From the UHGV virus genome UHGV-1592266: 17,097 bases of DNA; one strand, given 5' to 3'. This document shows positions 1 through 17,097 of this stretch, piece by piece (the first letter of the stretch is position 1; the number at the start of each line of letters is the position of its first letter). The stretch comes from a virus. The position numbers and the translations under genes were made by a program. The notes below the pieces were generated by a model, which worked only from the letters and a program-made list of their open reading frames with translations, was not told the origin of the DNA and did not search any database.

Positions 1-723
1 ATCGTCAGTAACTGCCCACCATTTGTTTCTCGACCAATCGTAATACCCTTCGAAGGTATCGCACTCAGTCCAGCCGTAAGACTTACCCCAACACCAAACA
101 TACTGTTTATCGTTCGGCATTCGCTCACTACAGCTTATCCAACCATCCGGAGTTACCGGATAGTTGCCACCCTGAACAGTAGGCATATCCGGACCTTTGC
201 GAATCGCCCTGGCAAGATCGATTTGGTCGTCGTACAACCAGTCACCTGTTTGCGGATTATTTGCTTCTGCCAATTGTGCAGCCCACTCCAGGCCGTCTTT
301 GTGTCCTTGCAGATAGTCCAGCGGTAACTCATCACTATTACTTACAGGTTCGGCCTGAAGCATGGCGGCGCGATAGGCGGTCCAGCCGACAGCTTTTCCG
401 TGTTCAAACGCGCTGTCAAAGTCATCATCAATTTCCATCGCAGCGGGCACAGATACCGGCGCTGGCGGGGCGGTGTAGAGCGGCATTACCTCAATATTGA
501 AGATATCCCCCTCGCTTGGACACGCCTCTGCGCTACCGTAAACCCAAGGGTGAACGACTCCGTTACGCTTGTTGATTAATCTGTGCGCCCACGCCACAGG
601 CTCCGCTTCGAGCGATGCCAGCGCGATACGCGCCAGCGCCGAAGCCTCACCGCATTGAACGTGGTCAGTTTCGATAATTTGCTGTAACTGCTCTTTGGTG
701 AATTCTCTGGTAATAGTGCTCAT
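1..723 (-). CDS. ead/Ea22-region protein with a DUF551-like C-terminus. The C-terminus runs off the left window edge; at least 241 aa are present.
   Basis: Open minus-strand frame from ATG at 723 (RBS GAGGA 9 nt upstream) to position 1 with no stop. The C-terminal part is W/G-rich (PDGWISCSERMPNDKQYVWCWGKSYGW...), resembling DUF551 of lambdoid ead genes. This ORF is absent from the supplied track because it has no stop in the window. Confidence 0.5.
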   Translation of the reverse strand, partial: MSTITREFTKEQLQQIIETDHVQCGEASALARIALASLEAEPVAWAHRLINKRNGVVHPWVYGSAEACPSEGDIFNIEVMPLYTAPPAPVSVPAAMEIDDDFDSAFEHGKAVGWTAYRAAMLQAEPVSNSDELPLDYLQGHKDGLEWAAQLAEANNPQTGDWLYDDQIDLARAIRKGPDMPTVQGGNYPVTPDGWISCSERMPNDKQYVWCWGKSYGWTECDTFEGYYDWSRNKWWAVTDD

Positions 724-733
724 AGGTTAGTCC

Positions 734-910
734 TCAGTATCCAGAGTACGCGCGGAGTGATGCTATTCTCGCGGTGATATCATTGATGATTTCCTCCACT
801 ACCTCTGCGTGCTCATGTTCATCACGCAAGACATCAAGGGCGCTGTCTATTTCACGGAGCATATCCTGCTGCCATTCAATATCTTCTGATTCCGGGATTT
901 CGTATTTCAT
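734..910 (-). CDS. hypothetical small acidic protein (58 aa)
   Basis: ATG at 910 with GGGGAG RBS, starting 3 nt after the stop of the upstream gene. Its 3' end carries the RBS of the next gene. Translation is MKYEIPESEDIEWQQDMLREIDSALDVLRDEHEHAEVVEEI... Confidence 0.35.
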   Translation of the reverse strand: MKYEIPESEDIEWQQDMLREIDSALDVLRDEHEHAEVVEEIINDITARIASLRAYSGY

Positions 911-912
911 GC

Positions 913-1257
913 TTACTCCCCTTTACCGGCTGCGGTGACGTTGATGCCAGCGTTATCACAGGCGATGCGGAATGCCGCTTGAAGTTCTCGCGCAACGTGT
1001 GGCACATAGCCGTCGAAGGTTGGCATTTCGACAGTCTTCTTTTCTGCGGCTTCCAGCTCATCCAGCAGCGCCAGCACGGTAGTGGGGTTTGCTGCGGAGT
1101 TCAGCGCGTTCAAGGCAGTGATATCTGCATCAAGCTGAGTTCCTTCTGCCAGTGAGATATCGAAAATGTCATCAGGCGGCATAACACTAAGGCGCTCATG
1201 TGCGCCAACTGCTGCCGCTGCGATTTCACGCAGCGCCTGTTTGTCGATGTTGCTCAT
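913..1257 (-). CDS. ead/Ea22-like protein (114 aa)
   Basis: The N-terminus MSNIDKQALREIAAAA is paralogous to the N-terminus of the 355-aa protein ([15 protein letters not shown]). ATGA start/stop overlap with the upstream gene. Confidence 0.5.
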   Translation of the reverse strand: MSNIDKQALREIAAAAVGAHERLSVMPPDDIFDISLAEGTQLDADITALNALNSAANPTTVLALLDELEAAEKKTVEMPTFDGYVPHVARELQAAFRIACDNAGINVTAAGKGE

Positions 1258-1526
1258 TGGGCGGTTCCTTCGTAACCGATGGCTTCTGCAATTTCAGCAA
1301 GTGTCTCTGCACTTTCACCCACTGGCTCATTCATCCAGTCGAAGGAAACAAGCTTACCGCCTTCGATAACGCCGATGTTGAAATCATCACTACCTTGTGT
1401 TTTCAGACCATGCTTGATTGCCTTATCGCGCTTATCGAAGTCAACGCCGTCTGTCGTGTATTCAACTCCATGGCCTTTCTCGTTGCACCACCAGTACTGC
1501 TGAATAACGATGTATGATTTGCTCAT
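1254..1526 (-). CDS. hypothetical protein (90 aa)
   Basis: ATG at 1526 with GGGAG RBS. ATGA overlaps with both neighbours, indicating translational coupling. Confidence 0.45.
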   Translation of the reverse strand: MSKSYIVIQQYWWCNEKGHGVEYTTDGVDFDKRDKAIKHGLKTQGSDDFNIGVIEGGKLVSFDWMNEPVGESAETLAEIAEAIGYEGTAQ

Positions 1527-2590
1527 AGCGCGGCTCCCTGTCGTAACTGGTCGGCGAGTTCGAATTCACCATGGTTAGTAAATTCGCCTGCAAGTTTTTC
1601 TCTTAGCTTCATAACGGCTTCCTTTGCGCTTTCGATATCCTTATGGTGCCCTGCGCTGTACTTCTTCCCGTTAAATTGAACGCTTGCTACATATCGCTTA
1701 TCGCGCTTATTCCAATAGACCCCCTTGACACCAGTGGTGTTATTTTTCTGGGTTGGTTTGTTGAATTGATTCTGCGATAGAGAGCAAAGGCGCAGGTTTC
1801 TTATGCTGTTGTCTTTCTTGATGCCATTGATATGGTCGATAGGCTGGGAAGGCCATTCTCCGTAATGTAGAAGCCATGCTAGACGGTGAGCAAAGCACTT
1901 CTTGCCAAACAGCGAAAAGGCGTAATAGCCCTGCCAAGTTTGAGAGCCAATAATTGCTCCTTCCTGACGACCTGCAAAGTTGACTTTCGCGGTAAGAACT
2001 CCAGTTTCAGGGTTGTAGTCAATAAGGTCTCTGATATCGCCAACAGACATGAGCAGATTCTTATTAAGGATTTCAATTTCCTTCTGGAGTGGTTCAGATG
2101 CCTCACGCCTAACTTCAGCCAGGAAAGCATCGGTGGCTGGGGTTTTGTTATCTGACTCCAGCCACTGGTTGTAGTAATAATCGAACATGCCAGTAGGATA
2201 ACCACATCCGCCGTGCACGTGGTCTTTCATAGCAGAACCACACATGCAGTAGTCATTGTCAGTATTACTAATGATGTTGATAAGTTGCTGTGTCCGTTGC
2301 TTCAACATCGCATTCTCCGCCGCCAGCGCCGAAAACTTCTCGTGTGCCAACTTAACAGCTGCATCAGCCTGCTTAATTGACTCAGTCGCTTTCTGGTGGT
2401 CTTCGGCCAGCCCTGCTAAATCAGCCTCCAGTTCGGCTAGGCGTTCATTTAATGCATCTCGTTCATCCAGTAGAGCCAGCACAACCTGAGGTGTTACTTT
2501 CATACGAAATGCCAGCAATTTTTGAGGTGTTGCTACTGTTTCAATTGCTACTGCTGCCTCACGCAGTACCTGATAGTCAATCTTGCTCAC
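1523..2590 (-). CDS. Ea22-like coiled-coil protein carrying an inserted HNH endonuclease + AP2 DNA-binding module (355 aa)
   Basis: GTG start at 2590 with AAGGAGG RBS and GTGA overlap with the upstream gene. N-terminal coiled coil is homologous to the 114-aa protein. The central region has the HNH motif (HRLAWLLHYGEWPSQPIDHINGIKKDNSIRNLRLCSLSQN) followed by an AP2-like motif (GVKGVYWNKRDKRYVASVQFNGKKYSAGHH). The C-terminus ELADQLRQGAAL matches the C-terminus of the 2587-3168 gene. Confidence 0.65.
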   Translation of the reverse strand: MSKIDYQVLREAAVAIETVATPQKLLAFRMKVTPQVVLALLDERDALNERLAELEADLAGLAEDHQKATESIKQADAAVKLAHEKFSALAAENAMLKQRTQQLINIISNTDNDYCMCGSAMKDHVHGGCGYPTGMFDYYYNQWLESDNKTPATDAFLAEVRREASEPLQKEIEILNKNLLMSVGDIRDLIDYNPETGVLTAKVNFAGRQEGAIIGSQTWQGYYAFSLFGKKCFAHRLAWLLHYGEWPSQPIDHINGIKKDNSIRNLRLCSLSQNQFNKPTQKNNTTGVKGVYWNKRDKRYVASVQFNGKKYSAGHHKDIESAKEAVMKLREKLAGEFTNHGEFELADQLRQGAAL

Positions 2591-3168
2591 TGGTTGCCTC
2601 CTTTGCGAAGCTGGTCGGCGATATCTTCGAGAACGCCATCAGAGAATGAGCGGTCAAAATCGCCTTCCGGCGCATTAGCCATAAACTCAGTTGAGGTAAG
2701 AATCATCCGGGCAATATCCGCTGCGTTCTTCGCAGTATCATCAATAAAACCAGCATCCCAGGCAGCCAGCATTCTGTTCGCCACAAAGTAAGCGCCTTCC
2801 TTGCGTGCTTCAGTCTTCACTTCATCCCAAAAAGCGTCGGTGACTTGGGTTTGCGGCATCCTTCCGTCTATTGCGCAGATATACGCATCAGATAGTTCAC
2901 CCTGCTCGCCGTCAAACACGTAGCAACTCTGTACGATAAATTTATTCAGCCACGCATTCTCCACAGCCAGCGCCGCGCACTTGGCCTCAAGGTTATCAAT
3001 CGTGATTCCAGCAGAACGACACTCCCGCAACGCCGTTTCTAGTTTTGATTCAAGTTCACCGAACTTACGGACAAGATATTCAGCGTTTGTTTCGTTAACC
3101 TTTAAATCTCGGGGGATGCATTTACCTTTCAGAAAACCATCCATCTCAATTAGTGACATTTGTTTCAT
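2587..3168 (-). CDS. Ea22-like protein; paralog of the 355-aa protein without the HNH-AP2 module (~193 aa)
   Basis: ATG at 3168 makes an ATGA overlap with the upstream stop; a GTG at 3186 is an alternative start. It shares the ...[11 protein letters not shown]... coil, the [12 protein letters not shown] segment and the [11 protein letters not shown]-terminus with the 355-aa protein. Confidence 0.5.
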
Positions 3169-3329
3169 TTCTTCCCACTCCGCCACATAGCATTCAGATA
3201 TTTGTTTTGATTCACTGATGGAAAAGAATTTCTCTTAAGCAATTCCTCTCTCGATGGCATTGGCTTTACGCGTTGGCGAATAATCATTTCTGCCGGAAGA
3301 ATGCCGGGATTGTATGCAAGTCCTCTCAT
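3165..3329 (-). CDS. hypothetical small protein (54 aa)
   Basis: ATG at 3329 with GAGGAA RBS 7 nt upstream. The track's longer version (to 3362) overlaps the upstream gene and lacks an RBS. Confidence 0.35.
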
Positions 3330-3339
3330 GGTAAATTCC

Positions 3340-3636
3340 TCAGTCATTACTGATAGCGCCATAGCGTGAGCGGTAATTACGCAGGCGCGGGTCGATATAT
3401 TCAGGGAATTTGTCTATTGTCGCTTTTCGCAACGGTCTCATTGCTGTTTCGTTTGTTCGGTCCTTCTCATCTTTTAACGCGAGTTGTATATCGCGTCGGT
3501 ACATCCGTTCTGCTTTTGTTTCTGGTGGCAGATCGATAAACGTGTCGAAATTGTTTTTGATATTTTCCAGCACCTCCGCCTTGGAGCTACCGGAACAGCG
3601 GCGCGGGTCATCCGCACCATACATAGGCGCTGGCAT
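3340..3636 (-). CDS. hypothetical protein of the recombination module (98 aa)
   Basis: ATG at 3636 with AAGGA RBS. It lies immediately downstream of ssb/erf. Confidence 0.5.
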
Positions 3637-3659
3637 AATGGAATCCTTATGTTGCTACT

Positions 3660-4043
3660 TTAGAAGGGAATTGAATCGTCGTATTCAGGATGATTTTGAT
3701 GATTGCTACTTTGCTGCTGTTGGCTGTTTCCTGAGGTTGCAAATCCAATCTTTGCATTCAGTAATTCAAGAGTGATTGATTGACCATTTTGCCCCTGATA
3801 AACATCAACCCTGATGTTTTCTCCGGTAATTTCCACAATGCCACCTTCAACAAGAACACTACGGTAGTAATCCGCTTGCGCTCCCGGCTTGGCAAATACA
3901 ACGGCGCTGTAGTTTGTCCATTCTTTCTTTTTTGTCTGGCGATCGTAATACTGAACGCCAGCACGGATGTTGAATCCGATATTTTCCCCGGCCTGAAACT
4001 CTCTTGCGGGCTTGTTTAGTCTTACAGTAATCGAATGTGCCAT
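3660..4043 (-). CDS. ssb: phage single-stranded DNA-binding protein (127 aa)
   Basis: OB-fold-like sequence ending in the acidic tail ...EYDDSIPF, like the DDDIPF tail of bacterial SSB. The ATG overlaps the erf stop by 1 nt (TAATG). Confidence 0.75.
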   Translation of the reverse strand: MAHSITVRLNKPAREFQAGENIGFNIRAGVQYYDRQTKKKEWTNYSAVVFAKPGAQADYYRSVLVEGGIVEITGENIRVDVYQGQNGQSITLELLNAKIGFATSGNSQQQQSSNHQNHPEYDDSIPF

Positions 4044-4648
4044 TAAGCAGCCGCTCCTTCTAATTCGTCTCGTCTGATGTTGTAAACGTCCTGCGCTTTG
4101 TGCTGCTCCGGTGTTCCTTCGAGCATCTTCCACGCTTTGGCGAACGCCTGTTTAAGCTCTTCCACGGTGTTTTTCTGCATTGCTGCGTCAGTGAATGCTT
4201 TTAGAACCTGTTCAGGTGTAGGTGATGGTTTTGATTGCTTTGCTACTGCGTTCTGCTGATGTTTATGCTCGTCTGTATCTGCATCTTTCGCATCATCAAT
4301 GCCGAACAAACCATTGAGGCAATACTTGCGTGCATAAGAGCTTGTAGCTCCCGTAACTTGTGCAGAATCCATCCCTTTCTTGCTTTCTTCCTCTCGTGCA
4401 AGAGCGGTTGCCGTATGACTGTTTTCGCCATCGGTAATAGTTGCCGTGGCTTTCACGTAATACCGATCACCAATCAACACAACTTCATCGCTGATTGATA
4501 AAAACAGGCCATTCAGTAACGGCTTAACGCCTTCAAGAATGTCTTCGCAGCTTCTGTATTTATATTTTCCGAATGAGTTGTACTGATTCTTTGGCGCGTT
4601 CAGATTCTCCTGAATAGCTGCCAGTCTTGCGTAAAATTCTTTGCTCAT
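4043..4648 (-). CDS. erf: ERF-family single-strand annealing recombinase (P22 Erf-like, ~201 aa)
   Basis: MSKEFYARLAAIQENLNAPKNQYNSFGKYKYRSCEDILEGVKPLL... is near-identical to P22 Erf as I recall it. The start is taken as the ATG at 4648; the track's longer form begins at a TTG. Confidence 0.85.
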   Translation of the reverse strand: MSKEFYARLAAIQENLNAPKNQYNSFGKYKYRSCEDILEGVKPLLNGLFLSISDEVVLIGDRYYVKATATITDGENSHTATALAREEESKKGMDSAQVTGATSSYARKYCLNGLFGIDDAKDADTDEHKHQQNAVAKQSKPSPTPEQVLKAFTDAAMQKNTVEELKQAFAKAWKMLEGTPEQHKAQDVYNIRRDELEGAAA

Positions 4649-4749
4649 ATGATTGTTCTCAGAATGGACATTCCCCAAGGAAATAACGCTGATTTAATAC
4701 TTCGACTCGGGACAAATTAAGGCATACCCGCATTCCTTCGCGGTCGCCA

Positions 4750-4908
4750 TTATGGCGATACCAGAGAGCTTTCTGCGTGTACATGCGTCTCTGTAACTTG
4801 CTCTCCTTCACTGTGGTTGCAAGTGACATGAATATCTCCTTCGTTACCGATTAATTCTTTCATCTGACGAATGAATTCTTCGTCTGACCAGTTATCTGTA
4901 AAACTCAT
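4750..4908 (-). CDS. hypothetical small acidic protein (52 aa)
   Basis: Its ATG at 4908 overlaps the stop of the upstream Kil-like ORF (ATGA). It is below the track's size cut-off. Confidence 0.3.
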   Translation of the reverse strand: MSFTDNWSDEEFIRQMKELIGNEGDIHVTCNHSEGEQVTETHVHAESSLVSP

Positions 4909-5057
4909 TTCCTGCGATACCACGGAAGGTTGATAGCTGATTTCATCGCTTTATTTGCTTCAAGCCACATTTTTGAATCACCAATAAATCTGGCTATTAC
5001 TGCTTTGTTCTGTGCAGCACGAAGCATCTGGTGATTGATGGCTATTTCATTGCGCAT
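4905..5057 (-). CDS. kil: Kil-like small protein (50 aa); possible host-division inhibitor
   Basis: ATG at 5057 with GAGG RBS, overlapping the 3' end of cIII. The ARFIGDSKMW segment resembles the FIGDEKM motif I recall from lambda Kil. Position between cIII and the recombination genes fits kil. Confidence 0.4.
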   Translation of the reverse strand: MRNEIAINHQMLRAAQNKAVIARFIGDSKMWLEANKAMKSAINLPWYRRK

Positions 5058-5173
5058 AATAAGACCTCAACTCTTTTCCATCCGTCACGTAATTTACGGG
5101 TGATTCGTTCAAGTAAAGATTCATTTAATTGGAAGGCACCCATGCGAGCGCCTCCCGCGATTGCGTAAATCAT
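5042..5173 (-). CDS. cIII: CIII (protects CII from FtsH); 43 aa
   Basis: MIYAIAGGARMGAFQLNESLLERITRKLRDGWKR... contains the lambda CIII core ESLLERITRKLRDGWKR. ATG at 5173 with AAGGAA RBS. Confidence 0.7.
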   Translation of the reverse strand: MIYAIAGGARMGAFQLNESLLERITRKLRDGWKRVEVLLCAMK

Positions 5174-5197
5174 GGGTGGTTCCTTATGTTGGTTTTA

Positions 5198-6166
5198 TTA
5201 GTAGGTTATTTTTGTTGCGAATACTTCGCCTTTTACGATGGCTGTTATGATATTTTTAGCAACATCTTCTGATGCACCAACCTTGATAAGGTCAGCAAGT
5301 ATTTTGTTATTTACTTCTTTCCGGTGAGCTTTATCCTTTGCTCTACGCTCTTCTTCGTCCTTGATTCTTTTTTCTTCTGCTATTCTGGCTTGCTCTTTTG
5401 CTTCAGCCTCGCGCCGGATTCGTTCAGCCTCCTCCTGTGCTTTTCGGCGTTCTGCTTCAATTGCCGCCTGCTTTTCTCTTTCAGCTCGTTCTGCTGCCTC
5501 TTTTGCTTCGCGCTGTGCTCGTTGCTCGGCTTCAATGCGTTCACGCTCTGCACGTTCCGCTGCGGCCTTAGCTTCTGCTTCTCGCCTTGCTGCTGCTTCA
5601 ATTTCGGCTTTTGCCTTTGCTTCGGCTTCTGCTCTGGCTTTCTCTTCAGCTTCTCTTTTTAAGCGTTCTTCATGCTCTCGCTTTTCCTGCTCCGCTTTGA
5701 GTCTTGCCTCTTCTCTTTGGCGGTCAAATTCGCGATCCATCAAAATAGCTATTTCATGGTCAGACTCAATTTGCTTTGCGAGAGCTTCAGCTGCTGCCTT
5801 AGCTTCTTCTTCGGCTTTAATCCGCGCCTGTTCTTCCTCATAATCAGTAAGAGGCTGGCGCGCCTTGGCTTTCAGCTCATCAAGGCGATCACGCACTGTC
5901 TTGCGGTTGGCATCAATTAGCTTTGGAATTTCCTTCAGTTCAGCAACAAGGTCTTTGCCAAGACCATCGAGATATGTTTTCGTCTGCGCAACTTTATACG
6001 CCAGAGAAGCGATCTCCTTTCTGCCCTTTGCCGTTGTGATATCAGGCACAAAGGACATAACTTCACGTTCAACCTTTTGAAGGATTTCTTCAATCTGGTC
6101 GGCAGACTGAAATACAGTCATTGCATTTGCTTTTTCAATAACAACTAAATCTGTTACTTCACTCAT
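5198..6166 (-). CDS. coiled-coil protein with A/E/K/R-rich repeats (323 aa)
   Basis: ATG at 6166 with GGAGG RBS. The track's longer form has no RBS. The central ~180 aa are a low-complexity EAKAAAE/RAEAEAKAKAE coil. Confidence 0.55.
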   Translation of the reverse strand: MSEVTDLVVIEKANAMTVFQSADQIEEILQKVEREVMSFVPDITTAKGRKEIASLAYKVAQTKTYLDGLGKDLVAELKEIPKLIDANRKTVRDRLDELKAKARQPLTDYEEEQARIKAEEEAKAAAEALAKQIESDHEIAILMDREFDRQREEARLKAEQEKREHEERLKREAEEKARAEAEAKAKAEIEAAARREAEAKAAAERAERERIEAEQRAQREAKEAAERAEREKQAAIEAERRKAQEEAERIRREAEAKEQARIAEEKRIKDEEERRAKDKAHRKEVNNKILADLIKVGASEDVAKNIITAIVKGEVFATKITY

Positions 6167-6177
6167 ATATCCTCCGT

Positions 6178-6207
6178 CAAAAAAATTGCCCTCACACTGG
6201 AGGGCAA
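6178..6207 (-). terminator. rho-independent terminator hairpin directly upstream of the 323-aa gene
   Basis: Minus strand reads TTGCCCTCCAGTGTGAGGGCAA followed by TTTTTTT and then the GGAGG RBS. Confidence 0.5.
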
Positions 6208-6298
6208 AGAAGATTTCCAATAATCAGAACAAGTCGGCTCCTGTTTAGTTACGAGCGACATTGCTCACATAGCAGACTCGCAAATCTGCTATAGGTGC

Positions 6299-6460
6299 TT
6301 ATTCGCATCGCATGACAACATCAAATTTTTCGAGATTACTTTGTCGCAACAATCCCTCTTCTACGCGGTCAGCTTTTCTATAATTATCAAATTCGAAATG
6401 TTTAATTACTTCTTTCGTTTCTCGCTCTATAACTTCAACAATGTATTTCTTATTCATCAT
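6299..6460 (-). CDS. hypothetical small K/E-rich protein (53 aa)
   Basis: ATG-ATG at 6460 with GGGGGAAG RBS. ATGA overlap with the upstream gene. Confidence 0.4.
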   Translation of the reverse strand: MMNKKYIVEVIERETKEVIKHFEFDNYRKADRVEEGLLRQSNLEKFDVVMRCE

Positions 6461-6735
6461 TCTTCCCCCAGGGCCTTGCTGATGGCTGCCTTGGCTCGTT
6501 TGTATTCGGTTAACTCTCTGCACCCTTCGTCATGCTCGTAAAGGAAGACAAGCTCTTGCAGTGCTTCAAGCAAATCAGGAGCTGCTGCTATCAGTAGCGC
6601 ATCCTCCCTTTCATTTCTTGTTGCTGCTTCAATGTATGTGTCACCAATCGTCACACCATGGAACGTAGTCATCATCTCGTTGACGTTTCTAACCGTGTAC
6701 TTCCATTTACCAGGCGTACCCTTAAACTCTTTCAT
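6457..6735 (-). CDS. ead-region protein; paralog A with conserved AAPDLLEALQ...AISKALGEE C-terminus
   Basis: ATG at 6735 with AGAGGTGG RBS; the track start at 6741 is a GTG. Its C-terminal ~45 aa are homologous to the 7256-7507 product. Confidence 0.55.
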   Translation of the reverse strand: MKEFKGTPGKWKYTVRNVNEMMTTFHGVTIGDTYIEAATRNEREDALLIAAAPDLLEALQELVFLYEHDEGCRELTEYKRAKAAISKALGEE

Positions 6736-6740
6736 ATCCA

Positions 6741-6783
6741 CCTCTGTTGTTTATGCCAAAAATAAAGGCCGACTATGCGGCCT
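6741..6783 (-). repeat. copy 1 of a ~45-bp terminator+RBS direct repeat
   Basis: cacctctgttgtttatgccaaaaataaaggccgactatgcggcc is near-identical to 7511-7556. On the minus strand it reads hairpin GGCCGCATAGTCGGCC, then TTTATTTTTGG, then AGAGGTGG RBS. Confidence 0.7.
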
Positions 6784-7252
6784 AGTAGAATACCCAATTT
6801 TCTGTTTCTTGGTTGTGTCCAAAGTTATATTCAATATCTGGTGTTGATGTATCAATATTCTTCATCCCATCAACAAGAGTTGATACAACAGCCAAATCTT
6901 GTTTGATTCTCATCAAATGGTATTTCTTCCGGCGCAATAAACTTTCAATGGCAAGTTTCTTCGTCGGGAACGCAAAAGATCTTTCTGCATTTTTTGCTAC
7001 TTTCTTAATTGCATATCTATTTCTCCTTTGTTTCCATTCCTGTAACCACTGATTTGGTGCTGGTTTAAAATTAACAATCCAATGCGCAGGAACCAACCAT
7101 GCATAATGCTCTGTCTGATGAAAAGCTATATATTGAAGTGCGAATATTTTGATTCCATCTTCTTCAACTGTCGCTTGGAATCTCCAGAAAACAGGCATTC
7201 CATCATGTTCAGTTTCTGATTCAGGAAAAGGTACGCTCCATGATTTTGTCAT
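6782..7252 (-). CDS. hypothetical protein (156 aa); AT-rich (~37% GC) moron
   Basis: Clean ORF with ATG at 7252. Its GC content is clearly below the neighbouring genes. I recognise no motif. It sits between the two paralogs and the two repeat copies. Confidence 0.5.
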   Translation of the reverse strand: MTKSWSVPFPESETEHDGMPVFWRFQATVEEDGIKIFALQYIAFHQTEHYAWLVPAHWIVNFKPAPNQWLQEWKQRRNRYAIKKVAKNAERSFAFPTKKLAIESLLRRKKYHLMRIKQDLAVVSTLVDGMKNIDTSTPDIEYNFGHNQETENWVFY

Positions 7253-7255
7253 ATA

Positions 7256-7507
7256 TTACTCATCTCCAAGGGCTTTGCTGATTGCTGACTGTGCTTTCGA
7301 TACTTCATCAGGATAATGGTCATTCCAGTTTTGCTTGTATGCCTTGTTTAGCATCGCTTGCAGGGCTTCGAGCAAATCAGGAGCTGCCTCCATCAATCTC
7401 ACATCACCTCGATGGATGGTTGTATCGTCAAACGTGAAATAAACCCCATCATCGTTAAATCCAGCGCCAACAACATTCCATGGCCTTTTCATTCTTCCTA
7501 CTGTCAT
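7256..7507 (-). CDS. ead-region protein; paralog B (83 aa) with AAPDLLEALQ...AISKALGDE C-terminus
   Basis: ATG at 7507 with AGAGGTG RBS. C-terminal homology to the 6457-6735 product. Confidence 0.55.
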   Translation of the reverse strand: MTVGRMKRPWNVVGAGFNDDGVYFTFDDTTIHRGDVRLMEAAPDLLEALQAMLNKAYKQNWNDHYPDEVSKAQSAISKALGDE

Positions 7508-7510
7508 TAT

Positions 7511-7556
7511 TCACCTCTGTGTATTTATGCCAAAAATAAAGGCCGACTATGCGGCC
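7511..7556 (-). terminator. copy 2 of the terminator+RBS repeat; intrinsic terminator after sieB
   Basis: GGCCGCATAGTCGGCC hairpin plus TTTATTTTTGG on the minus strand, immediately after the SieB stop at 7562-7564. Confidence 0.6.
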
Positions 7557-7561
7557 TGAAA

Positions 7562-8011
7562 TTACTTAACCAATGATGCTGCATATTCGATAAGGTAAAG
7601 CTTTGGGGCCAGCCAAATTTTTAACCAAGTCATATTGGTTACTACACCAATAATAAAAATCCCCCACAGAGTCAAAACTACAACCAATGGCATGATAAGA
7701 AGATTAATATCACCTTTGCTATCCCAAACCATTGTCGGCCTGTATTTGGGATTTCCTTTCTCCCATGAATATCCTTCATCACCGATTTTACCTGTCTCAA
7801 CTCTTTGGCACTGCTTCTTCATAAACCAGAAAACCAGTGGGATTGTTAAAATGGCCATTAATGTTTTAATCAGACTGTCAACCATATTCCATAGCAGCAA
7901 CTGATGAACAACATCAGGAATCTGTGCCTGGCTGAATGAAACAGCCGCGTCTATTCCATTACTGGCTTTTTGCAGTAGTTCTACGAGAATCTTGTTTGCT
8001 TGTTCTTCCAT
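7562..8011 (-). CDS. sieB: SieB-like superinfection-exclusion membrane protein (~150 aa)
   Basis: Several hydrophobic segments and AT-rich composition. It lies between N/ral and cIII, where sieB sits in lambda and P22. ATG at 8011 with GAGG RBS is preferred over the track start at 8062. Confidence 0.45.
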   Translation of the reverse strand: MEEQANKILVELLQKASNGIDAAVSFSQAQIPDVVHQLLLWNMVDSLIKTLMAILTIPLVFWFMKKQCQRVETGKIGDEGYSWEKGNPKYRPTMVWDSKGDINLLIMPLVVVLTLWGIFIIGVVTNMTWLKIWLAPKLYLIEYAASLVK

Positions 8012-8019
8012 ATCTAACC

Positions 8020-8184
8020 TCAAATAAGTGGTTTGCTGCGAAAATAAATACGTTCCCACCAAGTTCCGTATCTATCTATCCAGTTACACCAATCATCGAC
8101 ATTCCATTTTGTTGTGTCGCATTTTGGCAACTGGCATGAATATCCACCTTCTTTGTAAAGTCGGCGTTTGACTTTCTTGAGCAT
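8020..8184 (-). CDS. hypothetical small Cys/Trp-rich protein (54 aa) in the ral position
   Basis: ATG at 8184 with GAGGTGA RBS, 9 nt after the N stop. Product is MLKKVKRRLYKEGGYSCQLPKCDTTKWNVDDWCNWIDRYGTWWERIYFRSKPLI. It is below the track's size cut-off and is not similar to lambda Ral as I recall it. Confidence 0.4.
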   Translation of the reverse strand: MLKKVKRRLYKEGGYSCQLPKCDTTKWNVDDWCNWIDRYGTWWERIYFRSKPLI

Positions 8185-8192
8185 GGCTCACC

Positions 8193-8525
8193 TCAATCGT
8201 AATAAGCTGGAATTGATTTTCCGCGTTGCTTCTGGCGGCCTGAGCAAGTCACACCCATTTCACTGCGTGGCTTGCTGTACCATGTGCGCTGATTCTTGCG
8301 CTCAATACGTTGCAGGTTGCTTTCAATCTGTTCGTGGTATTCAGCTAGCACCGTAAGGTCTATAGGATTCAGTGCGCTTTCTACTCGTGATTTCGGTTTG
8401 CGATTCAGCGAGAGAATAGGGCGGTTAACTGGTTTTGCGCTTACCCCAACCAACAGGGGATTTGCTGCTTTCCATTGAGCCTGTTTCTCTGCGCGACGTT
8501 CGCGGCGGCGTGTTTGTGCATCCAT
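8193..8525 (-). CDS. N: antitermination protein N (lambda-type)
   Basis: MDAQTRRRERRAEKQAQWKAANPLLVGVSAKPVNRPILSLNRKPKSRVESALNPIDLTVLAEYH... is essentially lambda N with a divergent C-terminal tail. AGGAGAA RBS. Confidence 0.9.
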   Translation of the reverse strand: MDAQTRRRERRAEKQAQWKAANPLLVGVSAKPVNRPILSLNRKPKSRVESALNPIDLTVLAEYHEQIESNLQRIERKNQRTWYSKPRSEMGVTCSGRQKQRGKSIPAYYD

Positions 8526-8793
8526 CTGGATTCTCCTGTCAGTTAGCTTTGGTGGTGTGGTGGCTGGTAGTCTAGCTCCAGCTTGTTGAGTCTCATTCGG
8601 AGGGGTATAACCGGCACCCCAGCGATTTTTCCATGCGACAACGTGCGCGTTATGGCGGCCTTATCGCCCGCGGCTCCCCATCTCGTCCACGCTATTGCTA
8701 GCGTTGGGAGCGCTTCACCGCTCAACAGTAGGTAAGCACTTGCCAGTGACTAGCTGGCTTCACCACACCCCAAAGCCTTCTGCTTTGAATGCT

Positions 8794-8823
8794 GCCCTTC
8801 TTCAGGGCTTAATTTTTAAGAGC
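8794..8823 (-). promoter_or_regulatory. nutL: nutL (boxB 8794-8808, boxA 8816-8823)
   Basis: Minus strand reads TGCTCTTAAAAATTAAGCCCTGAAGAAGGGC, i.e. lambda nutL with one substitution in boxA (TGCTCTTA instead of CGCTCTTA). Confidence 0.8.
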
Positions 8824-8863
8824 ATCACCTTCATGGTGGTTAGCGCGTCCTGCTGATGGCTTA

Positions 8864-8936
8864 AAATTACAAGAAAGATTGTATACTGTAAACAAGAAAT
8901 ATTGTAAAAAGAGGCGTGAAAAACAAACTCCGTTGT
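8864..8936 (-). promoter_or_regulatory. OL/PL: PL promoter with 434-type operators OL1 (8869-8882), OL2 (8892-8905), OL3 (8923-8936)
   Basis: Three 14-mers ACAAGAAAGATTGT, ACAAGAAATATTGT and ACAAACTCCGTTGT fit the 434 operator pattern ACAA-N6-TTGT at 23- and 31-bp spacing. Minus-strand TTTACA (-35) lies between OL2 and OL1, as TTGACA does at OR. Confidence 0.6.
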
Positions 8937-8963
8937 TTTTAAACGGAAAATAGTTTGTTTTTT
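8921..8963. terminator. hairpin terminator ending the cI operon (t_imm-like); possibly bidirectional
   Basis: AAACAAACT...(inner CCGTT/AACGG hairpin)...AGTTTGTTT with T-runs on both strands. It lies 25 nt after the stop of the cI-distal gene. Confidence 0.4.
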
Positions 8964-8986
8964 GGTTATCGAGATTGAGGTGGGGA

Positions 8987-10339
<1,353 letters not shown>

Positions 10340-10347
10340 GACATTCC

Positions 10348-10430
10348 CGCTCTTACACATCCCCGCCCTGAAAAAGGGCATCAAATTAAACCACACCTAT
10401 GGTGTATGCATTTATTTGCATACATTCAAT
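10348..10430 (+). promoter_or_regulatory. nutR: nutR (boxA CGCTCTTA 10348-10355, boxB GCCCTGAAAAAGGGC 10365-10379) and tR1 region
   Basis: Canonical lambda boxA/boxB. The following ACCACACCTATGGTGTATGCATTTATTTGCATACATTCAATCAATTGTTATC matches the lambda tR1/cII leader. Confidence 0.8.
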
Positions 10431-10458
10431 CAATTGTTATCTAAGGAAATACTTACAT

Positions 10459-10737
10459 ATGCAACTTACAAGTACTCGCAAGAAAGCGAATGCAATTACA
10501 AGCAACATCCTGAATCGAATTGCTGTACGTGGTCAGCGAAAGGTTGCCGACGCGTTAGGGATTAATGAATCGCAAATTTCGCGATGGAAAGATAGCTTCA
10601 TCCCCAAAATGGGAATGCTTCTGGCTGTTCTTGAATGGGGTGTTGAAGACGAGGAGTTGGCGGAACTGGCTAAGAAAGTAGCCAGAATGCTGACAAAAGA
10701 AAAAGCCCCGAAGAACGGCGAATTCTTCGAGGCCTGA
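10459..10737 (+). CDS. cII: CII transcriptional activator (P22 c1-like, 92 aa)
   Basis: MQLTSTRKKANAITSNILNRIAVRGQRKVADALGINESQISRWK...MLLAVLEWGV matches the CII family. AGGAAA RBS. Confidence 0.85.
   Translation: MQLTSTRKKANAITSNILNRIAVRGQRKVADALGINESQISRWKDSFIPKMGMLLAVLEWGVEDEELAELAKKVARMLTKEKAPKNGEFFEA
10492..10505 (-). promoter_or_regulatory. PRE: CII-binding site of PRE (TTGC-N6-TTGC) inside the cII 5' end
   Basis: Minus strand reads TTGCTTGTAATTGC. Confidence 0.6.
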
Positions 10738-10771
10738 TGTAGAAAGACTGGATCAATCCACAGGAGTAATT

Positions 10772-11416
10772 ATGACATACGAAAATGACAAATTCCAGGT
10801 TCTGAAGAGCATGAAGGTGCCAGATGATTTTAAATCAAATGGCTTTGTTTATGTGCTTTCTAATGAGTGCATGCCAGGAATTTATAAGATTGGGATGACT
10901 AAGCATTCACCAGAAGTTAGGGCTAAAGAAATTTCAGCCTCTACTGGCGTTCCTAAGCCATTTAAGGTGATAGCAGCCTTTCATTCAAATAATCCCGCAT
11001 CAGATGAAAAACTCATGCATAAAGCCTTTGCAAAAGAGAGGCTTAGTGATAATCGAGAGTTTTTCAAGCTTGAAGATAATGAGCTTTCTGAATCTCTAAA
11101 TGAAATAAGGGCGCTGGTTGGCCCTGAAAGAAATGGCGAGACGGCAGAATACGCAATTTACGACTCATTCATTTCTTTTCGCCATGAAAATGAGCTTGAT
11201 CTTAATGAGGAGCTTATAGAGCAAGGTCTGGGTAGTGTAGTTGGTCATCTTCCTGCGGTGAAAAATTTCCTTATTCGCGCCGGAATTGATTACGCGAAGC
11301 AACTGATAAGCAAATATAACTCATCGATAGTTATTAATACAGATGGCAGTGTGGTGATGGTTAAGTCTCTTGAAGCCCAATGCTTTGATGCGGAGGTTGG
11401 AAATGAGCCTGGCTGA
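10772..11416 (+). CDS. T5orf172 (GIY-YIG-like) domain protein (214 aa); moron inserted between cII and O
   Basis: GFVYVLSNECMPGIYKIGMTKHSPEVRAKE...PFKVIAAF...REFF fits the T5orf172/GIY-YIG pattern. GC ~40% is lower than the flanking genes. Its 3' end overlaps the O start. Confidence 0.6.
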   Translation: MTYENDKFQVLKSMKVPDDFKSNGFVYVLSNECMPGIYKIGMTKHSPEVRAKEISASTGVPKPFKVIAAFHSNNPASDEKLMHKAFAKERLSDNREFFKLEDNELSESLNEIRALVGPERNGETAEYAIYDSFISFRHENELDLNEELIEQGLGSVVGHLPAVKNFLIRAGIDYAKQLISKYNSSIVINTDGSVVMVKSLEAQCFDAEVGNEPG

Positions 11417-12245
11417 AGTATTTTACCTGTCGAAGAGTGAACCTGTTGAACAGGAGCGAAGAGTGGCTGATATCGATGATGGTTACACCAGATTCGCTAA
11501 CGAGCTGCTGGAAGCTATCGCAAGTGCTGATTTAACCGCTCGCCAGTTGAAAGTTATGCTGGCCTACGTCCGGAAAACATATGGATTCAATAAGAAAACA
11601 GATCGAATAGCCGATGAGCAAATTGCTCAGTTAACAGGACTGTCAAGGCAGAATGTTAACAAGGCTAAAAAAGAACTGATTTCAATGAATTGCCTGTTTA
11701 TGGATGGAAATCAAATCGGTGTAAACAGTGAGGTATCTGCGTGGCAATTCAGCAAGTGTCTCCAAGTTAGCAACTTTGTCTCGAAGTTAGAGACAAAAAA
11801 TGTCTCCAAATTAGAGACACTCAATGTCTCGAAGTTAGAGACACACAAAAGACATTCTTTAAAGACAAAAGAAAATATTAATAAACCCCCTATATCCCCC
11901 AAAAAAGTTTCTCAGAAGTTCGACCCGCTAGAAACAGAGTTGCCTGATTGGTTATCAGCAGAAACATGGTTGTCGTGGGTTACCTATCGCAAGGAGATAG
12001 GTAAGTCGATCAAGTCTAAGCAAAGTGTCACTCAGGCTATCAACGTTCTAAGCAGAAGTCTGGAGAAGGGATATACACCTGAAGAAATTATAAACCAGAG
12101 CATCGCCAGTGGTTGGCAGGGGATTTTTGAACCCAAGACTCCAAAGGGGAAATCTCAACCGAGGCCGCAGCAGCGAGCTATGCAGGAAAACTTTGCCGCC
12201 AAAGATTACGGGCAAACTGAAATGCCTTCATGGGCGCAGGAGTGA
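11403..12245 (+). CDS. O: replication initiator O (lambda O family)
   Basis: ATG at 11403 with GGAGG RBS. RVADIDDGYTRFANELLEAIASADLTARQLKVMLAYVRKTYG parallels lambda O NVADLDDGYARLSNMLLEA... The iterons are internal to the gene. Confidence 0.85.
   Translation: MSLAEVFYLSKSEPVEQERRVADIDDGYTRFANELLEAIASADLTARQLKVMLAYVRKTYGFNKKTDRIADEQIAQLTGLSRQNVNKAKKELISMNCLFMDGNQIGVNSEVSAWQFSKCLQVSNFVSKLETKNVSKLETLNVSKLETHKRHSLKTKENINKPPISPKKVSQKFDPLETELPDWLSAETWLSWVTYRKEIGKSIKSKQSVTQAINVLSRSLEKGYTPEEIINQSIASGWQGIFEPKTPKGKSQPRPQQRAMQENFAAKDYGQTEMPSWAQE
11757..11885 (+). repeat. ori: replication origin: four ~19-bp iterons (11757, 11777, 11801, 11825) plus an AT-rich region
   Basis: tgtctcgaagttagagaca and tgtctccaaattagagaca are palindromic 19-mers at 20-24 bp spacing; the first copy is degenerate. 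They are followed by cacaaaagacattctttaaagacaaaagaaaatattaataaa. They translate as the VSKLET repeats in O. Confidence 0.8.
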
Positions 12246-12247
12246 AT

Positions 12248-13141
12248 ATGAATACGACAAATGGTTACAATCTGGCACTGCAAAGGCAACTTGTAGACTC
12301 AAAAATCAATGACATTTCTGATCTGAAACAGAAACTTGAGTTTAGCAAAATTGGATCAGCATCAGATGGAATGTCAGTTACCAGCACAGTGGAAGAGTGC
12401 GAGAAACACGGTAAATATACTTCCTATGAGAAATATCTGACCATCTCAGGAAAAAGAATTACTTCAAGTAAATCTGAGTGCCCACAGTGCCTTGAGGAGA
12501 AAATTCGTAAGAAAGAGATTGAACGTGAGCAGGCAGAACAAAGAGCAAGACAATCAAAAATTGAATATTTGTTGAATTCTCTCAATATTCCAGAGAGGTT
12601 CAAAAATTGCACTCTTCAGAATTATGAGCCTGTTAACGATGATGCAAAGCGAGTTCTTAAGGTATGCCAGGCATATGCCAGTAAGTGGCCTGAACGCCTT
12701 CAGAAAGGTGGCGGACTGGTCATGTGTGGTAAGCCTGGAACTGGAAAGAACCACCTTGCACTGGCTATCGCTAGGCACGCCATTATCGAGCATCAAAGCT
12801 CTGTGATATTTACCACTGCGTTGAAAATTGCCAGAGAGTACAAATCAACATGGTCTAAGGCCGCAACCAGAACTGAAGAAGAAGTCATTAGGCAATTTAC
12901 GCATCCTGACTTGTTAATAATCGATGAGGTTGGCGTGCAGTTCGGCAGTGATGCTGAAAAGCTAATCATGTTCGAAATTATCAACACCAGATATGAATAC
13001 ATGAAGCCAACAATCCTGATTAGTAATCAGAGCAAAGATGAACTTTCGGCATTCATTGGTGAGCGTGTTATTGACAGGATGAATGATGGCGGCGGATGCA
13101 CCCTTGCGTTTACATGGGATAGTTACAGGAGCAGATCGTGA
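12248..13141 (+). CDS. DnaC/IstB-like AAA+ helicase loader (replaces lambda P)
   Basis: Walker A GKPGTGKNHLALAIA and Walker B LLIIDEVG. ATG at 12248 with GGAG RBS directly after the O stop. The N-terminal ~90 aa carry a C-x2-H...C-P-Q-C cluster. Confidence 0.85.
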   Translation: MNTTNGYNLALQRQLVDSKINDISDLKQKLEFSKIGSASDGMSVTSTVEECEKHGKYTSYEKYLTISGKRITSSKSECPQCLEEKIRKKEIEREQAEQRARQSKIEYLLNSLNIPERFKNCTLQNYEPVNDDAKRVLKVCQAYASKWPERLQKGGGLVMCGKPGTGKNHLALAIARHAIIEHQSSVIFTTALKIAREYKSTWSKAATRTEEEVIRQFTHPDLLIIDEVGVQFGSDAEKLIMFEIINTRYEYMKPTILISNQSKDELSAFIGERVIDRMNDGGGCTLAFTWDSYRSRS

Positions 13142-13428
13142 CTGGAAAAGAAATCATCCTGGAATATCTGAAAACTCATGAACAATTCTCCCCACATGAA
13201 TTAGCTCTGATCACCGGAATACCAAATAACAGAATCGCTCAAGCAGCAAGGCATATGGTGAAACAAGGGCATTTGAGTGTTGTTGAGCGTAAGTGGAAGA
13301 CGGTTATTTATGCGAAACGCAAAGTGAAGAAGGAGCCAATTAAAAGAAATCCAGATGGTACGGGGTGGGGATGTGCAAATCCAATGACGGCGTTTATTAA
13401 TAGGGCGCTTATGGAGGTAAGGCAATGA
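13138..13428 (+). CDS. hypothetical protein (96 aa); possible winged-helix protein
   Basis: GTG start overlapping the DnaC-like stop. Basic C-terminus. Confidence 0.4.
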   Translation: MTGKEIILEYLKTHEQFSPHELALITGIPNNRIAQAARHMVKQGHLSVVERKWKTVIYAKRKVKKEPIKRNPDGTGWGCANPMTAFINRALMEVRQ

Positions 13429-13694
13429 ATAAAAAACAATTAGCCATTCTCGAAAAGGCATGGGATGCACAAATATCATGCGCTTTGAAAGAACAGGCAC
13501 TACCAATAATCCAGACCAAATCGAAAATAGCCAGGCAGTTATGCGATGACGGATTCCTGAACGAAGTTGAGATTACGCGCCAGATGGTAACGTTCAAAGG
13601 GTATGAGATAAATCATCATGGTATAGCGGCGTATTGCTCCCACCTTCCTGATGACGTTGACATTGATGAAATGGAAAGGGAGATGAAGCAATGA
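13425..13694 (+). CDS. hypothetical protein (89 aa)
   Basis: ATGA overlap with the upstream gene. Acidic C-terminus. Confidence 0.4.
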   Translation: MNKKQLAILEKAWDAQISCALKEQALPIIQTKSKIARQLCDDGFLNEVEITRQMVTFKGYEINHHGIAAYCSHLPDDVDIDEMEREMKQ

Positions 13695-13718
13695 CCATCT
13701 ACATCACTGAGCTAATAA

Positions 13719-13756
13719 CAGGCCTGCTGGTAATCGCAGGCCTTTTTATTTGGGGG
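13719..13756 (+). terminator. tR2-like rho-independent terminator before the nin region
   Basis: CAGGCCTGC tggtaatc GCAGGCCT followed by TTTTTATTTGGGGG. Confidence 0.6.
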
Positions 13757-13780
13757 AGAGGGAATTGGAGGCTTTAAGAA

Positions 13781-13996
13781 ATGAGTACGATAGCTGAGCT
13801 TGTCAGGGCTAATTTTCGTGAAGAGTTGGTGCGTTGGTATCGGTATCGTTCATCGTCCAGTTTGCCGATTGATGAGTTGTATGAGCATTCACCTGCTGCA
13901 CGACGCTATCCGCGTGACCGTGTTCTTCGACGGTTGTCCAAACTCAACAATGAGTTTCAGCGCAACAGAATTATTCGGAGTCTGGATTTAAAGTAA
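13781..13996 (+). CDS. hypothetical protein (71 aa)
   Basis: GGAGG RBS at 13768. Confidence 0.45.
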   Translation: MSTIAELVRANFREELVRWYRYRSSSSLPIDELYEHSPAARRYPRDRVLRRLSKLNNEFQRNRIIRSLDLK

Positions 13997-14006
13997 AGGA
14001 GTGAGC

Positions 14007-14213
14007 ATGACAAATCAGCAGCAAATAGAGTTCATCCTTGAGCAGATTCGAAAAATGCGAGAAAAGAACCAGCCAGACATGATGGAAATATGGAGACGCC
14101 AGCAGGAAGAATACCGCAAGCATATTTTTGGTGAGAGAAAACAGGATGACTGGAGCCTATATGGCTATGGCACCAGGACAAATAAAAACGGATATAGCAT
14201 TTACACATATTGA
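14007..14213 (+). CDS. hypothetical protein (68 aa)
   Basis: ATG at 14007 with AAGGAG RBS; the track start at 14001 is a GTG. Confidence 0.45.
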   Translation: MTNQQQIEFILEQIRKMREKNQPDMMEIWRRQQEEYRKHIFGERKQDDWSLYGYGTRTNKNGYSIYTY

Positions 14214-14221
14214 GGAATTCC

Positions 14222-14632
14222 ATGAAACAGACAATTTTCCTCAGGAGTAAGCAACAACAGCAAGCCGCAATCACCGCCATCCTCGCAACACCACTCGATA
14301 AAGACAAGCCAGTTACCATCCGCATTACTGACTACAAGCGCAACCTTGACCAGAACGCAAAATTTCACGCGATGCTGGCGGATATCGCAAGTCAGGTTCA
14401 ATGGTGCGGCAAATGGTTAAAACCAGAACAATGGAAGGTTTTGTTGATAAGCGGTCATGCAGTGGCAACAAAGCAGGAAGCTGATGTTTTGCCCGGGCTT
14501 GAAGGCGAATACGTCAACATTCGCGAAAGTAGCGCGCAGATGAGCGTGAAGCGCATGGCAAGCCTGATTGAGTACACGACAGCATGGGCTATTGGTCAGG
14601 GTGTCAGATTTACCGACAGGAGGTACGAATGA
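14222..14632 (+). CDS. ninB: NinB recombination protein
   Basis: [39 protein letters not shown] parallels lambda NinB (SLDQNRKLWACLGDVSRQVEWHGRWL). ATG at 14222; the track start at 14210 is a TTG. Confidence 0.8.
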
Positions 14633-14811
14633 GACGACAGCGACGAAGCATCACCGACATCATCTGCGAAAACTGCAAATACCTTCCAACGAAGCGCTCC
14701 AGAAATAAACGCAAGCCAATCCCAAAAGAATCTGACGTAAAAACCTTCAACTACACGGCTCACCTGTGGGATATCCGGTGGCTAAGAGAACGTGCGAGGA
14801 AAACAAGGTGA
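14629..14811 (+). CDS. ninE: NinE-like small protein (60 aa)
   Basis: [64 protein letters not shown] overlap with ninB and GGAGG RBS. Identification is from memory of lambda NinE. Confidence 0.55.
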
Positions 14812-14978
14812 TTGACCAAAATCGAAGTTACGAACAAGGAAGTGTCGAGCGAGCTTTAACGTGCGCTAACTGCGGTCAGAAGCTGCATGTGCTGGAAGTT
14901 CACGTGTGTGAGCACTGCTGTGCAGAACTGATGAGCGATCCGAATAGCTCAATGTACGAGGAAGAAGACGATGAATGA
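14808..14978 (+). CDS. ninF: NinF-like Cys-rich small protein (56 aa)
   Basis: GTG start overlapping the ninE stop. Product ...[41 protein letters not shown]... has a CxxC...CxxCC pattern. Confidence 0.5.
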
Positions 14979-15693
14979 GTTAATAAATGGCAATGCCATC
15001 AAAATGACAAGCATTGAAATCGCTGAGTTGGTGGGTAAGCGTCATGACAATGTGAAACGTACCATCGAAACACTGGCTAAAAATGGTGTTATCCGGCTTC
15101 CTCAAATTGAGGTTTCCGAAAGAATCAATAACTTAGGGTTCAATGTTCAGTACGAGCATTACGTCTTCGAAGGCGAACAAGGTAAGCGAGATAGTATTGT
15201 TGTTGTTGCCCAGTTGTCGCCAGAGTTCACCGCTCGCCTTGTTGACCGCTGGCGAGATCTTGAAGACGCTGCGGTTAATATCCCCAAAACGCTACCAGAA
15301 GCGTTGCGCCTTGCTGCTGACCTTGCTGAGCAGAAAATGCAACTGGAAAACCAGCTCGCAATTGCCGCACCTAAAGTTGAGTTTGCCGATCGAGTTGGCG
15401 AAGCCAGCGGAATTTTGATTGGAAACTTTGCAAAGGTTGTCGGTATTGGTCCAAACAAACTGTTTGCGTGGATGCGCGATCACAAAATCCTTATTGCTTC
15501 AGGTTCCCGGCGCAATGTGCCAATGCAGGAATATATGGATCGCGGCTATTTCACAGTGAAAGAAACAGCGGTCAATACAAATCACGGAATACAGATATCG
15601 TTCACCACAAAAATCACCGGGCGTGGTCAACAGTGGCTGACCAGAAAGCTGCTCGATAACGGAATGCTGAAAGTAACAGGGGAGGCTGCTTAA
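14971..15693 (+). CDS. phage antirepressor-type protein: Rha-family N-terminal domain + KilAC/ANT C-terminal domain (240 aa)
   Basis: N-terminus MTSIEIAELVGKRHDNVKRTIETL fits the Rha pattern. C-terminus AAPKVEFADRVGEASGILIGNFAK...MQEYMDRGYF fits KilAC/ANT. It replaces lambda ninG. Confidence 0.7.
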   Translation: MNELINGNAIKMTSIEIAELVGKRHDNVKRTIETLAKNGVIRLPQIEVSERINNLGFNVQYEHYVFEGEQGKRDSIVVVAQLSPEFTARLVDRWRDLEDAAVNIPKTLPEALRLAADLAEQKMQLENQLAIAAPKVEFADRVGEASGILIGNFAKVVGIGPNKLFAWMRDHKILIASGSRRNVPMQEYMDRGYFTVKETAVNTNHGIQISFTTKITGRGQQWLTRKLLDNGMLKVTGEAA

Positions 15694-15983
15694 TGGCCAA
15701 TCTACGCAAAGAAGCACGCGGCAGAGAATGTCAGGTACGTATTTACGGCGTATGCAATGGCAATCCTGAAACTACAGTTCTGGCGCATTACCGGATGGCT
15801 GGAATTTGCGGAACGGGAATGAAGCCTGACGACCTGATCGGCGCATGGGCTTGTAGTGACTGCCACGCGGAGATCGACCGACGCACAATGATTCTCGACA
15901 ACAAAGACGCCAGACTTTACCACCTCGAAGGCGTGATCAGGACGCAGGCGATACTGCTGAAGGAGGGGAAGATTAAGCCATGA
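15693..15983 (+). CDS. ybcO: DUF1364 (YbcO-like) protein, 96 aa
   Basis: MANLRKEARGRECQVRIYGVCNGNPETTVLAHYRMAGICGTGMKPDDLIGAWACSDCHAEIDRR parallels DLP12 YbcO as I recall it. Stop/start overlap with neighbours. Confidence 0.6.
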   Translation: MANLRKEARGRECQVRIYGVCNGNPETTVLAHYRMAGICGTGMKPDDLIGAWACSDCHAEIDRRTMILDNKDARLYHLEGVIRTQAILLKEGKIKP

Positions 15984-16342
15984 ACGAATATCAGTTTGTG
16001 CTTCCATACCCGCCGTCGGTGAACACCTACTGGCGAAGACGGGGAAGCCAATACTACATCAGCGATAAAGGCCAGAAATACCGAAAAGACGTTCAGCAAA
16101 TCATCCGCCAACTCAAGTTAGACATTTTCACCAAATCACGACTCCGCATCAAAGTAATCGCAGACGTTCCAGACTCCCGCCGCCGCGACCTCGATAACAT
16201 CCTGAAAGGTTTACTCGATTCCCTTATCCACGCAGGATTTGCGGAAGACGACGAGCAATTCGATGACATTCGCGTAATTCGTGGCGTGAAAGTACCAGGC
16301 GGACGGCTTGGAATAAAAATCACCGAACTGGAGAACGTATGA
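15980..16342 (+). CDS. rusA: RusA Holliday-junction resolvase
   Basis: ...PDSRRRDLDNILKGLLDSLIHAGFAEDDEQFDDIRV... contains the conserved RusA RRRDLDN motif. 120 aa. Confidence 0.85.
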   Translation: MNEYQFVLPYPPSVNTYWRRRGSQYYISDKGQKYRKDVQQIIRQLKLDIFTKSRLRIKVIADVPDSRRRDLDNILKGLLDSLIHAGFAEDDEQFDDIRVIRGVKVPGGRLGIKITELENV

Positions 16343-16527
16343 ACGCCACAATTCAAACGATACCAGAGCTTCTTATCCAGACACGAGGCAATCAGACCGA
16401 AGTGGCGAGGATGCTTTCCTGCGCAAGAGGAACAGTGCTCAAGTACAACCGAGACAGCAAAGGCGAGCGTCACGTAATAGTTAACGGCGTCCTGATGGTC
16501 AAACAGGGCAAGAGGGGAAGACGATGA
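16339..16527 (+). CDS. ninH: NinH-like protein (62 aa)
   Basis: TIPELLIQTRGNQTEVARMLSCARGTVLKYNRDSKGERHVIVNGVLMV parallels lambda NinH (TIPDMLVEAYGNQTEVARRLKCSRGTVRKY...). Confidence 0.65.
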   Translation: MNATIQTIPELLIQTRGNQTEVARMLSCARGTVLKYNRDSKGERHVIVNGVLMVKQGKRGRR

Positions 16528-17012
16528 GCATAAGAGAAATAAACCTCACCAAAGAACAGCACGATTGGCTGAATGGCTGGCTTGAACTGTGGGGCGCATG
16601 GGTTTATTCAGGTCGTCTGGAAAAGCGCATGAGCAGCGTAATAGCGAAGTTCATGGAGAGCGTAGAGCCGGGAAGAGTTATGACAAGGCCAATGTGTAAT
16701 GATGATGATGGAATGTTGATTTCTCAGGTCGTCGATTCCGTCATGTGCATTGACAAGAAAGCCTTTGGCATCCTCCTCAGCTACTACGCTCATGGATCTT
16801 CCAAGCATGCCATTGCATCTTACTATCATCGTGTCGCAAGACCTCGCAAGATGTTATGCCGGGGCGGCGGGCGTATTCAAAAACCATCGCTCGCAACCTG
16901 TCGCCGGGAAGTTGACGAAATCCTCAATGCTTCGTTGTTTATGATTTACCCAGTTCTGGATAGTGCGTTTAAAAACCGGAAACGTGTAGAGAAAATTAAA
17001 CATGTAGCATAG
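16524..17012 (+). CDS. Q: late-gene antiterminator Q (QuuD/phage-82 type)
   Basis: Position after ninH and before the late promoter. LELWGAWV...RPMCNDDDGMLI... parallels QuuD's WGAW...RPQCCDDDAMII. Confidence 0.65.
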   Translation: MSIREINLTKEQHDWLNGWLELWGAWVYSGRLEKRMSSVIAKFMESVEPGRVMTRPMCNDDDGMLISQVVDSVMCIDKKAFGILLSYYAHGSSKHAIASYYHRVARPRKMLCRGGGRIQKPSLATCRREVDEILNASLFMIYPVLDSAFKNRKRVEKIKHVA

Positions 17013-17018
17013 AACGTG

Positions 17019-17097
17019 TTGACATCATTGAGCAAATGAGCAACACTATTCGCATAAGCTGCCGTTAGTGACTCTTAAGTTGCAACGGTGGCTTTTT
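17019..17097 (+). promoter_or_regulatory. candidate late promoter PR' and qut region (truncated by window end)
   Basis: TTGACA at 17019-17024, 7 nt after the Q stop. No convincing -10. Downstream CCGTT...AACGG dyad and a T-run at the window end. Confidence 0.3.

Follow-up and report, generated by a model that had tools for sequence, protein, structure and literature searches.

An HNH–AP2 nuclease module as an exchangeable C-terminal cassette of an Ea22-like protein in a lambdoid prophage

How did a protein of the Ea22 family come to carry what looks like a complete homing-type endonuclease, and what might the nuclease do there? The question is raised by a gene in a 17,097-nucleotide stretch of viral DNA (UHGV virus genome UHGV-1592266; hereafter, the window), for which a sequence-only reading had proposed that an HNH–AP2 endonuclease was captured in frame, without an intein, inside one of three Ea22-like paralogues.

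The 355-aa protein and its paralogues

The gene belongs to an imm434-type lambdoid prophage and is located within the exo-xis/ea (pL) operon, where erf, abc2 and DUF2737 lie upstream of it and int lies on the other side of the gene from abc2/DUF2737. Its GTG start overlaps the upstream stop codon (GTGA), and the exact protein was found in five independent contigs, four from ENA gut metagenomes and one from IMG/VR. The gene, its N-terminal features and the neighbouring genes are as follows.

2587..3168, minus strand: 193-aa Ea22-like paralogue (phrog_614/14548/368), with a TDAFWDEV joint and its own C-terminal tail
1523..2590, minus strand: 355-aa CDS, Ea22-like scaffold fused to a predicted HNH–AP2 nuclease, GTG start
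2327..2587, minus strand: Ead/Ea22 N-terminal region, residues 2–88 (Pfam PF13935)
2204..2248, minus strand: Cys/His cluster CMCGSAMKDHVHGGC, residues 115–129, which from sequence reading appears to belong to the N-terminal parent
1254..1526, minus strand: 90-aa gene (phrog_26897), downstream of the 355-aa gene
913..1257, minus strand: 114-aa Ead/Ea22 paralogue (Pfam E = 2.5 × 10−17; BLASTP E = 2 × 10−4 to the 355-aa protein)

All motifs quoted in the sequence-only reading occur in the 355-aa protein where that reading placed them: TDAFLAEVRREA (residues 153–164), HRLAWLLHYGEWP (residues 235–247), IDHINGIKKDNSIRNLRLCSLSQN (residues 251–274), GVKGVYWNK...AGHH (residues 287–316) and ELADQLRQGAAL (residues 344–355).

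Ea22 proteins are described as tetramers in which an N-terminal part and a coiled coil precede a C-terminal domain that varies in mosaic fashion (PMC10834534). The 355-aa protein has the same architecture, with an N-terminal segment, a central coiled coil and a variable C-terminal domain, and its gene is likewise one of the exo-xis/ea genes of pL. The Ead_Ea22 family (PF13935) matches residues 2–88 above its gathering score (E = 8 × 10−9, 36.6 bits vs. a cutoff of 27), and a long helix, the putative coiled coil, is modelled by AlphaFold at residues 34–108 with a pLDDT of 65–85; the full-length run, which used a shallow alignment of 16 sequences, gave a pLDDT of 55 and left the HNH part unresolved. 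The N-terminal part is 98–99% identical to Bas106_0027, mEp213 gp35 and the allele of E. coli ECONIH5.

The three proteins had been taken for paralogues that share the coiled coil and, for the 193-aa protein, the C-terminus as well. In pairwise comparison this similarity is weak (BLASTP E = 2 × 10−4 between the 355-aa and 114-aa proteins, and 0.03–0.15 per segment for the 193/199-aa protein, whose ATG overlaps the DUF2737 stop and whose first GTG, at 3186, would give 199 aa). The relationship is nevertheless supported, because the phrog_368 profile matches all three paralogues and because the TDAFLAEV joint and the tail recur in more than 100 homologues. Between the two common motifs, the 193-aa paralogue contains ~65 unrelated residues. 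The ~170 residues that had been described as extra in the 355-aa protein are real, but they replace the ~65-residue C-terminal domain of the paralogue instead of being added to it.

The HNH–AP2 module

The C-terminal part of the protein contains two predicted domains within a sharply bounded core.

1565..2050, minus strand: core, M181–E342, predicted equivalent of a complete free-standing HNH–AP2 endonuclease (model pLDDT 94.1)
1766..1894, minus strand: HNH_3 ββα-metal finger, residues 233–275 (Pfam, I-HmuI alignment, invariant residues, Foldseek)
1832–1837 and 1769–1771: D252-H253 and N274, respectively, the HNH_3 catalytic positions
1586..1735, minus strand: predicted AP2-type DNA-binding domain, residues 286–335 (sub-cutoff Pfam match plus model and Foldseek)

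Pfam HNH_3 matches residues 233–275 well above its gathering score (E = 1.4 × 10−15, 57.1 bits vs. a cutoff of 24.8), whereas the match of AP2 (PF00847) to residues 286–335 is below the gathering cutoff (E = 1 × 10−5, 26.1 bits vs. 33.3). We modelled the core (residues 177–345) with AlphaFold from an alignment of 59 diverse homologues (pLDDT 94.1, pTM 0.83) and compared the model to known structures with Foldseek, which returned I-HmuI (1u3e) as the top match, followed by the AP2 domains of TEM1 and AtERF1, all with a probability of 1.00. The target-normalised TM-scores of the AP2 matches (TEM1 AP2 and AtERF1, 1gcc) were 0.48–0.69, and in the model this region comprises strands 115–118, 123–130 and 133–140 and a helix at 143–161 (model numbering), that is, a three-stranded antiparallel sheet packed on one helix, as in the GCC-box binding fold. 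Given this structural match, we kept the AP2 assignment despite the sub-cutoff Pfam score.

The HNH part of the model has the ββα-metal fold, β(IDH)–β(LRL)–α(SQNQFN), with a pLDDT of 94. Residues D252, H253 and N274 align with D74, H75 and N96 of I-HmuI, in a small-profile match with an E-value of only 0.037; we take the roles of the I-HmuI residues to be those given by Shen et al. 2004, with the His as general base and the Asp and Asn as metal ligands. Across the 59 diverse homologues, there is no variation at H235, D252, H253, N261, N265 or N277 and hardly any at N274, and all catalytic residues are kept in every fused member. Searches with the full protein against PDB sequences (phmmer) gave no match, the NCBIfam search returned coiled-coil noise only, and the PADLOC defence models yielded a single weak match to ‘homing endonuclease’ (E = 0.0027). 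Taken together, the profile matches, the core model and the residue alignment indicate that the HNH and AP2 domains are real, as had been proposed, and that the catalytic residues are intact.

Retention of the catalytic residues also bears on the possibility that the module is chiefly a sequence-specific DNA-binding regulator with a retained HNH site, a parallel to AP2 transcription factors or CapR. The AP2 part is 98–100% conserved, and co-option of endonuclease DNA-binding domains is documented, for example in CapR (PMC10448857); however, the HNH sub-domain is conserved to the same degree, and its catalytic residues do not vary across the homologues and fused members, so that we consider a chiefly regulatory module improbable.

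Homology to free-standing phage HNH–AP2 endonucleases is sharply limited to approximately residues 181–342: among the 150 matches listed in the representative search, all but 3 cover only module positions ~32–192. The free-standing proteins of 160–161 aa begin 10–13 residues before a YNPETG motif, like M181, and finish at ...EFxNHG, like G341, and these limits argue that a complete endonuclease ORF lies in frame between Ea22-type flanks. The flanks consist of a helix and a 13-aa tail, with no stop codon within the reading frame, and no Hint/intein Pfam match was found in the 355-aa protein at E-values up to 0.1, which rules out an intein; the in-frame, intein-less character of the module was therefore read correctly from the sequence. 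The closest free-standing (phage-encoded) relatives are at most 49% identical to the module.

Because M181 is invariant and located at the start position of the free-standing enzymes, the ORF could conceivably be an artefact in which a sequencing error or the loss of a stop codon merged adjacent Ea22-like and free-standing HNH genes. We regard this reading as refuted already, and hardly credible, given that the same architecture recurs in independent assemblies, with at least 65 cluster representatives in the databases, in addition to the five contigs with the exact protein. The linker upstream of M181 is also conserved in frame, and ATG181 is not preceded by a Shine-Dalgarno sequence in any of four lineages, which likewise rules out separate translation of the nuclease from M181.

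Cassette exchange, spread and selection

The segments that delimit the module within the gene are the following.

2111..2143, minus strand: joint TPATDAFLAEV, residues 150–160, conserved
2112–2125, minus strand: 5′ crossover within TTCCTGGCTGAAGT, from the breakpoints of allele homology
2051..2110, minus strand: helical linker, residues 161–180, specific to HNH cassettes and inside the swapped block
1523..1564, minus strand: 13-aa tail FELADQLRQGAAL and stop codon
1527..2111, minus strand: block in which the gene departs from its isogenic, HNH-less counterpart in E. coli ECONIH5 (pairwise comparison)

Ea22 homologues without the insert were looked for and identified in Bas106_0027, mEp213 gp35 and E. 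coli ECONIH5 (WP_103215952). The ECONIH5 allele has 162 bp, encoding a 54-aa C-terminus with its tail, opposite positions 1527–2111, and the flanks of this block are 99.0% and 99.4% identical, such that the HNH cassette is polymorphic for presence and absence at one locus in near-identical backgrounds (in ECONIH5, and also in Bas106 and mEp213). Homology with the HNH-less alleles stops at 2112, and homology with another HNH allele, L008, begins at 2145; the window and L008 have different E. coli N-termini ahead of the cassette, which itself is 100% identical in protein and 99% in DNA. At the other end, the last tail codons carry a Shine-Dalgarno sequence (GGGAG) and an ATGA overlap with the next gene, and they form a recurrent 21-nt boundary motif with the Shine-Dalgarno sequence, an overlapping stop/start and an MSK/MSN start.

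On the same N-terminus, we found at least 10 alternative C-terminal cassettes, of which 9 finish in a common A.Q[LI]R[KQ][GE]xxx tail; none of the 9 other cassettes of this slot has a recognisable domain. RAQGV is the opening sequence of several of the cassettes. These comparisons indicate that the HNH cassette (residues 161–355) entered this genome by replacing another C-terminal cassette, with crossovers in 14 bp of FLAEV-coding homology and at the gene boundary, and that the FLAEV joint is an exchange point for at least 10 cassettes of this gene family. Such a pattern of exchange is also expected from ordinary homologous recombination at conserved joints, without a nuclease.

The 206-aa cassette (residues 150–355) was found in prophages of Salmonella, Enterobacter, Citrobacter and E. 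coli, behind many unrelated N-termini and ahead of unrelated downstream genes; fused homologues number roughly 2,500. Between genera, it is 91–92% identical in protein and ~80% in DNA, with a dN/dS of 0.024–0.034 at a dS of 1.2–2.5, values at which synonymous sites are saturated. The nuclease unit is under strong purifying selection. An endonuclease ORF of the free-standing type was joined to an Ea22-like frame long ago, once or a few times. No cassette was found at ≥60% identity in 5,426 complete E. coli genomes or 50,697 phage records, so that a strong drive is not evident in E. coli; when GTDB species-representative genomes were scanned for the cassette, the one match was an unrelated stretch of Lactobacillus, which was uninformative.

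These results bear directly on a recent in-frame invasion, in which a free-standing homing endonuclease gene would have inserted into this very paralogue and left the host tail downstream. Such an origin is suggested by the core, which is bounded like a whole free-standing ORF with Ea22-type motifs on both sides, and by the insert-less alleles with 98–99% identical N-termini. However, the cassette is common, together with its linker and tail, to unrelated N-termini across the four genera, its synonymous divergence is saturated (dN/dS ~0.03), its closest free-standing relatives are no more than 49% identical, and in the isogenic comparison the tail and the 54-aa C-terminal domain were replaced, not kept. 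The ECONIH5 comparison also showed that the tail arrived with the cassette, and we therefore rejected the view that it is left over from the recipient gene. For this genome, a recent invasion is thus largely refuted already and very improbable, and neither the fresh capture nor the insertion into a gene that retained its own C-terminus, both part of the sequence-only reading, survives.

The 90-aa downstream gene was inherited with the cassette in L008, but it has no general linkage to HNH. As a cognate partner or immunity factor it was rejected, because the same cassette precedes unrelated genes of 59, 77, 84, 93, 106 and 188 aa and because the 90-aa gene is also found after HNH-less alleles; among the cassette loci compared, there was no conserved neighbouring partner or immunity gene.

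Possible function and relation to known systems

The protein comprises an Ead/Ea22 N-terminus with a coiled coil, the joint with a helical linker, and the HNH–AP2 unit with a 13-aa boundary tail. The best overall explanation, to which we assign a probability of roughly 0.6, is a modular Ea22-family early protein with a swapped-in HNH–AP2 cassette that acts as a site-specific nuclease, with homing-like drive or marker exclusion. It is favoured by the fold, the whole-ORF core, the conservation of the cassette behind unrelated N-termini and ahead of unrelated genes, the low dN/dS, the at least 10 cassettes, the breakpoints, the translational coupling and the operon position near erf, abc2, DUF2737 and int. 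The most likely function is that of an early-expressed, coiled-coil-tethered, site-specific nuclease, for which we infer a homing or phage-competition role. The protein would be produced at an early stage following infection or induction, with its translation coupled to that of the neighbouring genes, and would oligomerise via the coiled coil, as the Ea22 tetramers of lambda and P27 do; the AP2 domain would bind a specific DNA sequence that the HNH site nicks or cuts, and oligomerisation could convert a nickase to a double-strand cutter. The most likely targets would be HNH-less ea alleles or the DNA of co-resident lambdoid phages, and repair by the adjacent phage recombination functions would then copy the cassette with its flanks, resulting in homing-like drive or marker exclusion. 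In phages, nuclease genes are located at genetic-exchange boundaries (PMC10448857).

The purifying selection and the ~20% DNA divergence between genera are unlike those of a recently sweeping selfish element, and they are equally compatible with a nuclease of benefit to the phage. A domesticated nuclease that is not homing, and that cuts host or competitor DNA, feeds Erf/Abc2 recombination or has a role in the lysis-lysogeny decision, is a possible, if doubtful, alternative. It would fit the dN/dS of ~0.03 across deep divergence, the fixed place in the recombination/early operon and the reported pro-lysogenic effect of Ea22 (PMC10834534, PMC7093339), whereas the 9 domain-less cassettes suggest no single shared activity for the slot, and nothing beyond the weak PADLOC match points to a defence system. 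A broader form of the preferred site-specific nuclease reading, which we consider rather unlikely, is that Ea22 proteins are a polymorphic effector scaffold, in which a tetramerising coiled coil presents cassettes between joint and tail and a domesticated HNH–AP2 homing nuclease, made a double-strand cutter by oligomerisation, drives gene conversion or exclusion at the hypervariable ea locus during co-infection; if true, this would account for the mosaic ea region as well as for the very high conservation of the cassette.

HNH_3–AP2 proteins form a homing endonuclease group along with I-HmuI (PMC5714182, PMC10448857), and the free-standing phage enzymes (placed with I-HmuI in His-Me finger group 2; Magnani 2004; ‘IPA-HNH’ in Barth et al. 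2023) have the same two-domain unit, with an end-to-end match to the 160-aa members, the same D-H...N...N active site and the same I-HmuI and AP2/ERF folds. Unlike these enzymes, the unit described here is permanently joined, in frame, to an Ea22-type coiled-coil scaffold on its N-terminal side, and a boundary tail comes after it. With lambda Ea22 and the Ea22 variants V1–V3 of Stx phages (PMC10834534), the 355-aa protein shares the operon place, the Ead_Ea22 N-terminus, the coiled coil and the mosaic C-terminal domain. The C-terminal domains published for those proteins, however, are either small acidic dimers or DUF551, whereas the 355-aa protein has a recognisable, predicted nuclease and DNA-binding unit. 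A full-text literature search for Ea22 together with HNH returned no relevant paper.

The in-frame HNH insertion in a phage methylase of ShiLan (PMC11855218) likewise places an HNH element in a host ORF without stops, intein or intron; there, however, the HNH is read in a different frame, and what the host frame encodes is a passive loop, whereas the HNH–AP2 unit of the 355-aa protein is in frame, part of the protein and at a C-terminal slot, not inside a folded enzyme. Polymorphic toxin and CDI-type systems have a short conserved joint (such as VENN) followed by a variable C-terminal domain, much as the TPATDAFLAEV joint here is followed by interchangeable, unrelated C-terminal cassettes, one of them the HNH nuclease. 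The 355-aa protein, an apparently intracellular phage early protein, differs from these in that it has no secretion or delivery domain and no cognate immunity gene, the latter judging from the different genes that follow one and the same cassette.

The advance is modest, since the components were already known and fused proteins are already in the databases under a generic name. Few parts of lambdoid phages are still as poorly understood as the exo-xis/ea region, where Ea22 has a pro-lysogenic phenotype, and an intact, strongly conserved, predicted sequence-specific nuclease as an Ea22 cassette would provide a concrete, assayable activity for the family. The TPATDAFLAEV exchange joint and the boundary motif for cassette shuffling are defined, and the protein is a case, open to testing, of a homing-type endonuclease maintained as an in-frame part of a host protein with neither intein nor intron. 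The ‘HNH endonuclease’ proteins of phage Dewey and E. coli CX21 were considered as free-standing copies and rejected, as they have no HNH domain. The analysis also exposes annotation drift, by which HNH-less Ea22-like proteins have come to be named ‘HNH endonuclease’.

Exchange of C-terminal cassettes in an Ea22-like gene

The gene for the 355-aa protein (1523-2590, minus strand), in which an Ea22-like N-terminus and coiled coil precede an HNH–AP2 nuclease part, is 94-99% identical in its 5' 480 bp (2112-2590 and upstream sequence) to CurroJimenez_Bas106, mEp213 and E. coli ECONIH5, whose 214-aa alleles share its first 160 residues but end in 54 unrelated ones. From 2145 to 1235, a segment that covers the nuclease cassette and the downstream 90-aa gene, the window is 99.1% identical to an E. 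coli prophage (L008), in which the cassette sits behind a different N-terminus. The two homologies overlap within the joint (TPATDAFLAEV, aa 150-160), with the crossover inside TTCCTGGCTGAAGT, the F-L-A-E-V codons. Comparison to ECONIH5 shows flanks that are 99.0% and 99.4% identical around a differing block (1527-2111 vs. 162 bp) that runs from codon 161 through the stop codon; the tail (the last 13 residues) therefore moved with the cassette. That the tail is a leftover of the recipient gene was ruled out by the same comparison, in which it lies inside the replaced block. As judged from these alignments, the event in this genome is a swap of one C-terminal cassette for another. In phage Dewey, the whole 355-aa gene is absent at the corresponding junction. 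At L008 3001-3936, the N-terminus in front of an identical HNH cassette is of the kind found in the window's 193-aa paralogue, indicating that tandem Ea22-like paralogues exchange parts at the TDAF joint.

The same N-terminus (at least 96% identity over aa 1-160) is joined to at least 10 unrelated C-terminal cassettes of 49-195 residues, 9 of 10 of which end in A.Q[LI][RH][KQ][GE]xxx; no Pfam domain was found in the other nine cassettes. By sequence, the C-terminal slot is a general exchange site, and the ten alternative cassettes fit the published modular view in which Ea22 comprises an N-terminal segment followed by a coiled coil and then by a C-terminal domain that is variable and mosaic (PMC10834534). 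The tail's final codons contain a Shine-Dalgarno sequence as well as the stop codon that overlaps the start of the next gene. A 21-nt motif, ARGGARSCNNNCNRTGAGCAA, occurs 3 times in the window vs. 0.03 expected, having been derived from those three sites, all of them ea-gene junctions.

Copies of ARGGARSCNNNCNRTGAGCAA in the window (Shine-Dalgarno sequence, overlapping stop/start and MSK/MSN start)
1250-1270, minus strand
1519-1539, minus strand
2583-2603, minus strand

Because of this derivation, only the matches at ea-gene junctions in ten other loci are independent. Unrelated small ea proteins likewise end in ...EGTAQ, ...EEAAQ or ...PEAAQ. The C-terminal similarity to the 193-aa paralogue noticed in the sequence-only reading thus consists largely of generic boundary sequence. 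The motif is likely a recombination linker; the tail boundary sequence is of the same kind as those for which, according to the citing text, a role in homologous recombination between lambdoid modules was proposed (Clark 2001, cited in PMC3029335).

Neither the HNH_3–AP2 endonucleases nor the modular Ea22 family is new, and fused Ea22–HNH proteins have been deposited as 'HNH endonuclease'. Within the text accessible to a full-text literature search for Ea22 with HNH, we found no description of the nuclease as one interchangeable C-terminal cassette of Ea22-like proteins: one match lists the two merely as separate genes, and the other, so far as its text was covered, concerns the P2 OLD protein. 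Two proteins named 'HNH endonuclease', WP_223610806.1 (L006 3324-3872) and Dewey_CDS0030 (L002 1713-2252), lack an HNH domain: one is Ea22-like and has a C-terminus of 54 aa, the other is an Ead_Ea22 protein. Their name seems to stem from transfer via N-terminal similarity to Ea22–HNH fusions.

The HNH–AP2 nuclease part

All motifs quoted in the sequence-only reading were found where it had placed them. Pfam matches to Ead_Ea22 (aa 2-88) and HNH_3 (aa 233-275) were over the cutoff, and AP2 (aa 286-335, E = 1e-5) scored under it; in PHROGs, aa 1-168 matched phrog_368 (Ea22-type) and aa 167-351 matched phrog_99 ('HNH endonuclease' families). A structure model of the whole protein was of poor quality. 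The model of aa 177-345, built with 59 diverse homologues, reached a pLDDT of 94.1, and in the PDB its first half best matched I-HmuI, its second half plant AP2/ERF domains (probability 1.00 throughout). Profile alignment equates D252, H253 and N274 with D74, H75 and N96 of I-HmuI, which Shen et al. are said to have described in 2004 as metal-binding and general-base residues. The 59-sequence alignment shows no variation at H235, D252, H253, N261, N265 and N277 and almost none at N274. With the catalytic residues present, the objection that the HNH part might lack them fails, and the nuclease looks intact. A Cys/His cluster, CMCGSAMKDHVHGGC (aa 115-129; 2204-2248, minus strand), separates the coiled coil from the joint; the HNH-less alleles have it too, and it is a possible zinc site.

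A search with aa 150-355 over 1.84 billion representative proteins (E up to 0.001) returned 95,882 relatives; among the 150 matches listed, 3 covered the whole query and the rest aligned only to module positions ~32-192 (aa 181-341). The smallest free-standing relatives (160-161 aa) start 10-13 residues ahead of a Y-N-P-E-T-G motif, as does M181, and finish at ...EFxNHG, the position of G341. Since both ends coincide, a complete free-standing-type HNH–AP2 ORF is embedded in frame, between flanks specific to the Ea22 context (31 residues before, comprising the TPATDAFLAEV joint and a helix, and 13 after, FELADQLRQGAAL). No intein signature was detected by Pfam in the 355-aa protein. ATG181 has no ribosome-binding site upstream, from which it follows that the nuclease is translated as part of a fusion protein. 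The nearest case of an in-frame HNH without an intein is the ShiLan element (PMC11855218), whose nuclease, unlike the HNH–AP2 part described here, is read in another frame.

Age of the cassette and its possible function

At least 65 database cluster representatives of 250-385 aa carry the cassette in Salmonella, Enterobacter, Citrobacter and E. coli, with the equivalents of aa 150-355 ~90% identical and the N-termini unrelated except for a short LAAENAxLK coiled-coil motif; a single Salmonella form occurs in hundreds of contigs. In eight further loci, six different N-termini precede the cassette and six different genes follow it, and nearly always it directly follows DUF2737 within the same operon. 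Compared between E. coli, Salmonella and Enterobacter, the cassette is 91-93% identical in protein and 80-83% in DNA (dS 1.2-2.5, dN/dS 0.024-0.034), with 98-100% protein identity in the HNH and AP2 sub-domains, and a 65%-identical relative, P0121, retains joint-like and tail-like flanks. The high dS and low dN/dS indicate, at the sequence level, long persistence under strong purifying selection. Of the in-frame capture proposed in the sequence-only reading, the whole free-standing-type ORF, in frame and without an intein, stands; a recent invasion of the 355-aa gene does not, the cassette being old and shared by unrelated N-termini.

The modelled protein has an intact I-HmuI-type active site and an AP2-type DNA-binding fold fused to a long helix, and sequence places its gene in an early operon, translationally coupled and under strong purifying selection. 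The coiled coil would oligomerise the nuclease, as Ea22 of lambda and P27 are tetramers (PMC10834534), AP2 would confer sequence specificity, and the enzyme would nick or cut DNA early in infection or induction. Our best guess at its role is that it acts on HNH-less ea alleles carried by co-resident lambdoid phages, by homing-like conversion or marker exclusion, with repair by the neighbouring Erf/Abc2 functions. This fits membership in the HNH–AP2 family of homing endonucleases (PMC5714182, PMC10448857) and the nuclease genes that mark exchange boundaries in phages (PMC10448857). Several HNH-less cassettes open, at the protein level, with RAQGV or RAxxx directly after the joint, so that a conserved target interrupted by the HNH cassette is conceivable. 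The main rival is a non-selfish nuclease that benefits the phage. Ordinary recombination at the joints suffices for the observed exchanges, and a strong homing drive is unneeded; against such a drive count the deep divergence of the cassette between genera and its distribution: blastn matched the cassette DNA (1527-2111) in none of 5,426 complete E. coli genomes, and phage records encode no copy at 60% identity or more. Of the E. coli genomes, 1,477 do have the flanks of this block, and prophages of Salmonella and Enterobacter commonly carry the cassette.

Genomic setting

The window corresponds to a lambdoid prophage's early region, with a left operon that continues into a run of Ea22-like genes.

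Genes of the left operon
4043-4678, minus strand, erf
3340-3636, minus strand, abc2
3165-3362, minus strand, DUF2737, followed by the Ea22-like genes

The right side carries Phage_rep_O, an ANT/Rha antirepressor and other genes. We take the N protein (8193-8525, minus strand) to be lambda-like and the repressor/Cro pair (9388-10020, minus strand; 10127-10339, plus strand) to be like that of phage 434 (imm434). A gene identical to the 355-aa gene occurs in one IMG/VR contig and in four human-gut metagenome contigs, in which the operon runs on into DUF551, an integrase and chromosomal genes, indicating an integrated prophage.

A 214-aa T5orf172/MUG113 (GIY-YIG-like) protein (10772-11416, plus strand; Pfam E = 1e-15; PADLOC candidate defence family PDC-S57, E = 4e-29) is encoded between the cII-like and replication O genes. 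With it, this prophage has a second nuclease at a module boundary, one that is homing-endonuclease-like or a defence candidate. Upstream of erf in the early-left operon, a 340-aa ORF (5198-6220, minus strand) without a Pfam match has an extremely high E, A, K and R content and an AT skew down to -0.6. Two ORFs close to the repressor gene, likewise without Pfam matches, are candidates for lysogen-expressed exclusion functions: one of 158 aa (8987-9463, minus strand) with an internal signal-peptide-like stretch, and one of 166 aa (7562-8062, minus strand) with the appearance of a membrane protein.

Follow-up and report, generated by a model that had tools for sequence, protein, structure and literature searches.

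A conserved junction element of the lambdoid pL operon, probably doubled by recombination that placed two accessory units in series in a P22-like prophage

The window, i.e. the whole 17,097-nucleotide stretch of the virus genome UHGV-1592266 that we analysed, is the early region of a lambdoid, P22-like prophage, and carries between positions 6,741 and 7,556 two genes bracketed by two copies of a short repeat. We conclude, with a probability of roughly 0.7, that this repeat is a conserved junction element of the lambdoid pL operon that was doubled here by ordinary recombination stacking two accessory units. According to this explanation, the element occurs twice because two units that each begin with it would have been placed in series, i.e. 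the element with an 83-aa and a 156-aa gene, and then the element with a 92-aa and a 53-aa gene. The case is one of routine phage mosaicism, in which the known lambdoid theme of boundary sequences and terminators is combined with two uncharacterised phage protein families. It represents no new kind of system and provides a countable example of accessory-gene shuffling in lambda-like prophages, with one short element, common to Stx phages, P22-like phages and lambda, marking the joints between units.

The features described here lie on the minus strand. Read in that direction, the gene for a cI-type repressor (9388-10020) is followed by nutL (approximately 8790..8826; boxA TGCTCTTAA, boxB GCCCTGAAGAAGGGC), which lies 5' of the gene for a lambda-type N (8193-8525; Pfam N36), by a DUF5484 gene (8020-8184) and by the gene for an Sf6 gp34-like small protein (7562..8011, in an ORF extending to 8062; 149 aa from MEEQANK, with two hydrophobic stretches; phrog_3054), which terminates just 5' of copy 2 of the element (7508..7557). 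Copy 2 comprises a hairpin (7557-7540), a T-run (7539-7531), the spacer GGCATAAATACACAGA and the RBS GAGGTGA, and leads into the 83-aa gene (7256..7507; 'paralog B'). The 156-aa gene (6782..7252) and copy 1 (6736..6783; hairpin at 6783-6766, T-run, spacer GGCATAAACAACAGA and RBS GAGGTGG) come next, and copy 1 leads into the 92-aa gene (6457..6735; 'paralog A') and the 53-aa gene (6299..6460; phrog_6949), which travels with the 92-aa gene and takes its stop codon from the GAATAA of the right-hand junction. The order ends with a spacer containing a tL2a-type terminator (6207-6186) and with an Sf6 gp33-like gene. The ORFs at 6457-6735 (92 aa), 6782-7252 (156 aa) and 7256-7507 (83 aa) match those given in a preliminary description of this DNA, which had also correctly placed the region within an N-antiterminated pL operon, as it has nutL and N, both of the lambda type. 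Moreover, according to the gene calls, the phage encodes Erf.

The two copies of the element are 774 bp apart, and each precedes one small gene of the same family. They contain a 34-nt exact direct repeat (6750-6783 and 7524-7557), with two matches vs 0.00 expected from 200 shuffles, so that the near-identical repeat noticed earlier is real. The copies are alike from the hairpin through the T-run, the spacer and the RBS to the start codon, with a mean column identity of 86% over 85 aligned columns. The minus-strand sequence of either copy is AGGCCGCATAGTCGGCCT, TTATTTTTGG and CATAAA(c/t)A(a/c)CAGAGGTG(g/a)AT(a)ATG, i.e. hairpin, T-run, spacer and RBS as had been proposed; more fully, an AGGCCG-CATAGT-CGGCCT hairpin is followed by TTATTTTT, by GGCATAAA(c/t)A(a/c)CAGA and by GAGGTG(g/a)AT(a)ATG. 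The geometry was likewise described correctly: the repeats bracket the 83-aa and 156-aa genes, copy 1 precedes the 92-aa gene, and the stop codon TAG of the 156-aa gene (6784-6782) overlaps the first one or two bases of the hairpin of copy 1.

The repeat is not special to this locus, but is a generic lambdoid junction element present in at least 218 phage records (51-nt query), including those of lambda, Sf6, VT2-Sakai and mEp234, with an identity of up to 41 nt in other phage records; it is absent from HK620. In its generic form, the element spans ~45 bp, in which a short GC-rich hairpin is followed by the T-run TTTATTTTT and by the spacer GGCATAAAyAACAGA. In lambda, the ral stop codon marks the beginning of the element, which opens the conserved ral-ea10 spacer; the gene preceding the element is an unrelated 83-aa gene (H0090) in VT2-Sakai and mEp234, and gene 34 in Sf6. 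In all four phages, the hairpin is followed by TTTATTTTTGGCATAAAyAACAGA and then by AATAAACACTGCACTG onward, which is the rest of the ral-ea10 spacer.

A scan of the IMG/VR contigs with the 21-mer core GGCCTTTATTTTTGGCATAAA gave at least 120 matching stretches, and the IMG/VR matches listed were pooled with the other loci collected to give 130 copies of the element. Among these 130 copies, the upstream genes fall into at least 11 unrelated clusters (Ral, 61; gp34-like, 17; Nmad5-like, 16; H0090-like, 10; a 107-aa protein, 8; L0079, the 933W homologue of the 156-aa protein, 4; and five rarer clusters), the gp34-like gene being the second commonest gene that ends at the element, and the downstream side shows at least seven continuations. 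Non-coding spacer follows approximately 88 of the 130 copies; elsewhere, a gene starts right after ACAGA, encoding either a member of the PF27050 family (23 copies) or a 44-aa, 65-aa, 108-aa or 237-aa protein, and L0079 begins a few bases further beyond ACAGA (9 of the 130 copies). Upstream and downstream partners occur in 30 distinct pairings. Moreover, conservation across 33 non-redundant contexts is 90-100% over the ~45-bp core and at background on both flanks. Because at least 11 unrelated upstream families are joined to at least seven downstream continuations, we conclude that the element is a recurrent mosaic junction across phages. The association of the repeat with cassette polymorphism that had been suspected is thus borne out. 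The preliminary description had set against its own proposal the prospect of a generic terminator of lambdoid left arms with no associated polymorphism; the element is indeed generic, but polymorphism at it is abundant.

The 34-nt identity in the window, and up to 41 nt elsewhere, would give collinear phage genomes enough homology for a crossover; stretches of 34-41 nt are usable by phage annealing proteins (cf. the arm lengths in recombineering). The likely agents would be host RecA or phage annealing proteins, which in this phage would be Erf, and crossovers at the element would exchange whatever flanks it on either side. Alternatively, the junctions may cluster by selection and not by homology, with the element being kept for a function at the RNA level, i.e. 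to end or stabilise the message from upstream or to frame the precursor of PreS, and with illegitimate joints being filtered. In favour of selection, the left joints are heterogeneous, with upstream stop codons lying 5 nt before the hairpin, at its edge or inside its loop, and a few right joints differ, with downstream units beginning after CAAT or CACTG instead of ACAGA (CAAT joined to ATGGGG, and CACTG joined to AATTATT). Moreover, the adjoining spacer encodes a functional sRNA, and the region is therefore under selection. By contrast, unrelated partners reuse the right breakpoint between ACAGA and GG, which is shared by at least four downstream families and found behind most of the 11 upstream families; identity is perfect in the core and the flanks are unalignable; and in the comparison of the window with contig L143, identity drops from 98.6% to 87% precisely at the element. 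We consider selection in place of homology possible but unlikely, and favour homologous exchange at the element. Since the positions of the junctions are imperfectly fixed, selection acting on the products of illegitimate recombination may account for some joints.

At their C-termini, several upstream proteins that are unrelated to one another carry K-A-A or E-A-A. The hairpin itself supplies the codons of this tail, and its loop holds the stop codon (AAG GCC GCA TAG or AAG GCT GCC TGA). Such tails are present in Ral, H0090, 147-aa, 55-aa, Nmad5-like and 107-aa proteins (loci L010, L011, L004, L005 and others). For annotation, this means that many 'hypothetical' genes at the element end in a borrowed K-A-A-stop. 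The window is not alone in carrying two copies, as in contig L017 two copies bracket a gp34-like gene after ral.

As described previously, the repeat looks like an intrinsic terminator followed by an RBS, and both copies were picked up by a terminator scan. The hairpin has a stem of 5-6 bp with five GC pairs and a loop of 6, and is followed by TTATTTTT, a T-run with 8 T in 9 bases. Its free energy is -7.7 kcal/mol here and -11 to -13.6 kcal/mol in the Ral-type variant; the hairpin of lambda itself is weak (-4.3 kcal/mol). The mEp234 record annotates the element as a rho-independent terminator; we know of no terminator mapped at the position of the element in lambda. The terminator scan predicted no further intrinsic terminator between N and copy 2, so that copy 2 may be where polymerase still lacking the N modification is first halted. 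Judged by these features of the DNA, the hairpin and U-run would act as a weak-to-moderate intrinsic terminator or as a 3'-end stabiliser, and N-modified RNA polymerase would read through the hairpin and T-run.

The two hairpin types keep their pairing, with one-sided G-U to G-C changes and extra inner pairs, and single variants often break a pair. Compensatory covariation between the hairpin types was considered and rejected, as a pair-by-pair check found one-sided changes only; because the stem changes are one-sided, support from covariation is weak. Similarly, a promoter-like TTGGCA-16-AATAAT in copy 2 (7533-7506, minus strand), which uses the conserved TTGGCA of the element, was rejected as a promoter, because its -10 overlaps the start codon of the 83-aa gene and shuffled sequence yields more such sites than the region itself. 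An Rfam search of 5000-9500 gave no match.

Both small proteins match phrog_1273 over their full length in a profile search (E 8e-24 and 5e-18), and PF27050 (Phage_P22_Y8K6) is on record for both products; our searches of Pfam, NCBIfam and PADLOC gave nothing for either protein. The two had been described as sharing a C-terminus and having unrelated N-termini. The shared C-terminus stands, with 47% identity in BLASTP over the C-terminal 51 aa only, but the N-termini are not unrelated, as phrog_1273 spans both proteins fully. At the nucleotide level, the two genes share one 49-nt stretch with 82% identity.

Two genes of the same family, each behind the same element and 774 bp apart, would be expected from a local tandem duplication of the element together with a small gene, followed by divergence and insertion of the 156-aa gene. 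However, the similarity between the paralogs amounts to the 47% over 51 aa and the single 49-nt stretch, yet each of them is 96-100% identical to genes of other phages in different contexts. Specifically, the 83-aa gene is 99% identical to genes of ST131 prophages and 96% identical to one in Sf101, and the 92-aa gene is identical in phage CurroJimenez_Bas106 except for a few sites near the 3' end. Moreover, the repeat is 100% identical between its copies, an identity inconsistent with divergence of the paralogs at their present site. Because each small gene has near-identical relatives elsewhere, these data argue against a local duplication, which we consider extremely improbable, and the segment duplication offered in the preliminary description does not hold.

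The origin of the tandem layout is instead indicated by phages that carry one or the other part of it. The 83-aa and 156-aa genes, with the same 3-nt spacing, occur as a pair in ST131 prophages and in other assemblies; in this type, the element and various upstream genes come before the pair, and a spacer and no second element comes after it. In CurroJimenez_Bas106, the 156-aa gene, the element, the 92-aa gene and the 53-aa gene lie in series behind the DUF5484 gene, without the 83-aa gene. The window is of the ST131-prophage type upstream of 7255 and, 3' of the 156-aa gene, identical to CurroJimenez to ~6480. Among 20 alleles of the 156-aa gene, that of the window differs at one site from the allele of CurroJimenez, and its only differences from the 83-aa-linked alleles closest to it are a single 5' site and the last few bases; overall, the alleles assort freely with left and right contexts.

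Because the window mixes both types and the 156-aa alleles assort freely, one crossover within the 156-aa gene (~7174-6792) suffices. An interval of 7252-6971, which came from reading the SNPs with two parents, was superseded when more alleles widened it. The tandem layout would thus be the product of one homologous crossover within the shared 156-aa gene, the parents being a phage with the element, the 83-aa gene and the 156-aa gene (as in the ST131 prophages) and a phage with the 156-aa gene, the element and the 92-aa gene (as in CurroJimenez); this crossover may have run in either direction. Such a crossover accounts for the tandem layout in place of the capture of a cassette between repeats that had been suggested. 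A relative with a single repeat and without the 83-aa/156-aa cassette, as had been envisaged, does exist in the form of contig L143, in which a gp34-like gene is followed by one element and the 92-aa gene; the window is 98.6% identical to L143 up to the end of the element (6783) and 87% identical beyond.

The tandem arrangement itself is real, since an exact-protein look-up led to two independent assemblies in which 6,252 bp are 100% identical. None of 5,426 complete E. coli genomes and none of the phage records contains this arrangement, and pattern scans of genome, viral and metagenome contigs returned none. In total, we conclude that the tandem form is rare.

The 156-aa gene is a homologue of 933W L0079 (phrog_1636, E 2.7e-112 over residues 1-156). 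Homologues of 156-163 aa, down to 55% identity, are found in Enterobacterales. None of the 20 alleles is disrupted, and of their variable sites 19 are synonymous and 11 non-synonymous; to judge from its sequence, the ORF is a real gene. A profile search of 1.84 billion representatives returned 87 relatives of the protein; the distant ones (E above 1e-10) are mostly phage proteins of ~130-155 aa, of which the ones that were scanned fall into phrog_13631 and phrog_25384. The AlphaFold model (65-sequence alignment; pLDDT 95.5) predicts a long beta-hairpin, a third strand, short helices and a 33-residue helix, and a BFVD structure search with the protein gave uncharacterised phage proteins only. 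Searches of Pfam, NCBIfam and PADLOC returned nothing, a sequence profile search of the PDB returned nothing below E 0.6, and a literature search found no paper mentioning L0079. We conclude that the 156-aa protein is a member of a phage-wide family of uncharacterised proteins.

The preliminary description regarded the 156-aa gene as a moron. If it were a classical moron, the gene would be AT-rich DNA inserted as an autonomous unit, carry a promoter and a terminator of its own, and benefit the host when expressed from the prophage, e.g. through exclusion or toxicity. Its GC content, previously estimated at ~37%, was measured as 36.7% vs a window mean of 45.6%; it is variably present between related phages, with L143 lacking the cassette; and in the 933W-type layout it sits in the ral-ea10 spacer between the similar AATAAACACTG and AATAAGCACTG. 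The GC contrast is modest, with 32.7% for the 53-aa gene, 39.3% for a 166-aa gene, and 44.8% and 47.7% for the two paralogs. Moreover, no promoter-like site was found 5' of 7252, the sole such site in 5000-9000 being the one that overlaps the start codon of the 83-aa gene, and shuffles gave more of them. Because the gene lacks its own promoter and its ATG follows the stop codon of the 83-aa gene by 3 nt, within the pL operon, it does not fit the classical definition of a moron. Also against a moron, the PADLOC, Pfam and NCBIfam searches gave no match, and structural and profile relatives occur in many unrelated phages; this spread through many phage groups fits a phage-lifecycle gene or an accessory early gene better than a host-benefit gene. 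In total, we consider an autonomous moron very unlikely and do not retain the label. In the 933W-type layout (933W, 2450-2640 of locus L003; L027, L091, L096 and others), L0079 lies within the ral-ea10 spacer with AATAAACACTGCACTG on the left and AATAAGCACTGTG on the right, and this short direct similarity looks like an insertion trace.

The element resembles several known systems in part. Boundary sequences ('bsq') were reportedly described for HK620 by Clark et al. in 2001 and for Sf6 by Casjens et al. in 2004. The Sf6 record annotates 'bsq4; boundary sequence' at 24156-24268, and the element lies 10 bp away at 24278-24318, outside the annotated coordinates. Like the boundary sequences, the element is short, conserved and non-coding, lies where genes meet in the N-cIII interval, and has differing flanking genes and a proposed role as homology for exchange; it is continuous with bsq4 in lambda, Sf6, VT2-Sakai and mEp234; unlike bsq4, the element here occurs twice and is split from the rest of the spacer by inserted genes. 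With the lambda pL terminators (tL2a-d and tL3, which are overridden by N) it shares a GC-rich hairpin and a T-run that lie past a stop codon, and the presence of nutL and N in its operon; in contrast to them, it is a putative terminator with a short hairpin (5-6 bp, -7.7 kcal/mol) and is not among the terminators annotated by homology in HK620 or Sf6. As in morons in the Juhala/Hendrix sense, the 156-aa gene has a lower GC content, is variably present between otherwise adjacent genes and is followed by a terminator-like hairpin; unlike morons, it is promoterless, starts 3 nt after the preceding stop codon, and belongs to a family that is phage-wide rather than host-derived. Finally, promoterless genes, hairpin elements as delimiters, one upstream promoter and combinatorial content recall integron cassette arrays, as a functional analogy only. 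Unlike in integrons, the element has no attC-like structure and exchange would occur by general homologous recombination; no integron-type recombinase gene is among the genes called in ~6 kb around the cassette.

More speculatively, the whole N-cIII interval of lambdoid phages might be a recombination-driven cassette array, in which the 45-bp element would serve as a portable homology arm, of sufficient length for phage annealing proteins, for stacking and swapping promoterless accessory genes, and in which the cargo might mainly be counter-defence or exclusion genes under diversifying selection. We regard this broader proposal as distinctly doubtful. If it were true, Ral and the Nmad5-like, gp34-like, L0079-like and internally hypervariable PF27050 proteins would be examples of the cargo. 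The variable early genes, i.e. those of the L0079-like and PF27050 families, are worth testing for counter-defence.

The PF27050 proteins are themselves mosaic. In a comparison of the window genes 6457-6735 and 7256-7507 (minus strand) with proteins P0038-P0153, a constant N-half extending to AAPDLLEALQ is followed by a hypervariable stretch of 20-40 aa and a constant end, AISKALGEE. In P0059, the N-half is that of the 92-aa gene and the C-half that of the 83-aa gene.

The lambda ral-ea10 spacer encodes the sRNA LPR1/PreS of ~88 nt, which ends at tL2a (bioRxiv 10.1101/2024.10.31.621285). The window is almost identical to lambda LPR1/PreS from 6266 to ~6180 on the minus strand, and this homologue (6180..6266) ends in the tL2a terminator hairpin (6207-6186). 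Directly 5' of it lies an 11-bp perfect hairpin (6268..6293, minus strand), which takes the position of the 14-bp hairpin in the ral-ea10 spacer of lambda, Sf6 and 933W and whose stem is unrelated in sequence to that of lambda; locus L099 has a third unrelated stem at the same spot 5' of PreS. That three unrelated stems occupy one position suggests that the hairpin serves as a structural signal, which perhaps sets the 5' end of PreS.

Two further observations concern the neighbourhood of N and cI. Just downstream of cI, at the position of lambda rex, an ORF at 8987-9463 (minus strand) has a signal-peptide-like N-terminus and is called as 134 aa in contigs L134 and L142; it is a candidate for a prophage-expressed gene. 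Finally, in mEp213 (locus L002, JQ182733; 3255-5012) two different N genes lie in series together with two copies of the junction element.

Follow-up and report, generated by a model that had tools for sequence, protein, structure and literature searches.

Lambdoid phages are textbook examples of mosaic genomes, and what causes recombination at particular module boundaries is still debated. The question raised here is what an additional gene is doing at one of these boundaries, between cII and the gene for an O-like replication initiator. The gene lies in the window, by which we mean the whole stretch of 17,097 nucleotides that was analysed (UHGV virus genome UHGV-1592266). An earlier note, made from the sequence alone, had described it as a nuclease-like moron of low GC content.

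The ORF214 Gene and Its Signals

The window holds an ATG-initiated open reading frame of 214 aa at 10772..11416 of the plus strand, which we read as a real gene and refer to as ORF214 (Table 1). The frame, the AGGAG upstream of it (10762-10766, 5 nt ahead of the ATG) and the 14 nt overlap with O, whose start codon is at 11403, are all present in the sequence as the earlier note had described them. cII ends at 10737, which leaves 34 nt to the ORF214 ATG, and this gap is filled by a shared ribosome binding site (RBS). The RBS and the ATGACA that follows it serve ORF214 here, O in lambda and in phage N7, and gp42 in Sf6, and so the RBS is not ORF214's own, as had been supposed.

Table 1. Features in and around ORF214, with positions in the window.
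Feature	Position	Strand	Description and basis
PR-like promoter TTGACA-17-GAAAAT	10068..10096	+	Upstream of cro; pattern scan
cII	10459..10737	+	92 aa from the ATG taken; Pfam Phage_CII 1.8e-42, PHROG 191
Putative oop antisense RNA	10695..10761	-	Terminator hairpin and lambda alignment; 5' end by analogy with lambda
Boundary block	10738..10777	+	bsq5 in Sf6; holds RBS AGGAG and ATGACA
ORF214	10772..11416	+	Predicted T5orf172-class GIY-YIG nuclease with orphan C-terminal domain
Stretch differing between alleles with and without ORF214	10778..11447	+	Codon 3 of ORF214 to O codon 15
Nuclease domain, residues 24-112	10841..11107	+	Pfam matches and motif residues
C-terminal domain, residues 113-214	11108..11413	+	Predicted fold; no family assigned
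O RBS GGAGG	11392..11396	+	Within ORF214 3' end, 6 nt before O ATG; read directly
O-like replication initiator	11403..12245	+	280 aa; Pfam Phage_rep_O 3.4e-36, PHROG 678
Three tandem repeats of 24 nt inside O	11777..11848	.	Tandem Repeats Finder score 109
DnaC/IstB-like helicase loader	12230..13141	+	Pfam IstB_IS21 1.3e-18, PHROG 50

The PR-like site is the sole strong promoter-like site upstream of ORF214 on the plus strand, and a consensus-pattern scan found no promoter-like or terminator-like sites flanking the gene on this strand. Promoter-like sites around ORF214 are no commoner than in shuffled sequence, and a weak promoter could escape a scan of this type. Given these counts, the site is named PR because of its position before cro, the latter recognized by an HTH_3 match. 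Because ORF214 lacks its own promoter and terminator, early expression from PR, which the earlier note had also proposed, is the most sensible reading, and we conclude with high confidence that the gene is transcribed from PR along with cII and O. We are equally confident that its translation begins with the RBS and ATG used by O in lambda and is handed on to O via the 14 nt overlap. As a member of the PR operon, ORF214 should be made only in infection or induction and not in a repressed prophage. The term moron, which implies an autonomous promoter-gene-terminator unit expressed from the prophage, does not apply to a gene that has no such flanking sites, shares its RBS and start and is coupled to O. 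Instead, we read ORF214 with high confidence as an optional member of the delayed-early rightward operon in a P22-like or lambdoid phage.

Two other elements of the region are worth describing. A terminator-like hairpin (10735..10703) with 14 pairs, followed by a T run, is the candidate oop terminator, and TGTCATAAT, on the minus strand of the boundary block, reads as the extended -10 of Po. Both oop and Po were placed in the window from their positions in lambda; an Rfam search of the oop region matched no family. The tandem repeats inside O are probably the origin iterons, as the analogy to the lambda ori and to the rep_origin features annotated in Sf6 and HK620 suggests.

The low GC content reported earlier is real and modest. 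ORF214 has a GC content of 40.6% and a GC3 of 35.8%, compared to 42-47% and 40-47%, respectively, for the neighboring genes, and it is at the 5th percentile among the 645-nt windows of the 17,097 nt. The gene is only two to six points below its neighbors, and the idea of a strong compositional anomaly was dropped.

A Variable Slot between cII and O

ORF214 is present in 19 of 5426 E. coli genomes. The O allele of the window (at least 80% of its length) occurs in 46 E. coli genomes, and 27 of these lack ORF214, as does phage N7; the presence/absence polymorphism that had been anticipated for the cII-O junction therefore exists. Phage Bas106 of the BASEL collection, which has a clear-plaque phenotype, has ORF214 at 99.5% identity; E. 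coli VCSW5 and B1_2 are examples of natural lysogens. E. coli ET776 has a second ORF214 match, which is probably partial.

The edges of the polymorphism are sharp. The differing stretch takes in all of ORF214 after its second codon, together with a new RBS and start for O and the first 15 O codons. Alleles without ORF214 have 42 nt of lambda-type O 5' sequence in its place; the empty junction of the N7 or lambda type reads ATGACAAATACAGC...TTTGCC. When five alleles with ORF214 were compared to five without it, every fixed difference was within the first 48 nt of O, and there were none in the remaining ~800 nt. On the left, the edge is exactly ATGACA, which is part of the classical mosaic boundary bsq5. 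Up to and including ATGACA, the window is nearly identical to N7 and Sf6, and the similarity ends there; lambda has the same block, and it is annotated in Sf6 as 'bsq5; boundary sequence'.

The cII-O gap is already known as a variable slot. Lambda and N7 have no gene there, HK620 and Sf6 have small genes (DUF2740 or gp42-like), and the slot is not normally empty, as had been assumed. The other occupants are HK620 HkaW, S107 orf63 (DUF2740), Sf6 gp42 and HK446 gp43 (annotated as HK97 gp53-like). Like ORF214, they directly follow the bsq5/oop block, use the same shared RBS and ATGAC start and overlap the initiator start to a similar extent (14 nt in Sf6 and HK446). However, they are unrelated proteins of 48-53 aa with no nuclease domain. 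In Salmonella phage S107, the slot contains a DUF2740 gene and a T5orf172 gene together.

The ORF214 Family

ORF214 is not a one-off insertion, as the earlier note had implied. Homologues down to ~35% identity occupy the same slot in every locus examined, and the family is fixed in this slot across the Enterobacterales; Proteus and Burkholderia phages have more distant T5orf172 relatives at this position. The upstream neighbor is cII or YdaT, and the initiators that follow the slot belong to at least four unrelated families. The spacing between the gene and the initiator varies from -59 (a gap) to an overlap of +71 nt, and usually the gene overlaps or abuts the initiator start.

The gene does not simply follow its neighbors. 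For example, in one locus the nuclease has 69% identity whereas the initiator has 35% and the loader 30%, and in two other loci, nucleases with 60-64% identity are next to unrelated initiators. A gene that is better conserved than either of its flanks behaves as a unit of its own.

Two Domains, One of Them New

Residues 24-112 match T5orf172 (PF10544; 1.1e-14, 55.2 bits, Pfam cut-off 20) and MUG113 (PF13455; 1.2e-15, 58.3 bits, cut-off 22.3), and both matches span nearly the whole model. These scores bear out the T5orf172/GIY-YIG assignment that the earlier note had made from the motifs YVL, GIYKIGMT, R, E and REFF, all of which are present between residues 25 and 98 (F25-V-Y27-V-L, G36-I-Y38-K-I-G41-M-T, R50, E53 and R95-E96-F-F). 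In an alignment of 37 homologues that reach down to 33% identity, Y27, Y38, G41, R50, E53, H83, R95, E96, F97 and F98 are invariant. Presumably Y27, Y38, G41, R50 and E96 (the E of R-E-F-F) have catalytic roles, by analogy with other GIY-YIG enzymes such as SNIPE with its E414. The protein shows a GIY-YIG alpha/beta fold with structural matches to Slx1, HIGLE and I-TevI, the best of which are the structure-specific nucleases Slx1 and HIGLE. An NCBIfam search produced nothing meaningful. We are highly confident that the N-terminal half is a T5orf172-class GIY-YIG endonuclease domain that is apparently catalytically intact. All 37 homologues are full length and the C-terminal domain is also conserved; together with the unchanged motif, this indicates purifying selection on what is predicted to be an active enzyme.

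The C-terminal domain is confidently folded in the prediction, with a short helix, a strand, a helix, a 23-residue helix, a beta hairpin and a final helix. It has a net charge of -8 and a pI of 4.6. The whole protein is acidic as well (pI 5.1) and has only two Cys, and both domains have a net negative charge across the family. As the earlier note had it, the last ~100 aa belong to no family: Pfam produced no matches to this region in 20 family members even at E <= 1, and no structural match was found in the PDB or in a viral structure library. An HMM search with the domain against 1.84 billion representative proteins produced 15 matches, nearly all with the same two-domain layout. Matches of 63-98 aa may be gene fragments, and one match (P0061) was rejected as a low-complexity eukaryotic artefact. 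A metagenomic fusion of the ORF214 C-terminus to O (P0032) was left out because it is most likely a frameshift at the overlap. The possibility that the domain is a copy of the origin-binding domain of O, as in Odn, was rejected after hhalign against the O of the window gave a probability of 1.8%. We conclude with high confidence that the C-terminal half is a folded acidic domain that is found only in the ORF214 family and is previously undescribed.

The proteins of a distant subfamily end in GIYGP...DFDDAPF, SDDSDIPF or DEPIPF. These ends resemble the C-terminal tip of E. coli SSB, DFDDDIPF; no such tail is present in the ORF214 of the window.

Comparison with Other T5orf172 Proteins

The T5orf172 domain of SNIPE (PD-lambda-1) is an active nuclease, and the E414A change abolishes its function (Saxton et al. 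2026, PMC13190303). The ICP1 T5orf172 nuclease is also active; T5orf172 genes in phages are regarded as genes for homing endonucleases, located at exchange boundaries beside essential genes, and 87% of T5orf172 homing endonucleases have Zn-finger DNA-binding domains (Barth, Dunham & Seed 2023, PMC10448857).

ORF214 resembles the homing genes of ICP1, T5-like and other lytic phages in having the PF10544 nuclease domain, in being free-standing beside an essential gene (here a replication gene), in lying exactly on a boundary of genetic exchange and in being present or absent between otherwise near-identical flanks. However, in place of CapR, DUF723 or DUF4397 Zn-finger repeats it has an acidic orphan C-terminal domain. 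The phage that carries it is temperate and lambdoid, with only one T5orf172 gene seen in the 17-kb window; ORF214 is spliced into an operon, where it is translationally coupled, and its family keeps to one slot and is not spread over many sites. I-TevI and the T4 Seg-type enzymes are basic proteins whose C-terminal half contains a Zn finger, a minor-groove helix and an HTH; in contrast, the C-terminal half of ORF214 has a net charge of -8 and no motifs of these kinds.

ORF214 and SNIPE share a T5orf172-type domain, and in both, specificity must come from outside the nuclease domain. However, ORF214 has 214 aa compared to about 490 aa, lacks the transmembrane anchor and DUF4041 and is encoded in a phage early lytic operon, not in a host defence locus. 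The same is true of its context relative to the PADLOC candidate PDC-S57: ORF214 is in a phage early operon and not in a defence island. Within the library searched, we found no papers that link GIY-YIG proteins to lambdoid phages and cII, or that deal with PDC-S57.

What Might ORF214 Do?

Our best explanation, which we favor tentatively and at somewhat less than an even chance, is that ORF214 is expressed early and works as a selfish or competitive nuclease with a homing-like mode of action. During mixed infections, or where the cell already harbors a lambdoid prophage, the enzyme would cut cassette-free DNA at the immunity/replication seam or close to it; it would spare its own genome, since there the cassette takes the place of the first 42 nt of lambda-type O. 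Repair of the break by recombination with the cassette-bearing genome would then give the rival the cassette and, in many cases, the replication module linked to it. As the protein has no basic DNA-binding domain, either the orphan C-terminal domain or a partner protein would be needed to select the target. The T5orf172/MUG113 match, the invariant motif, the fold shared with Slx1, HIGLE and I-TevI and the precedents for T5orf172 proteins as active nucleases and homing genes are consistent with this explanation. So are the presence/absence polymorphism with its sharp edges, the left one in bsq5, and a gene that evolves apart from its flanks, has a slightly lower GC content and lacks its own promoter and terminator. 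However, the earlier suggestion of a homing endonuclease is weakened because the protein is acidic, with both domains net negative, and has no recognizable DNA-binding domain: there is no Zn finger, there are only the two Cys and the C-terminal half is empty in Pfam. In addition, a sequence-specific homing enzyme found in the same slot beside at least four unrelated initiator families would have had to switch its target repeatedly, and ordinary shuffling of lambdoid modules would give the same pattern without homing. No degenerate copies of ORF214 were seen, nor was there a co-conversion gradient past 48 nt in the five versus five alleles.

The main rival explanation is a replication- or recombination-associated nuclease, brought to forks or branched intermediates by contacts of the acidic C-terminal domain, or of the SSB-like tail in the distant relatives. 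Such an enzyme would nick or cut DNA structures and either feed recombination-dependent or rolling-circle replication or sabotage host fork repair. Every family locus examined has the gene directly upstream of the initiator, whichever the initiator family, the protein is acidic without a DNA-binding domain, its best structural matches are structure-specific, and the distant subfamily has tails like the SSB tip. We nevertheless consider this role somewhat unlikely: ORF214 is dispensable, as N7 and the 27 of 46 genomes with the module but without the gene indicate, the unrelated initiators make a specific partnership with O unlikely, the window protein lacks the SSB-like tail, and position is weak evidence when a conserved gene order is the rule for lambdoid accessory genes. 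A counter-defence or anti-parasite nuclease like ICP1 Odn, which would be made early and destroy one specific competitor, for instance a PICI or P4-like satellite, a plasmid or a defence locus of the host, is unlikely. It has a precedent in the T5orf172 nuclease directed against the PLE satellite (PMC10448857), early expression is inferred for ORF214, and a variable, lineage-restricted C-terminal domain could be a targeting module; however, this domain resembles neither the DNA-binding domain of O, as indicated above, nor any known DNA-binding family.

Defence of the lysogen by superinfection exclusion, as in PD-lambda-1/SNIPE or perhaps PDC-S57, is very unlikely, even though the PADLOC models PDC-S57 (4.1e-29) and PD-Lambda-1 (3.5e-12) match residues 21-113. 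The matches cover the nuclease domain alone (model positions 3-94 of 212 and 355-450 of 496, respectively), and ORF214 lacks a transmembrane segment (19-residue hydropathy peaks at 0.89) as well as DUF4041; SNIPE needs both. Moreover, the earlier note's suggestion of a defence factor runs into the location of the gene, which has no promoter of its own and is behind PR and tR1, and so it should be silent in a lysogen. Finally, ORF214 could be a passenger that does not act as a nuclease today: it would be either a remnant in decay or, like PLE CapR, a regulator domesticated to bind DNA or protein. The counts above show that the gene is rare and can be dispensed with, and domesticated relatives of T5orf172 homing endonucleases are known (PMC10448857), but the full-length state of 37 of 37 homologues, with the catalytic motif unchanged and the C-terminal domain conserved, makes this highly improbable.

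To return to the homing-like nuclease, a more far-reaching proposal is that the ORF214 family is the enzyme that makes the lambdoid immunity/replication seam (bsq5 and the oop/Po block) a recombination hotspot. A partner-guided nuclease would cut rival lambdoid genomes at the start of the replication module, and the acidic domain, or in distant relatives the SSB-tip-like tail, would dock on the replisome or on SSB-interacting proteins instead of on a DNA sequence. We regard this proposal as improbable; if it is true, cutting at the seam would drive the exchange of whole replication modules as well as ORF214's own spread.

Conclusions

The T5orf172 type of enzyme is known, and what is newly described here is the acidic tail domain of a family that is always located at the immunity/replication seam. 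If ORF214 is neutral cargo, all that has been gained is an improved annotation for a hypothetical protein. Otherwise, the ORF214 family would add to the T5orf172 nucleases an architecture that lacks a DNA-binding domain and in which targeting would have to occur via protein partners. A candidate nuclease gene is located exactly on the immunity/replication boundary and is optional on a near-identical background. As the T5orf172 domain family has recently been linked to exchange boundaries in lytic phages, the question of what causes recombination at such boundaries becomes testable here, and Bas106, with the gene, and N7, with a natural empty junction, are a tractable pair.

The ORF214 Locus

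ORF214, the 214-aa ORF between the cII and O genes, overlaps the O-like initiator by 14 nt (see the table below). Its GC content is 40.6% (GC3 35.8%), compared with 42–47% (GC3 40–47%) for eight neighbouring genes, which places it at the 5th percentile among 645-nt windows of the window. The low GC described in the earlier note is therefore a real dip, but a modest one. Three tandem 24-nt repeats (TGTCTCGAAGTTAGAGACACACAA), in which the peptide VSKLET is repeated, occur inside O at 11777–11848, the first of them about 360 nt past the ORF214 stop codon; these are probably origin iterons. Elsewhere in the window, a 340-aa ORF on the minus strand (5198–6220) with a long Glu/Ala/Lys/Arg-rich, coiled-coil-like centre causes a marked AT-skew anomaly (down to -0.74) and gives rise to short GCTTCT-type repeats at 5571–5698.

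Features at the ORF214 locus (window coordinates)
Feature	Position	Strand	Basis
Terminator-like hairpin, strong, followed by a T run	10735..10703	-	pattern scan
cII, upstream of ORF214	ends 10737	+	Pfam Phage_CII, 1.8e-42
AGGAG, 5 nt ahead of the ORF214 ATG	10762-10766	+	sequence
ORF214, 214 aa, ATG start	10772..11416	+	ORF call
GGAGG serving O, within ORF214	11392-11396	+	sequence
O-like initiator, downstream of ORF214	ATG 11403	+	Phage_rep_O, 3.4e-36
DnaC/IstB-like loader	3' of the O-like initiator		profile matches

Presence, Absence and Edges of the Cassette

The 1.3 kb around ORF214 is 99.7% identical to Escherichia phage CurroJimenez (Bas106, PQ850599), a P22-like Lederbergvirus of the BASEL collection in which the equivalent gene is annotated as hypothetical. 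The match over the whole window has only 59% coverage, at 97.5% identity, and so the window is a mosaic relative and not Bas106 itself. In phage N7 (MH717096), O directly follows cII. Among 5426 complete E. coli genomes, ORF214 is present in 19 (98.6–99.5% identity), in all of which it is annotated as a "GIY-YIG nuclease family protein" followed by a "replication protein". The O allele is present over at least 80% of its length in 46 of the genomes, which leaves 27 that have the replication module without ORF214; four of these were inspected directly and have cII, a 32-nt gap and O. The presence/absence polymorphism at the cII-O junction, for which the earlier note proposed a check, exists. 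The immunity regions to the left of ORF214 vary among the carriers. One E. coli strain, ET776 (NZ_CP100909, H78), has two matches to ORF214, one of which was inspected; the other could be incomplete, or could belong to an additional prophage with the cassette, i.e., the ORF214-bearing stretch.

The edges are exact. Near-identity among the window, N7 and Sf6 extends from the 3' end of cII across the intergenic region and the ribosome-binding site through ATGACA, after which the likeness stops. This conserved block is labelled boundary sequence bsq5 in Sf6 and is also present in lambda, which shares the first 48 nt of O with N7. The similarity between the window and N7 restarts at O codon 16–17, at GAACAGGAGC. 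When five alleles with ORF214 were aligned with five without it, the fixed differences were all in O columns 1–48 (57% divergence), with none over the remaining ~800 nt, where divergence between the classes (0–2.7%) equals that within them. These alignments therefore place the variable unit at 10778–11447; it consists of ORF214 from codon 3, a new O ribosome-binding site and start and 15 O codons, and it replaces 42 nt of lambda-type sequence. The exchanged O N-termini, MSLAEVFYLSKSEPV and MTNTAKILNFGRGNFA, retain what looks like distant homology. ORF214 is thus optional, with sharp edges, on a classical mosaic boundary. A 202-aa metagenome protein (P0032) has the last ~65 residues of ORF214 joined in frame to O, probably through a sequencing frameshift inside the 14-nt overlap and not by a genuine fusion.

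The left edge coincides with what looks like the oop antisense RNA unit, i.e., the conserved block at 10695–10777 on the minus strand. The minus-strand hairpin, which falls within the 3' end of cII, would be the oop terminator; an Rfam search of the region gave no oop match. Read on the minus strand, ATTATGACA becomes TGTCATAAT, which resembles an extended -10 element and overlaps the ORF214 start codon. In lambda, the oop promoter Po has a -10 that overlaps the start codon of O. The conserved block would thus end exactly at the end of the extended -10, and inclusion of the Po -10 in the block would explain why ORF214 opens with Met-Thr like lambda O. Only the -35 region is swapped by the cassette (TGGAAT in the window versus TTGAGT in lambda and N7). 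By the same reading, the ribosome-binding site is not ORF214's own, contrary to the earlier note.

A Fixed Slot with Changing Neighbours

The slot between cII and the initiator holds unrelated small genes in other phages, including Sf6 gp42 and HK446 gp43 (both annotated as HK97 gp53-like, and both with the same 14-nt overlap with the initiator start as ORF214) and HK620 HkaW and S107 orf63 (both DUF2740). Every ORF214 homologue with an examined context is located in this slot, and the gene order is invariably a cII-like or YdaT-like regulator, the T5orf172 gene, a replication initiator and a loader. These contexts came from Klebsiella aerogenes, Pantoea ananatis, Enterobacter soli and one metagenome contig, and from a further four metagenome contigs and seven Enterobacterales genomes. 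Distant T5orf172 proteins whose C-terminal parts are different or absent also occupy the slot in Proteus phage Brookers, Salmonella phage S107 and Burkholderia phage KL4, the last being a bare 132-aa nuclease domain.

The adjoining initiators belong to at least four unrelated families: Phage_rep_O, a family that begins MARSRNIKPGFF and has no Pfam match, a DnaD/HTH_36-like family and one like the Sf6 gene 43 initiator. Both flanks are less conserved than the nuclease protein. For example, at one locus the nuclease is 69% identical, the initiator 35% and the loader 30%, and at two other loci the nucleases are 60–64% identical and the initiators are not detectably related. ORF214 is therefore its own module, evolving independently of both flanks, and its position is ancient and fixed; the insertion is not a recent one-off event.

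The Protein

Residues 24–112 match T5orf172 (PF10544, 55.2 bits; Pfam cut-off 20) and MUG113 (PF13455, 58.3 bits; cut-off 22.3), in agreement with the domain assigned in the earlier note, and the motifs that it cited are found in the sequence. The PADLOC models PDC-S57 (4.1e-29) and PD-Lambda-1 (3.5e-12) match nuclease-domain residues only, the matching PHROG families have no known function, and an NCBIfam search gave nothing useful. A search of 5.8 billion protein clusters revealed a compact family, with ~28 close clusters (211–229 aa, 56–98% identity) and a distant group (225–238 aa, 38–46% identity); members named by any source are called "GIY-YIG nuclease family protein". Y27, Y38, K39, G41, M42, T43, R50, E53, H83, R95, E96, F97 and F98 are invariant in 37 members, and the C-terminal half is likewise conserved (e.g., VGPERN, NFLIRAGI and SSIVIN.DGSV.LVKS). 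From these alignments, the nuclease domain looks intact and is under purifying selection. Its best structural matches are Slx1 and HIGLE.

The C-terminal part, residues 113–214, was said to be unassigned, and it is still an orphan. Pfam searches with this region of 20 family members gave nothing consistent, and neither a PDB sequence profile search nor a search of viral predicted structures gave a match. An HMM of the domain found only 15 matches among 1.84 billion representative proteins, and in essentially all of them the two domains are arranged as in ORF214. The protein lacks a transmembrane segment and contains only two cysteines. Its pI is 5.1, the C-domain has a net charge of -8, and every member of the family has a net negative charge on both domains. 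The second domain is therefore private and acidic.

The T5orf172 domain closest to that of ORF214 outside the Enterobacterales is in Vibrio phage K303 and ~70 related oyster-associated Vibrio phages. There it forms the N-terminus of a 319-aa protein whose C-terminal part has weak ParA/CbiA-type P-loop matches, i.e., the same nuclease domain with another fusion partner.

A subfamily of distant homologues of 225–245 aa (L011, L013, L032–L036, P0029, P0031, P0035, P0037, P0039, P0040, P0057 and P0062) has a C-terminal extension with a GIYGPxxP motif and frequently ends in DFDDAPF, DFDDNPF, SDDSDIPF, SDDTDIPF, DEPIPF, PVEF or PLEF. The C-terminal tip of E. coli SSB, DFDDDIPF, docks many replication and repair proteins, and we take several of these endings to resemble it closely. 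The window protein does not have this motif and terminates in ...FDAEVGNEPG.

Expression

On the plus strand, a PR-like site before cro (10068–10096) is the only strong promoter-like match upstream of ORF214. Because ORF214 is 34 nt from cII and overlaps O, it should be part of the delayed-early PR transcript, as the first reading proposed, and it should be silent in a repressed prophage. No promoter-like or terminator-like sites bracket the gene, and their regional count is no higher than in shuffled sequence. Consequently, ORF214 is hardly a moron in the strict sense.

A 134-aa ORF on the minus strand (8990–9391) lies just downstream of the cI-like repressor gene, with a slight overlap. Its N-terminus resembles a signal peptide or a lipoprotein signal; Pfam has no match for this ORF, and Sf6 gene 38 and HK446_039 occupy the corresponding position. 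Were it transcribed together with the repressor, it would be a better lysogen-expressed candidate than ORF214.

Bas106 carries the early nuclease gene and the altered Po -35. According to the BASEL paper, its plaques are clear and it is not temperate on E. coli K-12, with lysogeny genes that look intact; the authors suggest that the attB site is missing. ORF214 is compatible with lysogeny, as 19 E. coli prophages carry it.

Possible Functions

The T5orf172 domain of SNIPE/PD-lambda-1 is an active DNase, and E414A abolishes both defence and toxicity; targeting comes from other domains (PMC13190303). The domain is also active in an ICP1 nuclease, and phage T5orf172 genes act as homing endonuclease genes, at genetic-exchange boundaries and beside essential genes, with Zn-finger DNA-binding repeats in 87% of them (PMC10448857). 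Our best single reading, a tentative one, is that ORF214 acts as a homing-like nuclease of a selfish or competitive kind. Cassette-free lambdoid DNA would be cut near the seam, and the cassette would then spread via recombinational repair. However, there is substantial evidence against this reading. The protein is acidic and lacks a DNA-binding module, and ordinary lambdoid module shuffling would yield the same population pattern. Furthermore, a single recognition sequence cannot account for the distribution, because the slot is kept beside unrelated flanking genes. The absence of a DNA-binding domain would suit the main rival, which we consider somewhat unlikely: a nuclease associated with replication or recombination and brought in by partner proteins. 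The constant location ahead of the initiator, the translational coupling to it, the best structural matches being Slx1 and HIGLE, and the tails that recall the SSB tip in the distant subfamily (...DFDDAPF, ...SDDSDIPF, ...DEPIPF) all point the same way, but ORF214 is dispensable and the window protein has no such tail.

A counter-defence or anti-satellite nuclease is a decidedly less probable explanation, and the C-domain and the DNA-binding domain of O are unrelated. Defence of the lysogen is very unlikely, because the gene is predicted to be silent in a repressed prophage, and ORF214 is missing the SNIPE domains. Least probable of all is an inactive passenger, given that the catalytic residues are conserved.

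Conclusions

The T5orf172 domain is already known, the NCBI pipeline already names the protein a GIY-YIG nuclease, and ORF214 is in kind not surprising. What appears to be undescribed in the literature searched is the combination of T5orf172 with an acidic orphan domain and without Zn fingers, the strict confinement of this family to the lambdoid cII-initiator slot and the clean cassette-present and cassette-absent alleles. What ORF214 does can be tested directly, since Bas106 belongs to a public phage collection and N7 is a natural empty-junction comparator. In addition, with the altered -35, oop expression could differ between phages that have the cassette and those that do not.
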